A DNA stretch of 64,000 bases from a virus. This document shows, piece by piece, positions 1-64,000 of this stretch. Under the pieces are notes generated by a model. That model worked only from the letters and a program-made list of their open reading frames with translations, ran no database searches and was not told where the DNA came from. Numbering within the stretch: the first letter of the stretch is position 1; the number at the start of each line of letters is the position of its first letter. Where the stretch lies: UHGV virus genome UHGV-1366990; one strand, 5' to 3'. The translations under genes and the position numbers were made by a program.

Positions 1-1
1 C

Positions 2-724
2 GCACAGATCTATGACGCCCTATCACAGGGCAACGCCTTTACCAATCCTCTCCCGTCCCTCAGCAGCGCCTCACAGGGGTTAATCACCAGTGGTAAGGCG
101 ACTACAGCGTCACTGGCTAACACCGGAAATGCGCAGATTCAGGAAGCGCTGACGGCAGGTGGGTTGACTACAGCCAAACTCAACGAATCTACAGCAATGT
201 TCAACTCAGCCAACAACAGCATCACTACTTTGAACAACTATGGCGACCAGTCAGTGAACGAGGCATATTCCCGCATCGGTACATCTGTGTCGTATAAGTC
301 CGCCCTGAAGTCTATAGGTCGAGAACCGAACAACTGTGATCTGATCAATAATGCATTTGGGATTATTCAGAACCTCGGCAAACAGTGGATCAACACCATG
401 CAAAGTGTTCTCACAACTATCACAAACAAGATGAATGAGCTGGCTGAGTTGGTAGCTCAGGGTGTCAGTGCTGGTCTTGATGCTATTCGGGCACTGGCTG
501 CTGAAGTTACTCAGGCCATCGACACTGCTGTCGCATCAGTAGCCTCTATTGCTCAGGACATCACGAACGGTATTGCAGCAGAGTTAGCCCATATCCAAGA
601 CATGGTTGGTAAGTGTCTTAACTTCTCTTTTGCCAACGTGATATCAGAGTGGGCGAAAGATATCTGCGCCGGAGGTGTCATCAACAGCATCGGTTCCGAT
701 AATCTGAAGAACGCACTGAAGTAA
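2..724 (+). CDS. Hypothetical protein, 5'-truncated at window edge; Ala/Asn/Ser/Thr-rich, possibly a virion protein
   Basis: Reading frame is open from position 2 and joins the listed ORF 164..724; product assignment is a guess from composition. Confidence 0.45.
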   Translation, partial: AQIYDALSQGNAFTNPLPSLSSASQGLITSGKATTASLANTGNAQIQEALTAGGLTTAKLNESTAMFNSANNSITTLNNYGDQSVNEAYSRIGTSVSYKSALKSIGREPNNCDLINNAFGIIQNLGKQWINTMQSVLTTITNKMNELAELVAQGVSAGLDAIRALAAEVTQAIDTAVASVASIAQDITNGIAAELAHIQDMVGKCLNFSFANVISEWAKDICAGGVINSIGSDNLKNALK

Positions 725-1132
725 TCAGTGCTCCCGCGCCGGAAGAACTCCCAATGGTTCGATGCCATCCAACAGCAGGGAGTTCACACCCGCATTACTC
801 AGTCTGATCAAGATTGTTCCCCCTGGGTTAACTTCAAAGATGCTCATCCCATTTCCAACCGCGTCGTTGTTAACGAACACACCCTGAGTTGCGATTCGTA
901 CTGGTTTATCTGTGTCATTCATGATCTTGAACGTCACGATTATATCCGATGTTGTACCCAGTCGTCCAACCATGCGTTGCTTCAGCTTGGTATAGAATGA
1001 TGGATTAAAAGTGATAATGATGCTGTTGTTCTGAGAGTAATAAATACTGGCTGAAAGGTATGGAATCTTCCCTTCATCGCCACGCCGCAGGAGAGGAATT
1101 GTGGTCCTCCAGTATGGCTTGAGGGTGCTCAT
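725..1132 (-). CDS. Hypothetical protein (alternative start at 973)
   Basis: C-terminal 135 aa of minus ORF 725..1540 look protein-like; weak RBS; convergent with the upstream + gene with no spacer, so uncertain. Confidence 0.25.
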   Translation of the reverse strand: MSTLKPYWRTTIPLLRRGDEGKIPYLSASIYYSQNNSIIITFNPSFYTKLKQRMVGRLGTTSDIIVTFKIMNDTDKPVRIATQGVFVNNDAVGNGMSIFEVNPGGTILIRLSNAGVNSLLLDGIEPLGVLPAREH

Positions 1133-1403
1133 GTTCTCATCAAAGCAACCTAAAGGTACGAGCTTCTGGAAGGGCTGGAACTCTTGCACGATGATGTCCA
1201 GCATACCCTTGTTACAAGTGGGAACGCTGGCCGACAACATCACAGGTACGGTGCGCACTTCTGGGGTCCAGAGTTCGGAAACAGAAATTATTGGCGTGAC
1301 AAAGATGCGACAGCTCGTAAACAAGAGCATCGAGCATGCCAACAACAATCTACTGATCCCGCGCATCAGGGTCACAACATATCTCCACAGCAAAGGTGCT
1401 ATT

Positions 1404-1916
1404 ATGTCCAACGTACAATTTAAGAACGAAAACCCTAATTTCGCGGCGTCCGATAAGTGGCGTCTGACTATCGGAGACCTTGTACTCCTAACCCGTAACA
1501 TCCACGACTTCAGTATACCAGGGGTGTACTCCGAAGGCATCGATGGTCCGTCTCCTGGTGACGTGTTGGTTTCTATACCTTCAGAGCGTTTAACCTATGA
1601 TCCCGTCGTATTTACTTTCGTTATAGACGAGGACTGGAAATCATGGTTACAGATCCACCAATGGATTACCAGCAACGTCGGCAAGGATTTGCCTGTCAGC
1701 AAGGACATTACCATTGAATTGCTGGATAACCTCAACCGACCGATTGGCCTCACTCTCGTGCTGGAGGAAGCCCGCCCGACTGCTTTGGACAACGTACTGG
1801 TGGACGTAGACGCGGCTGTACCTCAGCTAGTGACGACAGTGACCTTCAAGTTCCAACAGCTGGTTCCACTATCTGGTGGGAAGGCGATTGATTCTAATCC
1901 GCAAAATGTGGTATAA
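1404..1916 (+). CDS. Hypothetical protein; possibly a tail-tube/baseplate-tube family protein
   Basis: Internal ATG at 1404 of ORF 1101..1916 preceded by AAAGG; the N-terminal 100 aa of the long ORF look non-protein-like; family assignment is weak. Confidence 0.45.
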   Translation: MSNVQFKNENPNFAASDKWRLTIGDLVLLTRNIHDFSIPGVYSEGIDGPSPGDVLVSIPSERLTYDPVVFTFVIDEDWKSWLQIHQWITSNVGKDLPVSKDITIELLDNLNRPIGLTLVLEEARPTALDNVLVDVDAAVPQLVTTVTFKFQQLVPLSGGKAIDSNPQNVV

Positions 1917-1917
1917 T
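1888..1917 (+). promoter_or_regulatory. Sigma70-like promoter with extended -10 (TTGATT-N18-TGgTATAAT)
   Basis: Perfect TATAAT at 1912..1917 preceded by TGG, 30 nt upstream of ATG 1947. Confidence 0.45.
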
Positions 1918-1946
1918 TTTATGACATTGACAAGCTGGGATATTTT

Positions 1947-2399
1947 ATGAAAGAACAACTACAGACAATGGCTACCGAGGACATCATGAACGAACTGGAG
2001 CCGCTGATCACAGTGGACCCAGAAGACATGAACCTTGACCAGATCTCACTGAAAATCGGGCGCTCTTGGATGGCTGTACAGCGGCATTATCTGCGCGAGG
2101 GACGTTATCTTGAATTTCTCAACGGGCGCTTCCGCCAGATCGACCTCTATCTGCGCCGCTACTATGCAGGGGAGTTACCCCCTAACATCTACGCAGAGCG
2201 CCCCCTGAAGGTTCGCCCCCTGAAGTCTGACCTAGATACATGGGTCAAAGCAGACGATGACTATGTGGAGTTGTCTGTTCTGTTACAAGAACAAAAAGCA
2301 AAAGTCAAGTTCATAGAGACTTGTTTGGATCGCCTGAACAAACTGGGATACGAAGTGAAAAATGCTATTGAGTGGAGAAAATATATTGATGGTGTATAA
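1947..2399 (+). CDS. Hypothetical protein
   Basis: 150-aa ORF preceded by an extended -10 promoter (TGgTATAAT at 1909..1917). Confidence 0.6.
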   Translation: MKEQLQTMATEDIMNELEPLITVDPEDMNLDQISLKIGRSWMAVQRHYLREGRYLEFLNGRFRQIDLYLRRYYAGELPPNIYAERPLKVRPLKSDLDTWVKADDDYVELSVLLQEQKAKVKFIETCLDRLNKLGYEVKNAIEWRKYIDGV

Positions 2400-2414
2400 C
2401 GAGGATCACACATA

Positions 2415-3161
2415 ATGGCATCTCTCCAAGATCTACGCAAGCTGAATGACTTCGAAAACCGTCATTACACATTCCAGCAATACGAACTTCCTCATAAGGA
2501 ACTGGAGTGTGTTACGACGGAGAATGGTCGTCATTACGTTTCACCGTCTGGTGTAAAACTGACATCCGTCACGACTATGCTGGGACGCACTGGAGATCAT
2601 GAATGGCTTGAGTCTTGGAGGAAGAAGCTGGGCGCAGAGGCCGCTGATCTTGAGACCATGCGCTGTGCTGACCGAGGGGAGAAGCTGCACCTTGCTTGTG
2701 AACTGTATCTAAAGAACCGCCCAATGAAAGAAGTGTTGGAAGCGGCTGGCGAATACATGTTCATGTTCAAGCAGCTGTTCCCTTACCTGAACAAGATGAC
2801 AAAGATCTATGCTCAGGAGATCCCATTATATAGCGAGGTGCTTGGTCTTGCAGGTCGTGTAGACCTTATCGGGGTTTATGAGGGTAAACCTGCTGTCATC
2901 GACTTCAAGACATCGAACACCATGAAGACGCGGGGCATGATCGAGGATTACAGTATTCAGCTGTGCTTATATTCGGTCATGTTCCAGCAGATGTTCGGCG
3001 TCAAGATCACCCGCCTCATCAACGTGATTGCCAACGAGTCTTCCCCTCTACCAACCGTCATTGAGTTCAACCGTGATGACATTCTGACTAAGATGTTTGA
3101 GCGTGTTCGTCTGTATCATCGCATGGATAAAGAACAAAACGGAGTCTGGCCGGATCACTAA
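2415..3161 (+). CDS. Putative PD-(D/E)XK family nuclease (RecB/Cas4-like)
   Basis: Motifs GRVDLIGVY...AVIDFKTS...QLCLYS resemble the D/ExK and QxxxY motifs of RecB-family nucleases. Confidence 0.5.
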   Translation: MASLQDLRKLNDFENRHYTFQQYELPHKELECVTTENGRHYVSPSGVKLTSVTTMLGRTGDHEWLESWRKKLGAEAADLETMRCADRGEKLHLACELYLKNRPMKEVLEAAGEYMFMFKQLFPYLNKMTKIYAQEIPLYSEVLGLAGRVDLIGVYEGKPAVIDFKTSNTMKTRGMIEDYSIQLCLYSVMFQQMFGVKITRLINVIANESSPLPTVIEFNRDDILTKMFERVRLYHRMDKEQNGVWPDH

Positions 3162-3189
3162 ATACCCCATAATCCTTGGGAGATTTTGT

Positions 3190-4698
3190 ATGGCAGACAT
3201 TCAGATTGTTAAGGTTAACGAAGTCCGCATGCGTTGCATCGCAGATCTTTCTATCAGGGAAGAACTTAATGACTACTTCAAATTCGAAGACCCGAACTTC
3301 GTTCCCAACCCCTTCTCTAAATGGGACGGGGTTGTCCGCCTATTTACCAAGTCATCTGGTCTAATCGATATCGGTCTGCTGTTTGAGGTATTTAAGTTCT
3401 GTAAGAACAACGGATACACCATTGAACTGGATCCGGCACTGAAGTACATTCAGGACATCCCAGATGAAGAAATCCGTGAATTCATCGACAGCCTGCATCC
3501 AAAGATCCGTACCGAAAATCACGAATATATCGATGCCGAGACTCGTGACTACCAGTACGACACCATCGCCAAGGCTATGCGTCAAACCAGATGCGTCTGT
3601 GAACTGGCTACGAGTGCCGGTAAGTCCTTTATTCTGTATGTCATGGCGCGGTACTACAGGCGGCGCAGAGAAGCTCTCGAAAGTCCTCTGAAGACGCTTA
3701 TCGTGGTGCCGTCAATCCACCTAGTCACTCAGCTGTACGACAACTTCGAAGAGTATGCGCATGGCAGTGATTGGAAGCCCGTTGTTAACACCCAGCTGAT
3801 TTTTGAGGGCGCGACAAAGGAGATCAGTAAACCAATCGTCATCAGCACATGGCAGGGCATTCAAGACCAGTCGAAGGAATGGTTCCACCAGTTCGGCGAT
3901 ATCGTGGTGGATGAAGTGCACACCTCCAAGTCTGAGAAACTGTCTTACATCCTGAACAACTGCATCTATGCCGACCAGCGCCTGGGGGTTACAGGTACGC
4001 TGGCGAACACCAAAGTTGCCGGGCTTCAGGTGGTGGCTCACTTCGGGGCGTACCATAAGATCATCACGGCTCGCGATCTTATCAATCTCGGGTACGCCAC
4101 TGACATCAAAGTGAAGATGATTCAGCTGAAGCACACTCCGGCGGATGCTGTTGGTCTAGACGGGGATTATTCCAAGGAAATAGAATACCTTATTACACAC
4201 CAGTCCCGCAACGAACTGATCGCCAAGATGGCACTGAATCTGAAAGGGAACGTGGCCATCATGTTCGAGCGTATTGACGCCCACATGATGGTTGTGTACG
4301 ATATGCTGAGCGCAGTCAAGCCCAACGTGTTTGTCATCAACGGGGAAGTGAAGATCGAAGACCGCCGCCGCATACAGAAAGCGATGGAGGATGGAGAAGA
4401 TATCACGTTGTTGGCTTCATACGGGACAATGCAACAGGGTGTGTCAATCAAGAAGCTACACCACCTTGTACTGGCACACCCGAGCAAGTCATATATCCGT
4501 GTCATACAGACATTGGGTCGTCTGATGCGTCAGCACTCCTCTAAGGACGTCGCGTGGATATGGGACTTAGTGGATGATGCATCGTACAACGCCAGCACGA
4601 ACCACGCTCTCAGGCACTCTCATGAACGTTACAAGTTTTACCTGGCAGAGCGCCACCCCGTGGAGTTCATGAAGGTGGCGCTGGGCAATCACGATTAA
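3190..4698 (+). CDS. uvsW: UvsW-like SF2 DNA helicase
   Basis: N-terminus resembles T4 UvsW; Walker A TSAGKS, DEVH box; internal ATG at 3190 (MADIQ...) of ORF 3097..4698. Confidence 0.85.
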   Translation: MADIQIVKVNEVRMRCIADLSIREELNDYFKFEDPNFVPNPFSKWDGVVRLFTKSSGLIDIGLLFEVFKFCKNNGYTIELDPALKYIQDIPDEEIREFIDSLHPKIRTENHEYIDAETRDYQYDTIAKAMRQTRCVCELATSAGKSFILYVMARYYRRRREALESPLKTLIVVPSIHLVTQLYDNFEEYAHGSDWKPVVNTQLIFEGATKEISKPIVISTWQGIQDQSKEWFHQFGDIVVDEVHTSKSEKLSYILNNCIYADQRLGVTGTLANTKVAGLQVVAHFGAYHKIITARDLINLGYATDIKVKMIQLKHTPADAVGLDGDYSKEIEYLITHQSRNELIAKMALNLKGNVAIMFERIDAHMMVVYDMLSAVKPNVFVINGEVKIEDRRRIQKAMEDGEDITLLASYGTMQQGVSIKKLHHLVLAHPSKSYIRVIQTLGRLMRQHSSKDVAWIWDLVDDASYNASTNHALRHSHERYKFYLAERHPVEFMKVALGNHD

Positions 4699-5066
4699 TC
4701 TTGATTCACATAGGCGGGGGTGGCCTCGCCTTCATCAGTTACTACGCCGAACAATTTATCCAGAGAAGCCAGACATTGTGAGTTTAGGTGTTCACTGATC
4801 GTATCCTTCAGCATTTCTTCGCTGCCCAATTTGAATGGCAGAACTTTCGCTTCGATGCCGTTTTCAAACGTCACCACACCGACATACAGACCAACTTTCA
4901 GACCTGTCATCAAACCCAGAGGGACAAATCGCGGCTCCGATGGTAAGTTCTTGTCTGACGCCAGCTGTGTCAGATAAACCGGGGTGCCTGTGATAAATTG
5001 ACCTGTGGTGAGGTTGGCGTCTGGCTTACTACACCCGACTGCGTATAATCCTACGAACTGTTTCAT
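4695..5066 (-). CDS. Hypothetical protein
   Basis: 123-aa minus ORF, 4-nt convergent overlap with uvsW; followed by a 360-bp AT-rich intergenic region. Confidence 0.5.
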   Translation of the reverse strand: MKQFVGLYAVGCSKPDANLTTGQFITGTPVYLTQLASDKNLPSEPRFVPLGLMTGLKVGLYVGVVTFENGIEAKVLPFKLGSEEMLKDTISEHLNSQCLASLDKLFGVVTDEGEATPAYVNQD

Positions 5067-5181
5067 ATATTACTCTCGTGTGTTGGTTAACATGACATAC
5101 ATATTATTTCGCGTGCATGTTTAGACCAAATAAATTAATTTTGCTGTTGAATAAAAACTGCTTTCTTGTTGAACAACGGCG

Positions 5182-5190
5182 TGGTATTAT
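5182..5190 (+). promoter_or_regulatory. Extended -10 element TGgTATTAT
   Basis: In 360-bp AT-rich region upstream of gene 45. Confidence 0.3.
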
Positions 5191-5229
5191 ACGAGTTGTG
5201 AGCGTTAGCGAACAACGAGTATTTGTTTT

Positions 5230-5249
5230 ATGAGCGAAGCGAATAGGAT
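5230..5249. repeat. 20-bp element ATGAGCGAAGCGAATAGGAT, also present inverted at 48746..48765
   Basis: Exact 20/20 match on opposite strands, 43.5 kb apart. Confidence 0.8.
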
Positions 5250-5258
5250 TAATAAAGA

Positions 5259-5295
5259 TTATTATCTTTAATAAAGGTTATTATCTTTAATAAAG
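5259..5295. repeat. Tandem direct repeat, 2 x 18 bp (TTATTATCTTTAATAAAG) separated by 1 nt
   Basis: Copies at 5259..5276 and 5278..5295; partial third copy upstream. Confidence 0.8.
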
Positions 5296-5298
5296 TCC

Positions 5299-5319
5299 AT
5301 AAATGCCGAAGGCATTTAT
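5299..5319. repeat. Perfect 9-bp-stem hairpin (ATAAATGCC gaa GGCATTTAT)
   Basis: Inverted repeat read directly from sequence. Confidence 0.8.
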
Positions 5320-5427
5320 TAATAACGCGTAGCGCAATTTGCCACTTGTTCTATAAGCAAAACACAGCGATACTAGATTTCGTCAAACATGACTTGAACC
5401 CCCACTATATTTTGAGGATACATACAA

Positions 5428-6096
5428 ATGCAAGAGATCACTCTCTCCGAACGTACACTTCAGTTGCTGGCCAACTTTGAGACCATCAACCCATCTATCG
5501 TTCTGACACCGGGCAAGATGCTGCGCAGTATTAATGATTCTTCTACTGTGATCGCCGTGGCGCAGATCGAAGAAGACTTCCCGTTTGAGTTCCCGATTCT
5601 GGACCTGACCAAACTTCTGGCCATCCAGCGCCTACCTTCCTTCAAAGGTGCCAAAGCCGAATTCCATCAGGACTACATCCTGTTGAAAGGCGAAAGCTCT
5701 CAGCTGCAATTCTGGCGTTCTGCTAAAGAACTCACTGTTGTTCCGGCTGACACCATTGAACTGCCGTCTGTTGACTTTGAAGCGATCATCACTCCAGAGA
5801 AGATGAAAGAACTGACCCGCGCCTGCTCTACCCTCGGACACAAGACTGTGCGTCTGGTTGCTCAGGGTGGCAAAACTCGCCTGGTTGCAACCACCACTAC
5901 CCTGGACAACTCCAACAACTACACTGTTGAGCTGGGCGAAACCGCGCTGCCGGACTTCGTAATGCCGCTGGATGTTGCCAACCTGAAAATGATCGAAGGC
6001 AACTACACTCTGCGTGCATGTGCTGATCTACAGATGGTGAACTTCCAATCATCAGACGCGACGATCAATTACTTCGTCGGCGCACAGATTGAGTAA
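5428..6096 (+). CDS. 45: Sliding clamp (gp45-like)
   Basis: 222 aa; N-terminal similarity to T4 gp45; followed by clamp loader genes as in T4. Confidence 0.85.
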   Translation: MQEITLSERTLQLLANFETINPSIVLTPGKMLRSINDSSTVIAVAQIEEDFPFEFPILDLTKLLAIQRLPSFKGAKAEFHQDYILLKGESSQLQFWRSAKELTVVPADTIELPSVDFEAIITPEKMKELTRACSTLGHKTVRLVAQGGKTRLVATTTTLDNSNNYTVELGETALPDFVMPLDVANLKMIEGNYTLRACADLQMVNFQSSDATINYFVGAQIE

Positions 6097-6176
6097 TCAA
6101 TCTCCAGCCTGATGCTATAATGTGTGGGCGGGGCGTTCCCCGCCTATTTGAAATGATTCTTCTACACGAGGCTGAA

Positions 6177-7166
6177 ATGTCTAATATCACTATCGTTTCC
6201 GACCAGTACGCATGGGAAAACAAGTACCGCCCTGACAACCTGGACGAGATTATCATCCCTCAAGACGTCCGCGCTAAAATCCATGGCTACATCACCAGCG
6301 GTAACGGCAACATCCCGTCTATGCTGTTCTACTCCCCTCAGCCTGGTACTGGCAAGACTACCTCCGCCCTGGCCGTGTGTAATGAAATCGGTTGTAAGCA
6401 ACCACTGATGATCAACGCATCCCTGGACAACAGCATCGACGTTATCCGTGACCGCGTGATTCAGTACTCTACTGGTGTGAGCGTATTCGGTGGCCGCAAA
6501 GTCGTTATCCTCGACGAAGTAGAGCGTCTGTCTATGGCGGCACAGGAGTCGCTGAAGGGTATTGTGGAGAAGGTCTCCAAGAACTGTTCATTCATCCTGA
6601 CCACCAACGCCAAGCAACGTGTGAACGAACCTCTGCGCTCTCGTTGCCGTGAAATCGACTTTATCTGGAATGAGACCGAGGCTGATGAGGTCAAACTTCA
6701 GTTCATGCGCCGCTGTGCTGAAATCCTTCGCTGCGAAGGTGTTGAGTATGACCCTCCTGTGTTGGCTGCTATTGTCAAGCGCCATTTCCCTGATAACCGC
6801 CGCATCATGGGTGTTCTACAGGATAACGTCACCACTTACGGCAAGATCGACGAACGTGCACTGGCTGTGTTAAAATCGGCCGATATGGGCATGTTGGTGA
6901 ATATGTTGAAGGATAATGACTGGGCTGGGATGAAGCAGTGGGTGACCGACAACCAGAACTATATCACTGAAGACTTCTATTCCCGCTTCTTCCAGTTCTG
7001 TGTACCACAGGATAAAGAGAAGCAAATGTTGGTCCAGAATGAGTCTATCCCTGATCTGGTATGCGTGTGTGGTCAGTCTCAGATTGAACACCGTCAAGTC
7101 GGCGATGTCTGGCTGCATGCTGTGTTTTTCCTGACCAATGTCATGCTCAACATCAAGTGGAAGTGA
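6177..7166 (+). CDS. 44: Clamp loader large subunit (gp44-like AAA+ ATPase)
   Basis: KYRP...SPQPGTGKTT Walker A, SRC motif; collinear with T4 gp44; start at MSNIT with GAGG RBS. Confidence 0.9.
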   Translation: MSNITIVSDQYAWENKYRPDNLDEIIIPQDVRAKIHGYITSGNGNIPSMLFYSPQPGTGKTTSALAVCNEIGCKQPLMINASLDNSIDVIRDRVIQYSTGVSVFGGRKVVILDEVERLSMAAQESLKGIVEKVSKNCSFILTTNAKQRVNEPLRSRCREIDFIWNETEADEVKLQFMRRCAEILRCEGVEYDPPVLAAIVKRHFPDNRRIMGVLQDNVTTYGKIDERALAVLKSADMGMLVNMLKDNDWAGMKQWVTDNQNYITEDFYSRFFQFCVPQDKEKQMLVQNESIPDLVCVCGQSQIEHRQVGDVWLHAVFFLTNVMLNIKWK

Positions 7167-7170
7167 TATT

Positions 7171-7593
7171 ATGGCCGCCCTTGGATTGTTCGATTACCTG
7201 GCTGCTCTGAACAGCAGCAAAGAAAACCTTTTGCGGTCTGATGACCCAGAAGTGTTGAAAGGATTCGACCCGTTTATGACGCGGCGTGGTTTAGCTCAGA
7301 GCAAAGACACTCTAGTGGCTGCGCAACAGATGAATAAGCTACATGCTATCACTCCATGGATGCAATGGTCATATGCCTTTTACACCATTCCGGCTCGGAA
7401 ACGCTACGACAAATGGTCTAAGAAAGGTCCGATTGATCCTGACGTGAAGTTACTCTCCGAGTACTTCTACATCAGCATGGAGAAGGCATCGGAGTACGTC
7501 CGTTTCTTGCCGAAGGAAGTCCTGGCCGAGATACGCGAGAAGATGAGACGTACTGAGCTGAACGCCAAAGCGAAACCGCGCAAGGCTAAGTAG
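7171..7593 (+). CDS. 62: Clamp loader small subunit (gp62-like)
   Basis: PARKRYDKWSKK resembles T4 gp62 PRGKRYGKWAK; conserved position after gp44. Confidence 0.7.
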   Translation: MAALGLFDYLAALNSSKENLLRSDDPEVLKGFDPFMTRRGLAQSKDTLVAAQQMNKLHAITPWMQWSYAFYTIPARKRYDKWSKKGPIDPDVKLLSEYFYISMEKASEYVRFLPKEVLAEIREKMRRTELNAKAKPRKAK

Positions 7594-7622
7594 TTCAAAC
7601 TATTGTAAAAGGGGAATGAGTC

Positions 7623-8087
7623 ATGGCGCGTAATACGCTAGACATATTGAATATTTCAGCAGTCAACGATGAGGCCAGCATCGTTGATTGTATGGTTGAA
7701 GTTCAATTGAACCAAGATCGGCCAGGTATATTCCTGGGGATCAAGGAAACACTGAGTCGAATTGGGGTAAACACGCGCCAAGAGCCGAATACTCTGTATC
7801 AGACTTGCCATATTCTTCATAAGTGTGGTAAGTATTATATCGTCCACTTTAAGCATCTATTTATGCTGGACGGGCATTACAACGGATTTAACCGCGAAGA
7901 TGTCCTGAGGATGAACCGAATCATCAAGCTGCTGGAGCAGTGGAACATGGTGAAGGTCATTCATCCTGAGCAGGTCACCGAAGCAGCCGATATGTCTCGC
8001 ATTAAAGTGGTTAAACACGATCAGGTTCCTGAATGGAAGCTGGTTCCAAAATACATCATCCGGCCTACAAAGGCAAAAAGCGAATAA
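7623..8087 (+). CDS. regA: RegA-like translational repressor
   Basis: LYQTCHILHKCGKYYIVHFKHL and EWKLVPKYII closely match T4 RegA. Confidence 0.85.
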   Translation: MARNTLDILNISAVNDEASIVDCMVEVQLNQDRPGIFLGIKETLSRIGVNTRQEPNTLYQTCHILHKCGKYYIVHFKHLFMLDGHYNGFNREDVLRMNRIIKLLEQWNMVKVIHPEQVTEAADMSRIKVVKHDQVPEWKLVPKYIIRPTKAKSE

Positions 8088-8103
8088 CTGGAGTCGCTAT
8101 ATT

Positions 8104-8976
8104 ATGACAACTACATTTTCTAAGAACGTGAATCTGAATCTGGCTTTCGGTAATGCAAAGGGCGACGTCACATCGCCCGACTTTGGTAAGATCCGCAATC
8201 AGGCGAAACTGGTGCTGGAAGAAACTCGTGAACTGCTAGAAGCGGCGTATTTCGACCACGAGGTGAAAATTGAGTTCACCGCATCTCCGCGAGTCCTGAA
8301 AGAACCCGTTGTTGTCGACATCAAAGACATTATGCGCCAGATCATGGATGCCCAGGGCGACATCACAACAGTCAACGACGGTTTGGCTCATATTGCTGGT
8401 TTCGACGGTGACGAATGCCTACAGCGCGTGTATGCGTCTAATATGAGCAAGTTCGTTCGCAATGAAGGTGAAGTTGTTCCAGCGCTGGAGTATTACTATA
8501 ACAAAGGATTCCCACGCGAAAGTCTACGCATCGAAGGGGAATTCCCTCAGGCGTGCATCAAAGTGGTGGACACCATCACTGTCGACAGCAAAGAATACCC
8601 GGCTGGCAAGTTCCTGAAGAACATGGCAACCTTCAAAGAGCCTGACTTCTCTGATATGTTGACCACCGAGCCTAAGCGCCAGATCACCGAAATCATTCTG
8701 ACGGGCACGGCTACCCCAGGTCGACTCGGATGCAACGAACATGCTGGTGTTGCCTACGCGCCGTTCGATTTTATTGACGAGATCGTGGGATACACCAAGA
8801 TGGGTTTCCAGGCGTTCTCTGGCGAAACAGTCGAGAGCTACATTCCCGTGTTTGTTTTCAATGAAGACAACTTCCCAACTCTACCGTTGATCTGGGGTGA
8901 ATGGAAAGCCAACGTCCGTATCTATGTGGCCAGCCCAGTGCAATCATCTATCACCCAACTGACCCGTATCGATTAA
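8104..8976 (+). CDS. Hypothetical protein; N-terminal region weakly MazG/HisE-like
   Basis: 290-aa ORF; EETRELLEA motif; sits where T4 has gene 43. Confidence 0.55.
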   Translation: MTTTFSKNVNLNLAFGNAKGDVTSPDFGKIRNQAKLVLEETRELLEAAYFDHEVKIEFTASPRVLKEPVVVDIKDIMRQIMDAQGDITTVNDGLAHIAGFDGDECLQRVYASNMSKFVRNEGEVVPALEYYYNKGFPRESLRIEGEFPQACIKVVDTITVDSKEYPAGKFLKNMATFKEPDFSDMLTTEPKRQITEIILTGTATPGRLGCNEHAGVAYAPFDFIDEIVGYTKMGFQAFSGETVESYIPVFVFNEDNFPTLPLIWGEWKANVRIYVASPVQSSITQLTRID

Positions 8977-9044
8977 GATATACAGTTATTCACTAAACAA
9001 CAGAGGCTATAATGGCCTCTGTTTTCGTATTCTAAGAGGATACC

Positions 9045-10268
9045 ATGAAAGATAAACCATATGACATCCCATATTGCGGTGTCCGTGAAACCAAAATCAA
9101 ATCAGCCCATCCTATGTTAAGTTCATTCCACCGCCAGCTGGCATATGAATGGATGAGGGATCGTTATGCGATACATGTCAAGAAGGACGTGCAATGCCTT
9201 CCAGCGCCATGGACGGATAATCCGGTATTACGCCAAGTCAAGTTTTGTAACGTGCGGAGAGAGCACGATAGACAGTCTCGAAATTTGATCAATAATATCA
9301 TCCTCAATCAGGATCTCACGCTATCTGACAAAATGTTCAACTGTGTATTGTTCCGCATGTACAACATGTGGGAACCTATACAGGCTTTGGGTGGTCCATG
9401 GACGATCGAAGAATTCGGAAACATAAATCTTGAATGGTGTCGAAATGTTCTTCAGGAATTCGAATCTAAAGGTGGCAAAGTTTTCACCAATGCGTTTAAT
9501 ACAGGCGGTCTGAAACAATGCCTGGCTTTCCCCGAACTAGTTGTCAACCACAAGGAGCATCACTTCGGTGGGATGATGGTGAATCTGATCTGTAAAGACG
9601 GTTCAATCCAGAACATGGATTACAAGGAAGCCAAGGCCATCGCTGAAGCAGAGCCGGACTTCTACACCATCGAAGGTTGGGAACCGTACATGCCAATGCG
9701 TGTCATCCGCTCCCTGAAGGCATTCGTCAACAAACACCCTCATTACTTTGATCGCCTCAGGGAATTTAGCCGTCCCGACTCTGTTTACCAGGCGATGTAT
9801 GACGACATTGAGGGGCTTGGACCATTCTTGGCATACCAGATTTGGGTTGATTTTACATACATCGATGAATATCCATTCAGTGAAAACCACTTCACTATCG
9901 CTGGTCCAGGTTGCCGTGCTGGTATCGATCTGTTATTTTTGGACAAGGACGGCATGACGCATGAAGAATGCATATTCTGGGTTCGTGATCATCAAGATCA
10001 ATTGTTCGCTCAGTATGGGTATAAACGTAATGAATTTTGGTCGGCAGAAGAACCGGAAGACCGTTGCATGAATGTTATGCAGCTGGAGAACATGTTCTGT
10101 GAACTTCAGAAATATACCCGCTGCGTTGAGGCAGTGATGCGCGGGGAGAAACCTCGAGGAAAGGTGGGGTATGACGGGAATGGCAGTGCGTATAAGCAAC
10201 GTTGTGATGAAGTCGTGCTCAAACGTGGTTCCGTCAATTTGCTGGACCGTTTGAAGAAACCTGAATAA
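9045..10268 (+). CDS. Hypothetical protein (407 aa)
   Basis: Long ORF with RBS AAGAGGA; no motif recognised by eye. Confidence 0.65.
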   Translation: MKDKPYDIPYCGVRETKIKSAHPMLSSFHRQLAYEWMRDRYAIHVKKDVQCLPAPWTDNPVLRQVKFCNVRREHDRQSRNLINNIILNQDLTLSDKMFNCVLFRMYNMWEPIQALGGPWTIEEFGNINLEWCRNVLQEFESKGGKVFTNAFNTGGLKQCLAFPELVVNHKEHHFGGMMVNLICKDGSIQNMDYKEAKAIAEAEPDFYTIEGWEPYMPMRVIRSLKAFVNKHPHYFDRLREFSRPDSVYQAMYDDIEGLGPFLAYQIWVDFTYIDEYPFSENHFTIAGPGCRAGIDLLFLDKDGMTHEECIFWVRDHQDQLFAQYGYKRNEFWSAEEPEDRCMNVMQLENMFCELQKYTRCVEAVMRGEKPRGKVGYDGNGSAYKQRCDEVVLKRGSVNLLDRLKKPE

Positions 10269-10383
10269 AGATTCCCTTTACTTCGTTCTTCAATAACTCT
10301 TTTCAACGTATTATTGACCTCACTTAAACGAAGCGCCCTGGCAAACGGGGCGCACATTTGAACTGAAACAGGAAGACTACACC

Positions 10384-12402
10384 ATGTCAGAATTTAAGCC
10401 CTTCGCAGTAGCTGTTAACAACAACGTGCTGGCTATGTCAGCATCTGGTCTGTTCATGACCAACATCGATAAAGATGCTCTGTGGGATCTGTATCTGTCT
10501 TCTTTCCCTGCTGGTACCAACCCGCTCTACCGTGAGCGTACCGAGCACGACTGCACCTGCTGTAAACAATTCATCCGTAACATCGGCGGTGTGGTCACCA
10601 TCGACGCCGACCTGAACGTGATCTCTATCTGGGATAACATTCAGCTGGGTAACGAATACGACGTTGTCGCTGCGGCGCTGTCAGCGTATGTTAAGCAGCA
10701 CGCAATCGTCGACGTGTACTTCAACGACACCAAGAAAGTTGGTGTTGAGTCGAATCACGAAATGAAAGACGGTATTGTCCGCACCTACAACCACTTCCAC
10801 ACCGACCTGCTGGGCAGCTATGTTCTGCGGGCAGATACCATCGCTTCTAAGAAGGGTGAAATCCGCCAGGCGATTGAAGTGTTTGAGCGCGGCCTGCGTG
10901 AACTGTCTCTGGAATCGGCTGAAATCGTTCTGGAATTGATTGACCAGAATTCTCTGTATCGCGGTGAAGAGCACAAAGCGGCAGTGCAGGCGTTCGTGGT
11001 GAACAAGACCCTGTACGAACAAACTGCAGAAGAGAAACGCGCTCTGTGGGCTTGGCGCACTGGCTACCGTGCAAACGGTCATACCCCTCACGGCATTCGT
11101 AATACCGTGATTGGCTCTCTGCTGGTAGACCTCAATGAAGGCCGGGATCTGGAAACCGCCGTGAAGTCCTTTGAAGCCAAAGTCGCTCCGACGAACTACA
11201 AGCGCCCAACCGCGCTGGTCACGAAGTCCATGATTGAAAACGCGCAGAAAGAAGTCGAAGCGCTGGGCCTGACCGATTCACTGGGTCGCCGTTATGCCGT
11301 GTATGACGATCTGACCATCAACAATGTTCTGTTCGCCGATCTGGCAGCTCAGAAGAAGATGGACCCGTTTGCTCAGCTGGCGTCTGAAGTGAAGACTCCG
11401 ACCAAGTCCCTGGACAAGGTTGAAGAGATCACGATCGACGACTTCCTGACCAACGTGTTGCCAAAGGCGCATTCCCTGGAAGTACTGGTTGAAAACTCTC
11501 ACATTGGCAACCTGATGTCCCTGATCGCTCCGGCTACCGCAGGCGCTCCTAACCTGTTCAAGTGGAACAACGGCTTCAGCTGGTCGTACAATGGCGAAGT
11601 GGCCGACTCCATCAAAGAGCGCGTGAAGACCGCAGGCGGTAATGTCGACAGTTTCCTCCGTGTGTCACTGGCTTGGCATAACAACGACGACCTGGATCTG
11701 AGCATGAACGATCCTCTTCACAACCACGTGTATTATCACAACCGTCGTTCGACAACTGGCGCAACTCTGGACATCGACATGAACGGTATGGACGGCATTG
11801 ATCCAAACCGCCGTCCGGTGGAGAACATCTTCTTCAGCGATGAACGCAAGCTGCGTGATGGTCTGTACGAGTTCTATGTCACTAACTTCAGCCAGCGTGA
11901 AACCTGTGATATGGGCTTCGAAATCGAAGTTGAATACAAAGGCCAGACCAAGCGTTTTTCGCATCCTGGCCTGAAGCACAAAGATCGCACTCTGGCTGTT
12001 GTGATTGATGTCCGCGCTGGACAAGTGGTAGACATCCGTTCTACCCTGAAAGACGACGCTCGCTCTCAGGAAATCTGGGGCATCAAGACCTCCGTCTTCC
12101 AGAAGGTACAGCTGGTTCTGAACTCACCAAACCATTGGGACGGCGAGCAGACTGGCAACAAGCACGTGTTCTTCATCCTGGAAGGTTGTGCTAACCCTGT
12201 CGGCACCCGTGGTTTCTATAACGAATATCTGAAGCCGGAACTTGATAAACACCGCAAGGTTTTTGAAATGTTAGGCGGTAAGATTAAAGTACAGCCAAGC
12301 ACTGAGCAGCTGTCCGGTCTGGGCTTCTCTACCACCCAACGCAACCACGTGTTCGTGAAGGTGAGCGGTTCGTTCAACCGCACTGTGAAAGTTGTGTTCT
12401 AA
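10384..12402 (+). CDS. Hypothetical protein (672 aa)
   Basis: Long ORF with RBS AGGAAG; no recognised catalytic motif. Confidence 0.7.
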   Translation: MSEFKPFAVAVNNNVLAMSASGLFMTNIDKDALWDLYLSSFPAGTNPLYRERTEHDCTCCKQFIRNIGGVVTIDADLNVISIWDNIQLGNEYDVVAAALSAYVKQHAIVDVYFNDTKKVGVESNHEMKDGIVRTYNHFHTDLLGSYVLRADTIASKKGEIRQAIEVFERGLRELSLESAEIVLELIDQNSLYRGEEHKAAVQAFVVNKTLYEQTAEEKRALWAWRTGYRANGHTPHGIRNTVIGSLLVDLNEGRDLETAVKSFEAKVAPTNYKRPTALVTKSMIENAQKEVEALGLTDSLGRRYAVYDDLTINNVLFADLAAQKKMDPFAQLASEVKTPTKSLDKVEEITIDDFLTNVLPKAHSLEVLVENSHIGNLMSLIAPATAGAPNLFKWNNGFSWSYNGEVADSIKERVKTAGGNVDSFLRVSLAWHNNDDLDLSMNDPLHNHVYYHNRRSTTGATLDIDMNGMDGIDPNRRPVENIFFSDERKLRDGLYEFYVTNFSQRETCDMGFEIEVEYKGQTKRFSHPGLKHKDRTLAVVIDVRAGQVVDIRSTLKDDARSQEIWGIKTSVFQKVQLVLNSPNHWDGEQTGNKHVFFILEGCANPVGTRGFYNEYLKPELDKHRKVFEMLGGKIKVQPSTEQLSGLGFSTTQRNHVFVKVSGSFNRTVKVVF

Positions 12403-12446
12403 ACCTGATTTGAAATTGTAACCCATTCATCATTGAGGATAGTAAA

Positions 12447-12818
12447 ATGTTTGATAAAGCAACCCGTATGAAACTGCGCTTCGAGTCTAACAAAGGCCTG
12501 TTGTCTGTTGAGCAGGTCTGGGACCTGAGCCTGACTGCCCTGAACGAAATGGCGAAAGGTCTGAGCCGTCAGGTGAAAGCAGCAGAAACCGATGAAGAAG
12601 ATTTCATTGGTACCAAAAGCAACGTTGACTCCGAACTGCAGCTGCGCTTCGACGTTGTCAAGCACATCATCGGCGTTAAGCTGAAAGAACGTGACGACAG
12701 CAGAGAAGCGGCAGAGCGTAAGGCGAACAACCAGGTTATCCTGGAGCTGATCCAACGTAAGAAACAGCAAGAGCTGGAAAGCAAATCTGTTGAAGAACTG
12801 GAAGCGCTGCTGAAATAA
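12447..12818 (+). CDS. Hypothetical protein, charged/coiled-coil-like
   Basis: 123-aa ORF followed by a rho-independent terminator. Confidence 0.6.
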   Translation: MFDKATRMKLRFESNKGLLSVEQVWDLSLTALNEMAKGLSRQVKAAETDEEDFIGTKSNVDSELQLRFDVVKHIIGVKLKERDDSREAAERKANNQVILELIQRKKQQELESKSVEELEALLK

Positions 12819-12842
12819 CCCTGTTGGCCTCGGCCTGAGCAA

Positions 12843-12868
12843 CCCCGCCATGTGCGGGGTTTCTTTTT
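12843..12868 (+). terminator. Rho-independent terminator
   Basis: CCCCGC..GCGGGG stem followed by TTTCTTTTT. Confidence 0.6.
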
Positions 12869-12879
12869 GGACAAAGAAT

Positions 12880-13281
12880 ATGAAACTTGTCATCTGTGAT
12901 TACTGCGGCCTCCTAGCCGAATTCGTCGGTGGTGATGTTCTCTACCCTCATCGCCCTGACCTCCGCAATCTGAAGTTCTGGGTGTGCACTCCATGTGATG
13001 CCCGTGTCGGTTGCCATGCCCATGGCGACGGCAGACAACCTTTGGGAAGGATGGCGAATGCCGCTCTCCGTGCTGCTAAGCAGGAAGCCCATAGATCGTT
13101 TGACCCATTGTGGAAAAGCGGAGAGAGGAGCAGGAGCGACGCTTACAGTTGGCTGGCGCATGAGCTGGGGATAAAGAAGCGTGAGTGTCATATTGGCTTG
13201 TTCGATATCGACATGTGCCGTAAAGTAGTTGCTGTATGCAACCAATTACGGGAAACACAGAATGGCAACCATCAATCGTAA
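12880..13281 (+). CDS. Zinc-ribbon protein (CxxC...CxxC; DUF3268-like)
   Basis: MKLVICDYCG...WVCTPCDARVGCHAHG pattern recalled from prophage zinc-finger proteins; internal ATG of ORF 12850..13281. Confidence 0.55.
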   Translation: MKLVICDYCGLLAEFVGGDVLYPHRPDLRNLKFWVCTPCDARVGCHAHGDGRQPLGRMANAALRAAKQEAHRSFDPLWKSGERSRSDAYSWLAHELGIKKRECHIGLFDIDMCRKVVAVCNQLRETQNGNHQS

Positions 13282-14056
13282 TGAACCCCAAGGTGTTGAG
13301 CTGAAGGGTAAATCTGTTCGCGAAGGTCTAAGGCTATCTCCAGATCTTCTGAAGTCACACATTGCCGAAGTCATCTATGAAGACCGTGAAGTCGGCGGCC
13401 ACCGCGTCATCACCTGCCACTTCAAGATGGACAACGGCTTTGTCGTGTGGGGTAAGAGTAGCTCTACTTCCATCGACCCTGCCAACTTTGATGAAGAGTT
13501 GGGCAAGAAGCTGGCCTATGACAAGACCTTCTCCCAGTTGTGGGAACTGGAAGCCTACCGCGCCGTTGTGGAGAAGCAGATGTTGGAGGTGGCTACCGCC
13601 GATGCGAAGATAGACATCTTCCAGTACATCTCCGAAAGGGGGAAGATAAATCATATGGCTGGGATGGAATTCTTACAAGGCCACGGTCAGTCTTTCGTGT
13701 TCCGACATCCACGAGACCCAAGTCGCGGATTCGGTGCTGAATTTATTCAGACTGACAACGAACGCCACAACGAACAATTCAATGGTAAATCCCGAGAGAA
13801 GGTTGAAGCCTATCTGCGTTCGTTCATGCGCCCGGATGAATTGTATTCTGAACTCGTTGTTCGTCTGGCCAAGACTTGCATGGCGGCCTACAAGGGTGGG
13901 ATCTACTTTAATGCCACCTCTTGGGATAAGATGAGCGCCGAAGAACAGAAAGACTGCTGTGATGACGTCAGGCGGCTCTTGCTGGCTCCGACGGATTATA
14001 CCCCAACCGACCAGAAGGATGCGCTGTTCAAGGCCATCGTTGATTCTTACAAATAA
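13262..14056 (+). CDS. Hypothetical protein
   Basis: Internal ATG (MATINRNEPQ) of ORF 13229..14056; overlaps upstream gene by 20 nt. Confidence 0.55.
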   Translation: MATINRNEPQGVELKGKSVREGLRLSPDLLKSHIAEVIYEDREVGGHRVITCHFKMDNGFVVWGKSSSTSIDPANFDEELGKKLAYDKTFSQLWELEAYRAVVEKQMLEVATADAKIDIFQYISERGKINHMAGMEFLQGHGQSFVFRHPRDPSRGFGAEFIQTDNERHNEQFNGKSREKVEAYLRSFMRPDELYSELVVRLAKTCMAAYKGGIYFNATSWDKMSAEEQKDCCDDVRRLLLAPTDYTPTDQKDALFKAIVDSYK

Positions 14057-14087
14057 CTGAATTATCAAAGTCCTTCAATAACAATAA

Positions 14088-14118
14088 CGCCCAGTATATT
14101 TGCTGGGCGTTTCAATTT
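14088..14118 (+). terminator. Rho-independent terminator
   Basis: CGCCCAG..CTGGGCG stem followed by T-rich tract. Confidence 0.5.
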
Positions 14119-14129
14119 GTACATCACAG

Positions 14130-14135
14130 TATAAT
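14130..14135 (+). promoter_or_regulatory. -10 hexamer TATAAT upstream of 14167
   Basis: Perfect TATAAT 32 nt upstream of ATG; -35 weak. Confidence 0.35.
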
Positions 14136-14166
14136 ACGGCTGTACAATACACCATGAGGTTACATT

Positions 14167-14435
14167 ATGTTTCGTTTGAAATTGAACGACCAAGATGTGT
14201 TCTACAAACACTTCACCTTCCCAGGTGGTGAGGAACATATCAAGATTCAAAAATCTGGTATCCCTATCGGCCATGTTCAGAACGTGGTGATTGATGCTCA
14301 CATCAAATCATCAGACGTTCAGAAGCGGTTGGCTCTATCCAGCGCCTGTGGGAGATCTTTGAAACTGGGCACTTCCTGTTGGATGAGCACATCGGCCTGA
14401 TCTACGGTGATTCTATCACCCCCCCTGGCGCGTGA
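14167..14435 (+). pseudogene. Small gene apparently split by a frameshift (frame 1 from 14167 continuing in frame 3 to stop 14433..14435)
   Basis: Frame-1 ORF 14167..14400 ends in low-complexity tail while the overlapping frame-3 stretch 14295..14435 (no ATG) reads as a natural C-terminus (IQRLWEIFETGHFLLDEHIGLIYGDSITPPGA). Confidence 0.35.
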
Positions 14436-14485
14436 AGACCGCTATTAAATCCCAACAGGGCGTCGTCTCTGTTAAGTGAGATCAA

Positions 14486-14701
14486 ATGATACTGAAAGAA
14501 TGTTTTACCGACCTGAAGGCGACGTCTGAAAGTATTCCGGCTTGCATTCAGAACTATGCTCCAAAGGATGTGCTCTTGGCTCAGCTGGAGCAGTCTCGTG
14601 AGTTTATCAACAATATGCTGGACTCTGTAAAGACGCGCATCGAAGCCGCTGATGAGTCTGAACTTAACCCTTACGCACAAGGCGAAGAGAACAATGATTG
14701 A
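14486..14701 (+). CDS. Hypothetical small acidic protein
   Basis: 71-aa ORF, stop overlaps next start (ATGATTGA); weak RBS. Confidence 0.4.
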   Translation: MILKECFTDLKATSESIPACIQNYAPKDVLLAQLEQSREFINNMLDSVKTRIEAADESELNPYAQGEENND

Positions 14702-16895
14702 ATCATTAGAATTTAAGAATGCGGTTGCGACTGCTGCCCCGTCCAACCATGTAATCGTTGTAGACATTTCCGGCTCTATGTACCGTGCGCTCCCTGAAGT
14801 CCGTAAGCATCTGAAGGAGAACCTGCCTTCCCTGGTGAAACCGGAAGACACTGTGAGTGTTCTATACTTCTCATCCAAAGGCGACTTTGGCACTGTGTTC
14901 GCTGGCCGTCAGATCAATGCAGCATCCGACCTGAGCGAAATCAACAATCTGATTGACCGTTTCCTGCAACCATCCGGCTGTACTGGTTTCGTTGAGCCAT
15001 TGAAACTGGCGATGGACACTGCTCGTGGCCTGAAGAAGCCTGGCTATGTCAACAACCTGGCGTTCATGACTGACGGGTATGACAACTGCTGGCGTACCAA
15101 CGAAATTCTACTGGTTGCTGAGACCCTGCCATTTGCTTTTGATAACATTACATTTATCGAATATGGCTGGTACTGTAACCGCGAACTGCTGGCGCAGATG
15201 GCCGAACGCTCTGGTGCTACTCACGTGTTTGCCGAAGGTCAGACCGAATACCAGACCGAGCTGGAAAACGTGCTGAAGTCATCAGTGCCGAAGGTGAAAG
15301 TTGATGTCCCAGTCATCTACACCCATGCCATCTACGTCGAAAACGGTGTGGCAACAGTACTGGCGGTGCAGGACGATGACTCTCACCCGGTCGGCTATGT
15401 GAGCATCCCTGAGAGCGTCACCAAGCTGTGGGTTGTAAACCCTAACATGATCGACCAGCTTGATGCGCTGGCGGATATCCAGGCGGCATACGTGCTGGCG
15501 TTCTACGGCGTACACATCATGGACGCGGACCTGGTGTGGGCTGCACTGAAGAAAACAGGTGACGTTCGCTTCATCAAACAGTACAGCAACTGCTTCACCA
15601 AGCAGGACTACTCCAACATCAAGAACGATCTGGTTCAGGCGATTGTTGAAGACCAGCTGCGCGGCGTTGACGGTATTGACTATGACCTGGTTCCGGCTGA
15701 AGATGCGACCACCGTCGTTGATGTGCTGACGTACCTGGCTGAAGCTGGTGTGCCTGTTGCTACCAAGCATCCGATGTTCTCCTATAAGAGTATCGGGCGC
15801 GGTACTGTGCAGAAAACCGACGACACCGAAGACAAGCTGGCAGAACAGATCGCGAATGCTCAGTCCAAAGAAGAGCGTAAAGCCCTGGCTCTCAAGCTGG
15901 CAGAGCACGAAGAGTGGAACCCGACGTTCGAACCTACCAACGACCTGGGTGTTGTGCCAATCAGTGATTTGGTCTATAACTTCGAGCGCCCGAACATCAG
16001 TGTGCGTACAATTCAACACGGTACTGTGGCTGTGCCTGAATTCGCACAGAAGAAGTTTGGCCTGCCTGAAGAACTGGACACTTTCCAGTGGCGCAACTAC
16101 ACCATCGTCAAAGACGGTATCATCAACGTGAAGACTCTGCCGTTCAAGGCTGATATCGAAGTTGTACAGAAGCTGATCGAAATGGGCGTCCACGTGTTTG
16201 GTGGTCCGGAAGTGTTTGTCCTGAACCTGGAAAGCGTACCGCTGGTCAACCGCGCCATGGTCAAGAACATCAGTGCTGCTCAGTTCTTTGCGGATAATGT
16301 CCGTCTGGAAGCCCTGAAAGGTAAGCAGAAGGTGCTGAAGTTCTATCGAGACGCCCTGGTTGGTAAGGGTAACGCCAAAGGCCTGGCAGTACAGTACGGC
16401 GCTGAGGCGGCCGAGTTCCTGTCCTCCTACGGCATCCGCGATTACGGCTTCTCACCGAAGACTGAGACCAAAGAGTCTACCGACTTCTACATGAGCCGTG
16501 AGCTGAACGTGAAGATCGCCGGGGCGTCTTCACTACCGAGCATCGCGGCAGTACAGAAGAAGATCGCAGAGAACAAGAAACTCAATGCTGGTGACTTGTT
16601 CATCGCCAATGCTCTGAAAGAGTACGAAGCATTCGTGAAGTCTCCTATGATCACTGCCGTGCCTGAAGCCTTACAGAAACAGCTGATCGAAAACTGGATC
16701 GACGCTGCTGCCAAGGCGGCCATCACCGAAGTCCGTGCCCTGAACAAGACGCTGTCTAAAGTGGTGTATGGTATCGTTGCTGGTCATGGCTGGTTCACCG
16801 ACCTCGACCTGGAAGAGTCCACCATGGAAGTTGAAGTGGATGGCGTGAAGTACAAGGTCACTGCCGAACTGACAGAGAAAGAAATCAAAATCTAA
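14694..16895 (+). CDS. von Willebrand factor A (vWA) domain protein, 733 aa
   Basis: N-terminal VIVVDISGSM (DxSxS MIDAS motif) and downstream MTDGYDN; long C-terminal region of unknown function. Confidence 0.75.
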   Translation: MIESLEFKNAVATAAPSNHVIVVDISGSMYRALPEVRKHLKENLPSLVKPEDTVSVLYFSSKGDFGTVFAGRQINAASDLSEINNLIDRFLQPSGCTGFVEPLKLAMDTARGLKKPGYVNNLAFMTDGYDNCWRTNEILLVAETLPFAFDNITFIEYGWYCNRELLAQMAERSGATHVFAEGQTEYQTELENVLKSSVPKVKVDVPVIYTHAIYVENGVATVLAVQDDDSHPVGYVSIPESVTKLWVVNPNMIDQLDALADIQAAYVLAFYGVHIMDADLVWAALKKTGDVRFIKQYSNCFTKQDYSNIKNDLVQAIVEDQLRGVDGIDYDLVPAEDATTVVDVLTYLAEAGVPVATKHPMFSYKSIGRGTVQKTDDTEDKLAEQIANAQSKEERKALALKLAEHEEWNPTFEPTNDLGVVPISDLVYNFERPNISVRTIQHGTVAVPEFAQKKFGLPEELDTFQWRNYTIVKDGIINVKTLPFKADIEVVQKLIEMGVHVFGGPEVFVLNLESVPLVNRAMVKNISAAQFFADNVRLEALKGKQKVLKFYRDALVGKGNAKGLAVQYGAEAAEFLSSYGIRDYGFSPKTETKESTDFYMSRELNVKIAGASSLPSIAAVQKKIAENKKLNAGDLFIANALKEYEAFVKSPMITAVPEALQKQLIENWIDAAAKAAITEVRALNKTLSKVVYGIVAGHGWFTDLDLEESTMEVEVDGVKYKVTAELTEKEIKI

Positions 16896-16901
16896 TCCAA
16901 C

Positions 16902-16925
16902 GGGCGGGGCAACCCGCCTTTCTTT
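16902..16925 (+). terminator. Rho-independent terminator after vWA gene
   Basis: GGCGGGG/CCCGCC stem followed by TTTCTTT. Confidence 0.6.
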
Positions 16926-16937
16926 GGGAGAAGTAGC

Positions 16938-17261
16938 ATGAGCAGTAAACCAACATATGTTGAAGTCATGCGTCATCTGGCTCAGTACGCCACCGACAAT
17001 CTGAATATGGATCTGTGGCGTGACGATGACAAGCGCAAATTGCTGGACGACGTGGCATCTCAGAACGAGGACGCCCTGGACAAGCTGGCTGGCCTCCGTA
17101 CCAAGAAAGACCTCGGCGGTGATGAACTGGACGCTATCGAAATCGTAATGGACCTCGAAGAAGAGTTTCAGGTCGAAATCGACGACGGCTGGCTGGGTAG
17201 TAAAGGCGATGACCCGACCATGGGTGAACTCGCTGAACTCGTGGTTGCCCTGCGCAAATAA
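16938..17261 (+). CDS. Acyl-carrier-protein-like protein with Glu in place of the phosphopantetheine-site Ser
   Basis: DLGGDELDAIEIVMDLEEEFQVEI aligns with E. coli ACP [24 protein letters not shown]; flanked by terminators. Confidence 0.7.
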   Translation: MSSKPTYVEVMRHLAQYATDNLNMDLWRDDDKRKLLDDVASQNEDALDKLAGLRTKKDLGGDELDAIEIVMDLEEEFQVEIDDGWLGSKGDDPTMGELAELVVALRK

Positions 17262-17267
17262 CAGAAG

Positions 17268-17292
17268 TCCCCAACAAACGTTGGGGATTTTT
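17268..17292 (+). terminator. Rho-independent terminator after ACP-like gene
   Basis: TCCCCAAC/GTTGGGGA stem followed by TTTTT. Confidence 0.6.
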
Positions 17293-17303
17293 ACTTTTAG
17301 GGG

Positions 17304-17332
17304 TTTACTTCCTCTAAGGAATGTCCTATTAT
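17304..17332 (+). promoter_or_regulatory. Early-type promoter TTTACT-N17-TATTAT
   Basis: Exact 17-bp spacing; directly follows terminator hairpin. Confidence 0.6.
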
Positions 17333-17383
17333 TCAATAACTGGCGAACGATGGGTTCACCGGGTTGAAAGGTAAGATTATATC

Positions 17384-17623
17384 ATGAAGAACAAAATGGT
17401 CGAAACTTCAGTAGAGATTGATCGCAATTGGGGATTGCTCCGCGCTAAAGGGTTCCGCCGTGTGTATGCGACCAAAGAAGTCTACGCACAGCGTCGTGAC
17501 GTTATCATCAGCAAGAAAGGCAAAGAGTGGGTTGCTGAAGAAGTTGATGTCGAGACAGGCATCGTAGGAAAGGTAAAGGCCAAGGCCGCGATCCTCTTCG
17601 CTCTTCTGAAGCACATCAGTTAA
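17384..17623 (+). CDS. Hypothetical small basic protein
   Basis: 79-aa ORF downstream of TTTACT-N17-TATTAT promoter. Confidence 0.55.
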   Translation: MKNKMVETSVEIDRNWGLLRAKGFRRVYATKEVYAQRRDVIISKKGKEWVAEEVDVETGIVGKVKAKAAILFALLKHIS

Positions 17624-17682
17624 TTCTATAACTTTGGGCGGGGTATGATTACCCCGTCTATTTGAAACCAAGAGACTATATC

Positions 17683-18057
17683 ATGAAAAAGTTAATCCTC
17701 GCTGTTGCCCTGCTGGGCGCTTCCTTTGCTGCTGTTTCCGCCCCTCCTGTCATCACCGGAGTGTCTACCAACGGTGTTTATGCTTTCAAGGCGTATGGCC
17801 AAGACCTCGTTCTGTATAAGAACGGGAAGATGATTGAGCGCTGCGTATCAGACGACGTGAATCGTGGGATCGACAATCAGGGTAGCCCATACGTCCTGGA
17901 CATCTATTCCTGCTCCAACGGGACGAAGTCCTTTGGCGTCAAGACCTTTGGCAACGTCGCCGACGGTGGCTGGGGCTTCATGTTCGAAACCCGCAACCAC
18001 CACCCGGTCAAGACCATGCAAGAAGAGTTCTTGATCTCTGTCGGGGGTACGTTATGA
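17683..18057 (+). CDS. Secreted protein with N-terminal signal peptide
   Basis: MKKLILAVALLGASFAAVSA signal peptide; internal ATG of ORF 17662..18057. Confidence 0.65.
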   Translation: MKKLILAVALLGASFAAVSAPPVITGVSTNGVYAFKAYGQDLVLYKNGKMIERCVSDDVNRGIDNQGSPYVLDIYSCSNGTKSFGVKTFGNVADGGWGFMFETRNHHPVKTMQEEFLISVGGTL

Positions 18058-18341
18058 CACCATCAGAGAGAAGTTCTATCAAGGAGATGATCAGAGACAA
18101 GGCGTGTGTTGGCCATACTCAGTCAGAGAACATCTTGCGCCTGATGGTAATAAAGAACGATATCGACAACAGCCGATTCCAAACAGCGTTGTATGGCATG
18201 CTGGAGTTTATATCGCGGTCATCTGATCTTGGCACGGTCCGATATCTTGACGATCTGACCAAGCTGCTGAACACGGGCGGGGAAACTTTCGACGCCGCTC
18301 GTATCCTGATTGACGGTGGACCTGAAGAAGACGAGGTATAA
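18054..18341 (+). CDS. Hypothetical protein
   Basis: 95-aa ORF with ATGA overlap to upstream gene. Confidence 0.5.
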   Translation: MTPSERSSIKEMIRDKACVGHTQSENILRLMVIKNDIDNSRFQTALYGMLEFISRSSDLGTVRYLDDLTKLLNTGGETFDAARILIDGGPEEDEV

Positions 18342-18501
18342 TTTGGATAAAGAATTGGTTTGGGAAATTGTGAAGGGTGTCCTAGTAATAATCGCGGTGG
18401 TTTTCATCTTGGGTGGGAACTTCTTCTATTGGTTATTCCGATCCGACCAGAAACGTCGCGAACGCAAGGAGAAAGAGAGAAAGGATCGATGGATGCGCTA
18501 A
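18310..18501 (+). CDS. Small membrane protein (single TM helix, basic C-terminus); start uncertain
   Basis: Hydrophobic stretch VLVIIAVVFILGGNFFYWLF then KRRERKEKERK. Confidence 0.4.
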   Translation: MTVDLKKTRYNLDKELVWEIVKGVLVIIAVVFILGGNFFYWLFRSDQKRRERKEKERKDRWMR

Positions 18502-18533
18502 CTAAGGGATAACCCTATATCCCGAGGTGTGTC

Positions 18534-18983
18534 ATGTTCCTTACATCTTTTATTGACTGGTTGAACATCATTAACGGCCTGAGGATTCCTGTTGGGAACC
18601 TCGGGCTTTCTCGTTCTTCTATGCCGCAAATCGATGCCGACAAACAAGAAGATTTTCACAAATATCTTGAAGACAACGGCGTGTCCATAGATGCTGTGCA
18701 AGTGCCCATCAAAATGCTTCGTCTTACCCAGAACGAAATCAACAAGATGAAGGTCTGGAAGATCATGAAGAACATCAGAAATAAGAAACCTATGGGTCGA
18801 GTTTGGGTGTCTTCTGACAATTACGTTGTTGACGGTTCTCACCGATTTGTCGCTGCGTTGAACATGGACGGCAAACAGCGCATGAAGGTCTACAAAGTTG
18901 ATTTGCCAGCGATGGAATTTGTTAAACTCGCTAAACAGTTTCAGGGTGTGCGATACAGAACGGTCAGTGATACCCGTTTCTGA
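18534..18983 (+). CDS. Hypothetical protein
   Basis: 149-aa ORF with RBS GAGGTG. Confidence 0.55.
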   Translation: MFLTSFIDWLNIINGLRIPVGNLGLSRSSMPQIDADKQEDFHKYLEDNGVSIDAVQVPIKMLRLTQNEINKMKVWKIMKNIRNKKPMGRVWVSSDNYVVDGSHRFVAALNMDGKQRMKVYKVDLPAMEFVKLAKQFQGVRYRTVSDTRF

Positions 18984-19062
18984 ATACGATAGTTTATTGA
19001 ATCCCTTTACTCAACATGGTGAGCCGCCTATCATTTCATCCAATGAAATAAGGAGAATCGCC

Positions 19063-19749
19063 ATGAAACGTTTAATCCTCGGGGTTGTGCTGGCTGGTCT
19101 GGCATTACCCGCCGCTGCCAAGCTGAACTCCACAGGTGATAAACTGTGGTCCGACCTTTCCTATTGTGCTGGGTTCTCCCAGGCGGTTGCCATCGACAAG
19201 TCTGGTTCCATAGAGAACTTCGCTGAACTCTGGAACACAGGCAACGTCTCCACTGCTGTCGTCAATGCCGGAATTGAGTTCAACCGTTACAAACAGGGAG
19301 CCTATAACCTCAAGGGCTACCTCAATGACGACGAATTTAACCGTGGAGGCATGGAGGCTGGCGATTTAATCATGACTGGGCGTATGGGCACCCAAGGCCG
19401 GATGACCGTAAGACAGTGCCGTTCGCTCCCTTCTCCGGCATTACAGAAGGGTGTGCAGGTTGGTCGCCGCCACCTGAACCTCATCAACGATGGCAACCAG
19501 TGCGTCAAAGTATTCGAATACAGCGCCACGCAGACCTCTGATCGCGTCCTGAAGAAGGAATGGCGTACTCGCGCTCTCGGTCTCAGAGCCTGGCTGGTTG
19601 AGAACGATTATTACTTTGAAGACAGGGTTCAGAACGGTCTGAAAGACCTGGCCACGAATCTGAGCGTGAACCTTGATGATCCTCGCATGTCGCGCGAACT
19701 CCAGCAGACTCGTGTTGACTGCGACAATATGATGAAGGAGAACGAGTGA
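19063..19749 (+). CDS. Secreted protein with N-terminal signal peptide
   Basis: MKRLILGVVLAGLALPAAA signal peptide; RBS AGGAG; internal ATG of ORF 18898..19749. Confidence 0.65.
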   Translation: MKRLILGVVLAGLALPAAAKLNSTGDKLWSDLSYCAGFSQAVAIDKSGSIENFAELWNTGNVSTAVVNAGIEFNRYKQGAYNLKGYLNDDEFNRGGMEAGDLIMTGRMGTQGRMTVRQCRSLPSPALQKGVQVGRRHLNLINDGNQCVKVFEYSATQTSDRVLKKEWRTRALGLRAWLVENDYYFEDRVQNGLKDLATNLSVNLDDPRMSRELQQTRVDCDNMMKENE

Positions 19750-20075
19750 TGAAATGTAAAATCCTGCTCTTGTTGGTACTGATAGCCGGGTGTGTAAACG
19801 CCGCGCCACCGTCCAAACTGAACACATGTGTGGCATGGATGGAGACGTATCAGCAGTTCCACCCAGATGACAAGGATACATCTATCCTCCTGTCCGACTT
19901 CGAGGGGGAGCTGAAGCGCCTTGATCTGTTCAGTGTTGATCAGATAGAGAATGCGCTGGATCTTCCCATGATGCTGACTGCGGCTGATAACAGTCCACAA
20001 ACGAAGAAAGACCTGATGTATTGTCGGGGGATTGCCCAGGACTTTGTCGGATTTCAAAATAAAGTTTCGGGTTAA
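19749..20075 (+). CDS. Putative lipoprotein
   Basis: Lipobox-like LLVLIAGC near N-terminus; start overlaps upstream stop. Confidence 0.55.
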   Translation: MKCKILLLLVLIAGCVNAAPPSKLNTCVAWMETYQQFHPDDKDTSILLSDFEGELKRLDLFSVDQIENALDLPMMLTAADNSPQTKKDLMYCRGIAQDFVGFQNKVSG

Positions 20076-20114
20076 AATTTAGCCCTACATTGTGAACTGA
20101 AGGAATACACTGTG

Positions 20115-20981
20115 ATGCTCCTGACCAAAACAATCGCTGCGGCGATTATCGAAAAGAATAAGGCTTTTGCCCCCAACGCAGCCAAAGTTATGTTGGTACA
20201 CGAAGACGCTCGCGTGATCTTCGCCGAGAAGTTCGAGATGGGTGCGAAGTTCTGGTATGCCGACAACTTACGTGAGAGCAAACTTCAGGGTATCATCCAC
20301 AAACTGACTCTGGTCGCCAAGCGTAATGACCAGGGTGACTGGGTCGGCGTTTCTGACTTCAGTACGAAGATCACCCCAAAGGCTCCGCTTTCTCGTCAAG
20401 AGCGCATTCTGGAAGCCCAGGAAAAGCTGCGTGCGGCTCGGAGTACCACAAAGGCGAAACCAGATACAAGCCCTGTCATCAAGCCAGCGGTTGTTCCTAA
20501 GTCCAAATACCTCCCACCCGTGAGTCAAAAGGCTGTGGAGCAATTGGTTGAGAAGCGCAAGGGTGACGTTGTGATGAAGTCTGACTCTTCAGTGGAGCCG
20601 TTCAAGCCGGATCCAGCAGAAGTACAGGCGCTGGCAGAAAAGGTAAAGAATTCACAATTCATTTCCCTGCGTGAACTTGAACCGCCTACTCGCCGTCGTA
20701 TCGCCAACGAGCTGTTTGTGTCGTTCAGGTCGGATGGTAAGATCATCCTGTGCAAAGCCCTGCGCGATGCAATCCCTTGGACAACTCTGAACATGATGGT
20801 CACTCGCGACTTCAAGCGTTTTGGTATCATGCAAGGCAAGGACTACAACGTCAACCAGAGCGGGACTTATGTTAATCGCGCCATGTGTGACAAACTGACC
20901 TTCCCAGAAGATACCGGAACGATCCGTGTCGTTCTGAATTGGGACGACAAGCTGAACATGTATGTTGGCGATTTCCAATAA
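20115..20981 (+). CDS. Hypothetical protein
   Basis: 289-aa ORF (ATG at 20115 after GTG at 20112). Confidence 0.6.
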   Translation: MLLTKTIAAAIIEKNKAFAPNAAKVMLVHEDARVIFAEKFEMGAKFWYADNLRESKLQGIIHKLTLVAKRNDQGDWVGVSDFSTKITPKAPLSRQERILEAQEKLRAARSTTKAKPDTSPVIKPAVVPKSKYLPPVSQKAVEQLVEKRKGDVVMKSDSSVEPFKPDPAEVQALAEKVKNSQFISLRELEPPTRRRIANELFVSFRSDGKIILCKALRDAIPWTTLNMMVTRDFKRFGIMQGKDYNVNQSGTYVNRAMCDKLTFPEDTGTIRVVLNWDDKLNMYVGDFQ

Positions 20982-20992
20982 TCAATAACCTC

Positions 20993-21024
20993 GGGCGGCT
21001 TATCATAAAGCTGCCCTTTCATTT
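20993..21024 (+). terminator. Possible terminator hairpin
   Basis: GGGCGGC..GCTGCCC stem (one G-U pair) followed by TTTCATTT. Confidence 0.4.
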
Positions 21025-21037
21025 GAGAGACTATATC

Positions 21038-21700
21038 ATGGAAAAACTTTATTCTATTATCGTCGGTCCTGATCCTGACGGATTATTCTTCGCCCCGTTG
21101 TCTTATATTGCCCACGCCCGTATCGGTAGCCATTACGCATATTGCACACGTGGCCACGACGGTTCCAATATCCTCCATTATAACCGCATGAACGATTTCC
21201 TGGCACTTCAACCAGAAGATGTTGTGCTGGCGCGTCGCGTGTTCATCGACTTCAACGCTATGCACAACAACGAAATTGACGCTCGCTATCATGCCATGCG
21301 TTCTATGGAAGGGGGAGACTGCATTTATCGCATCGACCATTTTAGTGAGTTTACCGAATGTATTGATTGGTTCGTTTCAGAAAAGACGTTGGGTGAAAGA
21401 ATCGTCACAACTCCGTGGGCGCATGCGGAACAACTTCGTGTGTCTACCGATGCGTACAAAGAAGTCGACAATCTGTGCAACAAGTTCCGCATCTCGGTGA
21501 CCTGTAATCAAGACCTGGGCGAAGAGATACAATGGACAGCTGAGTCTCCTCATTTCAGTGGCCTGGTGATGACGGCCGAAACCCGTTCCCGTGCTGTTGT
21601 CCAGTTAGTACTCTGGGCGTTCTACCAGCGCACCCCGTTCTCATACATGGGACAGAAAGAGATTGATGAACTCCTGAAGTCTCACGCGGTGGAGGTGTAA
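21038..21700 (+). CDS. Hypothetical protein
   Basis: Internal ATG (MEKLYS) of ORF 20939..21700, preceded by GAGAGACTATATC leader. Confidence 0.6.
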   Translation: MEKLYSIIVGPDPDGLFFAPLSYIAHARIGSHYAYCTRGHDGSNILHYNRMNDFLALQPEDVVLARRVFIDFNAMHNNEIDARYHAMRSMEGGDCIYRIDHFSEFTECIDWFVSEKTLGERIVTTPWAHAEQLRVSTDAYKEVDNLCNKFRISVTCNQDLGEEIQWTAESPHFSGLVMTAETRSRAVVQLVLWAFYQRTPFSYMGQKEIDELLKSHAVEV

Positions 21701-21701
21701 T

Positions 21702-22142
21702 ATGGCTGGCGTATGGTGTGATGTCTTGCTGGTTCGTTACAGCGTAAATGGGTGTGCCCAAGTGCGTTCCGCCTTCTATCCAGTACCGTTCTCCTCTGGT
21801 GGCCTTACAGCCCAGAGGGTGTTAAGTATCGAAGCAGAACTGAACGCGAAGACATATATCGGCGATACACAAGTGTTGGGATACGATCTTCTGAACGAAA
21901 TGTTGATCGATGAAGATAAGGTAGAAACCATTATTGTTAGCCGTCAAGAAATGGAGGTCTTGATGAAACCGGAAGGCACCGAAAAGACTGAAGTTCAAAC
22001 GGTGTCTGTGCCTGTCACACCAACACAGGAACGCCTTGATGCCATTGCTGGATTATTCACGCATGGATTTTGTGATGATCGCATGGCTCGTGGTATCTAT
22101 GCCGCCGCACTGGGCGTTGAGAAACAAACGGAGCAAATATGA
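21702..22142 (+). CDS. Hypothetical protein
   Basis: 146-aa ORF adjacent to upstream stop. Confidence 0.5.
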   Translation: MAGVWCDVLLVRYSVNGCAQVRSAFYPVPFSSGGLTAQRVLSIEAELNAKTYIGDTQVLGYDLLNEMLIDEDKVETIIVSRQEMEVLMKPEGTEKTEVQTVSVPVTPTQERLDAIAGLFTHGFCDDRMARGIYAAALGVEKQTEQI

Positions 22143-22183
22143 GCACAAAGACTGAAGACGTGGCGAAAGGCTATTAATTCCGC

Positions 22184-22212
22184 TTTATTCAATAAAATTT
22201 GTTAGTTAAACT
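22184..22212 (+). promoter_or_regulatory. Promoter TTTATT-N17-TAAACT upstream of HU gene
   Basis: 17-bp spacing, 55 nt upstream of ATG 22268. Confidence 0.45.
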
Positions 22213-22267
22213 GTAGTCCTCTTGTAGTGAACATGAAAGTAAACATTAACCCAACGGAGAAATCCAG

Positions 22268-22546
22268 ATGAATCGTACTGAATTTGTTGCCCACATTGCT
22301 TCGACCCAGAATATCACCAAAGGCGAAGCGGAGAAAGTAGTGGCATCCTTTATCAACGGTGTTAAAACTGCAGTTGCTGCGGGCGCATCTGTACAGCTGG
22401 TCGGCTTCGGTGCGTTCGAAGTGAAACACCAAGAAGCGCGTGAAGGCCGCAACCCTCTGGACGGCCAGACCATTCAGATCGCGGCGAAAAACGTTGTGAA
22501 ATTCAAAGTGGGCGAAGGTCTGAAGAACGCTGCCAACGGCAAGTAA
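22268..22546 (+). CDS. HU/IHF family histone-like DNA-binding protein
   Basis: 92 aa; LVGFGAFEVKHQEAREGRNPLDGQTIQIAAKNVVKFKVGEGLK matches HU arm motifs (GFGxF, RNPxTG). Confidence 0.85.
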   Translation: MNRTEFVAHIASTQNITKGEAEKVVASFINGVKTAVAAGASVQLVGFGAFEVKHQEAREGRNPLDGQTIQIAAKNVVKFKVGEGLKNAANGK

Positions 22547-22598
22547 TTCTATCTGACGCGCGGCCAGACTCTGCAATACAGGGCATGGCAAAAGAGAA

Positions 22599-22626
22599 AG
22601 CCGGAGTACAATGCTCCGGCTTTTTC
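22599..22626 (+). terminator. Rho-independent terminator after HU gene
   Basis: GCCGGAG/CTCCGGC stem followed by TTTTT. Confidence 0.6.
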
Positions 22627-22675
22627 GTTCTTGGGGATCGGGTAAACTATAGGCGAATCCCATAGGAGGAAGAAA

Positions 22676-24394
22676 GTGACAGCATTCAACCAATATACCA
22701 AGGCGCTTGACGGCGTCGGACCAGTCAGCATAGACCACATCAAGTCTCTTGCCACTGAGTTCTTCCCGTATGACACCGCCAACCCCGGCCAGATGGAATG
22801 CATCGTTGAAGCCATTGATGCCCTTGTGAATAAGAAATTCAAACACGTGATCATCGAGGCTCCGACTGGTGTAGGTAAATCCCTCATCGGCACTACCATC
22901 CATAACGTGCTTCGCCATTTGGTTCTTGAGCACAACCCGTATGGTCAGTTCCGCACGTCTATCACGACGCCGACCAAAGGTTTACAGGATCAGTATGCAG
23001 CAGAGAAAGCCGTGGCGATAGACATCCTGAAGGGCAAGAAGAACTACCGTTGCCACATCAGTCCCGACCTATACTACAACGCCATTCAGTGCCGTATGGC
23101 ATGCCGTGATGGCCACTGTAGTAAGAATCGTTGCCCATATGTTCAGGCGCGTCGACAGTGGACCGACGTCTCCTCCCTGCGCTGCACCAACGCCGCCATG
23201 ATGGTGGAGATGTGTACGACGATTTGTATGAAGCCGGAAAACCGTGCCGATATGCTGATCCTTGACGAGTGTCATAAAATGCCCTCTACGCTCCTAGAGC
23301 ATACTATCATGGAATACAGCACAAAGGCTGTGGAAGGGCTGCTTACGATCCCCGAGGGAGTGCCTATCGTGGAGACCATCAAGGATATCATCACCCGCAC
23401 AGAGAACTATGAATTGGGCAAGCTGTATTCCCTGTCTGGTGAGATGCATGCGATATTTGATGAACTGCACGGCAAGGTTGAAGCCCTGTTGGAAACTCTT
23501 GAGGAACTGGTGGAGGACGAGCGCCTGACTGAAGCCCAGGTGATGAAGCTGTCTGATATTATTGATAATCTTCACAACCTCAGCGACTACTGTGGTATCA
23601 TGGGGCAGACCAACGCCAGCACTTTCATCGTACAGGAGAAGGACAAGGGTATGATTCAGTTCAAGCCTGTCATCGCCTCTGATGTATCCCAGTTCGGCCT
23701 GTTCCGCAAGGGTGACTACCACGTTCACATGTCGGCTACCATTTGTGGGATTGACTCGTACGCCCGGTCACTGGGTATCCGCGAGGGTGAGTACCACAAG
23801 ATACAGATCGGCAACCCTATCCCGATTGAGAACCGGAAAGTCAACTACATGCCCATCATGAAGATGACAGCGAACATGGGTGACTACGAGATGAAGAAGC
23901 TGGCTGAATACGTGGATGAAATTATCGCGTTCCACCCTGGACAGTCTGGCATCATTCACACAGTCAGTTATGACCGCGCCCTGGCTCTACAAAAGTTCAG
24001 TAAGTACCGGAATATGATTCACGTTCCTCGTACTCGTAAGGCTCTGATGGACATCATGGAACACGCGTTCAGGACGAAGACGCCTTGTGTCATCGCCAGT
24101 CCGGCCATGGAAGAGGGGTATGACTTCAAAGGTGATTATAGTCGATTTCAGATCTTGATCAAGGTGCCATACGATTACCTTGGTGATCCTCTGGTGGCCC
24201 ACGTCAACAGTGTGGACCCATCGGCGTACTTCAGGATGGCGGTACTGCGTATCGTTCAGATGTGTGGGCGTTCGGTCAGGGGCGTGAATGACTGGGCTGC
24301 GACGTACATCCTTGATTCTTCTTTTGAATCACTGATGATGCGCAACCCAGAGTTCTTCCCCGCTTGGTTCACTGATGCCGTGTTTGAGGTTTAG
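22676..24394 (+). CDS. DinG/Rad3(XPD)-like SF2 helicase with Cys cluster
   Basis: APTGVGKS Walker A, DECH box, Cys-rich insert (CHISPD...CRMACRDGHCSKNRCPY) typical of Fe-S helicases; GTG start after AGGAGG. Confidence 0.8.
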   Translation: MTAFNQYTKALDGVGPVSIDHIKSLATEFFPYDTANPGQMECIVEAIDALVNKKFKHVIIEAPTGVGKSLIGTTIHNVLRHLVLEHNPYGQFRTSITTPTKGLQDQYAAEKAVAIDILKGKKNYRCHISPDLYYNAIQCRMACRDGHCSKNRCPYVQARRQWTDVSSLRCTNAAMMVEMCTTICMKPENRADMLILDECHKMPSTLLEHTIMEYSTKAVEGLLTIPEGVPIVETIKDIITRTENYELGKLYSLSGEMHAIFDELHGKVEALLETLEELVEDERLTEAQVMKLSDIIDNLHNLSDYCGIMGQTNASTFIVQEKDKGMIQFKPVIASDVSQFGLFRKGDYHVHMSATICGIDSYARSLGIREGEYHKIQIGNPIPIENRKVNYMPIMKMTANMGDYEMKKLAEYVDEIIAFHPGQSGIIHTVSYDRALALQKFSKYRNMIHVPRTRKALMDIMEHAFRTKTPCVIASPAMEEGYDFKGDYSRFQILIKVPYDYLGDPLVAHVNSVDPSAYFRMAVLRIVQMCGRSVRGVNDWAATYILDSSFESLMMRNPEFFPAWFTDAVFEV

Positions 24395-25158
24395 TAACCC
24401 GCAACGAAGGACAGATGGCACTTGACATTCGGTTCCAACGACGTCACAGAAACCGTCATATTGTCCGTATCTTGGCTGAAGTCAATGGTGGCGAGAGGTT
24501 TGGTCTGAATATGGTTGTATACACTGTAGATCAGATCCTCGCCACGATACCCTACCTTCCCGTCTGTGTCTTGCCAATGACCCAGTGTCTCATCGTAGAC
24601 ATGCACTCTGAACTCGATCATATGGAAGAGTGCCTTGGGGATGTCCTTGAGTACGCTGGTACCAACCACGGGAATCTCTATGCTGGAATCATTGGAGTTC
24701 CCTTCATAGACCGAAGCCCATGCAAAGGTAGGATCACCCCCAGCAACAGGGGTTCGCTTCCAGTATTGGAATTCTGGGTTGCCCGAAGCGTTCTTCTGGA
24801 GTAGAATGACCTCACCACCTGTGAAGTTCGAGGTATCGATGTCGCCTCGCTGAAGTTCATCTGCTGGAGATCCAATAAATTTCCAGCCTTCGCGATCCAG
24901 TAAAGACTTATAATAGTCGGTGAACACGTTGCTGTCTTCTGCATCGTTGATGGCATCTTTGAGACCTTGGCCTGTCACCATCTCGTTGAGCTTCAACCAC
25001 ATGTTCTTGACAGCAGAAGCTGCTGCGACTTGTCCAGCAGTCCCACCTGCAGTATAATCATAGATGATATCTTCTGACTTGATAGCATCATAGATAGAGA
25101 GGAGCAATTGCTCAATCTGCGGGGCGGTGAGACTGAAACGATATGCGCGGGGTGCCAT
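24391..25158 (-). CDS. Hypothetical late protein (possibly structural)
   Basis: Internal ATG (MAPRAYRF) of minus ORF 24391..25317; TATAAATA late-promoter motif 35 nt upstream. Confidence 0.65.
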   Translation of the reverse strand: MAPRAYRFSLTAPQIEQLLLSIYDAIKSEDIIYDYTAGGTAGQVAAASAVKNMWLKLNEMVTGQGLKDAINDAEDSNVFTDYYKSLLDREGWKFIGSPADELQRGDIDTSNFTGGEVILLQKNASGNPEFQYWKRTPVAGGDPTFAWASVYEGNSNDSSIEIPVVGTSVLKDIPKALFHMIEFRVHVYDETLGHWQDTDGKVGYRGEDLIYSVYNHIQTKPLATIDFSQDTDNMTVSVTSLEPNVKCHLSFVAGY

Positions 25159-25193
25159 AGTTTCATTCCTCTTTCTATAAAACCAGTTTGGGA

Positions 25194-25201
25194 TATTTAT
25201 A
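25194..25201 (-). promoter_or_regulatory. T4-type late promoter TATAAATA (minus strand)
   Basis: Plus-strand TATTTATA; 35 nt upstream of minus start at 25158. Confidence 0.6.
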
Positions 25202-25203
25202 TC

Positions 25204-25731
25204 ATGATAGAAATTTATTCTGACGGGGGTTCTAACCCGAAGACCAACCAGGCCGCAGGCTGGGCATTTGTCATCAGGCCAATAACGGGTATGCAATGGA
25301 AGGTGTTCTTCGGTCATCTACCTCCCCCGTCCACCAACAATATCGCCGAGTTGTTGGGTGTGACCAACGCATTGAAGCTACTGTGGGCATTCTCAGGAAA
25401 GGGTGAGCGCAGAATACCAAAGGCAACAATTTGGTCTGACAGCCAATATGCCATCAAGAGTGTCACCGAATGGCGAACGAAGTGGGAGTATCAGGGGTTC
25501 CCAGAAAAGAACGTTGAACTCATCAAAGATCTGTTCAGAATCTATGATCTCGTTTGTTCAATTTGTGATGTTGAACTAAAATGGGTTAAGGGTCATGCGG
25601 GACACGAAGGCAACGAACTTGCCGATGACTGGGCTACAGCAGCCAAAAACGACAGCAACTTCCTGATTGAGAATGACAAGATCTCGGTGAGGAAGGTTGT
25701 TGGATCTTTTGATGAATTTATCGGTATCTGA
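25204..25731 (+). CDS. rnhA: Ribonuclease H (type 1, RnhA-like)
   Basis: YSDGGS...TNNIAEL...DSQY...WVKGHAGHEGNELADDWA matches RNase HI catalytic motifs. Confidence 0.85.
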   Translation: MIEIYSDGGSNPKTNQAAGWAFVIRPITGMQWKVFFGHLPPPSTNNIAELLGVTNALKLLWAFSGKGERRIPKATIWSDSQYAIKSVTEWRTKWEYQGFPEKNVELIKDLFRIYDLVCSICDVELKWVKGHAGHEGNELADDWATAAKNDSNFLIENDKISVRKVVGSFDEFIGI

Positions 25732-25742
25732 GGACTATCATA

Positions 25743-26471
25743 ATGGGAATGAACTTCGTGGACAGAGGGGAGAATGTCGTCAAATATTTCACGGACGAAG
25801 ACAACGAGCGTGTCATTAGTATCCTTCGTGATTGGATCCCTGCTCGCAAGAAAGCACTTGCTGAGGGCACCAGGCTTCCAAAGATCCCCAACTATGTTGC
25901 TCTGCAGGTCCAGCGCATCATCACCAAGATGAGTACCCGCTACAACTATCGCGATTATCCCTTCCGTGAAGACATGGTCTCTGAAGCAATCGTCAACATC
26001 CTGCGTTACCTCCACACATTTGACGTCGACCACATCGGTAAGAAAGGGAAGATCAACTTCTTTTCTTGGGTGACCATGTGTGCTGATCGCTCATTTGCCC
26101 GTAAACTGAACATCGAAGAAGAGCACACGTACATTAAATTGCGCTCATTTGAAGAGGCGGGTGGGTTCGCAGGCCTGGCAGACGATCCCGACTTCCAACA
26201 AGAGATCTTTGTTGATGCTACAGGAATTGGCATGGACTTCCGTGAACGTATCGGCAACTTTGAGAACAAAAAGGACGCTCAAAGGCAAAAGGAGCGAGAG
26301 AAGGTGGAGGCGGCTCGTCTCGCAGAATCGAATAAAAAGATTGCGAAAGGCATACTTCAATACATGGCGCAGGCTAAGAATACGACACCAGCGCAGGCCG
26401 AAGAAAATTTAGATCAGGACTTCGGCAATACCCAATTCGGCCTAGACGAAACCGAAGGAGAAACAGAATAA
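25743..26471 (+). CDS. 55: Late-transcription sigma factor (gp55-like)
   Basis: N-terminal similarity to T4 gp55; located next to gp47/gp46 as in T4. Confidence 0.65.
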   Translation: MGMNFVDRGENVVKYFTDEDNERVISILRDWIPARKKALAEGTRLPKIPNYVALQVQRIITKMSTRYNYRDYPFREDMVSEAIVNILRYLHTFDVDHIGKKGKINFFSWVTMCADRSFARKLNIEEEHTYIKLRSFEEAGGFAGLADDPDFQQEIFVDATGIGMDFRERIGNFENKKDAQRQKEREKVEAARLAESNKKIAKGILQYMAQAKNTTPAQAEENLDQDFGNTQFGLDETEGETE

Positions 26472-27586
26472 TGGCGATTGCTAAAATTGGTGATCTGCAT
26501 ATCGGGAGCCGTAATGGTTCTCGATACGTTCGCGACTTCATCAAGAACTATCTCATCAATTATTTCATTCCTGAACTTGCCGACTCTGATATCAAAGAGG
26601 TCTGGCAGTTCGGTGATACGTTTGATGTCCGCAAATTCATGTACGGTCGTGACAAAGACTGGCTGAAGGATGAACTCACCCCTGCATTGAAAGCGGCTGG
26701 TATCAAGTGGAATGGCATCGTGGGCAACCATGACATCACCCTGGAAGAGTCCAACCGCATCAACTGGCCATCCTACCTGAACGAACTCGACCCGGATGTG
26801 TACTGCTATTACAGCGAACCGACCGAAGTGATGATCGAGGGTGTCAAGACTTTGCTGCTGCCTTGGATCAACAAGGAGAACTATGATGCGTCTATTAAAG
26901 CGATACGAGATACAGACGCCGAGTACTGTTTTGCGCATCTGGAGCTGGCGGGGTTCAAAATGTACCAGTCTTCTACTTGTGATCACGGTCAGATCGACGT
27001 TGCTCTGCTTTCCAAGTTTACCAGGGTCGACACGGGCCATTTCCATACCCGTTCGATGGAAGGTAACATTCAATATATTGGGACTCCGTATCACCTGAAC
27101 TGGGAAGACTACAAAGACGGCACCAATCGTGGCTTCTATGTGGACGACATGCGTGGTGGTGAGATCTTTATCCCGAACGCCGAGCACCAGACGCTGTTCC
27201 GCTATGTGGAATATGATTACACCAAGTTGTCCTCTGATGAAGAAGGCAATTGGATCGACCCGGAATGGTTGAACACAGGCTTGGGTATTGAAGGGCAAAT
27301 TGTTAAGGTTATTGTACAGAACCGCGACAATGCTAAGCATTATGAAAAGTTCTGTGATGCCATGAAGCGATGCAAGTGTATTGACTACAACTTCATCGAC
27401 CGGACGATTACTGTTGCTGCCGAGAAGGTTGAGGTCACCGAAGAGATGGTGGCGACCGATGCGGTGGAAGTCTTGAAGAAGGATATCCGCGCCGGGAACA
27501 ACATTCAGCGCCCCGACAACGTCTGTAAACTAGCAGAGCACTTCTATAATGCTGCCCAACAACGCCTGAACAAACTGGATGCATAA
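26471..27586 (+). CDS. 47: Mre11/SbcD-like recombination nuclease (gp47-like)
   Basis: Phosphoesterase motifs GDLHIG, GDTFD, GNHD. Confidence 0.85.
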   Translation: MAIAKIGDLHIGSRNGSRYVRDFIKNYLINYFIPELADSDIKEVWQFGDTFDVRKFMYGRDKDWLKDELTPALKAAGIKWNGIVGNHDITLEESNRINWPSYLNELDPDVYCYYSEPTEVMIEGVKTLLLPWINKENYDASIKAIRDTDAEYCFAHLELAGFKMYQSSTCDHGQIDVALLSKFTRVDTGHFHTRSMEGNIQYIGTPYHLNWEDYKDGTNRGFYVDDMRGGEIFIPNAEHQTLFRYVEYDYTKLSSDEEGNWIDPEWLNTGLGIEGQIVKVIVQNRDNAKHYEKFCDAMKRCKCIDYNFIDRTITVAAEKVEVTEEMVATDAVEVLKKDIRAGNNIQRPDNVCKLAEHFYNAAQQRLNKLDA

Positions 27587-29924
27587 CATGACTCAGAGCA
27601 CAGATATCTTGACCAAATTTGGTAATCTTTTGAAGGAAGCCGACGCCCCGGTTGAGGTTGAAGTCCCATTTGAAGTGCGTAACGTTGTTACACACAAACT
27701 GACCTTCCGTAAAGGCCGCGCCAAGAACTTCCGCTCCATCGGCAATCAGTTCATGGAGATTGATTATCAGCGCAACCCGGCCACCCTTGTCACGTCTGAT
27801 GACAACGGCGCGGGTAAATCCACGATGCTGGTATGGCTGCTGTTTTTCGTACTGTACAACGACACATACAGCAAGAAGGAGAAGAAGGCAGGCCTGGTTA
27901 ACTCACAGAGCCGCAAGGAATGTGTGGGTGAGGTGGAGTTTGCCTGCCGTGGTAGCGAATGGAAGGTTCGCCGTGGCATTAAACCTGACTTTGTTGAAGT
28001 CTACCAGATGGTGGACGGCAAGTGGTTGCAGATCGATAACGAAGCAGCCAAAGCCGACATGAACAAGTACATCGTGAACCTCATCGGCGTGGACCAGAAG
28101 ATGTTTGAGAACTCTCTGGTGCTGGGTAAAGAGAAGTTCATTCCGTTCACGGAGATGTACACAGCCGACCGCCGCGCCATGGTGGAGACTATCTGGGACT
28201 TGGGCTTCTTCAGCCTGATGAACGAAGATGTCAAGGCATCCATCAAGAAAGCGAACGAAAAGCTGGACACGATCGCGAATGAATGTGCGTTGAAGGTTGT
28301 TGACCACACCAACAAGAAGACGCAGCTTCAGCAGATCGAGCAATCCAACGCCCTGATCCAACAGCAGTCGGCCGATATCCTTGTGCAGCAACAGGAAGCC
28401 CTGAATTCCTTGGATGCTGACATCGCCGCCCAGAATGAAGAGCGCACCCGCCTCACTGCGGTTGAGTTCGAAGCCAGCCAGGAAATGAAGACGGTAGAAA
28501 GCCGCCTGCATGATGAATCCATGGTGGAGATCGAGGCTGTCAAGAAAGACTTTGATGCCAAGATCCAGGCGGTGAAGGACGCCGCGCAGGACAAGGCTGA
28601 CGATTATGAGCGCATCGAAGTGTCTACTGCGGAGCATGATCTTCAGGTCTTGCGTGACCGCGCCTTTACAGTGGCCGAACGCAAGAACACCCTGCTCACC
28701 GAGCGCAATGCAAACCTGGGTGCCCTGAACGCTGCTATTCAGCGCCGCCAGCAGGGTGAGAACTTCCGTATCAAGTTCCAGACTGAAATGGAGGGGCATC
28801 AGTCGGCCATCAAGCGCTTCCACGATATGGGGACTTGCCCAACATGTACCCAACTGGTGTCCGACGATACCAAGGCGCGCATTGAAAGCGAGTACAATCC
28901 TCAGATCCAGGAACTGCAGTCGAAGTTAGATCAACTGGACAAAGTTACCGCCGATATCAATGTCCTGATCGATGACCACAAAGCCCAGGACGGCAAGCTG
29001 GTTGCTGACATTGCTGTGTTGGATGCTGAACTAGATGCAATGCGCAAGCAGGCCGACGAAATCGTTGACAACATCAAGCAGCTGCGCCGTGATATTCAAG
29101 GTTTTTATGATGCCGCCACGATTGAGTGTAATTCGCTGAACCGTGAATGCCAACAGAAGATCCTTGACATCCGTAAGGCACTGAACGTTCGTTTTGAAGA
29201 CATCACTGCGTCACTACAACAAACGCGAGAGAATGCCGTCAGCGGGATTAAAGCCGTCGATGATAAGATCGCCGAGCTGAAAGCCCGTCGTGCTCCTCTC
29301 GTGGCGTCTATTGCCGATCTGGAGCGTAAACTGGCTGTACAGCCAACACCTACCACCGACCTAGAGAACTCTATCGCTGCGTTGGAGGGTGAACTGGAGG
29401 ATCTATACCAGCGCGGCGAGGATGCCGACCAAGAACTCCAGGACTTACAGCACCTGCTGTTCTTCTTGAAAGATGACCAGACCAAGGCGCGTATCATCGC
29501 CCTGTATCTGCCATTCCTCAATAGCAAGATCAACGAGTATCTTGAAGCCCTCAACATGTTCTTGGACATCGTTGTTGACGATACCTTTGAGATCACCATG
29601 AGCGCGGCAGGCCGCAAGGGACAGAGTATCTTCTCCCTGTCTACTGGTCAGCGCAGTCGTCTGAACCTGGCTGTGACATTAGCTCTGCGCGATGTGGCTA
29701 ACCTCAAGGCGTCTGTACAATGTAACCTGTTTGTCCTGGACGAGATCCTTGAGAACATGAGCGAGCGTGGGGTGCAGGAATCGGTTGAAATGTTGAAGCA
29801 TAAGTTCGGCGGGAACAACCTGTTTGTTATTAGCCAGCGCGAACAGGAGTTCCAGGAATACTTCCAACACAACATTCGCTACGGCTTGCGAAACGGCCTG
29901 ACTGAAGTTATCAAGAAGGATTGA
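27579..29924 (+). CDS. 46: Rad50/SbcC-like recombination ATPase (gp46-like); start may be 27588
   Basis: Walker A GAGKST, long coiled coil, CPTC zinc hook, signature LSTGQRSRLNLA, Walker B LFVLDE. Confidence 0.85.
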   Translation: MHNMTQSTDILTKFGNLLKEADAPVEVEVPFEVRNVVTHKLTFRKGRAKNFRSIGNQFMEIDYQRNPATLVTSDDNGAGKSTMLVWLLFFVLYNDTYSKKEKKAGLVNSQSRKECVGEVEFACRGSEWKVRRGIKPDFVEVYQMVDGKWLQIDNEAAKADMNKYIVNLIGVDQKMFENSLVLGKEKFIPFTEMYTADRRAMVETIWDLGFFSLMNEDVKASIKKANEKLDTIANECALKVVDHTNKKTQLQQIEQSNALIQQQSADILVQQQEALNSLDADIAAQNEERTRLTAVEFEASQEMKTVESRLHDESMVEIEAVKKDFDAKIQAVKDAAQDKADDYERIEVSTAEHDLQVLRDRAFTVAERKNTLLTERNANLGALNAAIQRRQQGENFRIKFQTEMEGHQSAIKRFHDMGTCPTCTQLVSDDTKARIESEYNPQIQELQSKLDQLDKVTADINVLIDDHKAQDGKLVADIAVLDAELDAMRKQADEIVDNIKQLRRDIQGFYDAATIECNSLNRECQQKILDIRKALNVRFEDITASLQQTRENAVSGIKAVDDKIAELKARRAPLVASIADLERKLAVQPTPTTDLENSIAALEGELEDLYQRGEDADQELQDLQHLLFFLKDDQTKARIIALYLPFLNSKINEYLEALNMFLDIVVDDTFEITMSAAGRKGQSIFSLSTGQRSRLNLAVTLALRDVANLKASVQCNLFVLDEILENMSERGVQESVEMLKHKFGGNNLFVISQREQEFQEYFQHNIRYGLRNGLTEVIKKD

Positions 29925-29926
29925 TC

Positions 29927-30091
29927 ATGAACTACGAACAAATTAAACTCGCAATACTGATCTTTGCATGCATCATTGACATCGTTGCATTTTCTCGTGA
30001 AGTCGAAAGGAAAAACTACCTGAAATCACTGGGGTATCTCGGGTTCTCTGTCTGGTTCTGTTATCTACTTGCAGGTCAAATCCTGAAATGA
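29927..30091 (+). CDS. Small membrane protein (54 aa), not in ORF table
   Basis: ATG 3 nt after gp46 stop; hydrophobic; ATGA coupling to next gene. Confidence 0.4.
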   Translation: MNYEQIKLAILIFACIIDIVAFSREVERKNYLKSLGYLGFSVWFCYLLAGQILK

Positions 30092-30417
30092 AAGTCGTCC
30101 ACTTCAAGAAGGAGCCATATGACGTCTACATTGGTCGGCCTGGTAAATGGGGGAACCCGTTTGAGGTCAAAGACCATGGACGAGGCGTCTGTATCGAACT
30201 GTTTGAGGACGACCTGTATGTGCGCCTGATTGAAGGGGATATCACTGAGGATGAACTCCTTGATCTTGACGGGAAGGTATTGGGGTGCTGGTGTAAGCCG
30301 CGCCCCTGCCACGGAGATGTTTACGTCAAAGTCATTGGTCGTATTAAACTATTCCGCAAGCTGGGTAAATCCTTTACTGAACACCTGAGACAAACGTATG
30401 TCAGAAACCAAAGATGA
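30088..30417 (+). CDS. DUF4326-like protein
   Basis: YDVYIGRPGKWGNPF...GCWCKPRPCHGDV pattern. Confidence 0.6.
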   Translation: MKVVHFKKEPYDVYIGRPGKWGNPFEVKDHGRGVCIELFEDDLYVRLIEGDITEDELLDLDGKVLGCWCKPRPCHGDVYVKVIGRIKLFRKLGKSFTEHLRQTYVRNQR

Positions 30418-30682
30418 AATTCAGGAATCCTGTGACATTGCTGTGGAGATATGGAATCGCAGGAATCCTCATTACCAAGTGACCGTCACTCCGAATCGTT
30501 ATCTTGAGCAGGGTGGTCTAATTGTGGTTGATGCTGTACTCGCTTTCAACAAGTACCAAGATATGCAGATCCTGGACGGCAACTTTACCGTCGCGACCAA
30601 GACGGCATGGGATGACCCTCTACAGTTCGTCTATGGCTGGCTGGAGTGTATCGAGGAATCCTACCACCTCATCTACGAATGA
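30398..30682 (+). CDS. Hypothetical protein
   Basis: 94-aa ORF followed by terminator. Confidence 0.5.
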   Translation: MSETKDEIQESCDIAVEIWNRRNPHYQVTVTPNRYLEQGGLIVVDAVLAFNKYQDMQILDGNFTVATKTAWDDPLQFVYGWLECIEESYHLIYE

Positions 30683-30687
30683 GGCTG

Positions 30688-30721
30688 AAGGGCACTAAAT
30701 ACCACGTGCCCTTTATCTTTT
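30688..30721 (+). terminator. Rho-independent terminator
   Basis: GGGCAC/GTGCCC stem followed by TTTATCTTTT. Confidence 0.55.
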
Positions 30722-30778
30722 AACCCCTGTCAGGAGGCTCAAGCGAGCTGCAAGTCGACAAACATAAGGAACGCCATC

Positions 30779-31393
30779 ATGACGATGACAACGTTGAAGG
30801 CCATGGCCTTGTCCGTGACCTTTACCATTGCCAGCGGGAATGTGCACGCTTCCCAAAATACAAGTCAATGTGTTTATAATTTCTCCGAGCAACAACTTAA
30901 TACGATGGCAACCGCCTATCACGTAGGCAAGACACAAGATCTTGGCTACACGCTGGCCGCCATATCTTGGCGAGAGAGCCGCGCTGGTGAAGATGTAGTG
31001 TCAATGCGATACGGCCTCAAAGCGGCCAACATGGGAGCCTTTCAGAACAAGGTGAAGACAGTTGGTGATCGCGAAGGTTGTAAGAATCGCAAGTGCTATG
31101 CCAATGTCGCCATAAAGTTGCTGACCGACCAAGAATATGCCGCGCAAGCCGCCCTCGATGAGATGCAGTTCTGGCTGACCTATCACAATCAGAATATCCG
31201 CAAATCCCTCTCCTCTTACAATGCTGGCTTCGCCCGTAATCCTGCATCGAACGCTTATGCTGCCGACGTCGTGAAGAAAGCTAAATATCTTCAGAAATGT
31301 GTGTCCTTCGAAGGCCGGACCATCTCCGAGGTAGATCCTCAGGTGATCGCCATGAACAAGCACACAATAGAGAAACTGAAGAGGACAAGATAA
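30779..31393 (+). CDS. Secreted protein; possible lytic transglycosylase-like
   Basis: Signal peptide-like N-terminus; AISWRESRAG resembles the catalytic ES motif region of SLT domains (weak). Confidence 0.5.
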   Translation: MTMTTLKAMALSVTFTIASGNVHASQNTSQCVYNFSEQQLNTMATAYHVGKTQDLGYTLAAISWRESRAGEDVVSMRYGLKAANMGAFQNKVKTVGDREGCKNRKCYANVAIKLLTDQEYAAQAALDEMQFWLTYHNQNIRKSLSSYNAGFARNPASNAYAADVVKKAKYLQKCVSFEGRTISEVDPQVIAMNKHTIEKLKRTR

Positions 31394-32031
31394 TGAACAT
31401 CACTCCATCTCAGGCCGGATATGAACATATCTTGGTCTTCATTGCTCTACAGGGTGCGAAGGAAGGCATCATCGTATCCGAGTACTCAGGCACGGTTCGC
31501 CTTGCTGATTATGTCGCACCGGAGGCATTTATCAAGAAGTGTATTGACGCATGGTGCCTCTATGCCCTCGGCACGTATACTACCCCTCCTGAGGGTGAGT
31601 TGTTGTTTACTGTACCGACTCCGGCTGCTGGCGATACGGACGCGATCTTTGCCGATATGCTGGCCAAGGGGTATCTGGTGTATGACCTCACCCACGATGT
31701 CTATTCCTTCACCTCGCTGAACACCGTGTTTGGATTCACCATCACATCTGAAGCCAACATCCCTGACTGGGGTATTTTGGCGTGGGGTGTTGACGGTCTG
31801 GGTGCAACCTACGCATCGTCTGACGTCGGTGCGGTTCTGATTGATGAGGGTGTCACCATGGAGCAGTACCTTGCCCAGTTCCCTCAGCACAATATCACAG
31901 GCAGCGACATCATTTTGGTCCAGCCTGGCGCTATCGCTCTACCCCGTTTGGTGGGTGGATGGAAGCCTCAGCTGAAGGACATCATCGCAGGTATTCGATC
32001 CCACATTCCGGTTGTGAATCCGACGCCGTAA
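31393..32031 (+). CDS. Hypothetical protein
   Basis: Internal ATG (MNITPSQ) of ORF 31297..32031; TAATG overlap. Confidence 0.6.
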   Translation: MNITPSQAGYEHILVFIALQGAKEGIIVSEYSGTVRLADYVAPEAFIKKCIDAWCLYALGTYTTPPEGELLFTVPTPAAGDTDAIFADMLAKGYLVYDLTHDVYSFTSLNTVFGFTITSEANIPDWGILAWGVDGLGATYASSDVGAVLIDEGVTMEQYLAQFPQHNITGSDIILVQPGAIALPRLVGGWKPQLKDIIAGIRSHIPVVNPTP

Positions 32032-32061
32032 AAATAATTCAATAAAAGGGGCTTTTGCCCC

Positions 32062-32090
32062 TTTACTTCTTCAATATCCTTCCCTATACT
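32062..32090 (+). promoter_or_regulatory. Early-type promoter TTTACT-N17-TATACT
   Basis: Exact 17-bp spacing; -35 overlaps 3' arm of hairpin 32047..32062. Confidence 0.6.
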
Positions 32091-32138
32091 TCATTCCATA
32101 AGCAGTACGACACCAACTTGAATAGCAGGAACTATATC

Positions 32139-32474
32139 ATGACACAACTCAAGAACTTCACCGCCGATGACATGTTCACCTTCCAGGGTGCTGAGCACTT
32201 TGCTGACGGCTCTGTACCTCGCATCTACTACTTCTCCGACGAAGAAATGGAAGATTTCTTCGCCCTGATGGAAAAGGACTACGAACCAGACGACTTCGTT
32301 TATATCATCCATCACGCCGAAGGACTGACATTGGGTTGGACGGCCAGCAATGAACCAGAAGAAGTAAACTTCCCTGAAGGTATCATGTCAGAGCGCGTCG
32401 AATATCTACTGGAAGCCCTGGACCCCCACACCCTCCCGCTCTGGGCGATGTCTGTAGCCCAAGTTCAAAAATAA
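32139..32474 (+). CDS. Hypothetical acidic protein
   Basis: Internal ATG of ORF 32055..32474 preceded by promoter and GGAACTATATC leader. Confidence 0.6.
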   Translation: MTQLKNFTADDMFTFQGAEHFADGSVPRIYYFSDEEMEDFFALMEKDYEPDDFVYIIHHAEGLTLGWTASNEPEEVNFPEGIMSERVEYLLEALDPHTLPLWAMSVAQVQK

Positions 32475-32549
32475 GATAAGGGGGCTGACGCTCCCTTTTG
32501 GTTTCGCTAATTAGAAGAAACCGCCGTTAATTCAGTCAGGAGATATAAA

Positions 32550-35477
32550 ATGTCAAAGCTAAGTTTCCTCCAGTTCATGCAGGAAAGAGATCAGTTGGAC
32601 GAAGCGTTCAACTCCGCTCCGTATGAGCTGACTATGGGTAAGAAGAACGCAGGCGATGTGTTCTTCACCTTCGTCGACGAAGATGAAAAGGAATACCGTA
32701 TTCAGTTCTATACCCCTCAGGGGCTGGGTAAGAGTGTTCGTCAGGTTTTCATCGGCCAGAAGCGCGGCTCCGTCTATCCTGACGCCATCGCTCGCTTTAA
32801 GAACCCAATGCGCGTTATCGCTTCCATGATCGAAGCGACCAAACAATTCATGGCGACTCCTCTGGGCAAGACCATCGATGGCTTTGCTGTCAACTTCTCT
32901 AAGAAAGCGCTGGATCGTGGGATGACCCTGATTCCTAAGATCATCCGCCAGTCCGGCCTGAAGCAGAAACTGAATGTAATGGACCTGACCTACGCGCCTG
33001 TCCCTGACCGTGGTTATGTGTGGCTAGTTCGTAAGGGTAAAGATCCGGCTCAGGTATTTGACGGTCCGAAGATGCAGGGTATCACATGGGATGATCCAGA
33101 CAAGGTCGGTGACGTTCCGGTTCAGAACAGCGTTGATGGCGTTGTGGGTGGAACTGGTCAAACCATTGTTGTTGGTGTTGATTTCCGTTCTGAAATGGAA
33201 GACTTGGATATTTCGGTGTCTGGAAATGATATCACAGTGATGGATGGGCGCAAACTCGTAGTGTCTTTCACTGATCCCGAGACAGCTAGAATCATTTCTG
33301 GGATGAAAACCCCTTCTGCTGCAATTACCAATTTCATGCAAAAAACGAATCCAGGAAGATACACTGGAAACATCAAAGTTAACAGCACGAGTACCCGCAG
33401 TGGCAAGAAATATGAATTTATTGCTTCCGACTCATCTGGGAAACAATTGTTCAATCTAAACGTAGAAGATTCCAGAAAAACAAACTTGGGAACCGGGGCT
33501 GGTTCTTCTGAAATCGAAGTCAACCGCGAGTGGTACAACAGCTCGGACACTGGTCTGAAGTTGAAGAGCGGGCGAGACCCGATTCGTGGAAACTACGTCC
33601 GCCTGATAAGCGGTTCGAAAGAAGTAGCCGCATTCTATGGTTATGATTTTGACAAATATCCAGACGGGACTGAGGTATCTTGGAATATGAAGCGCGGCTT
33701 CACCAACCAAGACTTGGTCGGTGCGTCCATGACCAAACAGAAGAAAGGCATGTACGATCAGTACACTTTCAAGAAAGGTGCTCAGATAATTCTGGTGGTG
33801 GACGTTGACACCAGCAATGACACCAGCAATGACACCAGCAATGACAACGGTTGGAAACTCGCAAAAGCCGACGCCACTCAACCAATGTTAGTATGGGCGG
33901 GGAAAGAAAAGGGTCGCTTAGTCACGGCAAATATCGCTCCCCACTACAATGAGCCGGGTGTGTATGTTGGCGCATACATGAATGAGAAACCTGTGCGTGG
34001 GCAAAGTGCTGATTTCATTGCTCGTCAGTTGAAATTACCGCAAGTCCCTATCAGTATCCTGAATGATTTCACCATGGCGTCCACAAATTTTTGGAAAGGT
34101 TCTCAGCAGAAGTCCGCGCCAGCTGACTCCAACACCACAATCGGGGCAACCAGTATCGATCAATTGCGTGACAGCGGTTTCATCGCTCGTGTTCTGGGTA
34201 TCATTGATACCAACATTGACCAGAAAGCAAGCTATCTCCCAGGGGAAAGCATTAAGAAGATCGGACAGGCGCGTTATCAAACTAAAGGTGGTCTGGTGAT
34301 CATCGTCAGCTTCGATTCAGTCGATGGCAAGAATCTGACCTACAACGTGTTCTCTGAAATCGAAACTCAGCCTGGTGTCATCTCTGGCGATGCTCGTCGG
34401 GTGGCAAACGAAATTATGGAAACGATCACACACGTGGCCGAACATCAGTATCGTGGCGGATGGGAAATTAGCGCAGTGCCAACAAGCGCTCCATACCCTA
34501 TCAAAGCCATTCGCCGTTCTCGGGGCTGGGGTTATGTGGAAACCGCAAACTGGACTCTGAAAGTGTCCGACGCTGTCCTGAATCGTGTGAAGCCAGGGAA
34601 CACTGCTCTACTGGAACTCATCAAAGAGCCTCCGCGTGGCAAGCACCTGCTGGAAATCATCCCAGAGAAGGGCGACAAGACCCTGATGCTGAAAGATCGT
34701 ATTACCGGGGCCATCTATGGTTCTATCGACCTGAATGCCCAAGGTGCTGATCTGGTCAACTCTGGAACCCTGAAGATACCAAGCAACGCCATGGTGTTTG
34801 GTGAGACTGTCAACGGTATGTCCATTCGGTGGAATGTCAATTTCCCCGAAACAGGAAAATATGCCGGTACTTCTATGATAACCAACGTAACATATTATCA
34901 CGACAAAGGCAAAGTTGCATTCACCCCAATTGTCTCTCAGAAAGGGCGTACCCTGAACAATCCGAAGACATATGAACTTCCTTTAAACAAAGATATGGTC
35001 CAGAGTGTGATTGATGAGATTTCATCAAAAATGGAATATCTTTCCAGAAACCTCCAACAGTTGAAAAGTCAGTCATACAACCCAAACCAGGTGTTCTTGA
35101 ACGATATAACCATCACGGATAAAGGTGAAGTGATTTGGAATGATTACAACTTGTCTGACGGCAAAGTTACACAAATTATGCTGTCCATGATAAGCGCAGA
35201 AAATAAACGCCTGGAGAAAGTAGCAAACACGCCGGATATCAATATCACATTGCCAAAGAAACAAGCTGAAGTGGTAGAATTTATAAACCGGATGATTGAT
35301 ATTGATCTCACCCCTTATGTGAGAACCCCCAAAAACCGTGATGTGGTATTATTTTACTCTTCTGAATTGTCGATAAACCAACTCAACAACATAGAACGCC
35401 TGGGAAGAGAAACAGGAAAATGGTCTCTTCAGTCAAACGGCGGTATGGGTCATGCACTATTTCTGAATGTTTGGTGA
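32550..35477 (+). CDS. Large hypothetical protein (975 aa) containing a (DTSN)3 tandem repeat
   Basis: Long ORF, RBS AGGAG; no catalytic motif recognised. Confidence 0.75.
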   Translation: MSKLSFLQFMQERDQLDEAFNSAPYELTMGKKNAGDVFFTFVDEDEKEYRIQFYTPQGLGKSVRQVFIGQKRGSVYPDAIARFKNPMRVIASMIEATKQFMATPLGKTIDGFAVNFSKKALDRGMTLIPKIIRQSGLKQKLNVMDLTYAPVPDRGYVWLVRKGKDPAQVFDGPKMQGITWDDPDKVGDVPVQNSVDGVVGGTGQTIVVGVDFRSEMEDLDISVSGNDITVMDGRKLVVSFTDPETARIISGMKTPSAAITNFMQKTNPGRYTGNIKVNSTSTRSGKKYEFIASDSSGKQLFNLNVEDSRKTNLGTGAGSSEIEVNREWYNSSDTGLKLKSGRDPIRGNYVRLISGSKEVAAFYGYDFDKYPDGTEVSWNMKRGFTNQDLVGASMTKQKKGMYDQYTFKKGAQIILVVDVDTSNDTSNDTSNDNGWKLAKADATQPMLVWAGKEKGRLVTANIAPHYNEPGVYVGAYMNEKPVRGQSADFIARQLKLPQVPISILNDFTMASTNFWKGSQQKSAPADSNTTIGATSIDQLRDSGFIARVLGIIDTNIDQKASYLPGESIKKIGQARYQTKGGLVIIVSFDSVDGKNLTYNVFSEIETQPGVISGDARRVANEIMETITHVAEHQYRGGWEISAVPTSAPYPIKAIRRSRGWGYVETANWTLKVSDAVLNRVKPGNTALLELIKEPPRGKHLLEIIPEKGDKTLMLKDRITGAIYGSIDLNAQGADLVNSGTLKIPSNAMVFGETVNGMSIRWNVNFPETGKYAGTSMITNVTYYHDKGKVAFTPIVSQKGRTLNNPKTYELPLNKDMVQSVIDEISSKMEYLSRNLQQLKSQSYNPNQVFLNDITITDKGEVIWNDYNLSDGKVTQIMLSMISAENKRLEKVANTPDINITLPKKQAEVVEFINRMIDIDLTPYVRTPKNRDVVLFYSSELSINQLNNIERLGRETGKWSLQSNGGMGHALFLNVW
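33807..33848 (+). repeat. In-frame 12-bp tandem repeat (GACACCAGCAAT) x3.5 encoding DTSN repeats
   Basis: Three exact copies inside ORF 32550..35477. Confidence 0.85.
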
Positions 35478-35551
35478 AACTAGCTGGACTTGAGAACAGA
35501 ATAAAGCCCCTCTGGGGGCTAATTACATCTAAATCCCCGAGGAGAGATCCA

Positions 35552-36121
35552 ATGAAACCTTTTATCGAATATTTTAAAGAACAAGCCGCTAAACCTCAGA
35601 CCCATGCTGGTGTCCAGGGTAAGACCGTATCCATCACCAAGCAAGCTGACGGCACCCAGTGGTGTTCCGGCGCTACCGTGACCCAGATCACTCCTGACAA
35701 TCAGGCGGATGTCTACAACCTGGAGTTAACCAACGGCAACACCATCAAGGTGAAGCTGACTCCGGATCAGACTCACGGTATCTCCCAAGGTCAGGAAGTC
35801 GTTGCTGTCCATGACGGTTTCGAATTCTTCTTTGGCAAGTCTGCCGACAAAGGCCAGGTGACCGAATCCTATGCTCAGGAACTGGCGAACATGGACAAGA
35901 TGATCGGCAAAGCACTGGGTGCTGGCAAGTCTCGCAAGAGTGGTCGTACTGAGTTCGAATACTCTGGCATCCCTGGCATCGGCAAGGCGATCACCGTGAA
36001 CTTCGGTGGTGAAGATGACCCGTATGTGATCGTCACCTGCAACGGCAAGGAGCATGATATCAGCAAGGGTAAAAACCTGGCTGCTGACATTGCCAAGTTC
36101 CTCGGTGTTAAGCCTGTCTAG
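35552..36121 (+). CDS. Hypothetical protein
   Basis: Internal ATG (MKPFIEY) of ORF 35420..36121 with RBS GGAGAG; terminator downstream. Confidence 0.65.
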   Translation: MKPFIEYFKEQAAKPQTHAGVQGKTVSITKQADGTQWCSGATVTQITPDNQADVYNLELTNGNTIKVKLTPDQTHGISQGQEVVAVHDGFEFFFGKSADKGQVTESYAQELANMDKMIGKALGAGKSRKSGRTEFEYSGIPGIGKAITVNFGGEDDPYVIVTCNGKEHDISKGKNLAADIAKFLGVKPV

Positions 36122-36170
36122 AAGGTTGCACTAGACGACGCCACGGCGAAAGAACTTGGTCTGTAACTGG

Positions 36171-36200
36171 ATCCCCCTAAATACAGGGGGATTTCTTTTT
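36171..36200 (+). terminator. Rho-independent terminator
   Basis: ATCCCCC/GGGGGAT stem followed by TTCTTTTT. Confidence 0.6.
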
Positions 36201-36215
36201 CTGAGGAAACAAATC

Positions 36216-36569
36216 ATGGTCAATGCGAGTATTTTCATCAACCGTGGACTGCTTGCTATAGCCCACTCTCATGCCTTGCACTTCGTTACAACGTCCTATG
36301 CCAAGCACAAGGCACTCGGGGAGTTCTACGGGGATCTAGAGGACTTGCTGGACACGTTTACCGAAGCATACATCGGTGCGGGTGGTCAGTATGTTCCATC
36401 ATTCGAGAATATCAAATTGTACAACCCAGACCCTATCTCCTATATTAACAGTGTGGTGATAGACGTCGACGGTATCTACAGGCAGTGCGACTCCCACCTT
36501 CAGAACACGCTTGATGAAATCAAGACGCTGTGTTACCAGACGATCTACAAACTGAAGCAGCTGTCGTAA
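36216..36569 (+). CDS. Hypothetical protein
   Basis: Internal ATG (MVNASIF) with RBS GAGGAAA. Confidence 0.55.
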   Translation: MVNASIFINRGLLAIAHSHALHFVTTSYAKHKALGEFYGDLEDLLDTFTEAYIGAGGQYVPSFENIKLYNPDPISYINSVVIDVDGIYRQCDSHLQNTLDEIKTLCYQTIYKLKQLS

Positions 36570-36626
36570 GTCAATACAAAATAAAGGCATATAATTTTGC
36601 TCATTATTCACCAAAAGGAAAGGACA

Positions 36627-37238
36627 ATGAGCAAAATCTTTATCCCGTCACACCGCGAAGGATGTGAAATCGCGGCCAACTACCTGCGCGGTCGCATGAA
36701 CTGCGGCGCTGTCTTCATCGAGCCAAATTCGTTTGACAACAAAGAATCACCTGATGCCATCGGGTTCCGTTCCGGCGGTTGCTCTATCCTGATGGAAGTG
36801 AAGGTGTCTCGCTCTGATTTCCTTACCGACAAGAAGAAGCCCCATCGGATGGACCCCACAACAGGGATGGGCGCATACCGCTTTTATGTCTGCCCTCAGG
36901 ACGTGATCAGGGTTGAAGACCTGCCACCAAAGTGGGGGTTGTTCTACTTCACACCCCGCAAGTCCCTGATGCCAGTTCATGTGCCAGACATGCAGTACTC
37001 TTCATTGTCATCACCAGAGCATTATCAGAAGTACCTTGATGAACAGATCAAGAGAGGAAGAACCGTTACCCGGCATATGCGCAGCTACATGGAACTCCTC
37101 GACGGATTCGCCCACTTTGAGCGCAACACGACTGGGGAACAGAATATCCTGTATGGGGCTTGGCGCCAACTGTGTATAGCTCAAAGTCGTGGTGTAGACT
37201 ATACTGTGACCGAAGTGTTCCAGAGGCCGAAGATCTAA
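36627..37238 (+). CDS. Putative PD-(D/E)XK-like nuclease
   Basis: PDAIGF...ILMEVKVSRSDF resembles a D...ExK motif; low confidence. Confidence 0.45.
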   Translation: MSKIFIPSHREGCEIAANYLRGRMNCGAVFIEPNSFDNKESPDAIGFRSGGCSILMEVKVSRSDFLTDKKKPHRMDPTTGMGAYRFYVCPQDVIRVEDLPPKWGLFYFTPRKSLMPVHVPDMQYSSLSSPEHYQKYLDEQIKRGRTVTRHMRSYMELLDGFAHFERNTTGEQNILYGAWRQLCIAQSRGVDYTVTEVFQRPKI

Positions 37239-38296
37239 TGAAATTTCTTGATGAACAATTCATAAATTACGTTGCTCCCAGACTCGATAAATTCAAGTGG
37301 GAACGTGTTGGGTCTGTCGCAAATTTTAGATGTCCGCTTTGTGGAGATTCTCTCAAAAGTGCTAATAAGCGACGCGGTTATTTTTTCTTTGATCGAGATA
37401 ATGATTGCTTTCGGTTTAAATGTCATAATTGCCATAACATGAATGGCTGGTCATTTGAGTTCTGGCTGAAGAAGTTCGACGAACGCCTCTCAACAGAGTA
37501 CAACATGGAGAAGTTCCGTCTGCTGGGTGATACGTCGGGTAGACCACTTCCTTCCCTGAAGCCGTTGCCAAAGCTGACACAGACCGCCCGTATTGGCTCA
37601 GTGGCGGCAAAACGCGACGAGAGCCTCCTCGGCAATATGCTACGGCTTGATCTGCTACCGCCTGACCATAAGGCTCGACAGTACGTACAGTGGCGTGGAC
37701 TGCCGGAGAGCACTTTGTCCCTCCTGTATTACACACAGCACTTCCGCCAGGATCTACTCCAGTTCGAAACGAACCCTGAGAAGCAGCTGAAGATCCCCGA
37801 TGACGAGCGGCTGGTGATTCCGTTCTGGACTCAGGATGGTCGCATGAAGATCGTTCAGGGGCGTGCATTCGACAAGAATGCGACACTGCGCTACGCAACA
37901 GTCAAGCCCAAGGATGAAGACACTAAGGTGTATGGTGAAGACCGGGTGAACTTTCACAAGACCAAGCTGGTTGTGGAAGGCCCGATTGACAGCCTGTTCC
38001 TACCCAACTGTCTTGCATCGGCCGACGCTGATCTACTGAGCGTGAAGGGTGACATTTATATCCCTGATAATCAGTACCGGAACCCGCAGGTGTGTGACGG
38101 TATTCAGAAGATGATAGATAAAGGTGTCAAGGTTGTACTGTTCCCACCAGACGTTCCTTGGAAGGATATCAACGACATGGTCATGCCATCAAAGGGCAAC
38201 ATGTCCATACAAGACCTCCTGAAGCTAATCGCCAAGAACGTTTACCAAGGTATGGCCGCATCATTACAATTCGCTGAACTGAGGAAAGTGCGATGA
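37238..38296 (+). CDS. 61: DNA primase (gp61-like)
   Basis: N-terminal zinc ribbon CPLCGDS...CHNCHN; adjacent helicase-associated genes. Confidence 0.8.
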   Translation: MKFLDEQFINYVAPRLDKFKWERVGSVANFRCPLCGDSLKSANKRRGYFFFDRDNDCFRFKCHNCHNMNGWSFEFWLKKFDERLSTEYNMEKFRLLGDTSGRPLPSLKPLPKLTQTARIGSVAAKRDESLLGNMLRLDLLPPDHKARQYVQWRGLPESTLSLLYYTQHFRQDLLQFETNPEKQLKIPDDERLVIPFWTQDGRMKIVQGRAFDKNATLRYATVKPKDEDTKVYGEDRVNFHKTKLVVEGPIDSLFLPNCLASADADLLSVKGDIYIPDNQYRNPQVCDGIQKMIDKGVKVVLFPPDVPWKDINDMVMPSKGNMSIQDLLKLIAKNVYQGMAASLQFAELRKVR

Positions 38297-38499
38297 CGTT
38301 AGAAGAACTGAACAAACTGGACGACGGAGAGATCGTGCGGGGGTACTTGAAATCTCGTGAGGGTTATGTCTTATCTGGGGAAGAATCTCTGAGTTTCATC
38401 CACGGCTGGAAGAATGGTCAGGCGGACTTCCATGGGGTTCCCATCAGTGCTGAGCAGGCCGAATTGGCTCGCGAGTTTGTAAGATTTCGCCCGAGCTAA
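38293..38499 (+). CDS. Hypothetical protein
   Basis: 68-aa ORF with ATGA overlap; terminator downstream. Confidence 0.5.
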   Translation: MTLEELNKLDDGEIVRGYLKSREGYVLSGEESLSFIHGWKNGQADFHGVPISAEQAELAREFVRFRPS

Positions 38500-38527
38500 A
38501 ACTTTTTAATTCACATCACTTCCCTCC

Positions 38528-38552
38528 AGGCCTCATTCGACGAGGCCTTTTA
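38528..38552 (+). terminator. Rho-independent terminator
   Basis: AGGCCTC/GAGGCCT stem followed by TTTT. Confidence 0.5.
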
Positions 38553-38564
38553 AAATACTTCAAA

Positions 38565-38584
38565 AATAATTTTTAAAAATTATT
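38565..38584. repeat. Perfect 20-bp AT-rich palindrome AATAATTTTTAAAAATTATT
   Basis: Located 10 nt upstream of the -35 of promoter 38594..38622. Confidence 0.8.
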
Positions 38585-38593
38585 GAAAAAGAC

Positions 38594-38622
38594 TTTACTC
38601 TTCAATAATGATGCACTATTAT
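38594..38622 (+). promoter_or_regulatory. Early-type promoter TTTACT-N17-TATTAT
   Basis: Exact 17-bp spacing; 20-bp AT palindrome just upstream. Confidence 0.6.
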
Positions 38623-38695
38623 AGTTCACATAGGGCGACAACACACCGCCGAATGAAAAGTGAAACGCACCAACTACATTATGAGGAATTACATC

Positions 38696-39184
38696 ATGGC
38701 TACTACCAAAACTCTGATCACCAACGGCACCATCTCTTTCGAACTGAACACCGAAGTTGCTAAAGTTGAAATGTTCCGCATCGCTCAGGCAGCTGGCTTC
38801 ACTGGTGGTAAAACTTCCTTCATGAACCTGCTGAACGGTAAAGTGAAATCGACAAACGGCTTCACCCTGGTAGAGCAGGTTGTGGTTGATAAAGCTGTGG
38901 TTGCTAAGACTGCCGACAAAGTTGGTATGCTGAAAAACCTGGGTCACGACATCCACATTGTCGAAGCAAACACCGAAACTTACGGCACCATCGTAGTCGG
39001 TAAAGGTCGCATCCAGCTGAACCCGCTGAACAACGGTTCCTTCTCTGTGATGGTCTTCCCTAAGAAGGGGTATGACAACACCGACATCGTGAAAGCTGTT
39101 GGCGGCGAAGCAAAAGCTCAGTACGTCAAAATGGGTAAACTGAGCGCCGACGCAGTTGAAGCTCTGGTGAGCAAACTGGCCTAA
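38696..39184 (+). CDS. Hypothetical protein
   Basis: Own TTTACT-N17-TATTAT promoter and terminator. Confidence 0.65.
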   Translation: MATTKTLITNGTISFELNTEVAKVEMFRIAQAAGFTGGKTSFMNLLNGKVKSTNGFTLVEQVVVDKAVVAKTADKVGMLKNLGHDIHIVEANTETYGTIVVGKGRIQLNPLNNGSFSVMVFPKKGYDNTDIVKAVGGEAKAQYVKMGKLSADAVEALVSKLA

Positions 39185-39199
39185 GTCAGACGCATAACA

Positions 39200-39230
39200 G
39201 GGGAGGCAACTCCCCTCCCATTCAGATTTT
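39200..39230 (+). terminator. Possible terminator hairpin
   Basis: GGGGAG/CTCCCC stem; T-run displaced ~10 nt. Confidence 0.4.
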
Positions 39231-39245
39231 TGGTAGGAGATTACC

Positions 39246-39434
39246 ATGTCCCGCGCAGTCATCCAAGCCTCAGCAGGCGCTCTCTGGGTTGCCGACCGCA
39301 TTCCGAACAAAGTCTTCCCTCAGTTCCAAGAGGAACTCGAGCAGGCGATGTTGGCAGTCTTGGAAAAATACGGGTACGACGCCGAAGTTCGTACGTCCTT
39401 CAGAGAAGTTATGCCAGTGGTGGTAGCAAGATGA
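39246..39434 (+). CDS. Hypothetical small protein
   Basis: 62 aa, RBS AGGAG. Confidence 0.5.
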   Translation: MSRAVIQASAGALWVADRIPNKVFPQFQEELEQAMLAVLEKYGYDAEVRTSFREVMPVVVAR

Positions 39435-39772
39435 ACCAGATCGATATCAAGGTTGAATGGTTCGCGAACAAACGATCTTATCATGCGTTCATATACGCCA
39501 TAGAATGTTGTCAGAAACTTCAGAATCTCGCGAATAAGGGATACACATTCATTGACCAATATTCTAATGTTCGGAAGAACTGGGAGATTGAGATCGACGG
39601 CTCAGAGTCATGTGTACTCCTCGACAGAACATGTTTCGCTGGTGGGGAATGGGTTGAAACTCCAGAAGGGAATAAGATCTGGTGTACCAAGAAAGCCGTT
39701 GACAGCTTCTTGAGACACATCAGATGCATACCACCTTCTAATTTGAAGACTGCTTTGTCCCACGTTTCATAG
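39431..39772 (+). CDS. Hypothetical Cys-containing protein
   Basis: Internal ATG of ORF 39230..39772 with ATGA overlap. Confidence 0.5.
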   Translation: MNQIDIKVEWFANKRSYHAFIYAIECCQKLQNLANKGYTFIDQYSNVRKNWEIEIDGSESCVLLDRTCFAGGEWVETPEGNKIWCTKKAVDSFLRHIRCIPPSNLKTALSHVS

Positions 39773-39843
39773 TATAATTCTGTTCCTCGAGTAGTTCACT
39801 TTCACTTTAAATACCTCTGCATTCATTGTGGAGGTATTTTCTT

Positions 39844-40638
39844 ATGGCCATTCTAAAATTTGGCAATCGTGGTACTGAAGTGAAGGCACTTCAGGATAGC
39901 CTCAACAAAATCGGCTTCACCCTCGTCGCTGATGGTATCTTTGGCAAGGCAACAGAGAACGCCGTCAAGACTGTTCAGGCGGGTGCGGGGCTTGTCATCG
40001 ATGGTATCGTGGGTCCAAAGACCTCCTATGCTATTCGCAACGCCGGAGACGCCCATCAGGATCATCTAACTGAGTCAGACCTGATTGATGCTGCTAACGA
40101 TCTGGGTGTTGACCTTGCCTCTGTCAAGGCGGTAAATCAGGTTGAGTCGCGCGGCACGGGCTTCACCAAGTCAGGTAAGATCAAGACATTATTTGAGCGC
40201 CACATCATGTATAAGAAGCTGATGGCGAAGTTCGGACAGGCTCGGGCGAATGCCATGGGGCATATGTACCCGACGTTGGTCAGCCCTTCCGCAGGCGGGT
40301 ACACGGGAGGCGACGCGGAGTTGGATCGACTTCATGCGGCCATCAACATCGATGAGGATTGTGCGTACGAGAGCGCCTCTTACGGTCTCTTCCAGATCAT
40401 GGGATTCAACTGCCAGGTCTGTGGATATGCCAACGCCAAGGAGATGTTCAACGACTTCCTGACAGGAGAACGTGCTCATTTGATGGCATTCGTGAAGTTC
40501 ATCAAGGCTGACGCCAAGCTCTGGCAGGCTCTGAAGGACAAGAACTGGTCTGAATTTGCACGGCGCTATAATGGTCCGGCGTATGCCAAGAACCAGTACG
40601 ACAAGAAGCTCGCAGCAGCATACAAGAGTTTCAGTTAA
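39844..40638 (+). CDS. Endolysin: peptidoglycan-binding domain plus muramidase-like domain
   Basis: N-terminal PG-binding repeat (GNRGTEVKALQDSLNKIGF...DGIFGKATENAV...DGIVGPKT); C-terminal YGLFQIMGFN...RRYNGPAY. Confidence 0.75.
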   Translation: MAILKFGNRGTEVKALQDSLNKIGFTLVADGIFGKATENAVKTVQAGAGLVIDGIVGPKTSYAIRNAGDAHQDHLTESDLIDAANDLGVDLASVKAVNQVESRGTGFTKSGKIKTLFERHIMYKKLMAKFGQARANAMGHMYPTLVSPSAGGYTGGDAELDRLHAAINIDEDCAYESASYGLFQIMGFNCQVCGYANAKEMFNDFLTGERAHLMAFVKFIKADAKLWQALKDKNWSEFARRYNGPAYAKNQYDKKLAAAYKSFS

Positions 40639-40643
40639 CTCAA

Positions 40644-40666
40644 AGGCCGGAAACGGCCTTTTCTTT
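40644..40666 (+). terminator. Rho-independent terminator after endolysin
   Basis: GGCCG/CGGCC stem followed by TTTTCTTT. Confidence 0.6.
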
Positions 40667-40741
40667 ATCCAATCCTCAGGTATGCTGGGGGTTGTCACCT
40701 TAATTAGAGGTGATGACACCCTGAGATATAGGAAGGTTCCC

Positions 40742-41584
40742 ATGCAATCTGCCACCAAAGTTGTAAGTAAGAAGCCAGCGGGCAAGACCAAGTCAGCACG
40801 TAAGAAAGAGACAATTCAGAAAGAAGATGACTGGATGAAGTTCTCTAAAGGTGACTTCAGAATCGCTCCGTTCAATGGCCTCTCAGAGAATCAGAACCTC
40901 GCATATCAATCTGCTCTTGAAGAAAACCTCACTATCGCAATCGGTCCTGCCGGTACAGGTAAATCGTACTGCGGTGCCTCAGCCGCCGCCAAGCTCCTGA
41001 TCGATAAAGTGGTCAGCAAGATCGTCATCACGCGCTCTCCGCTGCCAACAGGCCAGACTGCAGGCTTCCGCCCTGGCGACACATACGAAAAACTGATGCC
41101 ATATCTGATGCCCCTGATTCAGACGCTGAAGAAGGTGCTGAAGACTGACACAGGTAGCGACGGTTTCTTCAACTATCTGTGGGAGAAGCGGATCATTGAG
41201 ATCCAGGATCTGGAGACCATCAAGGGAATGACCTTCGACGACACCTTCCTGATCATTGAAGAAGCGCAGGAATGTGATATGGAGCAGCTGAAGAACCTAC
41301 TGACCCGCGCATCCGACTCGACTTACATCTTCGTCAACGGTGACATCAAACAGTCCAACAAGCGCCTGCGCGACAGCGCCCTTGAAAAGTACGTCAGTTC
41401 CTTCCGCGACTTCAACGCCAAGCTGGAGGCCGGAACCCTGAAGATCGATGGTGTTGGCGTCGGTGATGAGTACCCTGAATGGGTTCAGCCGTTCAGCATC
41501 ATCGAGTTCGACAAGTCTGACCGCAACGGGCGCGGCGACTTCACCCGCCTGATGCTGGAAGTCAACGATCTGTACGACATTTAA
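40742..41584 (+). CDS. phoH: PhoH-like ATPase
   Basis: GPAGTGKSY Walker A, FLIIEEAQ Walker B. Confidence 0.85.
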   Translation: MQSATKVVSKKPAGKTKSARKKETIQKEDDWMKFSKGDFRIAPFNGLSENQNLAYQSALEENLTIAIGPAGTGKSYCGASAAAKLLIDKVVSKIVITRSPLPTGQTAGFRPGDTYEKLMPYLMPLIQTLKKVLKTDTGSDGFFNYLWEKRIIEIQDLETIKGMTFDDTFLIIEEAQECDMEQLKNLLTRASDSTYIFVNGDIKQSNKRLRDSALEKYVSSFRDFNAKLEAGTLKIDGVGVGDEYPEWVQPFSIIEFDKSDRNGRGDFTRLMLEVNDLYDI

Positions 41585-41667
41585 GTAACTCGCCAACCCT
41601 CCCCGCCGCCTTCAATCTACGAGGGCGGCGTATAATAAAACCTGCGTAAACAAACCCGAGGAACACC

Positions 41668-43950
41668 ATGATTAACGTTATAAAACGTGACGGATCTTCT
41701 GTCCCATTTGATATTGAGAAACTACACGCAGTTGTAGACCGCGCCTGTGATGGCCTGTCTGGTGTGTCAATGTCAGAGGTGATCGCTGCATCGAAGATTC
41801 AGTTCACCGACAACATGAGAACAGATCGCATTCAGGATATCCTCATCCAGGCTGCGGCTTCACTGATCTCTGTAGACAAACCCAATTACCAGTATGTGGC
41901 TGCTCGTCTGAAGTCATATGATCTGCGCAAGGCTGTCTATGGTCAGTACAAGCCGCCTCACCTGCTGGACATCTTCGTCAAGAACATCAAACAGCGCGTG
42001 TATGATCGTGAGTTCCTTGATCTCTACACGACCGAAGAGTTCAACGAGCTGAACGATGTCATCAATCACAAACGCGATAAGAACTTCACGTGGGCGGCCA
42101 TGGGTCAGCTGACTGAGAAGTACCTGTTGCGCGACCGTTCCAAGAAAGACAGCAAGATCTTCTACGAAACCCCTCAGGTCATGTACATGGGCATCGCCAT
42201 GGCGTTGTTCTCTAACTGGGACAAAGACAGCCGCCTGGAGATGGTGAAAAAGTTCTATGAATATGCCAGCACAGGCAAGTTCAGTCTTCCCACCCCGATT
42301 ATGGCAGGTGTTCGTACTCCTACCCGTCAGTTCAGTTCCTGTGTGTTAATCAAGACTGATGACACCCTGAACTCTATCAACGCAACAGCCAAGACCATCG
42401 TTGACTATGTGTCCAAACGTGCGGGTATCGGCTTCGATGTCGGGGCAATCCGTGGGATTGGTAGTCCTATTCGCGGCGGAGAGATGGTTCACACAGGCCT
42501 GATCCCGTTCATCAAGTATCTCACTGGGGCACTCAAATCGTGCTCTCAGGGCGGCATTCGTGGTGGTGCAGCAACAGCGTACATCCCTCTGTGGCATTAC
42601 CAGTTCGATGACGTCGTTGTTCTGAAGAACAACCGTGGTACTGAAGAAAACCGCGAACGCCGTATCGACTATGGCATTCAGATCAACCGCGTGATGTTTG
42701 AGCGCCTGGTTGCCAAGCAGCCTCTGTATCTGTTCGACCCGAAAGACAACCGCGAAATGTATGAAGCATACTTCGCTGACGTTGACAAGTTCCGTACTCT
42801 GTATGAGAACATGATCAAGGCCGCCGATGCCGGTTTGGTTCGTGCTAAGAAGTTGCAGGCAGAAGAGGTGTTCCAGATGCTGTTAGACCAGCGTTCAGAC
42901 ACAGGTCGCATCTACATCGCATTTGTCGATCACATGAATGAATACAGTCCATTCAACCTAGACACGATTTATTCTTCAAATCTTTGTTTAGAAATCGCCC
43001 TGCCGACCCGTGAGTTTGAGCAGTACAACGATGAAAACGGGCGCGTGGCTCTGTGTACCCTGGCTTCCTTCAACCTGACAGCATTCGAAGACCCGACCGA
43101 AATGGAAGACGTGGCGTTCGTGTTGGTATCTGCGCTGGACATGCTGTTGGAATATCAGGACTATCCAGCGATTCAGGCTCGCAAGGCTGTTGAAGACTAT
43201 CGCCCCCTGGGTGTTGGTATCGTGAACGTGGCCCACTTCCTGGCCAAGAACTTCACGGGCTATGGCTCACCAGCTGGTCTTGAAATGCTGGATGCGTGGA
43301 TGGCACACCTGCACTTCTATCTGGTCAAGGCGTCCAACCGTCTGGCTATGAAGTTCGGGGCGTGTAAACGCAGAACCATCCACAATAATGGGCAGGTCAC
43401 CGCCGACCTTCAGCCGCTTCCACTTGATATCCTACCAAATGGCAAGAAGCCGGAAGGCATGGCATATGGGCTGGATTGGGATGAGTTGAAGGATAATCTG
43501 AAGACCTATGGTATCCGCAACGCCACTCTGCTGGCAGTAGCCCCTACCGAAAGCTCCTCACAGGTCCTCAACGCAACGAACGGCATTGAGCCACCGAAGG
43601 GCTTGGTGAGCATCAAGGGTAGCAAGGACGGCACTTATAAGCAGGTCGTCCCGGACGTTGAGACCCTTGGGCCGATGTATGACCTCAAGTGGGACCTGGA
43701 CTGTATTGAGTACCTGAAGACCGCTGCTGTCATCCAGCGCTGGGTTGACCAGTCCATCAGTACCAACACGTGGTATGACCCAGAGAAGTACCCTGACAGC
43801 AAGATCCCTCGCGCCAAGATGATGCAGGATATCCTGTCGTTCTATATGTGGGGTGGCAAGACTCTGTATTACAACACAAACAAGGACGCCAAGGAAGACG
43901 AAGAGCTGAAGCAGGCTGAGGAAACTCAGTGCGATAGCTGTGTTGTATAA
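41668..43950 (+). CDS. nrdA: Ribonucleotide reductase large subunit (class Ia NrdA)
   Basis: ATP-cone N-terminus (VIKRDGS), active-site region NLCLEIALP, C-terminal CDSCVV. Confidence 0.9.
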   Translation: MINVIKRDGSSVPFDIEKLHAVVDRACDGLSGVSMSEVIAASKIQFTDNMRTDRIQDILIQAAASLISVDKPNYQYVAARLKSYDLRKAVYGQYKPPHLLDIFVKNIKQRVYDREFLDLYTTEEFNELNDVINHKRDKNFTWAAMGQLTEKYLLRDRSKKDSKIFYETPQVMYMGIAMALFSNWDKDSRLEMVKKFYEYASTGKFSLPTPIMAGVRTPTRQFSSCVLIKTDDTLNSINATAKTIVDYVSKRAGIGFDVGAIRGIGSPIRGGEMVHTGLIPFIKYLTGALKSCSQGGIRGGAATAYIPLWHYQFDDVVVLKNNRGTEENRERRIDYGIQINRVMFERLVAKQPLYLFDPKDNREMYEAYFADVDKFRTLYENMIKAADAGLVRAKKLQAEEVFQMLLDQRSDTGRIYIAFVDHMNEYSPFNLDTIYSSNLCLEIALPTREFEQYNDENGRVALCTLASFNLTAFEDPTEMEDVAFVLVSALDMLLEYQDYPAIQARKAVEDYRPLGVGIVNVAHFLAKNFTGYGSPAGLEMLDAWMAHLHFYLVKASNRLAMKFGACKRRTIHNNGQVTADLQPLPLDILPNGKKPEGMAYGLDWDELKDNLKTYGIRNATLLAVAPTESSSQVLNATNGIEPPKGLVSIKGSKDGTYKQVVPDVETLGPMYDLKWDLDCIEYLKTAAVIQRWVDQSISTNTWYDPEKYPDSKIPRAKMMQDILSFYMWGGKTLYYNTNKDAKEDEELKQAEETQCDSCVV

Positions 43951-44020
43951 ATTGGTCTAAACCTGCTACCGTTATATCATCAGGGGTGAGAGATCACCCC
44001 TTATTAATCAGGAGTTCTAT

Positions 44021-44314
44021 ATGTTCCAAACGTTATTGTTAGTCCCTGGTCAACCAGGTATCTTGCTCGAACACAACAGCAAAATGGAAGCGGAGAATGT
44101 TCTCCACAACGTGAAGGTGGCCACTGCTTGGCACAACGGCGGCGAAGTCACGGCTATCCCGTTGAACTACACGGATCCATTGGATACTGTGAACCGTACC
44201 CACATCCTTCTAGACCTCAGCAAATTACCTGCAGACAAACGCCAGGATTTTGTTGTTAACGTCAAGAATTACATCACCGCTGAACAGATCAAACTCCACG
44301 GAGGCAAGGCATAA
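44021..44314 (+). CDS. Hypothetical protein between nrdA and nrdB
   Basis: 97-aa ORF. Confidence 0.45.
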   Translation: MFQTLLLVPGQPGILLEHNSKMEAENVLHNVKVATAWHNGGEVTAIPLNYTDPLDTVNRTHILLDLSKLPADKRQDFVVNVKNYITAEQIKLHGGKA

Positions 44315-44315
44315 C

Positions 44316-45419
44316 ATGAGCGAACAGAAACAATTCTCCGTATTCGACCCAAGCTCGGACAACACTGGTCTACCGTTCTTCGGTGACCCAGTGAGCATTC
44401 AGCGTTACGATGTCGTGGCCTGGCCATTCGTACAGAAGTGGTATGAGAAAGGTCTCAGCCAGTTCTGGCGTCCTGAAGAGGTGGACATCACCAAGGACAA
44501 GGCAGACTTCGCTACTCTGAACGAAGCAGAGAAACATGTCTACTTCAGCAACCTGAAGCGCCAGACCATGCTGGACTCTATCCAGGGTGCGGCTCCGTTC
44601 GAGGCGTTTGGTCCATGGGCGTCTACCCCTGAAATGCAGTTTGCTGTCCTTGAATGGACGCGCCAGGAAGCCATTCACTCTTTATCGTACACCCACATTT
44701 TGCGCAACACTGTGAACGATCCTGGTATCGTGTTTGACCACGTACTGGATGTTGTAGAGATCGTGGACTGTGCTCACCAGATCAGTGTGTACTACGATGA
44801 CATGGTGCAGTACAGTGGCATGCGTATGGCCGGACGTGTCTTCACCCGAGAAGATCTGATGAATGCCAAACGCGCATTCTGGCGTGCTCTGTTTGCTGCC
44901 AACACACTGGAAGGCATCCGCTTCTACGTGTCCTTTGCATGCTCTTGGGCATTCACACAGTTCCAGAAGAAGATGGAAGGCAATGCCAAAATCATTCGAC
45001 AGATCGCCCGTGATGAGCAGGATCACCTGATCCTGACCCAGACGTTACTAAACCGCCTGCCTGGTATGGACCCCGACTTTGCAATTATCCGTGAGGAACT
45101 GCGTGGTGAGATGACCCAGATGTTCCTGGACGTGGTCCATCAGGAGAAGGAGTGGGCGAACTACCTATTCAAAGACGGTTCCATCCTGGGGCTGAACGCC
45201 AAGATCCTTCATCAGATGGTAGACTGGCTGGCAACCCACCGAATGGGCGCTATCGGGCATCCATATCCCGGTGAACCTCGCAAGGAGAACCCAGTCCCAT
45301 GGATTAATGACTGGCTAGATAATAAGGCAATGCAGTACGCGTTGCAGGAAGCGGAAGCTCCTGATTATCTGATGGGTGTACTGACTGGTTCGGTATCCGA
45401 TGGCCTCAAATTCGCTTAA
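44316..45419 (+). CDS. nrdB: Ribonucleotide reductase small subunit (NrdB)
   Basis: Di-iron/tyrosyl-radical motifs (EAIHSLSY, RDEQDH). Confidence 0.9.
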   Translation: MSEQKQFSVFDPSSDNTGLPFFGDPVSIQRYDVVAWPFVQKWYEKGLSQFWRPEEVDITKDKADFATLNEAEKHVYFSNLKRQTMLDSIQGAAPFEAFGPWASTPEMQFAVLEWTRQEAIHSLSYTHILRNTVNDPGIVFDHVLDVVEIVDCAHQISVYYDDMVQYSGMRMAGRVFTREDLMNAKRAFWRALFAANTLEGIRFYVSFACSWAFTQFQKKMEGNAKIIRQIARDEQDHLILTQTLLNRLPGMDPDFAIIREELRGEMTQMFLDVVHQEKEWANYLFKDGSILGLNAKILHQMVDWLATHRMGAIGHPYPGEPRKENPVPWINDWLDNKAMQYALQEAEAPDYLMGVLTGSVSDGLKFA

Positions 45420-45428
45420 AGGTGAGAA

Positions 45429-45653
45429 ATGATTACGATCTATTCCAAACAAGGTTGCGCTCAGTGTGTAACAGCCGAAAATCTGTGCAAAATGAAAGGG
45501 CTGGAACACAAGATCCTCAAGCTGGACAAAGATTACCGGCTGGAAGAACTTCAGCAGTTGACGGGTAAGCCGCGCGTGTCGATGCCTGTAATCGTCCTCG
45601 CTGACCAGACCGTGACCGACGTTAATGGACTCGCCGCCAGCCTTAAACGCTGA
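45429..45653 (+). CDS. Glutaredoxin/NrdH-like redoxin
   Basis: CAQC active site near N-terminus; 74 aa; next to nrdAB. Confidence 0.8.
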   Translation: MITIYSKQGCAQCVTAENLCKMKGLEHKILKLDKDYRLEELQQLTGKPRVSMPVIVLADQTVTDVNGLAASLKR

Positions 45654-45661
45654 CAATCCAA

Positions 45662-45686
45662 AGCCCCTCAATGAGGGGCTTTACTT
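45662..45686 (+). terminator. Terminator hairpin after glutaredoxin gene, fused to downstream promoter
   Basis: AGCCCCTC/GAGGGGCT stem followed by TTTACTTCT. Confidence 0.45.
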
Positions 45687-45708
45687 CTATAATCCCTGCG
45701 CTTATACT
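45680..45708 (+). promoter_or_regulatory. Early-type promoter TTTACT-N17-TATACT
   Basis: Exact 17-bp spacing; -35 overlaps 3' arm of terminator hairpin. Confidence 0.6.
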
Positions 45709-45758
45709 TCCCAGTAATTCATTGGCATTCGCCACAAATTGAAAGCGGGAACTATATC

Positions 45759-46220
45759 ATGACAAACAAGATACTCACCAACCCAATGCACAACTTCGGT
45801 TACATTCAACTCCCTCTGGTGATCGACACCCTGTACGCCGACGACAAAGAAGAGATCTGCTGGTCACCCACCGCACTGATTGAACGCGAAATCTTCAAGT
45901 CTGTTGTTGATGTTATGTTCCGTATCGGTCGCAATGGACCTCTGGTCTACCTCGGCAAAGTAACTGAACTGAAGACAAGCCACAATGAACGCTTCCTGCG
46001 TATTGATACCACAGGGTGCTCTCAGCAGGACTTCAACACATTGCGCAATTATGTTCTGGTCAACCGCCCGGTCAGCCAGCACCGACCGTATCTGACTTCA
46101 ATGCACATCGACAATTTCATCACCGACGTGCACCTCCGCGCCGAAACCCTCCATGAAGAGGAAACAGGCCGAGCTATCGACACAGTCTTAAATATGGTTG
46201 TGATCACCCTGGCGGAGTAG
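45759..46220 (+). CDS. Hypothetical protein
   Basis: Own promoter TTTACT-N17-TATACT and GGAACTATATC leader. Confidence 0.6.
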   Translation: MTNKILTNPMHNFGYIQLPLVIDTLYADDKEEICWSPTALIEREIFKSVVDVMFRIGRNGPLVYLGKVTELKTSHNERFLRIDTTGCSQQDFNTLRNYVLVNRPVSQHRPYLTSMHIDNFITDVHLRAETLHEEETGRAIDTVLNMVVITLAE

Positions 46221-46225
46221 TCCTC

Positions 46226-46576
46226 ATGCAAGATTACAAAGAGTTGAGAATGCAGCTGGCAGTCCCCATACCAGACAAAGGTTTATACCAAAACCTGCAT
46301 CATCTGATGTCTGAAGGGCATATGCTGCCCTTGCGGTCTGAGGATGGATCTCAGATCGGTTATGCCACCAGTTGCGTGGTCTACGACAAACCAGGAGACG
46401 AAGAGCGCGGACAGGTCAGTGTGGGTTCCAGATTTGTGTTGAACAAGAAGCTGGAGGGATCAGTGGTTGACGTCAGGCCGATGATTATCCTCTACCACTT
46501 CAACGGCAAAGAAATGTTCAGGTTATTGAGCCACTTCATGATAGTCGTGGCTCCGGCATTCAGGACGAAACTCTAA
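46226..46576 (+). CDS. Hypothetical protein
   Basis: 116-aa ORF. Confidence 0.5.
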   Translation: MQDYKELRMQLAVPIPDKGLYQNLHHLMSEGHMLPLRSEDGSQIGYATSCVVYDKPGDEERGQVSVGSRFVLNKKLEGSVVDVRPMIILYHFNGKEMFRLLSHFMIVVAPAFRTKL

Positions 46577-46953
46577 TTCGTCCTTTTCAACCACACGGTG
46601 TCTGTTATTGGATCTGGATTGTTGACCACATAGAATGTGATGGTCACGCCCAGAGAATGGTAATCCTCTGACAGACTCACCGTGACTTCTTCTACCTCTG
46701 CTCTGGGTTCATACAGGGCGATGGCGTCCTCTACTTTGTTCTTCACATCTACCTGGATAGTCGGTGTCGTGTTTTCACCCAGCAGCCCATAAAGCCCCGC
46801 GCCGATCCCAGGATAAGTGGGCCAGTCCCCGACTGAAGACATGACGATATTCCGCACGGATTGTAAGACAGCATACACACCTGATTTCATAGTGACGTCT
46901 TTGGTCACCGGATGCATGCCGAACTTCAGATCGACATCTTTATACTCTTTCAT
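46573..46953 (-). CDS. 25: Baseplate wedge protein (gp25/GPW-like)
   Basis: 126 aa; size and sequence pattern of gp25-family lysozyme-like baseplate proteins. Confidence 0.7.
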   Translation of the reverse strand: MKEYKDVDLKFGMHPVTKDVTMKSGVYAVLQSVRNIVMSSVGDWPTYPGIGAGLYGLLGENTTPTIQVDVKNKVEDAIALYEPRAEVEEVTVSLSEDYHSLGVTITFYVVNNPDPITDTVWLKRTN

Positions 46954-47026
46954 TTCGCGATCCTCTCAGGATGCCTATAAGGAGCAGAGAGACGTGCTGT
47001 CCCTCTGCCACTAAACTTATACCAAC

Positions 47027-48637
47027 TTACTCTTTGGTGCCGAAATTACCACCATTGTCTTTTAATTCTGCCTTGATGTCAATCTCACCCGGACCCGTAG
47101 GGGATGCAGGGGTTGCACCTGACAGAGAAGAAGCGCGACCAGCACCTTCGGCATATATGATGTTACCATTGATCGTCTGAGCGACAGTCAGTTTGTCAGC
47201 GATTATCTCAGTCGTTAGAATCTTAGGAACCTTCAATGTCCCACCGACCTCCAGAGTCTCGCAGATAATGCGCAGAATATTCTGCGCTTGCATTTCCGCT
47301 AGGTCACTGAATTTCATCAGCGCTGTGCCCGCAACCACGTTGGAGTAATTGTTGGAATGCAAATGATAGACCTCACCTGTCTTGCGCTGAACTTCAGTTC
47401 CTTTGACCGTCAGGTTGTGGTCCCCGCCGACATAATAACGCTTGTTGAACATCGTCAGGTCATAGTGGTCTTTGACGGACTTGTTGACCACATCACCATC
47501 CGGCAACATTTGCTTGTAAGACCCAGACTTATGCATCCAATGAAGACGTTCACCACCAGGGGTGTCATCCACTTCCATAATATGCCCAGCTCGGGACACC
47601 ATGACGTTATTGTACGGGTATTTAGATCCACCCGCAGCCGGAACCATGGTTTCTCCAGTGTTGTCAATATCCTGTACTCGCCCAGTAGGAGCCGGAGTCG
47701 GTTGTTCCTTTGGAGTACGATCTGGGATAGGTTCTGACCATTTACCATTCTGCTGCGCAGGCGCGGCTGTGGCTGTGTTAGCAGGACCAGGCCAACGATA
47801 TCCCAAGACCGAAGAACGTCTGAAACGACTGACCTTCACTGAATCGGATTGGTTGCCACCAATACACCAGACATAGTTTGCATCGAACTTCTGCACAAAC
47901 GCTACGTGTCCAAATGTGGGGTTGTTACCACGCCGGAAGACTACGATAGCGCCATATTGTGGTGCTGACAGTGGAGTGCCCCATGTAAGGTAAGATCGGG
48001 CAAGAGCGGAGCGCGTAGACGTGTATCCAGCCTGTATCATAACCCAACCCACGAACGCCGCACACCACGACACTTCATCTTCAGAAGCACCAAGGGAGGT
48101 TGTCTTGTGATATTCTATAATGCGCGGGTTGTTGTTGAACTTTCCAGCGTACTCCTTGATACCCAATTCGCCACGAGCGATTGTCATCCACTTCTCTGGA
48201 TCATACCCGCCAACAGGTGGTTGTGGATCTGGTTGTGGTTCGTCTTCTTGTTTCACAGGAACGTCAGTGACGGCGTTGTACGCCTGACGTTCCACAGATT
48301 GAACGACCTGCCCGAGAGCCAGCGGGTTTGTGTCGGCGCCATCAGTAGGGCTTGAACCAGTCCAAGTCCAGGTGATGCGTAAATTCTGGTATGCTTCGTC
48401 AAGGGCGAACCCCATAACCTCAGTGCCAGGAATGATACCCGTTGGAGACCAACCTAAACCAGCAGAGGAGGCGTTTGAAGCAGGCATCAGTACCTTCGCC
48501 CATGGGAGTTTGTCCGTAGGCAGGAGGACGGGATCGTCGGTGTGTACGCCATATATGCGAACAGCAACTCGCCCATTTTGGTCTGGATCGTTGACATCTT
48601 CAACGGTGCCGTAAAACCATCTCATATTGTCTAACAT
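47027..48637 (-). CDS. 5: Baseplate hub/tail-puncturing protein (gp5-like) with CHAP/NlpC-P60-like domain
   Basis: N-terminal OB region resembles T4 gp5; central SWCAAFVGWV...GHVAFV Cys/His motif; C-terminal beta-helix-like region. Confidence 0.75.
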   Translation of the reverse strand: MLDNMRWFYGTVEDVNDPDQNGRVAVRIYGVHTDDPVLLPTDKLPWAKVLMPASNASSAGLGWSPTGIIPGTEVMGFALDEAYQNLRITWTWTGSSPTDGADTNPLALGQVVQSVERQAYNAVTDVPVKQEDEPQPDPQPPVGGYDPEKWMTIARGELGIKEYAGKFNNNPRIIEYHKTTSLGASEDEVSWCAAFVGWVMIQAGYTSTRSALARSYLTWGTPLSAPQYGAIVVFRRGNNPTFGHVAFVQKFDANYVWCIGGNQSDSVKVSRFRRSSVLGYRWPGPANTATAAPAQQNGKWSEPIPDRTPKEQPTPAPTGRVQDIDNTGETMVPAAGGSKYPYNNVMVSRAGHIMEVDDTPGGERLHWMHKSGSYKQMLPDGDVVNKSVKDHYDLTMFNKRYYVGGDHNLTVKGTEVQRKTGEVYHLHSNNYSNVVAGTALMKFSDLAEMQAQNILRIICETLEVGGTLKVPKILTTEIIADKLTVAQTINGNIIYAEGAGRASSLSGATPASPTGPGEIDIKAELKDNGGNFGTKE

Positions 48638-48671
48638 ATTGAATTCCGGTTGTCAAACAAGGATTTGAAGG

Positions 48672-48679
48672 TATTTATG
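48672..48679 (-). promoter_or_regulatory. Late-promoter-like CATAAATA (minus strand) upstream of gp5-like gene
   Basis: Plus-strand TATTTATG; same ~35-nt spacing to start codon 48637. Confidence 0.45.
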
Positions 48680-48745
48680 CGCAGCTGATTTTGCCTTATA
48701 TACTATAGGAAGCTCTGCTTCCGTTCATTTTATTTGTTTTATTCG

Positions 48746-48765
48746 ATCCTATTCGCTTCGCTCAT
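48746..48765. repeat. Inverted copy of the 20-bp element at 5230..5249
   Basis: Reverse complement identical to 5230..5249; preceded by shared 11-mer TATTTGTTTTA (48731..48741; 5220..5230). Confidence 0.8.
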
Positions 48766-48973
48766 CAAACCGCCCTATGCGGGCAGCACCATTCCAATGC
48801 CATGGAGGCATAAGGGCGAGGCAATAACTGTACACCCCAGAACACTCCTTGAAAAATGGTATTTTACTGACAATCTGATTCAAAACAGACAAACACCAAC
48901 AAATGACTCGGGAACAAGCCCATTATAGCAATTTCAGGTAAAGAGAGTGCGTGTTAACCGATTTTACAGTTAA

Positions 48974-49001
48974 GCCAATAAAAATCCCGCCGAAGCGGGA
49001 T
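48974..49001 (-). terminator. Minus-strand rho-independent terminator
   Basis: ATCCCGC/GCGGGAT stem followed on the minus strand by TTTTTATT. Confidence 0.5.
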
Positions 49002-49149
49002 TACTGTTTCTTAGACAACCTGACCTTGAGGGCTTCGGTTAACAAGTCAAGATGCCATGGCATCGACTCGTTGATTTCAAATATACTATAGCCGTGTAAC
49101 TTCAATTCATCACACATCACGAAGTAGGATAATAAATCAGTTTCAAACA

Positions 49150-49956
49150 TTAAATGAAAATTTCATTAATACTATTGAATTCGATTTTGTGCTCCTTACC
49201 ACATTTCGGACACTTGATCGAACTCTTGTAGTGGATGCGCGGTATTTTGTGGAAGAAGTTCTTCGTAATGCTGTCAATAACATCTGATTCGATGTTATCC
49301 TTCACCCACTCAACAAACGCTTCTTTCACACGGCGGCGCTCAGTAGCCTCTTCCGGAGTGATCCCGATTTCTTCAGGATTCTCAACCTTCCACACCTGAC
49401 CGTCATCATCGTACAGACAGTCGATAAAGGTGGCCAGCATCATCTCAACGCTTACAGCATCAGACATTGCCGTAGCGTCCGAGAAGGAAGGTTGGCGCAT
49501 CTTGAGGTGATATCCACCTGGCAGGTCAAACGTCTCCCGGAAGCCGTCCTGAGCAATGCATTTGACGTTGTTCAACGGGATAGGTAGAGTCAGTTCCTGC
49601 TCACAGGGAACCATCTGGTGCTTTTCTTGACCATCTCCCAGATCGATCGTTTCTTCAATCTGATTATTACACTTATAACGAATCTTCATCAATTCACCGA
49701 TGGAGATCATGCGCATGCGGATGAACACTTCCTCAACAACGCCGATTGGCAGTTTACTGAAAGGTGCGCCTGCATTTACACACTCGCTAAAGAGACTCTC
49801 CATCATGGCCGCGCGTTCTTCAATCGGCGTTTGCGGATCTGACACCTGAAGTAATAAAGTTTGTTGCCCCGCAGTAAAGGCGCGATATTTGATCACAGTA
49901 GGCCAAAAGTCGCTTTTATATGTCTTTTCTGTTCTGGGCAATGATGGTAAATTCAT
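49150..49956 (-). CDS. Hypothetical protein with C-terminal zinc ribbon (CPKCGKEH)
   Basis: Internal ATG (MNLPSLP) of minus ORF 49150..50070 with RBS GGAGA. Confidence 0.6.
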   Translation of the reverse strand: MNLPSLPRTEKTYKSDFWPTVIKYRAFTAGQQTLLLQVSDPQTPIEERAAMMESLFSECVNAGAPFSKLPIGVVEEVFIRMRMISIGELMKIRYKCNNQIEETIDLGDGQEKHQMVPCEQELTLPIPLNNVKCIAQDGFRETFDLPGGYHLKMRQPSFSDATAMSDAVSVEMMLATFIDCLYDDDGQVWKVENPEEIGITPEEATERRRVKEAFVEWVKDNIESDVIDSITKNFFHKIPRIHYKSSIKCPKCGKEHKIEFNSINEIFI

Positions 49957-49999
49957 AATGTATCTCCACGGTATATTGTAAGAGTAATTATAACGAGGA

Positions 50000-50530
50000 A
50001 TGAAAATGCGCGGATTTTGTTTTAGTGAAATAGGCAAAGAACTGTCTATACAATATCCCGATCCCAACACAGACTTCTTTATCTTCCTGACCGATTATGC
50101 CAAGAAAGAGAATATCCTCCATGTGGCAATGAAACACGAAGATTATAAGTTCTGTCGGCTGGGTGTCAAAGACCTGCTGCGTTATGGTCTACAAGTGGTC
50201 ATCGTAGACCCATACTACAGCCCTATCGACGATGAAGAAGTTCTACCCGTATATGTTCACCGCAACATCAATACATTGGAAAAGCATTATCCAGATTGTA
50301 TTGTCATCGGCGAACTCATCTCGTATTATCATCGTGTGCGAAAGCTGGAACAGATTAAAAGTTATTTTCAAGAGGGTGTTGGTCAATATAAGATGAATGC
50401 CCTTAGTAGTGGATGGATGGTGCTGTCTTCAGCAGGCAGTGCTGACTATATTAAGATGCGTGTCTACCAATACGTTGTGGAGCGCGATTATGAACTGGAG
50501 AAAAGTAATGCAAAACGAAAAACCCGTTGA
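50000..50530 (+). CDS. Hypothetical protein (start 50000 or 50006)
   Basis: 176-aa ORF, divergent from minus gene. Confidence 0.55.
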   Translation: MKMRGFCFSEIGKELSIQYPDPNTDFFIFLTDYAKKENILHVAMKHEDYKFCRLGVKDLLRYGLQVVIVDPYYSPIDDEEVLPVYVHRNINTLEKHYPDCIVIGELISYYHRVRKLEQIKSYFQEGVGQYKMNALSSGWMVLSSAGSADYIKMRVYQYVVERDYELEKSNAKRKTR

Positions 50531-50999
50531 ACTTGCTCCGATTGAGGAAGTACAACAACACGTCCTGGACCTTATGAAACACACAGTTTCTGATGCCGAA
50601 GGTAAAGTGCCGGATGAGTTCATCGGTGCGTTCGATCAGGTGGCTTTCGATACCGAGGGAGTTCCTTTGATCCAGACGATCGCTGGTATGGTTTTGTTTG
50701 AACCGAAAGCAGTAGAAAATGGCGTAATCGTCTACTCAGCCAACATTGGTGTGGACGGTGAGTCCCTGTCTCTCGAAGTTAGCAACATTGCTAAGTACCT
50801 GATCAAGTGTGGTTATGATCTGCAGGTTGTGACAGCCCACTACATCGATCCTCAGGGGCAGATCTCCTACGGTGATGAAGCGCGCAAAGTGAAACGCCAC
50901 ATCGACACTACCGTGATCCTGCAGAGTATCCAACAGATGCAGAAGAACCTGGACCACCCTGGTCTGATCCTGCCTGATAGCAAAATCATCACCCGTTAA
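50508..50999 (+). CDS. Hypothetical protein
   Basis: Internal ATG (MQNEKPV) with RBS GGAG; overlaps upstream gene by 23 nt. Confidence 0.55.
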   Translation: MQNEKPVELAPIEEVQQHVLDLMKHTVSDAEGKVPDEFIGAFDQVAFDTEGVPLIQTIAGMVLFEPKAVENGVIVYSANIGVDGESLSLEVSNIAKYLIKCGYDLQVVTAHYIDPQGQISYGDEARKVKRHIDTTVILQSIQQMQKNLDHPGLILPDSKIITR

Positions 51000-51005
51000 C
51001 CCGGC

Positions 51006-51050
51006 GTAAATAGCCCATACACCAATGAAACTTCGTTATGGGCTATTTAC
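51006..51050 (+). promoter_or_regulatory. Perfect 14-bp inverted repeat (17-nt loop) abutting start codon of resolvase-like gene
   Basis: GTAAATAGCCCATA ... TATGGGCTATTTAC then ATG at 51051. Confidence 0.6.
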
Positions 51051-51641
51051 ATGAAATATTGCGGAATCGACTACTCCTATGGCTGTCCATCCCTGTGCTT
51101 CTGGGATGACAAAGACCCTCTTGATTTTGATCATCTGCGCTTCTACGCATATTATACTGTGGAGAAGTACTGTACTCAGATTCGTCAGAACATCCTTATT
51201 ATGAAGCAACCGAAGTGGGAGACCCCAGAAGAACGCTTCTATAATATCTGTAAATGGGCTGAGGCTGTCCTGTTGACTGAGAAGCCGGATGCGATCACTC
51301 TTGAAGGGTATGCTATGGGCAACTCTAAGAACTCCAACAACATATGCCAGACCGCAGAGAATACCTCACTGTTGAAGCAAGCCCTGCGCCGTAACAATTT
51401 CGACTTCCAGATCGTAACGCCATCACACGTGAAGAAGATGTTCACCGACAAGGGCAACGCGGATAAACACGCCATGATCGCTCACTTCGAGTCACTGTTC
51501 AATGTTAGCATGCGCGGTATAATGGATATGTTGGAAGTTAAGGATCCTAAGCCAATCGATGACCTCGTGGATTCGTTTGCGATAATGGCTTGTGGCTCTT
51601 ACTTCATTGAGAATAATCCAGACTTCAACAGAGGTGTATAA
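51051..51641 (+). CDS. Putative RuvC-like Holliday junction resolvase
   Basis: MKYCGIDYSYG, DAITLEGY, ADKHAMIAH, DSFAIMACG resemble the carboxylate motifs of RuvC-family resolvases (by-eye). Confidence 0.55.
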   Translation: MKYCGIDYSYGCPSLCFWDDKDPLDFDHLRFYAYYTVEKYCTQIRQNILIMKQPKWETPEERFYNICKWAEAVLLTEKPDAITLEGYAMGNSKNSNNICQTAENTSLLKQALRRNNFDFQIVTPSHVKKMFTDKGNADKHAMIAHFESLFNVSMRGIMDMLEVKDPKPIDDLVDSFAIMACGSYFIENNPDFNRGV

Positions 51642-51952
51642 TGGTCGATTATTGGTTGTTGGCGAACTTCCTGACGTTCGCTTTGTTGTTAGTGGTTGTC
51701 TTGGTCTGGGTGAAGTCGTTCTTCACTCTGGTTCATGCGTATGTGTACCAGATCAACTTCTACACACTGTCACCACATCGTGACACGAACGTTCGTGCCG
51801 ATCAACAGGCCGAGGCTATCCTCTCATATCAGTTCATCCACATGCGCGATAAAATGATCAAGCGTGTAGTGTTTTCTACAGTGATGTTGCTGGTTATCAT
51901 TATGGTACGTTTCGTGCTGACAACCGTGGGGGTGTTCCATGCCGCTGTATGA
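51641..51952 (+). CDS. Membrane protein (two predicted TM helices)
   Basis: Hydrophobic N- and C-terminal segments; TAATG overlap. Confidence 0.55.
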   Translation: MVDYWLLANFLTFALLLVVVLVWVKSFFTLVHAYVYQINFYTLSPHRDTNVRADQQAEAILSYQFIHMRDKMIKRVVFSTVMLLVIIMVRFVLTTVGVFHAAV

Positions 51953-52184
51953 TTATCAATGCAAGGGCTGTGGTAACGCGATGACACTGCGTAAATCTAT
52001 TGCAGATCGCCATGAGCCTGAATCCAACCCCTGCACTGAGTGCGGAGGGGAGATTAAAATGATCGTGGGTGCTCCCAAGATTGTCTCTGGGGTAAAGGGA
52101 CCACAATCAGCTCCAGACGGCTTCAAGGACGTCTTGCGTACGATAAAGAAGGGTTCGGGTAAGGGGAACACAATCGATGTCTGA
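51939..52184 (+). CDS. FmdB-like zinc-ribbon protein
   Basis: MPLYDYQCKGCG...CTECGG. Confidence 0.6.
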   Translation: MPLYDYQCKGCGNAMTLRKSIADRHEPESNPCTECGGEIKMIVGAPKIVSGVKGPQSAPDGFKDVLRTIKKGSGKGNTIDV

Positions 52185-52422
52185 CGAAAAACAGCCAGCG
52201 CTTGTGATGACACCAGAATTATTTTCTGAAATCGTCCTACTACGCGCCGCCCAAACCAAGGATAGTATCCTTGAGACTCTGGCAGCTGTCTGTGAAGAGA
52301 ACGACATAGACGAGACCAAAGTCAAAAAGATGATTACAGCACCATTGTTGTCACGACTGACAGCTGAGTGCTCCGATGCGCGCCTGATCAAAGACGCGCT
52401 AAAGTCCAAGAAATTAGTGTAG
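52177..52422 (+). CDS. Hypothetical protein
   Basis: 81-aa ORF. Confidence 0.5.
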   Translation: MSDEKQPALVMTPELFSEIVLLRAAQTKDSILETLAAVCEENDIDETKVKKMITAPLLSRLTAECSDARLIKDALKSKKLV

Positions 52423-52429
52423 GTCTATT

Positions 52430-52669
52430 ATGAGCAAAGAATCAATTTACAGCGCAATGAAAGCCTCCGAGTTCCTTCCTGGCTCTATGCGCTGGCGTGT
52501 GGGTAGCCTGAACGAGCATGCCGACCAGACGGATCGTATTCGTTACGTTACCCCTGATGGTCGCTCATACGTCGTTGAGTATCACACGCACGACGAAGGC
52601 AAGAAGACGTTTTCGGACGTGTTCGACATTATTGAAATTGACCCAGCAAATCAAGTGCTTAAAGGTTAA
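52430..52669 (+). CDS. Hypothetical protein
   Basis: 79-aa ORF. Confidence 0.5.
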   Translation: MSKESIYSAMKASEFLPGSMRWRVGSLNEHADQTDRIRYVTPDGRSYVVEYHTHDEGKKTFSDVFDIIEIDPANQVLKG

Positions 52670-52768
52670 TTCAATATAAGATCGGGGTATAATTACCCCG
52701 CTTTGTAGAAAACTGAAAATACATGTAACAGAATAGCCCTGAGGGGCGGAAACAGAGGAAATTAAGAA

Positions 52769-53785
52769 ATGGGTAATTTATTCGATCGTCTGAAAGCGTC
52801 CCGTGGCCAGCAAACTGAAGCTATGCAGGCGCGTCTTGCACAGCAAGGCCAGAAGTCCGGTTTCCAGAAGGATCCTCGCATCTGGAAATGGACTTGGAAT
52901 AAAGATGGTATCTCCGAGAACATCATCCGCTTCCTGCCAGTCCCGCTGGTAGACCTCAAGGCACAGGAAGAAGGGACGATCGATAAAGATCAGATCCTCA
53001 CCCCTTGTGCCATGATCATGAAACATCAGTTCCAGGGACCTGGTGGATGGTACATTGAGAACTCACCTCAGACGTTCGGCAACGACGATCCGGTGCGCGA
53101 CCATGACCGTCCGCTGTGGGCGCAGCAGAAAGAAACGAACGACGAAAAGCTGAAGGACATCCTGAAGAAACGTCTACCCGACACCAAATACTACGCTAAC
53201 ATTCTGGTGATCAAAGATGTCAACGTACCGGAAAACAACGGCAAGGTCTTCCTGCTGGAATTTGGTAACGCCATCAAGAAAATCCTGGATCAGGCGCAGA
53301 ATCCTAAGTTCCCAACCGACCCTAAATTCGATCCGTTTGATCTGTGGGAAGGTGCCAACCTGAACCTGAAGCTCTTTGGCGAGCAGAAGAAGTTTGGGAA
53401 CTGGGAAGGTCTGGTGGCAAACTTCAGTAAGGTGGTGTGGGAGAACCCTGCCCCGCTGAGTGATGACGAAGCGTATATGGAAGACGTCTGGTCTCGCGAG
53501 CACAGCCTGTTTGAATTCTTCAATCCGGCTAACTTCAAAGACTACGACTCCCTGGAAAAGCGCCTGCGCAAAGTTCTGGCAATCCCTGATGACCAACCTC
53601 TGGTTGAAGGTGGTGCAGCCACGATGGCTCATGCTCCTAGCACCCAGACTACACATCAGCCAACTGCTCAAGACAGCCTGAAACAGCAACAGGCCGCGCC
53701 GTCGCAGGCTCAGACTCAGTCTCAACCGAATGCCAGAAACACGGCTTCCATTGACGAATTCGAGCAGTATCTCAAGTCTAACTGA
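52769..53785 (+). CDS. 32: Single-stranded DNA-binding protein (gp32-like)
   Basis: YANILVIKDVNVPENNGKVFLLEFG and NPAPLSDDEAYM match T4 gp32; acidic C-terminus. Confidence 0.85.
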   Translation: MGNLFDRLKASRGQQTEAMQARLAQQGQKSGFQKDPRIWKWTWNKDGISENIIRFLPVPLVDLKAQEEGTIDKDQILTPCAMIMKHQFQGPGGWYIENSPQTFGNDDPVRDHDRPLWAQQKETNDEKLKDILKKRLPDTKYYANILVIKDVNVPENNGKVFLLEFGNAIKKILDQAQNPKFPTDPKFDPFDLWEGANLNLKLFGEQKKFGNWEGLVANFSKVVWENPAPLSDDEAYMEDVWSREHSLFEFFNPANFKDYDSLEKRLRKVLAIPDDQPLVEGGAATMAHAPSTQTTHQPTAQDSLKQQQAAPSQAQTQSQPNARNTASIDEFEQYLKSN

Positions 53786-53791
53786 TCAACA

Positions 53792-53818
53792 AGCCATCTT
53801 CGGATGGCTTTTTATTTT
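53792..53818 (+). terminator. Rho-independent terminator after gene 32
   Basis: AGCCATC/GATGGCT stem followed by TTTTATTTT. Confidence 0.65.
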
Positions 53819-54756
53819 CCCATCACGTCTTGCAATATTCCCAAAAGGCTTGTCTTCTCCGCCGCCGTCAGGTTATCGTTACCCATGATGTCACGAGAGA
53901 TACCTACCGAGATGCGCTCGAAGTCCTGTATGCTTATTCCAGCCAGGTTGTTTACAAGTTGGTCAAGCTGTTTGTAAGCCAGGAGAGCCTCTCCTGTGAA
54001 GTTCCCTTCTTTCACCTTGCGATAAAGCTGTCCAGCTTTTGAGGCCGCAGTTTCCCAGTCACCACTGGTAAGAGCGTCAGCAATGCCGAGAGGAAGAAAA
54101 TCGCTGGAAAGGCTGCGTGTTTCATATTCTGTCTCCGAAAGCACTTTGTTGTAAGAGAAAGAAATGTTGTACTGGTTGAACTGGTCTGTGGCGCCTTTAT
54201 CCAGCTCAATAGAACTGAAATTTATTGGGTGAGCCTCGACGATGTAGACGCGATGGACCACTTGATCTTCGGTGTCAAGCTGTTCAATGCATATGTCAGT
54301 CACGAAGTCTTCGTAATATCCCATTTTGGTGGTGTGTGGATCAAAGATCAGACTCTTCCACTTGTCCATCACAGACTTCTCATAATAGTCATTGGCTAAT
54401 AAGAATGACAAGTCGAGGTCGACGTTGGACTTGTTGTTCGGCATCTTGATGTGATTACCGTTGTTTGTCATTGGAGTGGTGTCGATACCAACCCCTGGCA
54501 ATGAGGCAACCATACACATCATCTGAAGGGAACGGGACGTCTGGTTTGTCCCTCCAAAGAAAGCGTTTACAATACGGGCTGACTGCTTAAACAAGTCACC
54601 GAAAGATGAATTGGTTCTGTACGCCTTTCCGTCATTAGCCAGAGAGGCATTGGAGTCAAAGATCCCTGGTGGTAGAGGGATGGTCACTCTGAAGCGGTTC
54701 TTGCGCGACAAGCCCCGCTGTAATATCTGTGTGATAAAATTGCGATAGTCTTCCAC
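53812..54756 (-). CDS. Hypothetical late protein (possibly structural); GTG start
   Basis: 314-aa minus ORF; perfect TATAAATA 35 nt upstream plus GGAG RBS. Confidence 0.6.
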   Translation of the reverse strand: MEDYRNFITQILQRGLSRKNRFRVTIPLPPGIFDSNASLANDGKAYRTNSSFGDLFKQSARIVNAFFGGTNQTSRSLQMMCMVASLPGVGIDTTPMTNNGNHIKMPNNKSNVDLDLSFLLANDYYEKSVMDKWKSLIFDPHTTKMGYYEDFVTDICIEQLDTEDQVVHRVYIVEAHPINFSSIELDKGATDQFNQYNISFSYNKVLSETEYETRSLSSDFLPLGIADALTSGDWETAASKAGQLYRKVKEGNFTGEALLAYKQLDQLVNNLAGISIQDFERISVGISRDIMGNDNLTAAEKTSLLGILQDVMGK

Positions 54757-54790
54757 GGTGAGGACTCCACTTAAATAAAATAACTGTTAT

Positions 54791-54798
54791 TATTTATA
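54791..54798 (-). promoter_or_regulatory. T4-type late promoter TATAAATA (minus strand)
   Basis: Plus-strand TATTTATA; 35 nt upstream of minus GTG start 54756. Confidence 0.6.
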
Positions 54799-54809
54799 GG
54801 AGTTGACAA

Positions 54810-55514
54810 ATGGCAAAGAATGCAGCTGGCGAAGAAGATCCGTTGCTGTTTCCGGCCGAGATGGACGCCCCCGAGCTGGTCAAGCGTTACATCCGCAAGT
54901 ACCGTCAACACTTCGGTCCAGAGGCGAAGCGTAACATCCGCCGTTCGCATGTGTGGTTCATGGAGCGTGTGTCTAAGGACGCCAACCTGAGTCCCAACCA
55001 TATGAAACAGGCGTTTTCTGATCACAAACGTCCGGTACAAGGTGTGCGGTATATAGTCGGGCGTATGTTCTATTTCAAATATGATGCTCTGACGAAGAAT
55101 GAACTACCCTACTGGGATATGTACCCTCTGGTGTTCTTCTTCAACTTTGTCAAGGGTGATGGTATCACCTTTGGAGAGAAGGGTGTGACATACCTCTGGG
55201 GGCTCAACATGCACTACCTGCCACCGAAGCTCAGGCTGTTGGTGTTTGAGGATCTGATCAAGTTGCGTAACGAACGGGCATACCGCTCAAAGACGCGTCT
55301 GAAGCTCACCTGGGAAGCCCTGAAGCGCTTCGCCAACCATCCGCTGTACAATCACTGTGTGAAGCTGTACCGTGCCGATCAGTTCCGTTCACAGCTTTAC
55401 GAGATTGAGCCACAGTACTGGGAGATCGTTCTCTTCATGCGCACTGCCCGCTTCCAGAAACAGAGCCAGATGTCTGTGTGGAAAGATGCACGTCGTATGC
55501 ATAAGAAGAAATAG
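54810..55514 (+). CDS. Hypothetical basic protein
   Basis: 234-aa ORF, RBS AGGAG. Confidence 0.6.
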   Translation: MAKNAAGEEDPLLFPAEMDAPELVKRYIRKYRQHFGPEAKRNIRRSHVWFMERVSKDANLSPNHMKQAFSDHKRPVQGVRYIVGRMFYFKYDALTKNELPYWDMYPLVFFFNFVKGDGITFGEKGVTYLWGLNMHYLPPKLRLLVFEDLIKLRNERAYRSKTRLKLTWEALKRFANHPLYNHCVKLYRADQFRSQLYEIEPQYWEIVLFMRTARFQKQSQMSVWKDARRMHKKK

Positions 55515-55576
55515 TTCTATAACCCGTTCCGAGGGATAATTCGTGAACAGGTAATCCTAAATGATGAGGCTATAAC

Positions 55577-56326
55577 ATGTCACAAATTTATCGTATGTTC
55601 GGGTTAGAGTTTACCCCAGCTCGCCTTGATATGAAACTCCCAAATTTTGAAAAGAGTGGATTCGAAGTCGGTTGCGTTCTGGGTTTCGATCGAAACGGAA
55701 GATCAGTTCGTGAACAAAATATTTTCGATGTTCTGGGTGTGAAACCGGACAGTGAAACAGCAATCCGCTTCGAAGAGGACATCCGTTTTGGTCATTCCGA
55801 CCTGTACGATTATGTCCGTGATGTGATCGCTGGTTATGAACACGCTAAAGCACACATGAAGATGGCCACCGATGCATGCCTGAAACTGGCGCATTGTCTA
55901 TACTTCTTTGGTCGAAAGCGTCAGAATCTCGATATGGTATTCCCATCGGAACTGCTTGAACGCTTCTCTGAAACCGAATTCCTGCTGAAGCAAGCCGACG
56001 GAGTTGCTGTCAAATCTAGTGAAGTATTCAAATACCCGATAAATCTGGTTTCTGGACATCTGCTGGTAGGGCGTGATCAGGTCGACCTGGCGATTCATCC
56101 GGATATGGAGTATGATCAGAACTCCTGTCGTGCCATCCACAACTACGTAGGTGTCATTCTAGAAAACTTGTACTCAGCCATGGAAGAAGTGATGGCAGCA
56201 GAACAACAGGAAGAAGTGATTCGTCGTATCCGCGAAGATATCGAAGGGAAGGTGAAACAGGATGTTCTAGGGGAATATCCACCAGAGTATTTCCCTGAAG
56301 TTCCAAACTTCTACTTGTCCAAATAA
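55577..56326 (+). CDS. Hypothetical protein
   Basis: 249-aa ORF. Confidence 0.6.
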   Translation: MSQIYRMFGLEFTPARLDMKLPNFEKSGFEVGCVLGFDRNGRSVREQNIFDVLGVKPDSETAIRFEEDIRFGHSDLYDYVRDVIAGYEHAKAHMKMATDACLKLAHCLYFFGRKRQNLDMVFPSELLERFSETEFLLKQADGVAVKSSEVFKYPINLVSGHLLVGRDQVDLAIHPDMEYDQNSCRAIHNYVGVILENLYSAMEEVMAAEQQEEVIRRIREDIEGKVKQDVLGEYPPEYFPEVPNFYLSK

Positions 56327-56346
56327 CTCCACTGTGAGAGGTGTGT

Positions 56347-56622
56347 ATGAAACGTTATCTGAAGCTGACGACTGTCCTTGAGTCGATCATAGAGTATTTC
56401 ATCATGCAACACCTCCGCGCTGACAACATGCATTTAGACGGTTGCCTGACGTATGACCACAAGATCATTGTCCATTCTGTTGAAGTGGTGAATGATGATC
56501 TGATGATTGCAAATGTAGAACACTGTCTGTTTGATGAGTCGGTTGATGCGTACTGCCAACCACGGTTCGCAAAAGTCGAGCTAACAAATTGTTGGCCGCC
56601 GGAAATGGTTTTTCTATATTGA
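56347..56622 (+). CDS. Hypothetical protein
   Basis: ATG at 56347 after GAGAGGTG RBS. Confidence 0.45.
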   Translation: MKRYLKLTTVLESIIEYFIMQHLRADNMHLDGCLTYDHKIIVHSVEVVNDDLMIANVEHCLFDESVDAYCQPRFAKVELTNCWPPEMVFLY

Positions 56623-56675
56623 CGTAGAAAGTTAATATTCACGCAAGTTCGCGCTCCGCTTGGTCGCGCACCTTA

Positions 56676-56701
56676 TAACACTAAGGTGTTAACTTTCTTT
56701 T
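56676..56701 (+). terminator. Rho-independent terminator
   Basis: TAACAC/GTGTTA stem followed by CTTTCTTTTC. Confidence 0.5.
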
Positions 56702-56714
56702 CAATAAAAAGTAG

Positions 56715-56743
56715 TTTACATCTATGAAAATGCAGTATATTAT
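56715..56743 (+). promoter_or_regulatory. Early-type promoter TTTACA-N17-TATTAT
   Basis: 17-bp spacing, ~70 nt upstream of ATG 56812. Confidence 0.55.
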
Positions 56744-56811
56744 GTTCTCACTACACAGTCAGAACAACAATATGCCGCGGATACGGTCTTAATAACGAAA
56801 GGGTTTTTATT

Positions 56812-57648
56812 ATGTCATATATTCTTCATGTGGATTCTGGAACCAAAATTGAAATTGAAGGCAAAGACGTTGCTGCTATTCAGGCTGAAATCAAAGAAGC
56901 AGGTCTGATCATCGGAAACGTTACCCTGCGCCGTATGGTTGAAGGTGTTCTTCAGGCTGCCAACGGCTTCGAACTGATTGAAGGCCTGAGCGCCGAAGAG
57001 AAGGAAGAAACTCAGCAGGCTCTGGCGCAAGCCCAAGAGCAAGCCCAAGCTGAAGTATCCCTGAAAGTCGCTGAAACCGTTGATGTTGAAGCACCGATCT
57101 CTGCCGATGCATGTGAAGCCCCAGTGTCAGACGCCCCGGTAGACGCGGTTGAAGATGCAGTCAACGCGGCGCTGGAAGAAGGCAATCAGCCGTCCGACGC
57201 GAAAATCGGTTCCTTGGCGTCTTCTATGCTGAAAGAAGCATCGAAGGGTAAGACCCTGACCCCACAGGCAGCGCTGGTAGAGCGTAAACGCCGTCACACC
57301 AAACGTGAGGAAATGGTTGACTTGGCTCGCGCTTCTAATCACGGTCCGGTCTTGGCGGCGATTGAAGCTGGTGTTGTCCCCGGCGTGTTCCTGAGCTACG
57401 TGAACCCAGACATGCGTTGGTTCCAGTTCCCGGTCACCGAACTGGCTAACCCTGAAAACCTTCACGCCCGCACCAATACGTATGTCGACGTTGCGCCTAT
57501 CGTTTCCGGTGGCTGGGGCTTCAGTCTGTACGTGAACGGCAAGTCCTTCACCAAACGTCAGAAGATCAAAGAGTCTGATGCTGAGTCTCTGGTTAAGGCG
57601 ATCAATAAATGGCTTCCACAGGCTCTGGCTGAAGCGAAAGCTGTGTAA
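56812..57648 (+). CDS. Hypothetical acidic protein
   Basis: 278-aa ORF with own promoter TTTACA-N17-TATTAT. Confidence 0.6.
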   Translation: MSYILHVDSGTKIEIEGKDVAAIQAEIKEAGLIIGNVTLRRMVEGVLQAANGFELIEGLSAEEKEETQQALAQAQEQAQAEVSLKVAETVDVEAPISADACEAPVSDAPVDAVEDAVNAALEEGNQPSDAKIGSLASSMLKEASKGKTLTPQAALVERKRRHTKREEMVDLARASNHGPVLAAIEAGVVPGVFLSYVNPDMRWFQFPVTELANPENLHARTNTYVDVAPIVSGGWGFSLYVNGKSFTKRQKIKESDAESLVKAINKWLPQALAEAKAV

Positions 57649-57723
57649 ATTTAAGTTCAGAAACTGTTCAATAGATGAAGGGGTTGCTATAATAGCAGCT
57701 CCTTTTGTTTATCGGAGCAGTTT

Positions 57724-58383
57724 ATGTCCTACTCCCTGAAGGGGCTGATGAAGCGCCCCGTCCACACATTCTTTAAACCACCCGTCGTAAAGGGGATCTA
57801 CCCAGCACGAGGGCAAATCTACTACGTCAAAGGCTCCAATGGTAGCGGTAAATCCACTGTGCCGTCTCAGCTGGCGGAGAGGGATCCTCAGGCGTATGTC
57901 GTGACCCATAACGGCAAGGTCATGCTGACTGTCTGTCCTTCGTTCAACGTGGTCTGTATCGGTAAATATGACAAGTCGAAGTCCAAGGGGGTTGATTCCC
58001 TGAAGGACACTGAGCAGATGTTGTTCGCGTTGTCTATTGCTGACCAACCAGAATACTTGAAATATGATGTGATTTTCGAAGGTATCATTCCATCAACATT
58101 ATTGAGTTCTTGGATCCCCCGCCTGACACGCCCGCCACGTGAATTGGTTGTGCTCTTTATGGACACTCCCCTTGAAACGTGTATCTCCCGCGTTAAATCA
58201 CGTAACGGTGGTGTGGAATTCAATGAAAGTCTGGTGGTCGAGAAGTGGGAGAGAGTTCATGACCATCGTCAACGACATAAAGACTTGTTCCCTACGGTGG
58301 CTGCGGGTATGATGAAGTCTCACGGCCTAACAGTAGACCAGGCTGTGATGGCATTCCTCTGTCGTGATTTTGGGAGTATCTGA
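57724..58383 (+). CDS. P-loop kinase (candidate nucleotide or DNA-base kinase)
   Basis: Walker A GSNGSGKST; 219 aa; immediately upstream of thymidylate-synthase-fold gene. Confidence 0.65.
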   Translation: MSYSLKGLMKRPVHTFFKPPVVKGIYPARGQIYYVKGSNGSGKSTVPSQLAERDPQAYVVTHNGKVMLTVCPSFNVVCIGKYDKSKSKGVDSLKDTEQMLFALSIADQPEYLKYDVIFEGIIPSTLLSSWIPRLTRPPRELVVLFMDTPLETCISRVKSRNGGVEFNESLVVEKWERVHDHRQRHKDLFPTVAAGMMKSHGLTVDQAVMAFLCRDFGSI

Positions 58384-59429
58384 TGGAAATCAAAGCAATT
58401 AACAACAATGACATGCTGAAGCAGGCTGTCTTGGCTATCCGTGAATTCGGGATCGAATCTGATCCTGGTAATGCTGAAATCAATACTGATAGCACCCGCT
58501 TCCTTGATGGTGTGACTATCACTGTTTCCGACATCCGTGACCGCTGGCTCTCCGTTGAAGGTCGCAACTCATCGGCTATCGCTGCCATCGGCGAGACCTT
58601 CTGGGTGTTGTCAGGCCGCAACGACATAAAGTTCCTGTCACGCGTATTGCCTCGCGCTGCTAACTTTTCGGATGATGGGGTAACATGGCGAGCTGCTTAT
58701 GGTCCGCGTCTGTACGCCCATGGCCAGCTGGATAGCGTTATCAACCGCCTGCGCAAGAACCCAAACACTCGCCAGGCGTACCTCACCATCTATGACCCGG
58801 CTCTAGATTCGGATGCTGGTCTGGCGAAGTTCAGCGAGAGCGGCGAAGCGAAGACCAAGGACATGGTGTGTAATCTGGCTCTGTTGTTCTCCATCGTTGA
58901 AGGTCGTCTGAACCTGACGGTCATCAATCGCTCACAGGATGTTCTTTGGGGGATGAGTTCAATTAACTTCATTGAGTTCTCTATTCTTCAGGAAGTGATT
59001 GCTCGGGTGCTGGACGTTGACGTCGGTCAGTACAAGCTATTCTCTAATAATCTTCATTACTACAACAATGAAGTCAGCCAGAAGCAGCTGGGAAAGATCA
59101 CGAAGGACACCAAAGTAGAAGCTGGGTTCATCAACTCCATGATTCACTTCACGAACGTGACCAACCAGAACCATATCCGCAATCTGTTCACTGGTGTGCT
59201 TCATCACTGTGATATCGGCAGCCCGTGGGAAACTGTGGTCGCCCACCTGAAGGAATATGATGCTGATCGTGGCCTGATTGTACAGATGGCGTACTGTCTG
59301 CACTGCAAACTGAACGAAAAGCTCATTAACCTGGACCTGATTCAGGACCATGGCTTGAACACCGCGCTCACCCATTCTCCGGTTGACCGCAAGATCGTTG
59401 ATCCTAAGTTCCTGGAAGGTGTAGTATGA
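58383..59429 (+). CDS. Thymidylate synthase-fold enzyme (candidate deoxypyrimidylate hydroxymethylase or thymidylate synthase)
   Basis: MVCNLALLFSIVEGRLNLTVINRSQD aligns with ThyA [26 protein letters not shown] (catalytic Cys, RSxD); same position relative to uvsX as T4 gene 42. Confidence 0.8.
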   Translation: MEIKAINNNDMLKQAVLAIREFGIESDPGNAEINTDSTRFLDGVTITVSDIRDRWLSVEGRNSSAIAAIGETFWVLSGRNDIKFLSRVLPRAANFSDDGVTWRAAYGPRLYAHGQLDSVINRLRKNPNTRQAYLTIYDPALDSDAGLAKFSESGEAKTKDMVCNLALLFSIVEGRLNLTVINRSQDVLWGMSSINFIEFSILQEVIARVLDVDVGQYKLFSNNLHYYNNEVSQKQLGKITKDTKVEAGFINSMIHFTNVTNQNHIRNLFTGVLHHCDIGSPWETVVAHLKEYDADRGLIVQMAYCLHCKLNEKLINLDLIQDHGLNTALTHSPVDRKIVDPKFLEGVV

Positions 59430-59995
59430 TGTACCCGAACCTCGAATTCTTTACGGGGCGCAAGCGCTCCGGTAAGGACTTCTGTTTGGAGTCCCTGATC
59501 AGTTATCACCACTTACAGGGTGATATGGACATCCAGCGCCTTTCGTTCTCAGATGAACTGCGCCGTGTAGCCAACTACATCTACCCATGGCTGCCAGCGG
59601 AGGTAGAGGATGCCGTGAAGGACGTTCCTTACGTGCACCCTGATAACCCCAAGGGCTTAACTCCACGGCAGATCTGGCTTCATCTAGGCAGCGATACGGG
59701 CTTGCGTTACGTACAACCCGATCTGTTCCTGGCATTCTTCAAGCGATTCCAGCTTCCTCTGGTAGAGCAGAACCCCCACGTCCATTATATCGTGAGTGAT
59801 CTGCGTACCCCTCAGGAATATGAATGGGCGCTGAGTACGAAATGTCCTATCACCCGTATTTCAAAGGCCGACCGTGCTGGTATCATAGAGGACGATATAG
59901 AGACTTTCATTGACCAAATGAAAGTGGACTACGAATTCCTCAATCCATTTGATGGTTGGGAACCGTTCGTTAAATTCTACGGAGAACGTAAATGA
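59426..59995 (+). CDS. Deoxynucleoside monophosphate kinase (gp1-like)
   Basis: FFTGRKRSGKD resembles T4 gp1 LSGVKRSGKD P-loop. Confidence 0.65.
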   Translation: MMYPNLEFFTGRKRSGKDFCLESLISYHHLQGDMDIQRLSFSDELRRVANYIYPWLPAEVEDAVKDVPYVHPDNPKGLTPRQIWLHLGSDTGLRYVQPDLFLAFFKRFQLPLVEQNPHVHYIVSDLRTPQEYEWALSTKCPITRISKADRAGIIEDDIETFIDQMKVDYEFLNPFDGWEPFVKFYGERK

Positions 59996-60546
59996 TCACA
60001 GCAGGGCATATCAAAAGCCTGCTCGAACTCCAAAAGGCCACTAACGTGGCCTACTTTGGGGAAGAGTGGAAGAATGTATGGAGTCAGAACGCAGTCATCA
60101 ACTCTATCTATCGTGAGTGGGCAGAGTTCCTTGATGAAACCACCCGTGACTGGAAGGTCTATGGCAACGACATCGGGTTTGACCATACGAACGCAGTTTA
60201 TGAACTGGTGGACGTGGTACACTTCATGTTGTGCTTCATCCTTGTGGACCGCACCAAAGGTGAGATCGAAGAAGAATTTGAAGTCCTTAGTAATCGCGAA
60301 TTCACCCCATCTGCTTTGGGTGTTGTAGGGCATCGCAATGTTACGTACCGCCTTGGGCAATTCATGAACGATCCTTGCGTTGAGACTCTCATGTTCTTCC
60401 TGTCGTCTGCGTGTTCTTATATGGAGATCGACATTGAGACTTACATACTGGCACACAAACGCAAGAACGATCGCAATCGTCTGCGTGCTTCTGGTGGCGC
60501 GGATTACGATAAGTCCGCAGAAACCCCTCTGACCCTGGAGTTCTAA
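59992..60546 (+). CDS. dUTPase/dCTPase-like nucleotide pyrophosphatase (gp56-like)
   Basis: ELVDVVHFMLCFIL resembles T4 gp56 ELVDVLHFYMNAML. Confidence 0.6.
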   Translation: MITAGHIKSLLELQKATNVAYFGEEWKNVWSQNAVINSIYREWAEFLDETTRDWKVYGNDIGFDHTNAVYELVDVVHFMLCFILVDRTKGEIEEEFEVLSNREFTPSALGVVGHRNVTYRLGQFMNDPCVETLMFFLSSACSYMEIDIETYILAHKRKNDRNRLRASGGADYDKSAETPLTLEF

Positions 60547-61088
60547 TGTTTACAGTCGTCGTTTCATACCATGCGGAGAACGCTGCTCAGGCATCCTCCA
60601 AATTCGCCGAGCACATCATCGGCGGCGGACATAATGTATTCCTTACCGAATACACCAGGCCTGTTAAACCGGGCGACGGTCTTTCGGCGACTGTTACGCA
60701 TAAGATCGCCAGCGAGCAACCAGAGTCTCTGTTCAGGATGATCGAAGAGTATGCCGGTGGTGGCATCAAGATACCAGATGAACTGGTAGACGTCTATTTT
60801 GAAGGCTCGATCTATTACATCCACGCTATGCCAAAGGATGTAACCATTGAACAGATGATGTATATCCTGAATATAGCACTGAACACTGCGTGCATCAACC
60901 GCACGAACTACAACAATCTGCGCAATATGTACCTAACCGACCGGCATAATGACGCATCGTCACTTGTTGAGACAATGTCCCTGAAGAGCATCCAAGAGGC
61001 GGTTAACATTTTGTCCCAGAAGGTTATGGGTGTAGAATTATTAACGACGATCAACAATAAAGAGGAAGTGAAATGGCCAGTTCATTAA
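60546..61088 (+). CDS. Hypothetical protein
   Basis: 180-aa ORF between pyrophosphatase and uvsX. Confidence 0.55.
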   Translation: MFTVVVSYHAENAAQASSKFAEHIIGGGHNVFLTEYTRPVKPGDGLSATVTHKIASEQPESLFRMIEEYAGGGIKIPDELVDVYFEGSIYYIHAMPKDVTIEQMMYILNIALNTACINRTNYNNLRNMYLTDRHNDASSLVETMSLKSIQEAVNILSQKVMGVELLTTINNKEEVKWPVH

Positions 61089-62158
61089 TGGACCGCATGC
61101 TGAAGGTTGCTAAGAAACACGATGACCAGGCTTCAGTGCTGTCCCAATCAGACGCTCTGGAACCGTCTATCATCTGTTCTACTGGTATTCCCCTGATCGA
61201 TATCGCATGGTCTGGGCGTATTGACGGCGGTCTGATCTCCGGTATCAAGATGATGGTGGGTGATTCCCGTACCTTCAAAACGATGTTCGGCCTGGTCGAT
61301 GTCAAGGCGTACATGGACAAGTTCCCTGATGCTATCTGCGTCTTTGCGGACTCAGAAAAGGGTGCCAACGCCGATTACTGGACCTCTATGGGCATTGACA
61401 TGGACCGCGTCCTGTACGTACCGATCGACAACGTTGAACAGACCAAGATCCGCTTGCTGCAGATCCTCCAGGAAGTCAAGAAAGGCGACCATGTTATAAT
61501 CTTCATCGACTCTATCAGCCAACTTCCCTCCACCAAGGAAGTTGAAGATGCGATCAAAGGGAACGACACTCAAGACATGACCCGCGCCCGTGCCCTCAAC
61601 AGCTTCTGGCGTGTCATGACTCCCGAAATCAACAGCAAAAATCTCGTGTGTGTTTGGATCAACTCCTATTACGATGAGATCGGCAACCAGTATGCCGAGC
61701 CTAACATCAAAGGCGGCAAACAGGGCTTCTTATCCTCCAACTTGATATGGTTTATCACCCGTTCTCAGGTGAAGGAAGACAAAGATCTGCTAGGCTGGAA
61801 CTTCAACATAAGCATCATGAAAGGCCGCCATGTCAAAGAAAAAGCCAAGCTCCCTGTGACGGTACTGTACAACGGTGGTATTGATCGCTGGAGCGGCCTG
61901 CTTGAGATCGCTCGTGCTCTGGGTTATGTTGATATGCCGTCTTCCGGTTGGTATGTGCGTACAGCCAAGGGTGGTTTCGATCCTGAGAAGGAAAAGAAAT
62001 ATCAGAAGCGTCAGATGGGTGATGATTTCTGGTATCCGCTGCTGGAGAATGTCAACTTCGCCGATGACGTGAAGAAAATGTTCGGTGTTTCTAACGGTAC
62101 TGTTATGCCTGCTAACATGCTGGAGCAAATGGACCATGTTATTAACACAAGCGAATAA
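61073..62158 (+). CDS. uvsX: UvsX RecA-like recombinase
   Basis: Extended similarity to T4 UvsX (FIDSISQLPSTKEVEDAIKG..DMTRARALNSFWRV). Confidence 0.85.
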   Translation: MASSLMDRMLKVAKKHDDQASVLSQSDALEPSIICSTGIPLIDIAWSGRIDGGLISGIKMMVGDSRTFKTMFGLVDVKAYMDKFPDAICVFADSEKGANADYWTSMGIDMDRVLYVPIDNVEQTKIRLLQILQEVKKGDHVIIFIDSISQLPSTKEVEDAIKGNDTQDMTRARALNSFWRVMTPEINSKNLVCVWINSYYDEIGNQYAEPNIKGGKQGFLSSNLIWFITRSQVKEDKDLLGWNFNISIMKGRHVKEKAKLPVTVLYNGGIDRWSGLLEIARALGYVDMPSSGWYVRTAKGGFDPEKEKKYQKRQMGDDFWYPLLENVNFADDVKKMFGVSNGTVMPANMLEQMDHVINTSE

Positions 62159-62465
62159 CAGTGGAGGGGGAGGAGACTCCCCCAATAACTACACAATCAT
62201 CGACCCTGGTGCTGATCAGCTGGCGATCATCAAGATCACTTCTGGCAAATTCCGTGGTGTTCAATTCCGGTTCGGCAAGGTGGCCATCAACGAAGTGGAC
62301 GGCGAACCCCGCCTGTCTTTCGTGACTGATATATTGAAGAAACCATTGCGTCTGATGTTTGTGGATTTGAAAGAAAATGACTTGTTCACTGAGGTGTCAG
62401 GGGATATCCTTGTAGACCTCATGCAGCGTAATGCTCAGGAATATAATAAATTTTTGGTGGGGTAG
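62136..62465 (+). CDS. Hypothetical protein (start uncertain)
   Basis: C-terminal part of ORF 62085..62465 looks protein-like; sits where T4 has gene 40. Confidence 0.4.
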   Translation: MLLTQANNSGGGGDSPNNYTIIDPGADQLAIIKITSGKFRGVQFRFGKVAINEVDGEPRLSFVTDILKKPLRLMFVDLKENDLFTEVSGDILVDLMQRNAQEYNKFLVG

Positions 62466-62471
62466 TGGCCA

Positions 62472-63896
62472 ATGTTACTCGAATCTGTCGTGCTTTCACA
62501 GTTGATTTACAATGAAGATTACCAAAGAAAGATCCTGCCGTACCTGAAAGCCGATTATTTTGACAACGAAGGCGAAAAGGTCATCTTTGGTCTGATTGAC
62601 AGTTATACCTCAGAGTACAATGCCCGCCCGTCTGTCGAAGCACTATCTATCATTCTTGAACGGACAAAGCTGAACGAATATGTGTTTGACCAGGCGGTAA
62701 CTGCCCTGGAGAACATCAACGACAACACCTTCAATGAAGAGTGGCTGGCGAAGGAAACCGAGGCTTGGGCGCGACAAAAGGCCGTACACAACGCAATCAA
62801 GACTGCCGTTAACATCTACGGTGACGAGAAGCGCAAGGACGAGATGAACAACATCCCGACCATGTTGCAGGAAGCCTTGGCTATCCGGTTTGATTCATAC
62901 CTCGGTCATATCTATTGGGAGATGGCGGCAGAGCAGTATGACCACATGAACTCCAATGAGGCCAAGATCCCGTTCGCAGTTGAGATCTTCAATAAGGCGA
63001 CACGTGGTGGCGTTGGTAAGAAGACACTGAACATCGTAACAGGTGCGATCAACGCAGGTAAGACCACAACGCTGATTGACCTGACCGCAGGGTACTCGGA
63101 GCAGGGGCTGAACGTCTTTGTCTTCACCCTTGAAGTGGCCGAGAACGTCTGGCGACACCGTCTTGATGCCCGTATCATGCGTCGCGACTTTGAGTCTTTA
63201 GAGAAACTCACAAGGCACGAGTATATTGCAACGATAGAGAAGCTCCGCAGTCGCCAAGACGGTGCACCCAAGGGTGATATCGTCATCAAGGAATATCCTT
63301 CCGGTGCTGGACACACAGGTTTATTCCGCCGCGATATCCTTGAGTACATCCAGGCAACAGGTCGTGCTCCCGATGTTATCGTTATTGACTATCTTGGCGA
63401 AGCTGCTTCCTCGCGCCTGCCTGCCCACCTGATGCAGAACACGAACGTCTATTACACGTCTGTGGCTCGTGAGTTTCGTGCTCTTGGATTTGAGTTTGAT
63501 GTCCCTGTATGGACTGGTATGCAGTTCAATCGTGAGAATCAGAATAGCACTGATGGCGGAATCAGTGATTTGGCAGATGCTATCGGTATTCCGAAGGTGG
63601 CCGACTTCATCATGGCATTCTATGCTCCTGACGAACTGGCGGCGGTCAAGAAAGCCCGAGCCTCAATACTCAAGAACCGTTATGCCAACAAGCAGAAGCT
63701 GAAATCATTCCTGTTTGGTATGGACCAAGACAAACAGATCCTGTTTGACCTGGACTGGAATGAAGTTAAGAAGGACCTGACTGAGGCTGAGGCCAAATAT
63801 GTCGAAAACGTACACATCAAACATGACCTCAACAAGTCCGGGGCTGCTGCCAGCGATGAGCAGAAAGCCCAAACAGTCAATAATTGGAAATTCTAG
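62472..63896 (+). CDS. 41: Replicative DnaB-like helicase (gp41-like)
   Basis: Walker A GAINAGKTT; follows uvsX as in T4. Confidence 0.85.
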   Translation: MLLESVVLSQLIYNEDYQRKILPYLKADYFDNEGEKVIFGLIDSYTSEYNARPSVEALSIILERTKLNEYVFDQAVTALENINDNTFNEEWLAKETEAWARQKAVHNAIKTAVNIYGDEKRKDEMNNIPTMLQEALAIRFDSYLGHIYWEMAAEQYDHMNSNEAKIPFAVEIFNKATRGGVGKKTLNIVTGAINAGKTTTLIDLTAGYSEQGLNVFVFTLEVAENVWRHRLDARIMRRDFESLEKLTRHEYIATIEKLRSRQDGAPKGDIVIKEYPSGAGHTGLFRRDILEYIQATGRAPDVIVIDYLGEAASSRLPAHLMQNTNVYYTSVAREFRALGFEFDVPVWTGMQFNRENQNSTDGGISDLADAIGIPKVADFIMAFYAPDELAAVKKARASILKNRYANKQKLKSFLFGMDQDKQILFDLDWNEVKKDLTEAEAKYVENVHIKHDLNKSGAAASDEQKAQTVNNWKF

Positions 63897-63900
63897 GTAA

Positions 63901-63928
63901 TTCAATAAAGCGGGTCATAGGGTATAAT
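63901..63928 (+). promoter_or_regulatory. Promoter TTCAAT-N16-TATAAT
   Basis: Perfect -10, 33 nt upstream of ATG 63961. Confidence 0.5.
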
Positions 63929-63960
63929 TCTATGATCTGAATATAAACCAGGAGCACATC

Positions 63961-64000
63961 ATGTCACACAATGATTTTATGGCTGGCCTGGTGCAGGCCG
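63961..64000 (+). CDS. Hypothetical protein, 3'-truncated at window edge
   Basis: ATG at 63961 downstream of TTCAAT-N16-TATAAT promoter and GGAG RBS. Confidence 0.35.
   Translation, partial: MSHNDFMAGLVQA

Follow-up and report, generated by a model that had tools for sequence, protein, structure and literature searches.

The stretch of DNA analysed here (64 kb; hereinafter, the window) is, judging from the identity of the region under study to Escherichia phages YX22, LHE287 and AV101 (99%) and to other relatives, an Agtrevirus-like phage of the family Ackermannviridae; the same region is ~94% identical to Shigella phage Ag3 (over the 2.5-kb stretch compared) and to Salmonella phage SKML-39, and 84% identical to Dickeya phage LIMEstone1. 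To the left of the locus, the minus strand carries the baseplate hub genes gp5 and gp26, and the plus strand encodes, in this order, two ORFs of unknown function, a RuvC-like Holliday junction resolvase, a small membrane protein, an FmdB-type zinc-ribbon protein, a homologue of the late-transcription co-activator gp33, a small ORF and gp32 (Table 1). The first strong plus-strand terminator detected by a terminator scan, at 53791-53810, follows gp32; on this strand, the scan called no terminator between 50000 and 53790, including the gap between the phrog_3801 ORF and ruvC. The product of the 196-codon ORF matches the Pfam RuvC family with an E-value of 7e-5, above the curated cut-off, and phrog_159, the RuvC-like Holliday junction resolvases, with an E-value of 1.7e-53, which bears out the identity assigned to this gene in the initial annotation. 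Its true start is, on the sequence evidence, ATG 51051, because no in-frame start codon lies between the upstream stop codon and this position and because the N-terminal sequence MKYCGIDYS is conserved in all relatives compared. An ATG within the 3' arm of the inverted repeat described below, which is the annotated ruvC start in some relatives, is out of frame in the window; in some of the relatives, the annotated ruvC start is placed 12 nt too far upstream.

Table 1. Features of the ruvC locus discussed in the text, in window coordinates
Feature	Position	Strand	Basis or remark
Upstream ORF, 163 aa, phrog_3801 (LIMEstone1 ORF057)	50508..50999	+	stop codon TAA at 50997-50999
5' arm of the hairpin, GTAAATAGCCCATA	51006-51019	+	window sequence; pairing kept via compensated changes
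TAAATA, putative T4-type late-promoter core (-10-like)	51007-51012	+	inside the 5' arm; overlooked in the initial annotation
Predicted late transcription start	51017-51019	+	analogy with T4 late-promoter geometry
Loop, 17 nt, CACCAATGAAACTTCGT	51020-51036	+	optional inner stem of 4 bp, 51025-51028 with 51033-51036
3' arm of the hairpin, TATGGGCTATTTAC	51037-51050	+	directly followed by ATG 51051; translation initiation region of ruvC
RuvC-like Holliday junction resolvase gene (ruvC), 196 aa	51051..51641	+	Pfam RuvC, phrog_159
gp33 homologue, late-transcription co-activator	52177..52422	+	phrog_254, 2.8e-20; annotations of relatives

The 51-nt gap between the upstream ORF and ruvC is nearly all taken up by an inverted repeat that begins 6 nt past the TAA codon of the upstream ORF. 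The initial annotation had described this repeat as a perfect 14-bp stem with a 17-nt loop that ends just before ATG 51051, and this description is exact. The 3' arm extends from position -14 to position -1 of ruvC and includes a Shine-Dalgarno-like GGG (51040-51042) followed by an A/U-rich spacer that extends up to the AUG. Among the hairpin-type inverted repeats with loops of up to 30 nt, this is the longest perfect one in the entire window and, given that an arm of at least 14 nt was obtained in none of the 40 first-order Markov simulations, it is not a chance feature. The RNA of the region 50990-51075 is predicted to fold with a free energy of -25.3 kcal/mol (z = -4.1), and that of the narrower region 50995-51053 with -20.9 kcal/mol (z = -5.2), with none of 200 shuffled sequences being as good in either case. 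Folding energy had been named at the outset as a way of checking the proposed structure, and the values obtained are those of a stable stem; the placement of the ribosome-binding region inside the stem holds equally, the 3' arm spanning this region and the stem being both stable and, as described below, maintained in evolution. A search of the window with the arm sequence, allowing up to 3 mismatches, yielded 5 matches compared to 2.7 expected, with no further genuine copies among them, and a covariance model likewise found one credible site, so the element is single-copy in the window and the possibility of a dispersed-repeat family was rejected. No match to Rfam was detected up to E = 1 on either strand of 50800-51300.

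The stem is kept in the ruvC leaders of Agtrevirus, Limestonevirus, Kuttervirus, Taipeivirus, Miltonvirus (Serratia) and a Bue1-like phage, and the length and sequence of the loop are poorly conserved among the relatives, with 5 nt in Serratia phage Kevin and 17 nt in the window at the extremes. An alignment of 11 leaders constructed with MAFFT misplaced a one-base insertion in Agtrevirus, so a model-based alignment, which is biased by construction towards the modelled structure, was used instead. Overall, in the leaders of enterobacterial Ackermannviridae, 87-90% of the alignment cells are paired, compared to 30-54% when the register is slid by 1-3 columns. In particular, in the unbiased MAFFT alignment of eight leaders, 87% of the cells are paired versus 31-50% in the slid registers, and four pairs are changed on both sides versus none in any of the slid registers; this subset agrees with the model-based alignment. 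In the latter, the Agtrevirus leaders differ from the others by a matched insertion, namely, one extra base pair made of a G added to the 5' arm and a C added to the 3' arm. A covariance model derived from eight leaders, with the window excluded, finds 50999-51056 on the plus strand of the window with a score of 56 bits and an E-value of ~1e-9, and in the relatives, this model scores the sense strand at 50-82 bits compared to 17-29 bits for the antisense strand. By all these comparisons of sequences, the pairing is under selection in the enterobacterial Ackermannviridae.

The 5' arm includes the hexamer TAAATA, known from the T4 late promoter TATAAATA as its conserved core. The homologous hexamer of LIMEstone1 bears the annotation 'minus_10_signal, putative late promoter', an assignment that was made in silico (PMC3296691). 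The window contains 19 copies of TAAATA on both strands together, and 8 of these sit 31-44 nt upstream of a same-strand ORF start, a positional bias with a binomial probability of ~1e-11, or ~2e-6 when 5 candidate starts are allowed for each gene. The genes behind the TAAATA sites include those for a uvsW-like helicase, gp5, a gp54-like tail-tube initiator and a gp2-like DNA end protector, the T4 counterparts of which are late genes. The base that precedes TAAATA differs among the candidates in the window, with A, C, T and G all represented, so the ruvC site, which reads GTAAATA rather than the full T4 consensus, falls within the range of the family. The TAAATA upstream of ruvC is conserved in distant lineages as well, and it appears, as far as can be judged from the sequences, that this hexamer, rather than the full TATAAATA, is the usable late-promoter core in Ackermannviridae. 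The gp33 homologue in the window and the gene set of phage Ag3, which encodes gp55, gp33 and gp45 (PMC3121705), indicate that the phage uses T4-type late transcription dependent on these three proteins. In the literature searched, we found nothing relevant on a 'CTAAATAcCcc' late-promoter motif.

In T4, late transcripts start approximately 6 nt downstream of the final A in TATAAATA. With the same geometry, transcription from the putative late promoter in the window would begin where the 5' arm ends, and the late mRNA would therefore lack this arm. The predicted cost of opening positions -15 to +4 of ruvC, defined as the ensemble free energy required to make this segment single-stranded, is 18.8 kcal/mol for the read-through RNA compared to 5.7 kcal/mol for the late RNA, and this result is unchanged when the start is shifted by 2 nt in either direction. 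The predicted late leader is still partly structured, at 5.7 kcal/mol and with an unpaired probability of 0.48, and the Shine-Dalgarno element of ruvC, GGG, is weak. The difference between the long and the short RNA amounts to 13.1 kcal/mol for ruvC versus -1.7 to +4.7 kcal/mol for the seven other pairs of TAAATA and gene in the window; such a hairpin thus distinguishes the ruvC leader and does not come with late promoters in general. The same contrast in opening energy is present in 13 other lineages.

A survey of more distant phages, in which an alignment of RuvC-like proteins was used to fetch 78 viral contigs, revealed the same design, with unrelated stem sequences, in front of RuvC-like genes whose products show 31-42% identity. 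Altogether, RuvC-like genes of at least 12 lineages are preceded by this arrangement, the stems being different in sequence but compensated. Such unrelated stems are found in Miltonvirus, the Bue1-like phage, Ralstonia phage RSP15 (TAAATACCTGCATA..TATGAGGTAT cttatt ATG), Vibrio phage VAP7 (AAGCCCTCTAaata..TAGAGGGCTT tatt ATG) and the metagenomic lineages L068 (TAAATAGTACC..GGTACTATTTA aa ATG), L079 (TAAATAGTACC..GGTACTATTT t ATG), L081 (TAAATA GGCATAG..CTATGCC ATG), L092 (TAAATACCTTATT..GATGAGGTATTTA at GTG) and L091. Across these lineages, TAAATA lies in or beside the 5' arm, the 3' arm ends 0-7 nt before the start codon, and an RNA initiated at the predicted late start would be left with little or none of the 5' arm. 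The folds of 12 of 15 leaders have z-scores between -3.6 and -6.4; that of RSP15 is -2.0, and two are not significant. The stems of L042 and L092 contain G-U pairs, as expected of a helix formed by the sense-strand RNA. Among the RuvC-bearing relatives examined, the arrangement is absent in Vibrio phage K471, Stenotrophomonas phage DLP_6 and many metagenomic contigs, which have instead a plain Shine-Dalgarno sequence, sometimes after a terminator. To the extent that sequences can tell, the arrangement is therefore widespread, not universal.

A device with the same layout is known in T4, where a stable structure hides the ribosome-binding site on the early or middle polycistronic RNA and the late promoter is placed such that the late RNA cannot form this structure (PMC2988022). 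Section 12 of that source, with its references 60-63, documents the device for I-TevI, I-TevII, I-TevIII, segB, Aeh1 mobE, e (lysozyme), soc, 25, 26 and gene 49; for the last of these, the number printed in the section is '39', but the accompanying reference is the paper on gene 49 (Barth et al. 1988). We took the leader of T4 gene 49 from GenBank Y00122, where it reads gaaaATAATAAATACCCTTATCtatttaAGGTAAGGGTTTATT-ATG, with the arms AATAAATACCCTTATC..AGGTAAGGGTTTATT-ATG. It folds with -16.3 kcal/mol (z = -3.5), and its opening costs on the long and the short RNA are 16.8 and 3.4 kcal/mol, respectively, compared to the 18.8 and 5.7 kcal/mol in the window. Barth, Powell, Trupin and Mosig (1988, Genetics 120:329) reportedly described a late promoter inside the hairpin that sequesters the ribosome-binding site of this gene, which is also said to have an internal GUG start that gives rise to a nested, shorter protein.

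The likeness between the two leaders extends to considerable detail. Both precede a Holliday junction resolvase gene and both combine a TAAATA-type promoter in the 5' arm, a CCC that pairs with GGG, an A/U-rich spacer and an AUG just past the 3' arm, with similar distances from TAAATA to the AUG (35 nt in T4 gene 49 and 44 nt in the window). Even the sequences resemble each other, TAAATACCC...GGGT(T)TAT..ATG, and the Kuttervirus leader, CTAAATACCCATAA...TTATGGGTATTTTT-ATG, is almost the same cassette. By contrast, the folds of the encoded enzymes are unrelated, RuvC/RNase H-like in the window and endonuclease VII in T4; the phages belong to different families, Ackermannviridae and Straboviridae; the neighbouring genes are gp33 and gp32 in the window versus nrd genes and gene 55 in T4; and the stem in the window is longer and perfect, with a larger loop. 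The covariance model for the Ackermannviridae leaders picks the T4 leader as the top match within its locus, albeit weakly, with only 16.8 bits and an E-value of 0.09, so we claim resemblance, not homology. With the other T4 switches (I-TevI, segB, e, soc and others), several of which also belong to genes that encode nucleases, the window element shares the logic, whereas the genes and the stems are different, and the T4 cases come with mapped starts and genetic tests whereas the window is known from sequence alone; in addition, I-TevI represses its own promoter, and the window shows no evidence of such repression. At the level of sequence, the window element combines a stem over the initiation region with a late-promoter motif in the 5' arm that places the predicted start within the hairpin, and it fits best among the T4-type late-promoter-in-hairpin switches, such as those of gene 49, e, soc and I-TevI.

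The hairpin probably constitutes the RNA component of a temporal translational switch of the T4 gene 49 type that restricts the resolvase to the late phase of infection. That the promoter is active and where exactly it starts, that read-through RNA is made before the late phase and that translation is blocked on it are all inferred from the sequence and from the T4 precedent. In the proposed mechanism, ruvC would be embedded in a longer plus-strand transcription unit that includes the ORFs from 50000 on, ruvC, gp33 and gp32. In the read-through RNA that comes from upstream, the two arms would pair and hide the Shine-Dalgarno-like GGG along with all the bases up to the AUG, such that ribosomes could not start and no resolvase would be made. 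In the late phase, RNA polymerase carrying the late sigma factor gp55 together with gp33 would recognise the TAAATA and start transcription near the end of the 5' arm; the resulting mRNA, which would be devoid of this arm and hence unable to form the stem, would be translated. Junction cutting would thus take place in the late phase only, when the branches in replicating and recombining DNA have to be resolved for packaging. The suggestion in the initial annotation that the structure tightly limits the translation of the nuclease stands insofar as the initiation region is predicted to be occluded, but not in the sense of a constant brake, because the TAAATA in the 5' arm implies that the stem would be present on the read-through RNA only.

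The proposed switch calls for a pre-late RNA that extends across both arms; the origin of this RNA is the least secure part of the proposal, and the argument for its existence is indirect. Selection on the stem entails that at least some RNA carries the two arms together. Furthermore, in T4, gp33 must be made before late transcription starts, and since gp33 lies downstream of ruvC with no terminator between them, it can be argued that this stretch is transcribed before the late phase, too. We found no convincing conserved sigma70-type promoter within ~1.1 kb upstream; the window does contain TTGTCA-17-TATTAT at 50301-50329 (10 of 12 positions), but no such element keeps its position in the relatives. 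The literature that we searched yielded no transcript 5' ends or expression timing for Ackermannviridae and no earlier description of a hairpin and late-promoter device in front of RuvC.

Several other explanations of the hairpin have to be considered. The simplest is a constitutive brake, whereby the full hairpin would be present on all ruvC mRNAs, the output of the potentially toxic nuclease would always be low, and TAAATA would not be a functional promoter. The occlusion of the initiation region, the weakness of the Shine-Dalgarno element and the putative status of the promoter are all compatible with this explanation. However, lineages whose stems have no other sequence in common still carry TAAATA within or beside the 5' arm; the hexamer is rare in the genome and shows a promoter-like placement before orthologues of late genes; the homologous position in LIMEstone1 has already been annotated as a late promoter; and a stem of 19 kcal/mol on every transcript would almost abolish the expression of a conserved gene. 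Accordingly, we consider a permanent brake to be improbable.

Slightly less probable still is that the hairpin serves the upstream ORFs, as a terminator, an attenuator or a protective structure at the 3' end of their RNA that overlaps the late promoter of ruvC, with the occlusion of the ribosome-binding site being incidental. An intergenic stem-loop right after a stop codon, here by 6 nt, is a feature shared with intrinsic terminators, and a U-rich stretch does follow the 3' arm in Kuttervirus, T4 and VAP7. The window stem, however, is followed by CAUGAAAUAUUGCGG, with no U-tract (3' flank CATGAAATATTG), has a long loop of 17 nt and is A/U-rich, overlaps the initiation region of the next gene, and was not called by the terminator scan. 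Moreover, RSP15 and lineage L097 have a separate canonical terminator just upstream and yet keep the hairpin in the start region, and in every lineage, the 3' arm ends 0-7 nt before the start codon, a constraint for which a hairpin at a 3' end provides no reason. Finally, termination at this site would cut off the downstream gp33 and gp32. Translational coupling to the upstream ORF was also considered as a conserved purpose of the element and appears unlikely, given that the stem lies at varying distances from the stop codon and that in RSP15 and L097 a terminator lies in between.

The inverted repeat is perfect in DNA and the product of the neighbouring gene cuts four-way junctions, which brings to mind a DNA element, namely, a palindromic operator for a dimeric regulator (a protein operator had been suggested in the initial annotation) or a cruciform recognised by the resolvase itself, in a form of autoregulation. 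The comparative data contradict the operator: the half-sites co-vary instead of being conserved, the spacer ranges from 5 to 17 nt, the G-U pairs in L042, L092 and T4 gene 49 would be A-C mismatches on the other strand, and the covariance model strongly favours the sense strand. This combination of compensated half-sites, variable loop and G-U pairs confined to the sense strand points to an RNA helix, not a DNA palindrome that binds a dimer. With a 17-nt loop and 14-bp arms, the repeat is also a poor candidate for cruciform extrusion, and we regard a function at the DNA level, in either form, as very unlikely.

Equally unlikely is a pair of back-to-back late promoters firing in both directions, which is suggested by the fact that both arms read GTAAATAGCCC on their own strands and by the presence of TAAATA in the minus-strand arm of the window, Limestonevirus, L042, L068 and L092: Kuttervirus and Taipeivirus (AAAATA), Serratia phage Kevin, RSP15, L081 and VAP7 keep the pairing but have a different hexamer on the minus strand, the leftward RNA would be antisense to ~1 kb of plus-strand genes, and in LIMEstone1, gp26, located further left, is annotated with a separate TATAAATA-type late promoter immediately in front of it (the window reads TATAATTA at this position).

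The temporal switch, which we favour over these explanations, raises the question of how the same leader came to precede two non-homologous resolvases. Perhaps, TAAATACCC...GGGTATTT-AUG is an ancient expression slot for the resolvase of T4-like phages, such that a non-homologous resolvase was swapped in behind an inherited switch; we propose this scenario only tentatively. The slot then would have been inherited in Straboviridae, before endonuclease VII, and in Ackermannviridae along with allied lineages, before the RuvC-like enzyme. Alternatively, the two unrelated resolvases could have converged independently on the same switch. Given that the sequence of a late promoter with CCC behind it is, by its very composition, complementary to a ribosome-binding site made up of GGG and an A/U-rich spacer, such convergence is quite plausible.

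The mechanism itself is textbook knowledge for T4; what is new, with respect to the literature searched, is that it apparently recurs in different phage families and precedes, in Ackermannviridae, a resolvase that is not homologous to that of T4. A T4 device described in the 1980s thus would also operate in a different phage family. The proposed switch provides a testable account of the timing of the Holliday junction resolvase in Ackermannviridae, a family that includes the ViI-, CBA120- and LIMEstone-type phages used in biocontrol and phage therapy. A practical corollary of the folding predictions, relevant for expression and engineering, is that ruvC cloned with its native long leader should yield little protein. 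More generally, the placement of the same type of switch before two unrelated enzymes suggests that resolvase activity early in infection is, as a rule, detrimental to phage DNA that is being replicated. Whether by inheritance or by convergence, the recurrence of this device, if true, would imply strong, recurrent selection to keep junction cutting strictly late.

The TAAATA motif, the putative core of a T4-type late promoter, is scarce in the window, with 19 copies on both strands together, and eight of these precede a gene start by 31-44 nt; the genes concerned include the uvsW-like, gp5, gp54-like and gp2-like ones. Judged from the sequence, late transcription in this phage appears to use nTAAATA as its promoter core, in many cases with a C-rich stretch after it, in place of the full T4 TATAAATA.

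TAAATA motifs and hairpins in the window
Feature	Position	Strand	Details
TAAATA near gene starts	3159, 36178, 46189, 51007, 54772	+	motif with 31-44 nt spacing
TAAATA near gene starts	25199, 48677, 54796	-	motif with 31-44 nt spacing
CTAAATA in the loop of a terminator-like hairpin	30695-30701	+	aagggcaCTAAATAccacgtgcccttt-atctttt
CTAAATA in the loop of a terminator-like hairpin	36177-36183	+	ggatccccCTAAATAcagggggat-ttcttttt
Second hairpin, logic like the proposed ruvC switch	36594-36605 / 36626-36637	+	12-bp perfect inverted repeat, 20-nt loop

In the leader of the uvsW-like helicase gene (3159-3192, plus strand), the Shine-Dalgarno sequence, GGGAG, is able to pair with a CCCC tract immediately after TAAATA. 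The predicted free energy required to make the initiation region of this gene single-stranded is 14.1 kcal/mol for the read-through RNA versus 9.5 kcal/mol for the late RNA, a difference of 4.7 kcal/mol. This leader is a miniature of the hairpin/late-promoter combination proposed for ruvC. At 54756-54810, where a gap of 54 bp separates the divergent gp54-like (minus strand) and gp2-like (plus strand) genes, there are overlapping TAAATA motifs, one on each strand, which are likely to be back-to-back late promoters. The presence of CTAAATA in the loops of two terminator-like hairpins suggests compact terminator-plus-late-promoter composites.

In the baseplate-hub region, a perfect sigma70 consensus (TTGACA, 16 nt, TATAAT; 12/12) is present at 50169-50142 on the minus strand, within the plus-strand ORF 50000-50530, and is directed leftwards to the gp26 gene, which starts at 49956. 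This site may drive early transcription of gp26 (T4 genes 25 and 26 are transcribed early as well) or, alternatively, give rise to an antisense RNA. The gap (48638-49149) between the leftward genes gp5 (47027-48637) and gp26 (49150-49956) harbors a symmetric G+C-rich hairpin, AATCCCGCCGAAGCGGGATT (48983-49002), with T-runs on both strands, which is probably a bidirectional terminator.

Among the loci fetched for comparison, the metagenomic RuvC relatives L045, L048-L051 and L063 lack TAAATA and share a CTAAGTT-N(5-8)-TATA-like motif. It comes straight after a zinc-ribbon ORF (CPFCG) and some 15-30 nt ahead of the GGAGA Shine-Dalgarno sequence before ruvC; from its sequence, this motif may represent a different promoter class. 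In LIMEstone1 (HE600015; L016, position 2540) and Klebsiella phage 0507-KN2-1 (L017, position 1189), the annotated ruvC start is 12 nt upstream, at an ATG in the 3' arm of the hairpin (TTATGGGTATTT). In the window, a one-base insertion puts the corresponding ATG (51038) out of frame with ruvC. It is the downstream ATG that is conserved as the start, so the two annotated genes are probably overextended by 4 codons.

The second hairpin (fold energy -17.9 kcal/mol, z -4.4) contains, within its 3' arm, the AUG (36627) of a 203-aa ORF (phrog_631, 'DNA repair protein'-like), and its 5' arm is adjoined by a TATAAT box (36590-36595, plus strand). Both the pairing and the box are retained in Limestonevirus-like, Kuttervirus and Taipeivirus relatives (loci L102-L105), among which the stem shows a compensated U-A to C-G change. 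The gene upstream of the hairpin (36216-36569) has a TAAATA motif of its own, at 36178. This element (36590-36637) may be a mirror image of the switch proposed for the hairpin preceding ruvC, the resolvase gene: ribosomes would translate RNA initiated at the TATAAT promoter, whereas the read-through (late) RNA would be blocked.

Follow-up and report, generated by a model that had tools for sequence, protein, structure and literature searches.

A hairpin upstream of phage gene 32 as a candidate composite of a family signature promoter and a terminator-like stem

In the stretch of DNA analysed here, 64,000 nucleotides of UHGV virus genome UHGV-1366990 (hereafter the window), an inverted repeat at 52683–52700 lies on the border between an upstream unit that includes gp33 and a 79-aa ORF, and gene 32. 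This repeat is probably a composite transcription signal, in which a promoter of known type overlaps a catalogued terminator-like stem. At the DNA level, the TATAAT in its loop and a TTCAAT box 12 bp upstream would form a short-spacer version of the signature promoter of the Ackermannviridae, from which RNA polymerase would begin at ~52700, on the final base of the 3' arm. Since transcription would start there, a gene 32 mRNA made from the hairpin promoter would lack the hairpin. In RNA arriving from upstream both arms would be present and would pair (~-13 kcal/mol), marking the 3' end of the upstream unit. A twin of the repeat at 17639–17656 would be a cassette of the same kind. The data show the sequence features together with how far they are conserved and enriched; from these we infer that the promoter is active, where it starts and whether termination occurs.

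Results

The phage and the gene 32 locus

Over the locus, identity is 99% with Escherichia phages LHE287 and A221, 98–99% when phage AV101 is included, and 92–94% with Shigella phage AG3 and Salmonella phage SKML-39, and we assign the window to an Agtrevirus-like phage of the Ackermannviridae. The gene 3' of the hairpin (52769–53785, plus strand) belongs to the gp32 family (Pfam PF08804, E 1e-56) and is annotated in relatives as an ssDNA-binding protein; direct reading finds a Shine-Dalgarno-like AGAGGA at 52754–52759 (plus strand), ~10 nt 5' of its ATG. The upstream unit consists, in order, of genes for a membrane protein, a zinc-ribbon protein and gp33 and of the 79-aa ORF (52430–52669, plus strand), the final gene of the unit, whose stop codon occupies 52667–52669. 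Between the convergent gp32 and gp54 genes, at 53791–53818, lies a terminator-like hairpin followed by a T run (AAGCCATC/ttcg/GATGGCTT; no strand assigned), and the LIMEstone1 record has a terminator annotated at the equivalent place.

A perfect hairpin with TATAAT across its loop

As the first-pass annotation had described, direct reading finds a perfect hairpin 5' of gp32, with the arms CGGGGTA (52683–52689) and TACCCCG (52694–52700) around the loop TAAT (52690–52693), and a TATAAT that spans inner stem and loop at 52688–52693, all on the plus strand. The TATAAT is our candidate -10 hexamer; the 5' arm would lie within the promoter spacer and the 3' arm would be the discriminator. The hairpin is situated 13 nt past the stop of the 79-aa ORF and 68 nt short of the gp32 ATG at 52769. 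Its stem of 7 bp, 5 of them G-C pairs, has a predicted energy of -12.7 to -13.9 kcal/mol, and as an RNA fold (-13.9 kcal/mol, z -3.9) it was matched in stability by 0 of 200 shuffles. The 16-mer GGGGTANNATTACCCC has two sites only in the window, this hairpin and the twin, and with up to 2 mismatches it gives 4 matches on both strands against 0.16 expected.

A search of 52300–53000 against Rfam at permissive thresholds returned noise only, the top match being to a mammalian lncRNA model (E 0.04). An exact-pattern scan of IMG/VR for GGGGTATNATTACCCC yielded 94 stretches, a count that has no chance baseline, mostly in unrelated contigs, and these stretches gave no sign of a mobile element. We rejected a long-range helix in the minimum-free-energy fold of 52670–52790 (CUUUGU/ACAGAG; AAUUACCC with GGGUAAUU at the start codon), which was not significant (z -1.5), was dropped by RNAalifold and is missing in Taipeivirus. 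The complementarity of AAUUACCC (52691–52698, loop and 3' arm) to GGGUAAUU (52771–52778, gp32 codons 1–3) is only partly kept in Kuttervirus and absent from Taipeivirus, and is therefore probably due to chance.

The hexamer and its upstream box match a family motif

Direct reading places the TTCAAT box of the candidate gene 32 promoter at 52670–52675 (plus strand), 12 bp before the -10 hexamer. Eleven instances of a bipartite pattern, TCAAT-N11-17-TAYRAT, are present in the window where 0.87 would be expected, a number reached by 0 of 100 shuffles, and 9 of the 11 are on the gene-sense strand. The same pattern is found 9 times in 50 kb of Bue1 (0.54 expected) and shows no enrichment in one Vibrio phage. 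The consensus of 22 instances is TTCAAT-N14-TATAAT, with the box exactly TTCAAT in 17 of them and a spacer that ranges from 12 to 16 with a mode of 14. On the plus strand of the window, 10 of 24 TATAAT copies fall in the non-coding 9.5%.

The first description of TTCAAT[N14]TATAAT was reportedly given in the 2012 proposal of the genus 'Viunalikevirus'. It has been published as a 'unique regulatory motif' of the Ackermannviridae (PMC7283392). Like this motif, the gp32 copy combines TTCAAT with a perfect TATAAT, both on the sense strand and with the hexamer 81 nt before the gp32 start; it differs from it in a spacer of 12 bp (12–14 in relatives) rather than 14, and in the GC hairpin that its spacer and discriminator form in addition. 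A 14-bp spacer, the canonical length, is seen in other copies in the window. As its spacer is 12 bp, the gp32 copy is missed by exact-motif searches such as that of PMC7283392, and it is not among the promoter annotations of AG3 or LIMEstone1. A generic sigma-70 scan called no promoter at the gp32 hairpin because the -35 match is too weak. Given the usual gap of 6–8 nt after a -10 hexamer, the gene 32 transcript would start at about 52700–52702, the end of the 3' arm. Literature searches returned no usable transcript maps for the Ackermannviridae.

A second copy bears on the upstream unit. Within the RuvC gene, a TTCAAT-N14-TATAAT at 51498–51523 (plus strand) is conserved in LIMEstone1 and Bue1, and one EspM4VN motif position given in PMC7283392 maps to it. 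This motif could be a promoter for the membrane-protein/zinc-ribbon/gp33/79-aa-ORF unit, feeding the transcript that enters the hairpin.

Elsewhere in the window, within 6097–6150, a TCAAT-N14-TATAAT stops 5 nt before the terminator-like hairpin GGCGGGG/cgtt/CCCCGCC/tatttg, and a predicted transcript from it would start with that hairpin. In the LIMEstone1 record (HE600015), minus-strand terminator features are apparently ~25 nt off the actual hairpins, and promoter features are in register.

The hexamer and box are better conserved than the stem

We aligned the leaders of seven phages of four genera and one unclassified Yersinia phage, and the invariant block in this alignment was GTATAATTAC, not the stem. 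In nine aligned leaders (Agtrevirus-like, Limestonevirus, Kuttervirus, Taipeivirus and relatives) the hexamer is invariant as GTATAATTA; between genera the invariant core is GTATAATTA(C), and the outer stem is variable or lost. TATAAT is found 5' of gp32 in Agtrevirus, Limestonevirus, Kuttervirus, Taipeivirus, related Serratia phages and Erwinia phage Bue1, as well as in 2 of 3 Vibrio phages and one metagenome contig. It is accompanied by a TCAAT-type box 12–14 bp upstream in Agtrevirus, Limestonevirus, Kuttervirus, Taipeivirus, Bue1 and Vibrio phage K364, and near variants, with TCATT as the box or TATAGT as the hexamer, occur in Vibrio phages K368 and D508 and the metagenome contig. A TCAAT-type box at this distance is kept in nearly all gp32 leaders compared. 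The exceptions to TATAAT are the MAM1-like phages, which have TATAAATA, Vibrio phage D508 with its TATAGT, and a relative of 48% identity that has neither. A metagenome scan for gp32 relatives added three further loci only.

The arms differ by lineage: CGGGGTA/TACCCCG in Agtrevirus and Limestonevirus, GCGGGGGTA/TACTCCCGC in Taipeivirus, GCGGGAT/ATCCCGC in Bue1, GGGGTAT/ATGCCCC in Vibrio phages and GCGGGTATA/TATATCCGC in MAM1-like phages. In these five lineages the local fold reaches -11 to -18 kcal/mol, better than nearly all arm-shuffled controls; Kuttervirus, D508 and the metagenome contig have a weak stem or none. Since Kuttervirus keeps TATAAT, the box and the rest of the leader at gp32 with a decayed stem, the hairpin appears dispensable. 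In nine leaders that have a hairpin axis in common, 86.7% of cells paired, with a covariation score not above that of slid controls. We therefore take the pairing to be maintained in most lineages, with formal covariation weak and not proven. Where Menlow, MAM1-like and Vibrio phages have a wobble pair, it is G-U in the sense RNA and would be an A-C mismatch on the antisense strand; this direction, the same in 3 of 3 lineages having one, argues for pairing at the RNA level, in the sense transcript.

Two lineages show local rearrangements. MAM1-like Serratia phages have, ~90 nt 5' of the gp32 ATG, a perfect T4 late box TATAAATA in a hairpin and not TATAAT, which hints at a possible change of promoter class at this position. 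Vibrio phage D508 carries an inserted HNH endonuclease gene that separates gp32 from the small ORF following gp33; it has lost the GC stem and retains the TCAAT box, a 14-bp spacer and TATAGT.

The stem as a catalogued putative terminator

The same stem appears in Table S2 of AG3 (PMC3121705) as the putative rho-independent terminator Torf075 (-11.7 kcal/mol), identical in sequence (cggggtataattaccccgctttgt) and in the same place 3' of the 79-aa ORF. It has the form expected of an intrinsic-terminator stem, that is, a GC-rich stem-loop 13 nt past the stop codon of a co-oriented gene. The AG3 table treats the stem as a terminator only. The U tract here is weak and unconserved between genera: the tail after the stem, CTTTGTAG, makes a poor U tract, and the post-stem sequence is CUUUGUAG in the window, with 4 U in 8, and CUGUAAAU, CUGUGAAA, UACAAAC or AUAGUAAC in other genera. 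A plus-strand terminator scan reported the stem after gp32 and not that at 52683–52700. Because the U tract is poor and unconserved, we rate the stem as a weak terminator, or else as one that protects a 3' end; termination at it may be weak or absent.

The twin at 17639 is a cassette found before different genes

Direct reading also confirmed the near-identical hairpin that had been reported at 17639–17656 (plus strand), CGGGGTA/TGAT/TACCCCG, 26 nt 5' of the ATG at 17683. The ORF at 17683, labelled a secreted-protein gene in the first-pass annotation, starts with MKKLILAVALLGASFAAVSA, which is signal-peptide-like by eye, and has no Pfam match. The twin hairpin can be extended to 17635–17660 and is followed by TCTATTTG; its fold (-18.8 kcal/mol, z -5.0) was equalled by 0 of 200 shuffles. 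The GTTAATTC flank and the hairpin are common to the twin and the gp32 copy, and a promoter-like motif, TTCTAT-N14-TATGAT, can be read directly at 17624–17649 (plus strand). In AG3 the twin ortholog is listed as terminator Torf138 (PMC3121705) and has co-varying arms, with a compensatory change from G-C to A-T. The twin is annotated as a terminator in LIMEstone1, and an IMG/VR pattern scan found it kept in Kuttervirus.

Homology with Kuttervirus ends just after the twin. Since the cassette precedes at least four different genes between phages (the secreted protein, DenV and two others), we read it as marking a gene-swap junction. At the gp32 copy, synteny is conserved among relatives and there is no gene-content breakpoint. 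The conserved tail ending GAGACTATATCATG is common to the twin and an element at 20993; the two cassettes, at 17609–17685 and 20975–21040, each have a TCAATAA-type box, a hairpin with TATnAT in its loop and this tail. A translation-start context, G(A/G)(G/A)ACTATATCATG, recurs at 17373, 17672, 21027, 32128, 45748 and 55566 (6 against 0.43 expected).

Hairpins with a -10-like hexamer in the loop recur

The window holds seven GC-rich loop-hexamer hairpins, at 8999, 14086, 17639, 22597, 52683, 57678 and 63913, with the hexamer on the sense strand in 7 of 7. The hexamer is TATAAT at 8999, 52683, 57678 and 63913, TATATT at 14086, TATGAT at 17639 and TACAAT at 22597. Across four genomes, terminator-like hairpins with a -10-like loop hexamer number 16 against 4.3 expected, and those with exactly TATAAT number 5 against 0.45. 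The element at 8999–9023 (plus strand; AACAGAGGC/tataatg/GCCTCTGTT/ttcg), with TATAAT in the loop and a T run, is identical in AG3. At 57678–57704 (plus strand), before a tk-like gene, a TATAAT-loop hairpin is accompanied by a T run and, 15 bp upstream, by a TTCAAT box; in AG3 Table S2 the element is entered both as promoter Porf067 and as terminator Torf069 (PMC3121705). TTCAAT, TATAAT and the T run of this element are kept, with different arms, in AG3, LIMEstone1 (where the hexamer is TATTAT) and Bue1. The hairpin at 63913–63937 (plus strand) has GGTATAATT in its loop and a TTCAAT box 16 bp upstream, and its LIMEstone1 ortholog shows a compensatory A-T to G-C change in the stem with the loop unchanged.

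At 22597–22623 the loop reads TACAATG, against CATTGTA at AG3 74388–74413, with identical stems; such a loop inversion between close relatives implies that some of the loop '-10s' are incidental. At 14086 a second TCAAT-N13-TATAAT follows directly after the element, and other promoters in the window lie just before or just after hairpins. Taken with the inversion, these cases indicate that a -10 in the loop is one among several tight packings and not a rule. Nothing could be drawn from a ranking of TATAAT against its 20 letter permutations at the centres of hairpins, which was confounded by the use of both strands and by overlapping hexamers.

The leader differs from the T4 gene 32 operator

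The first-pass annotation had likened the region to the T4 gene 32 leader, with about 65 nt of A/U-rich sequence after a 5' structure. The length holds (~68 nt), and the composition is better called A- and purine-rich, at 44% A, 62% A+U and 69% purine. The part at 52701–52735 (plus strand), which includes a conserved AAAATAC (52716–52722), is A-rich and predicted to be unstructured, and from the predicted start the leader folds no better than shuffles (z +0.87). RNAalifold on the leaders gave a sole consensus structure, a 4-bp hairpin GCCC/TGAG/GGGC at 52736–52747, with only 21 nt between it and the gp32 ATG and the leader otherwise unstructured overall. This hairpin belongs to a second conserved leader element at 52728–52749 (plus strand), composed of ACAGAATA, GCCC (52736–52739), TGAG, GGGC (52744–52747) and GG. 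In four genera neither the ACAGAATA flank nor the stem varies, and the loop does; a compensatory C-G to G-C change occurs in MAM1-like phages, which, like Bue1, have the element in duplicate. More distant phages have a different small hairpin in its place. We regard the second element as the gene 32-specific feature. Its AATAGCCC matches the tail of the published late motif CTAAATAcCcc, and the element may act in RNA or be a late promoter of variant form.

In T4, the gene 32 operator consists of a ~28-nt H-type pseudoknot at its 5' end, a neighbouring tract of >40 nt, 3' of it, that has less structure and includes the ribosome site, and UUAAA/UAAA repeats, and both pseudoknot and repeats are essential (PMC535899). 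Like it, the window has a gp32-family gene downstream of an A-rich and largely unstructured leader that includes the ribosome site. Unlike it, the leader is 62% A+U against 81–89% in T4, and has the conserved 4-bp hairpin 21 nt before the ATG. We searched the leaders of four Ackermannviridae genera exhaustively for interleaved helices of ≥4 bp and found no pseudoknot; by chance, 41% of shuffles have one. As a positive control, the same script recovered the T4 pseudoknot (UGCC/GGUA and GCUAUGA/UCAUAGC). UUAAA and UAAA, which T4 has 3 and 4 times, are both absent from the leader in the window. These results suggest that the T4 operator, as pseudoknot plus UUAAA repeats, is not conserved in the Ackermannviridae. 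Of the proposed T4-like layout, the gp32 gene downstream and the A-rich, predicted-unstructured leader find support; the role of the TATAAT hairpin as the 5' structure that nucleates gp32 binding does not.

In AG3, a RegA-like translation repressor is annotated at 91078–91542. By synteny, we guess that the 154-aa ORF at 7623–8087 of the window is its ortholog and as such another possible post-transcriptional regulator.

Weighing the alternative readings

The reading carried over from T4 holds that the hairpin is a structured 5' element of the gene 32 mRNA that nucleates cooperative gp32 binding on the A-rich leader and represses translation. The gene and the unstructured leader just described fit it, read-through RNA from upstream would include the hairpin, and phage RB49 reportedly lacks the pseudoknot yet has A/U repeats, so operators can diverge (PMC535899). 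We nevertheless consider it very improbable: the predicted start lies 3' of the hairpin, Kuttervirus lost the stem and kept the rest of the leader, near-identical or analogous hairpins stand before unrelated genes, and neither a pseudoknot, by the script that recovers that of T4, nor a single UUAAA or UAAA is present. It is quite unlikely, if less so, that the stem is a terminator or 3'-end stabiliser and nothing more, with the loop TATAAT incidental and gene 32 read from upstream promoters or from a start lower in the leader. AG3 does list the stem solely as a terminator, and LIMEstone1 does the same for the twin and annotates no promoter in its gp32 leader; the 22597 loop hexamer is unconserved in AG3, and a 12-bp spacer is short. 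Yet TATAAT and the TCAAT box are kept in stem-less Kuttervirus and in very distant genera, the bipartite motif is strongly enriched, and the U tract is poor and unconserved.

We give a similarly small chance to the hexamer being part of a late (gp55/gp33-type) promoter variant and not of a sigma-70-type promoter, TATAATTACCCC resembling the family late motif CTAAATAcCcc. The comparison of ATAATTACCCC with CTAAATACCCC leaves 2 mismatches, but two-mismatch matches are common by chance (18 against 8.9 expected). The gp33 gene is nearby and MAM1-like phages have the perfect T4 late box TATAAATA at the site, inside a hairpin, but in all other genera the TAAATA core is altered and the sigma-70 hexamer perfect; moreover, the TTCAAT box belongs to another motif class and the twin carries TATGAT. 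A 7-4-7 palindrome over a promoter, present in two near-identical genome copies and with small putative regulators encoded just upstream, also recalls a DNA operator for a dimeric phage regulator covering the -10 hexamer, or an extruded DNA hairpin. We rejected a palindromic operator, and hold this reading to be scarcely probable, on the grounds that G-T arm positions break the symmetry in three lineages, that the axis shifts by 0.5–1.5 nt relative to TATAAT between genera, and that the two sites do not co-vary, Kuttervirus keeping the twin with a decayed gp32 copy. The composite of signature promoter and terminator-like stem is the reading that we carry forward.

Discussion

The composite signal that we propose can be compared with known arrangements. 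In T4, the lysozyme, soc, gene 49 and I-TevI genes have a late promoter within a hairpin, and the hairpin hides the ribosome site. The gp32 element resembles these in having its promoter in a hairpin, so that its own transcript would lack the 5' arm and read-through RNA would fold; it differs in that its hairpin, at 68 nt from the ATG, is clear of the ribosome site. A closer counterpart of the T4 arrangement is found at the RuvC gene, where a strong hairpin at 51006–51050 (-20.9 kcal/mol, z -4.7) contains a late-promoter-like GTAAATAGCCC in its 5' arm, and its 3' arm reaches the RuvC start codon at 51051. This arrangement is kept with changed arms in LIMEstone1 and in Bue1, the latter with a perfect TATAAATA. 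It looks like a switch of the T4 lysozyme type, in which read-through RNA would hide the ribosome site and a late transcript from within the arm would free it, and such a late promoter would show that the logic of starting inside the hairpin is used by these phages.

The element also recalls the PeSL (promoter-early stem-loop) cassettes of T4-like phages (PMC4122927), which combine a sigma-70-like promoter with a stem-loop in short intergenic spaces, in several copies per genome; for the twin the likeness extends to downstream genes that differ between phages and to a conserved ribosome-site/ATG tail. PeSL cassettes, however, have the stem-loop just 5' of their promoter and not, as here, around the -10; they also belong to another phage family, and the gp32 copy is not at a breakpoint. 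Bacterial promoter-coupled terminators (bioRxiv 10.64898/2026.08.19.745784), in which RNA ends no more than 35 bp upstream of a start on the same strand, likewise use one DNA stretch to end one unit and start the next, and the window elements at 41612 and 45668 have their layout of stem, T tract and then -10. In the bacterial elements the stem lies over the -35 and termination occurs ~10 bp before the start, whereas in the gp32 element the -10 is in the loop and the start would fall within the 3' arm or at its end.

The Ackermannviridae have been reported to lack MotA and AsiA, and their early and middle promoters were described in 2011 as unidentified (PMC3184105). A TTCAAT ~14 bp from TATAAT lies at roughly -32 to -27, too close for a normal sigma-70 -35 and at the position of the T4 MotA box. 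It is conceivable, though on balance doubtful, that these motifs are family-specific 'middle-type' promoters that need a phage factor, and that the loop-hexamer hairpins form a class of coupled terminator-promoters in which ending and starting are mechanistically linked, gene 32 being one member.

These findings correct the analogy to the T4 gene 32 operator: self-regulation by gp32 in this phage would need another RNA target, and an operator unlike that of T4. They also place a candidate gene 32 promoter in a known motif class of the family, despite exact-motif searches having missed this copy, and provide a map, open to direct tests, of one border between transcription units in a phage family that has uses in biocontrol and therapy. 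A -10 hexamer set in a terminator-like loop would be a compact design, and one that is relevant to current studies of promoter-terminator coupling in bacteria.

What the first reader, a model, noticed from the sequence alone, without database searches (positions are those of the whole stretch)
57724..60546. Pyrimidine-modification module next to uvsX: kinase, ThyA-fold enzyme, dNMP kinase, dUTPase/dCTPase-like pyrophosphatase
Four overlapping genes encode a P-loop kinase (GSNGSGKST), a thymidylate-synthase-fold enzyme (catalytic Cys and RSQD motif), a gp1-like dNMP kinase and a gp56-like nucleotide pyrophosphatase. In T4 the matching position holds gene 42 (dCMP hydroxymethylase), and gp1 and gp56 serve modified-nucleotide synthesis. 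This arrangement suggests the phage replaces a canonical pyrimidine with a 5-hydroxymethyl pyrimidine. The residue aligning with ThyA Asn177 appears to be Asn (SINF), which would favour a uracil substrate, but this rests on a by-eye alignment. The extra upstream P-loop kinase has no T4 counterpart here and could be a kinase acting on hydroxymethyl groups in DNA, the first step of thymidine hypermodification described for some phages.
Basis: partly seen in the sequence, partly recalled or inferred. Interest (0 to 1): 0.75.

Follow-up and report, generated by a model that had tools for sequence, protein, structure and literature searches.

The report
Known thymidine-hypermodification genes of a ViI-like phage

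Summary
Window 57724-60546 holds four translationally coupled + strand genes. They continue without a break into an ACT-like gene, uvsX and the gp41 helicase.

The window comes from an Aglimvirinae (Agtrevirus-like) Escherichia phage. The module is 98.3-98.5% identical in DNA to phages YX22, LHE287, RPN242 and ZQ1.

- **Gene 1 (219 aa)** is a full-length PF18748 5-hmdU DNA kinase (E 6e-109). It is 87.7% identical and syntenic to Salmonella phage ViI gp67, which was shown biochemically to phosphorylate 5-hmdU in DNA.
- **Gene 2 (348 aa)** has the thymidylate-synthase fold with Cys163, RSQD 183-186 and Asn195 at the ThyA Asn177 position. It lacks Trp80 and the TS C-terminus, and it groups with the hydroxymethylases of hmU phages.
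- **Genes 3 and 4** are a distant gp1-type dNMP kinase and an all-alpha dUTPase_2-family pyrophosphatase. The latter falls in the same PHROG family as T4 gp56.

The ViI gp160 orthologue lies elsewhere in the window. The remaining pathway genes (kinase 2, serine:DNA transferase, PLP decarboxylase) are present in the nearest relative.

The pathway was published in PNAS 2018 and NAR 2021, and reviews call it conserved across Ackermannviridae. Verdict: interpretation supported, already known, low interest.

The parts
57677..57705 (+). Conserved stem-loop (13-bp stem, TATAAT in the loop) between the upstream gene and the kinase RBS. Probably the terminator of the upstream gene and/or a regulatory element of the module.
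   Evidence: Terminator-like hit. The fold of 57665-57725 gives -25.2 kcal/mol, z -5.8. About 50 nt are nearly invariant between this window, RPN242, ViI and aagejoakim, although the upstream protein is only 56% identical.
57724..58383 (+). 5-hydroxymethyl-dU DNA kinase (5-HMUDK, 'kinase 1'), orthologue of ViI gp67. Walker A GSNGSGKST at 57832-57858.
   Evidence: PF18748, E 5.9e-109, positions 1-195 of a 196-position profile. 87.7% identity over 219 aa to ViI gp67 in the same gene order. ViI gp67 activity shown in PMC8989533.
58383..59429 (+). Thymidylate-synthase-fold dUMP 5-hydroxymethylase (predicted): catalytic core about residues 1-240, plus a roughly 110-aa C-terminal extension. Cys163, RSQD 183-186, Asn195, His225, Tyr227.
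   Evidence: PF00303, 8e-16. Far below all TS equivalog cut-offs. Best solved relative is the CMP hydroxymethylase MilA, 2e-17. Residue map. 77% identical to ViI orf66.
59426..59995 (+). dNMP kinase (predicted), distant relative of T4 gp1. P-loop GRKRSGKD at 59456-59479.
   Evidence: phrog_139, 1.2e-47, the same PHROG as T4 gp1. No hit to Pfam DNMK PF21448. 90.5% identical to ViI orf65.
59992..60546 (+). All-alpha (dimeric dUTPase / MazG-type) nucleoside-triphosphate pyrophosphatase, predicted dUTPase or dTTPase. EWAE at 60115-60126 and ELVD at 60202-60213.
   Evidence: PF08761, 5.8e-09, above its cut-off. phrog_173, 5.8e-40, the same PHROG as genuine T4 gp56. Best solved relative is the Campylobacter dimeric dUTPase 1w2y.
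60546..61088 (+). ACT-like 180-aa protein of unknown function, translationally coupled between the pyrophosphatase and uvsX. Possibly part of the module; this is not shown.
   Evidence: PF24021, 9.5e-79. Found in 270 phage records, all from hosts of Ackermannviridae-type phages, and in every row listed (40 of the 270) it sits between the NTPase and uvsX.
61073..62158 (+). UvsX recombinase (context, same transcription unit by overlap).
   Evidence: RecA and T4_UVSX_C domains. 70% identical to ViI UvsX.
9045..10268 (+). Orthologue of ViI gp160 (aGPT-Pplase clade 1, DNA-glycosylase-like). It belongs to the same pathway but lies 48 kb away in the window.
   Evidence: 78.7% identical to ViI gp160 over the full length. 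PF18723, 1.6e-83. gp160 was one of the five ViI proteins in the lysate mix that reconstituted 5-NeOmdU (PMC5889632).
8104..8976 (+). Second, MazG-like pyrophosphatase next to the gp160 orthologue. Its role in the pathway is unknown.
   Evidence: phrog_2144, 6e-132. 57.6% identical to ViI orf161.

Best explanation
This is the conserved Ackermannviridae operon that starts thymidine hypermodification.

Before replication (inferred from family membership and from the classical hmU-phage pathway):
- The all-alpha pyrophosphatase hydrolyses dUTP, and probably dTTP, to the monophosphate.
- The ThyA-fold enzyme converts dUMP and methylene-THF to 5-hm-dUMP. It traps the exocyclic methylene with water instead of reducing it.
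- The phage dNMP kinase makes 5-hm-dUDP, and host NDP kinase makes 5-hm-dUTP.
- The phage polymerase then incorporates 5-hmdU in place of T.

After replication:
- The first gene's product, a 5-hmdU DNA kinase, transfers the gamma-phosphate of ATP to the hydroxymethyl group of 5-hmdU in DNA, giving 5-PmdU. This was shown for the 88%-identical ViI gp67.
- Enzymes encoded elsewhere in the genome finish the job. An aGPT-Pplase clade 2 replaces the phosphate with serine (giving O-SerT), and a PLP decarboxylase gives 5-(2-aminoethoxy)methyl-dU (5-NeOmdU). These steps were shown for ViI gp247 and gp226.
- In ViI-like phages about 40% of T positions end up as 5-NeOmdU, which blocks many restriction enzymes.
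For: Gene content, order and overlaps are identical to ViI Vi01_061c-056c.

- **Kinase:** PF18748 at E 5.9e-109 and 87.7% identical to ViI gp67. ViI gp67 activity on 5-hmdU DNA is published (PMC8989533).
- **HMase:** Asn195 aligns with ThyA Asn177 and with T4 gp42 Asp179. Trp80 is replaced by Ala, His147 by Asn and Leu143 by Asp, as in the M6-species and SPO1-like enzymes. TS equivalog models score 18-58 bits against cut-offs of 108-427. The best solved relative is a hydroxymethylase.
- **Pyrophosphatase:** PF08761 above its cut-off and the EXXE...EXXD motif. A dUTPase/dCTPase-fold dTTPase/dUTPase that spares 5hmdUTP was characterised in another thymine-hypermodifying phage (PMC13458397).
- **Rest of the pathway:** the gp160 orthologue is in the window. 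The nearest relative, RPN242, has module proteins 98.9-99.5% identical to the window's and carries orthologues of gp226 (90.7%), gp243 (81.9%) and gp247 (88.3%), plus a dCMP deaminase and a deoxyribonucleotidase.
- **Chemistry in relatives:** the 301-Da nucleoside 5-NeOmdU was measured in ViI, CBA6, CBA120 and even the distant Vibrio phage 1.255.O. The authors listed AG3, SKML-39 and LIMEstone, whose module DNA is 91.8%, 91.0% and about 90% identical to this one, as likely to contain it too (PMC5889632).
Against: - No chemistry exists for this phage or, as far as I found, for any Aglimvirinae member. The final base is inferred from orthology.
- In the papers I read, the hydroxymethylase, dNMP kinase and pyrophosphatase of ViI-like phages are predicted, not assayed.
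- Three pathway genes lie outside the 64-kb window, so their presence in this genome is inferred from relatives that are 98-99% identical.
- About 60% of T in ViI DNA is ordinary thymidine, and its origin is unexplained (PMC5889632). Complete replacement of dTTP by 5-hm-dUTP is therefore not proven.
- The single-sequence structure model failed (pLDDT 33.7), so there is no structure-based check of Asn195.
Confidence: 0.9

Rival explanations
1. This is an ordinary dTTP-supply module. The ThyA-fold protein is a plain thymidylate synthase, the upstream P-loop protein is a thymidylate or nucleoside kinase, and there is also a dNMP kinase and a housekeeping dUTPase. Many GenBank records annotate the genes this way.
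For: Depositors' annotations include 'putative thymidylate synthase', 'putative thymidylate kinase' and 'dUTP diphosphatase'. There is a Pfam Thymidylat_synt hit and a weak phrog_761 'thymidylate kinase' hit at 1.5e-06. About 60% of T in ViI DNA is normal thymidine (PMC5889632).
Against: The kinase matches the 5-hmdU DNA kinase family end to end at 362 bits, against 21 bits for a generic AAA domain. Its 88%-identical orthologue phosphorylates DNA, not nucleotides. The ThyA-fold protein misses every TS equivalog cut-off by a factor of about 3 to 24. It also lacks Trp80 and the TS C-terminus and carries the substitutions shared by hmU-phage enzymes. ViI-like virion DNA contains a 5-hmdU-derived base.
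Confidence: 0.04
2. This is a T4-type cytosine pathway. The ThyA-fold enzyme is a dCMP hydroxymethylase and the pyrophosphatase is a dCTPase, giving hmC-containing DNA.
For: The position upstream of uvsX-40-41 matches that of T4 gene 42. The pyrophosphatase shares a PHROG with T4 gp56 dCTPase/dUTPase. The best solved relative, MilA, acts on CMP.
Against: The position of T4 gp42 Asp179 is Asn195 here, as in dUMP-specific enzymes. ViI DNA shows normal dC and a modified T. A 5-hmdU DNA kinase would have no substrate. No glucosyltransferase is present in the module. The nearest relative encodes a dCMP deaminase that feeds dUMP.
Confidence: 0.02
3. The early steps are the same (5-hmdU incorporation and phosphorylation), but this Aglimvirinae lineage ends with a different hypermodified base from the 5-NeOmdU of Kuttervirus.
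For: I found no nucleoside analysis of any Agtrevirus or Limestonevirus. Small changes in Pplase2 switch the donor substrate in other phages (PMC13458397). The module shows allelic mosaicism in the hydroxymethylase C-terminal domain and in the pyrophosphatase.
Against: In the nearest relative the serine transferase and the PLP decarboxylase are 88% and 91% identical to the characterised ViI enzymes. The far more distant Vibrio phage 1.255.O still makes the same 301-Da nucleoside.
Confidence: 0.05

Closest known systems
Salmonella phage ViI (Kuttervirus) genes Vi01_061c-057c: gp67 5-HMUDK, orf66 'thyA' dUMP hydroxymethyltransferase, orf65 dnk, orf63 dUTPase, orf62; part of the 5-NeOmdU pathway (Lee et al. 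2018, PMC5889632; Lee et al. 2021, PMC8989533)
   Same: The five genes, their order and their overlaps are the same, followed by uvsX, a small ORF and gp41. Protein identities are 87.7, 77.4, 90.5, 60.8 and 55.0%. The conserved hairpin upstream of the kinase is also the same.
   Different: This phage belongs to a different subfamily (Aglimvirinae, not Cvivirinae). The C-terminal roughly 110 aa of the hydroxymethylase are only 42-57% identical to ViI, and the pyrophosphatase is a different allele (61%).
Agtrevirus-like Escherichia phages YX22, LHE287, vB_EcoM-RPN242, vB_EcoM-ZQ1; Shigella phage AG3
   Same: Module DNA is 98.3-98.5% identical to the four Escherichia phages and 91.8% identical to AG3. 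Proteins are 98.9-99.5% identical to RPN242. AG3 is listed among the 5-HMUDK-encoding ViI-like phages in PMC5889632.
   Different: Nothing of substance differs. In these records the kinase is mostly labelled 'hypothetical protein' or 'terminase small subunit'.
Pre-replicative hmU pathway of Bacillus phages SPO1/SP8/phi-e and of PhiW-14 (dUMP hydroxymethylase, dTTPase/dUTPase, dNMP kinase, dCMP deaminase)
   Same: The enzymatic logic is the same. The hydroxymethylase shares the substitutions Trp80 lost, His147 to Asn, Leu143 to Asp, Leu172 to Trp, and the one-residue insertion before the conserved Asn.
   Different: It is only 28% identical to the SPO1-like enzyme. SPO1-type phages stop at 5-hmdU and have no DNA kinase.
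T4 genes 42 (dCMP hydroxymethylase), 1 (dNMP kinase) and 56 (dCTPase/dUTPase)
   Same: The three enzyme classes are the same, and the ThyA-fold gene sits at the same position relative to uvsX-40-41. Window genes 3 and 4 are in the same PHROG families as gp1 and gp56.
   Different: The base is uracil, not cytosine (Asn195 against Asp179). Pairwise similarity to gp1 and gp56 is limited to the P-loop and the ELVDxxHF motif. T4 has no DNA kinase and modifies hmC by glucosylation.

Membership tests
5-hmdU DNA kinase (Pfam PF18748 HMUDK_HMUD1) | Match to the family profile above the curated cut-off, over the full length | tested here: met
   362.5 bits against a cut-off of 27; residues 14-208 cover profile positions 1-195 of 196.
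5-hmdU DNA kinase (Pfam PF18748 HMUDK_HMUD1) | P-loop (Walker A) NTP-binding motif | tested here: met
   GSNGSGKST at residues 37-45.
5-hmdU DNA kinase (Pfam PF18748 HMUDK_HMUD1) | Orthology with a biochemically characterised member | tested here: met
   87.7% identity over 219 of 220 aa to ViI gp67 (YP_004327432) at the syntenic position. Its activity is reported in PMC8989533.
5-hmdU DNA kinase (Pfam PF18748 HMUDK_HMUD1) | ATP-dependent phosphorylation of the 5-hydroxymethyl group of 5-hmdU in DNA | not testable with these tools
   Needs an in vitro assay on 5-hmdU DNA.
Thymidylate synthase superfamily (ThyA fold, PF00303) | Profile match above the cut-off, with the catalytic Cys, the phosphate-binding Arg/Ser, and the Asp, His and Tyr of the active site | tested here: met
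   58.4 bits against a cut-off of 24.3. E71, Y106, R130, C163, R183, S184, D186, H225 and Y227 are invariant in the alignment with TS and hydroxymethylases.
Canonical thymidylate synthase (dTMP-forming ThyA) | Score above the NCBIfam equivalog cut-offs | tested here: not met
   18-58 bits against cut-offs of 108-427 for seven TS equivalog models.
Canonical thymidylate synthase (dTMP-forming ThyA) | Folate-shielding Trp80 and Trp83 and the closing C-terminus, which are needed for hydride transfer (roles stated from established TS enzymology, my own knowledge) | tested here: not met
   Trp80 is replaced by Ala92 and Trp83 by Phe95. The TS C-terminus is replaced by an unrelated extension of about 110 aa.
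dUMP 5-hydroxymethylase of hmU phages | Asn at the ThyA Asn177 position (uracil specificity) | tested here: met
   Asn195 aligns with Asn177 by HMMER and by MAFFT. The same one-residue insertion occurs in the ViI, M6-species and SPO1-like enzymes.
dUMP 5-hydroxymethylase of hmU phages | Closer to enzymes of phages with hmU-derived DNA than to TS or dCMP hydroxymethylase | tested here: met
   28% identity to the M6-species and SPO1-like enzymes, against 20-22% to TS and 16% to T4 gp42. tblastn gives 1e-26 to 1e-38 for hmU-type phages and 1e-6 for T4-type td.
dUMP 5-hydroxymethylase of hmU phages | Formation of 5-hm-dUMP from dUMP and methylene-THF | not testable with these tools
   Needs an enzyme assay. 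I found no assay of the ViI-type enzyme in the papers I read.
dCMP hydroxymethylase (T4 gp42 type) | Asp at the position of gp42 Asp179 (cytosine specificity) | tested here: not met
   Asn195 occupies that column. The gp42 sequence was verified against PDB entry 1B49.
T4 gp1-type dNMP kinase (Pfam PF21448 DNMK) | Match to the Pfam DNMK profile | tested here: not met
   No PF21448 hit at E <= 0.01 for the 189-aa protein, whereas T4 gp1 scores 357.9 bits.
T4 gp1-type dNMP kinase (wider family, PHROG 139) | Same remote-homology family as gp1, with the G-x-K-R-S-G-K-D P-loop | tested here: met
   phrog_139 at 1.2e-47 for the window protein and 1.8e-65 for gp1. GRKRSGKD here against GVKRSGKD in gp1.
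All-alpha NTP pyrophosphatase / dimeric dUTPase (PF08761 dUTPase_2; includes T4 gp56) | Profile match above the cut-off, and the EXXE...EXXD metal-binding motif | tested here: met
   36.9 bits against a cut-off of 22.9, over the full profile. E42-W-A-E45 and E71-L-V-D74 are present. It is in phrog_173 together with genuine T4 gp56.
All-alpha NTP pyrophosphatase / dimeric dUTPase (PF08761 dUTPase_2; includes T4 gp56) | Substrate range (dUTP, dTTP, dCTP; sparing of 5-hm-dUTP) | not testable with these tools
   Needs an assay. A functional precedent exists in phage SH-Ab 15599 gp18 (PMC13458397), but tblastn found no similarity to that phage.
Complete 5-NeOmdU pathway of ViI-like phages | Presence of an aGPT-Pplase clade 1 (gp160) | tested here: met
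   Window 9045-10268 is 78.7% identical to ViI gp160 and matches PF18723 at 1.6e-83.
Complete 5-NeOmdU pathway of ViI-like phages | Presence of the serine:DNA transferase (gp247), the PLP decarboxylase (gp226) and the second kinase (gp243) | tested here: inconclusive
   None of the three is in the 64-kb window. All three are present in the nearest relative, RPN242, at 88.3, 90.7 and 81.9% identity to ViI.
Complete 5-NeOmdU pathway of ViI-like phages | 5-NeOmdU (301 Da) in virion DNA | not testable with these tools
   Measured only for ViI, CBA6, CBA120 and 1.255.O (PMC5889632).

The most novel reading that the evidence does not exclude
The most novel reading my evidence does not exclude concerns the unexplained origin of thymidine in these phages. 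The gp67-type kinase sits in the early nucleotide operon. Together with the clade-1 aGPT-Pplase (window 9045-10268), whose role was not assigned in the papers I read, it might serve the still unexplained in-DNA conversion of 5-hmdU back to thymidine at the roughly 60% of sites that are not hypermodified. The second kinase, which lies next to the serine transferase, would then serve hypermodification. A weaker variant is that the Ackermannviridae-specific ACT-like protein, translationally coupled to the module, regulates it by sensing a small molecule. Nothing I computed supports either idea positively. They simply remain open.
Probability: 0.1. Interest if true: 0.6.

Novelty: already known. 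Interest (0 to 1): 0.12.

Why it matters
As a discovery it matters little. The pathway, the kinase family (which has a dedicated Pfam entry) and the linkage between the kinase and the dUMP hydroxymethylase in ViI-like phages were published in 2018 and 2021. Reviews state that these genes are conserved across Ackermannviridae.

Two practical points remain.

- DNA of this phage should be expected to resist many type II restriction enzymes and to behave oddly in sequencing and cloning. This is relevant because such phages are proposed for biocontrol.
- The kinase is still widely mis-annotated as 'terminase small subunit' or 'thymidylate kinase', and the hydroxymethylase as 'thymidylate synthase'. 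These labels hide the modification pathway from automated annotation.

Tried and rejected
- **Structure model of the 348-aa enzyme.** A single-sequence AlphaFold2 model gave mean pLDDT 33.7. It was unusable, so I ran no fold search and made no structure-based check of Asn195. I chose not to spend a 5.8-billion-protein homology search to build an alignment, because the verdict would not change.
- **Solved structures for the kinase and the dNMP kinase.** phmmer against PDB gave only P-loop noise for the kinase (CFTR NBD, E 0.009 and worse) and nothing for the dNMP kinase. No solved close relative was found by sequence.
- **Other libraries.** PADLOC gave no hits for the five proteins. Rfam at gathering thresholds gave no hits in 54000-64000. 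NCBIfam has no model for the kinase, the dNMP kinase, the ACT-like protein or the gp160 orthologue.
- **Link to the characterised dTTPase/dUTPase.** tblastn with the pyrophosphatase did not reach Acinetobacter phage SH-Ab 15599.
- **Promoters.** The sigma-70 scan around the module was not above the shuffled expectation (16 found, 10.5 +/- 3 expected), so I assign no promoter.
- **Opposite-strand ORFs.** ORFs inside the module, such as 59977-60456, lie wholly within the four family-matched + strand genes. I treated them as spurious and did not test them against any library.
- **Literature.** The EcoSal review PMC11163837 is not held in the library.

Full report
**What is there**

They overlap by 1, 4 and 4 nt. 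The chain of overlaps continues into a 180-aa ORF (60546-61088) and uvsX (61073-62158), followed by a small ORF and the gp41-type helicase. The whole block therefore looks like one translationally coupled unit. The quoted motifs were checked by translation: Walker A GSNGSGKST, Cys163, RSQD 183-186 and the Asn of SINF (Asn195). ORFs on the opposite strand lie wholly inside these genes, and I treated them as spurious without testing them.

**Where the window comes from**

The module is 98.3-98.5% identical in DNA to Escherichia phages YX22, LHE287, vB_EcoM-RPN242 and vB_EcoM-ZQ1. It is 91-92% identical to Shigella phage AG3 and Salmonella phage SKML-39, and about 90% identical to the Dickeya Limestone-type phages. 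RPN242 is classified as Ackermannviridae, Aglimvirinae. The gene order is that of Salmonella phage ViI genes Vi01_061c to Vi01_054c.

**The kinase**

- The 219-aa protein matches Pfam PF18748 '5-hmdU DNA kinase' end to end (E 5.9e-109, 362.5 bits).
- It is 87.7% identical over its full length to ViI gp67 (YP_004327432), which occupies the same position.
- Lee et al. 2021 showed that ViI gp67, ViI gp243 and the M6, PhiW-14 and SP10 homologues convert 5-hmdU in DNA to 5-phosphomethyl-dU, with ADP as the other product (PMC8989533).
- RefSeq and PHROG phrog_800 label this protein 'terminase small subunit'. That is an annotation error, because the real small terminase is annotated elsewhere in ViI and RPN242.

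**The ThyA-fold enzyme**

It has the TS fold (PF00303, 8e-16) but falls far below all seven NCBIfam TS equivalog cut-offs. Its best solved relative is the CMP hydroxymethylase MilA (2e-17), ahead of any thymidylate synthase.

I aligned it with ViI orf66, the M6-species (AN14) and SPO1-like (Goe2) enzymes, a T4-type td, E. coli ThyA and T4 gp42. The gp42 sequence was checked against PDB entry 1B49.

- The catalytic and phosphate-binding residues are conserved: E71, Y106, R130, C163, R183, S184, D186, H225 and Y227.
- Asn195 falls in the column of ThyA Asn177 and gp42 Asp179, after a one-residue insertion shared by all four hmU-phage enzymes. HMMER gives the same alignment.
- These four enzymes also share the replacements Trp80 to Ala or Met, His147 to Asn, Leu143 to Asp and Leu172 to Trp.
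- All four lack the TS C-terminus and carry a long C-terminal extension instead.
- From established TS enzymology (my own knowledge), Trp80 and the closing C-terminus protect the exocyclic methylene intermediate and position the folate for hydride transfer. Their loss fits a hydroxymethylase.
- Outside the family, the closest phage homologues come from M6-like, Bordetella, SPO1-like and phiRSL1 phages, several of them annotated as deoxyuridylate hydroxymethyltransferases. T4-type td genes are far weaker matches.
- I found no direct assay of the ViI-type enzyme in the papers I read. Its function is inferred there too, where it is called 'dU hmt' (PMC5889632).

**The dNMP kinase and the pyrophosphatase**

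- The 189-aa protein is in phrog_139 with T4 gp1 and has the gp1-type P-loop GRKRSGKD. It does not match Pfam DNMK, and its pairwise similarity to gp1 is confined to the P-loop.
- The 184-aa protein matches PF08761 above its cut-off and carries EWAE and ELVD metal-binding motifs.
- It is most like the dimeric dUTPases of Campylobacter and trypanosomatids among solved structures.
- It shares phrog_173 with genuine T4 gp56, but pairwise similarity to gp56 is again only at motif level.
- A 2026 study of another thymine-hypermodifying phage characterised a protein with this fold as a dTTPase/dUTPase that spares 5hmdUTP and dCTP (PMC13458397). That is the most likely role here, but it is an inference.

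**The rest of the pathway**

The window also contains the orthologue of ViI gp160, an aGPT-Pplase clade 1 (9045-10268; 78.7% identity; PF18723, 1.6e-83). A second, MazG-like pyrophosphatase lies next to it (8104-8976). The orthologues of gp226 (PLP decarboxylase), gp243 (second kinase) and gp247 (serine:DNA transferase) are not in the window. The nearest relative, RPN242, carries all three at 90.7, 81.9 and 88.3% identity to ViI. It also carries a dCMP deaminase and a 5'(3')-deoxyribonucleotidase.

**Mechanism**

- *Shown for the ViI orthologues:* the DNA kinase makes 5-PmdU, gp247 replaces the phosphate with serine, and gp226 decarboxylates the product to 5-NeOmdU (PMC8989533). A mix of five lysates reconstitutes the base (PMC5889632).
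- *Measured:* 5-NeOmdU replaces about 40% of T in ViI, CBA6, CBA120 and the distant Vibrio phage 1.255.O.
- *Inferred:* the pre-replicative steps. dUTP, and possibly dTTP, is hydrolysed to the monophosphate; dUMP is hydroxymethylated; 5-hm-dUMP is phosphorylated; 5-hm-dUTP is incorporated. These follow the classical hmU-phage scheme summarised in PMC8989533.
- *Also inferred:* that this particular phage does all of the above.

**Novelty**

There is none in kind.

- Lee et al. 2018 list AG3, SKML-39 and LIMEstone among the ViI-like phages that encode 5-HMUDK. They note that the kinase co-occurs with the dUMP hydroxymethyltransferase and predict 5-NeOmdU for the whole group.
- Reviews state that these genes are strictly conserved in Ackermannviridae.
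- A paper on phage SW16-7, whose module is 92% identical to this one, lists the same genes.
- Rival readings (an ordinary dTTP module, a T4-type hmC pathway, a different final base) each get 5% or less.

**Things seen in passing**

- A conserved hairpin lies just upstream of the kinase.
- The hydroxymethylase C-terminal domain and the pyrophosphatase exist as distinct alleles across Ackermannviridae genera.
- An ACT-like gene in the operon was found only in Ackermannviridae-type phage records.
- Public annotation of the kinase is systematically wrong.

**Open question**

The origin of the roughly 60% unmodified thymidine is stated as unknown in PMC5889632. The role of the clade-1 aGPT-Pplase is likewise unassigned in the papers I read.

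Noticed in passing
window 57665-57719 (stem 57677-57705): There is a strong hairpin (-25.2 kcal/mol, z -5.8) with TATAAT in its loop, 18 nt upstream of the kinase start codon. About 50 nt are almost invariant between this phage and the Kuttervirus phages ViI and aagejoakim, although the upstream protein is only 56% identical. The single C-to-T difference keeps the pair (G-U). In the extended fold the outer stem pairs with the kinase Shine-Dalgarno region. It could be a terminator, a regulatory element, or both.
   Followed up: partly
window 58383-59429 (residues 241-348 = 59103-59429); L001 17164-18204; L010 4001-5047: The hydroxymethylase is mosaic across Ackermannviridae. Its catalytic core is 82-95% identical to ViI, but the C-terminal roughly 110 aa are only 42-57% identical. 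The Kuttervirus phage aagejoakim carries the window-type allele (94% overall), although its flanking genes are as distant from the window's as those of ViI. This suggests exchange of the gene, or of its C-terminal domain, between subfamilies. The function of the extension is unknown.
   Followed up: partly
window 59992-60546: The pyrophosphatase also exists as several allele classes that do not follow taxonomy. It is about 91% identical in some Klebsiella (Taipeivirus-type) phages and 81-89% in some Kuttervirus phages, but only about 61% in most Kuttervirus phages, including ViI.
   Followed up: no
window 57724-58383 and homologues in RefSeq (e.g. NC_015296 Vi01_061c): The 5-hmdU DNA kinase is systematically annotated as 'terminase small subunit' (RefSeq, PHROG phrog_800), 'thymidylate kinase' or 'hypothetical protein'. 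The true small terminase is annotated elsewhere in these genomes.
   Followed up: yes
window 60546-61088: This 180-aa ACT-like protein (PF24021) was found only in Ackermannviridae-type phage records (270 records). In all 40 listed rows it is wedged between the pyrophosphatase and uvsX, and here it is translationally coupled to both. It is only 55% identical to the ViI copy. Its function is unknown. ACT domains commonly bind amino acids, so a link to the serine-dependent modification is conceivable but untested.
   Followed up: partly
window 8104-8976 and 9045-10268: A second, MazG-like pyrophosphatase (phrog_2144) lies directly upstream of the gp160-type aGPT-Pplase clade 1 gene, as in ViI (orf161 and orf160). 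The papers I read assign no function to either protein.
   Followed up: no
L004/L005 (phage RPN242, OL656110.1 141439-145621): In the nearest relative the DNA polymerase gene is annotated in two pieces separated by other ORFs, and homing endonuclease genes (SegD-like, HNH, GIY-YIG) are scattered around the modification genes. One sits between the deoxyribonucleotidase and kinase 2. Homing endonucleases may drive the allele mosaicism noted above.
   Followed up: no
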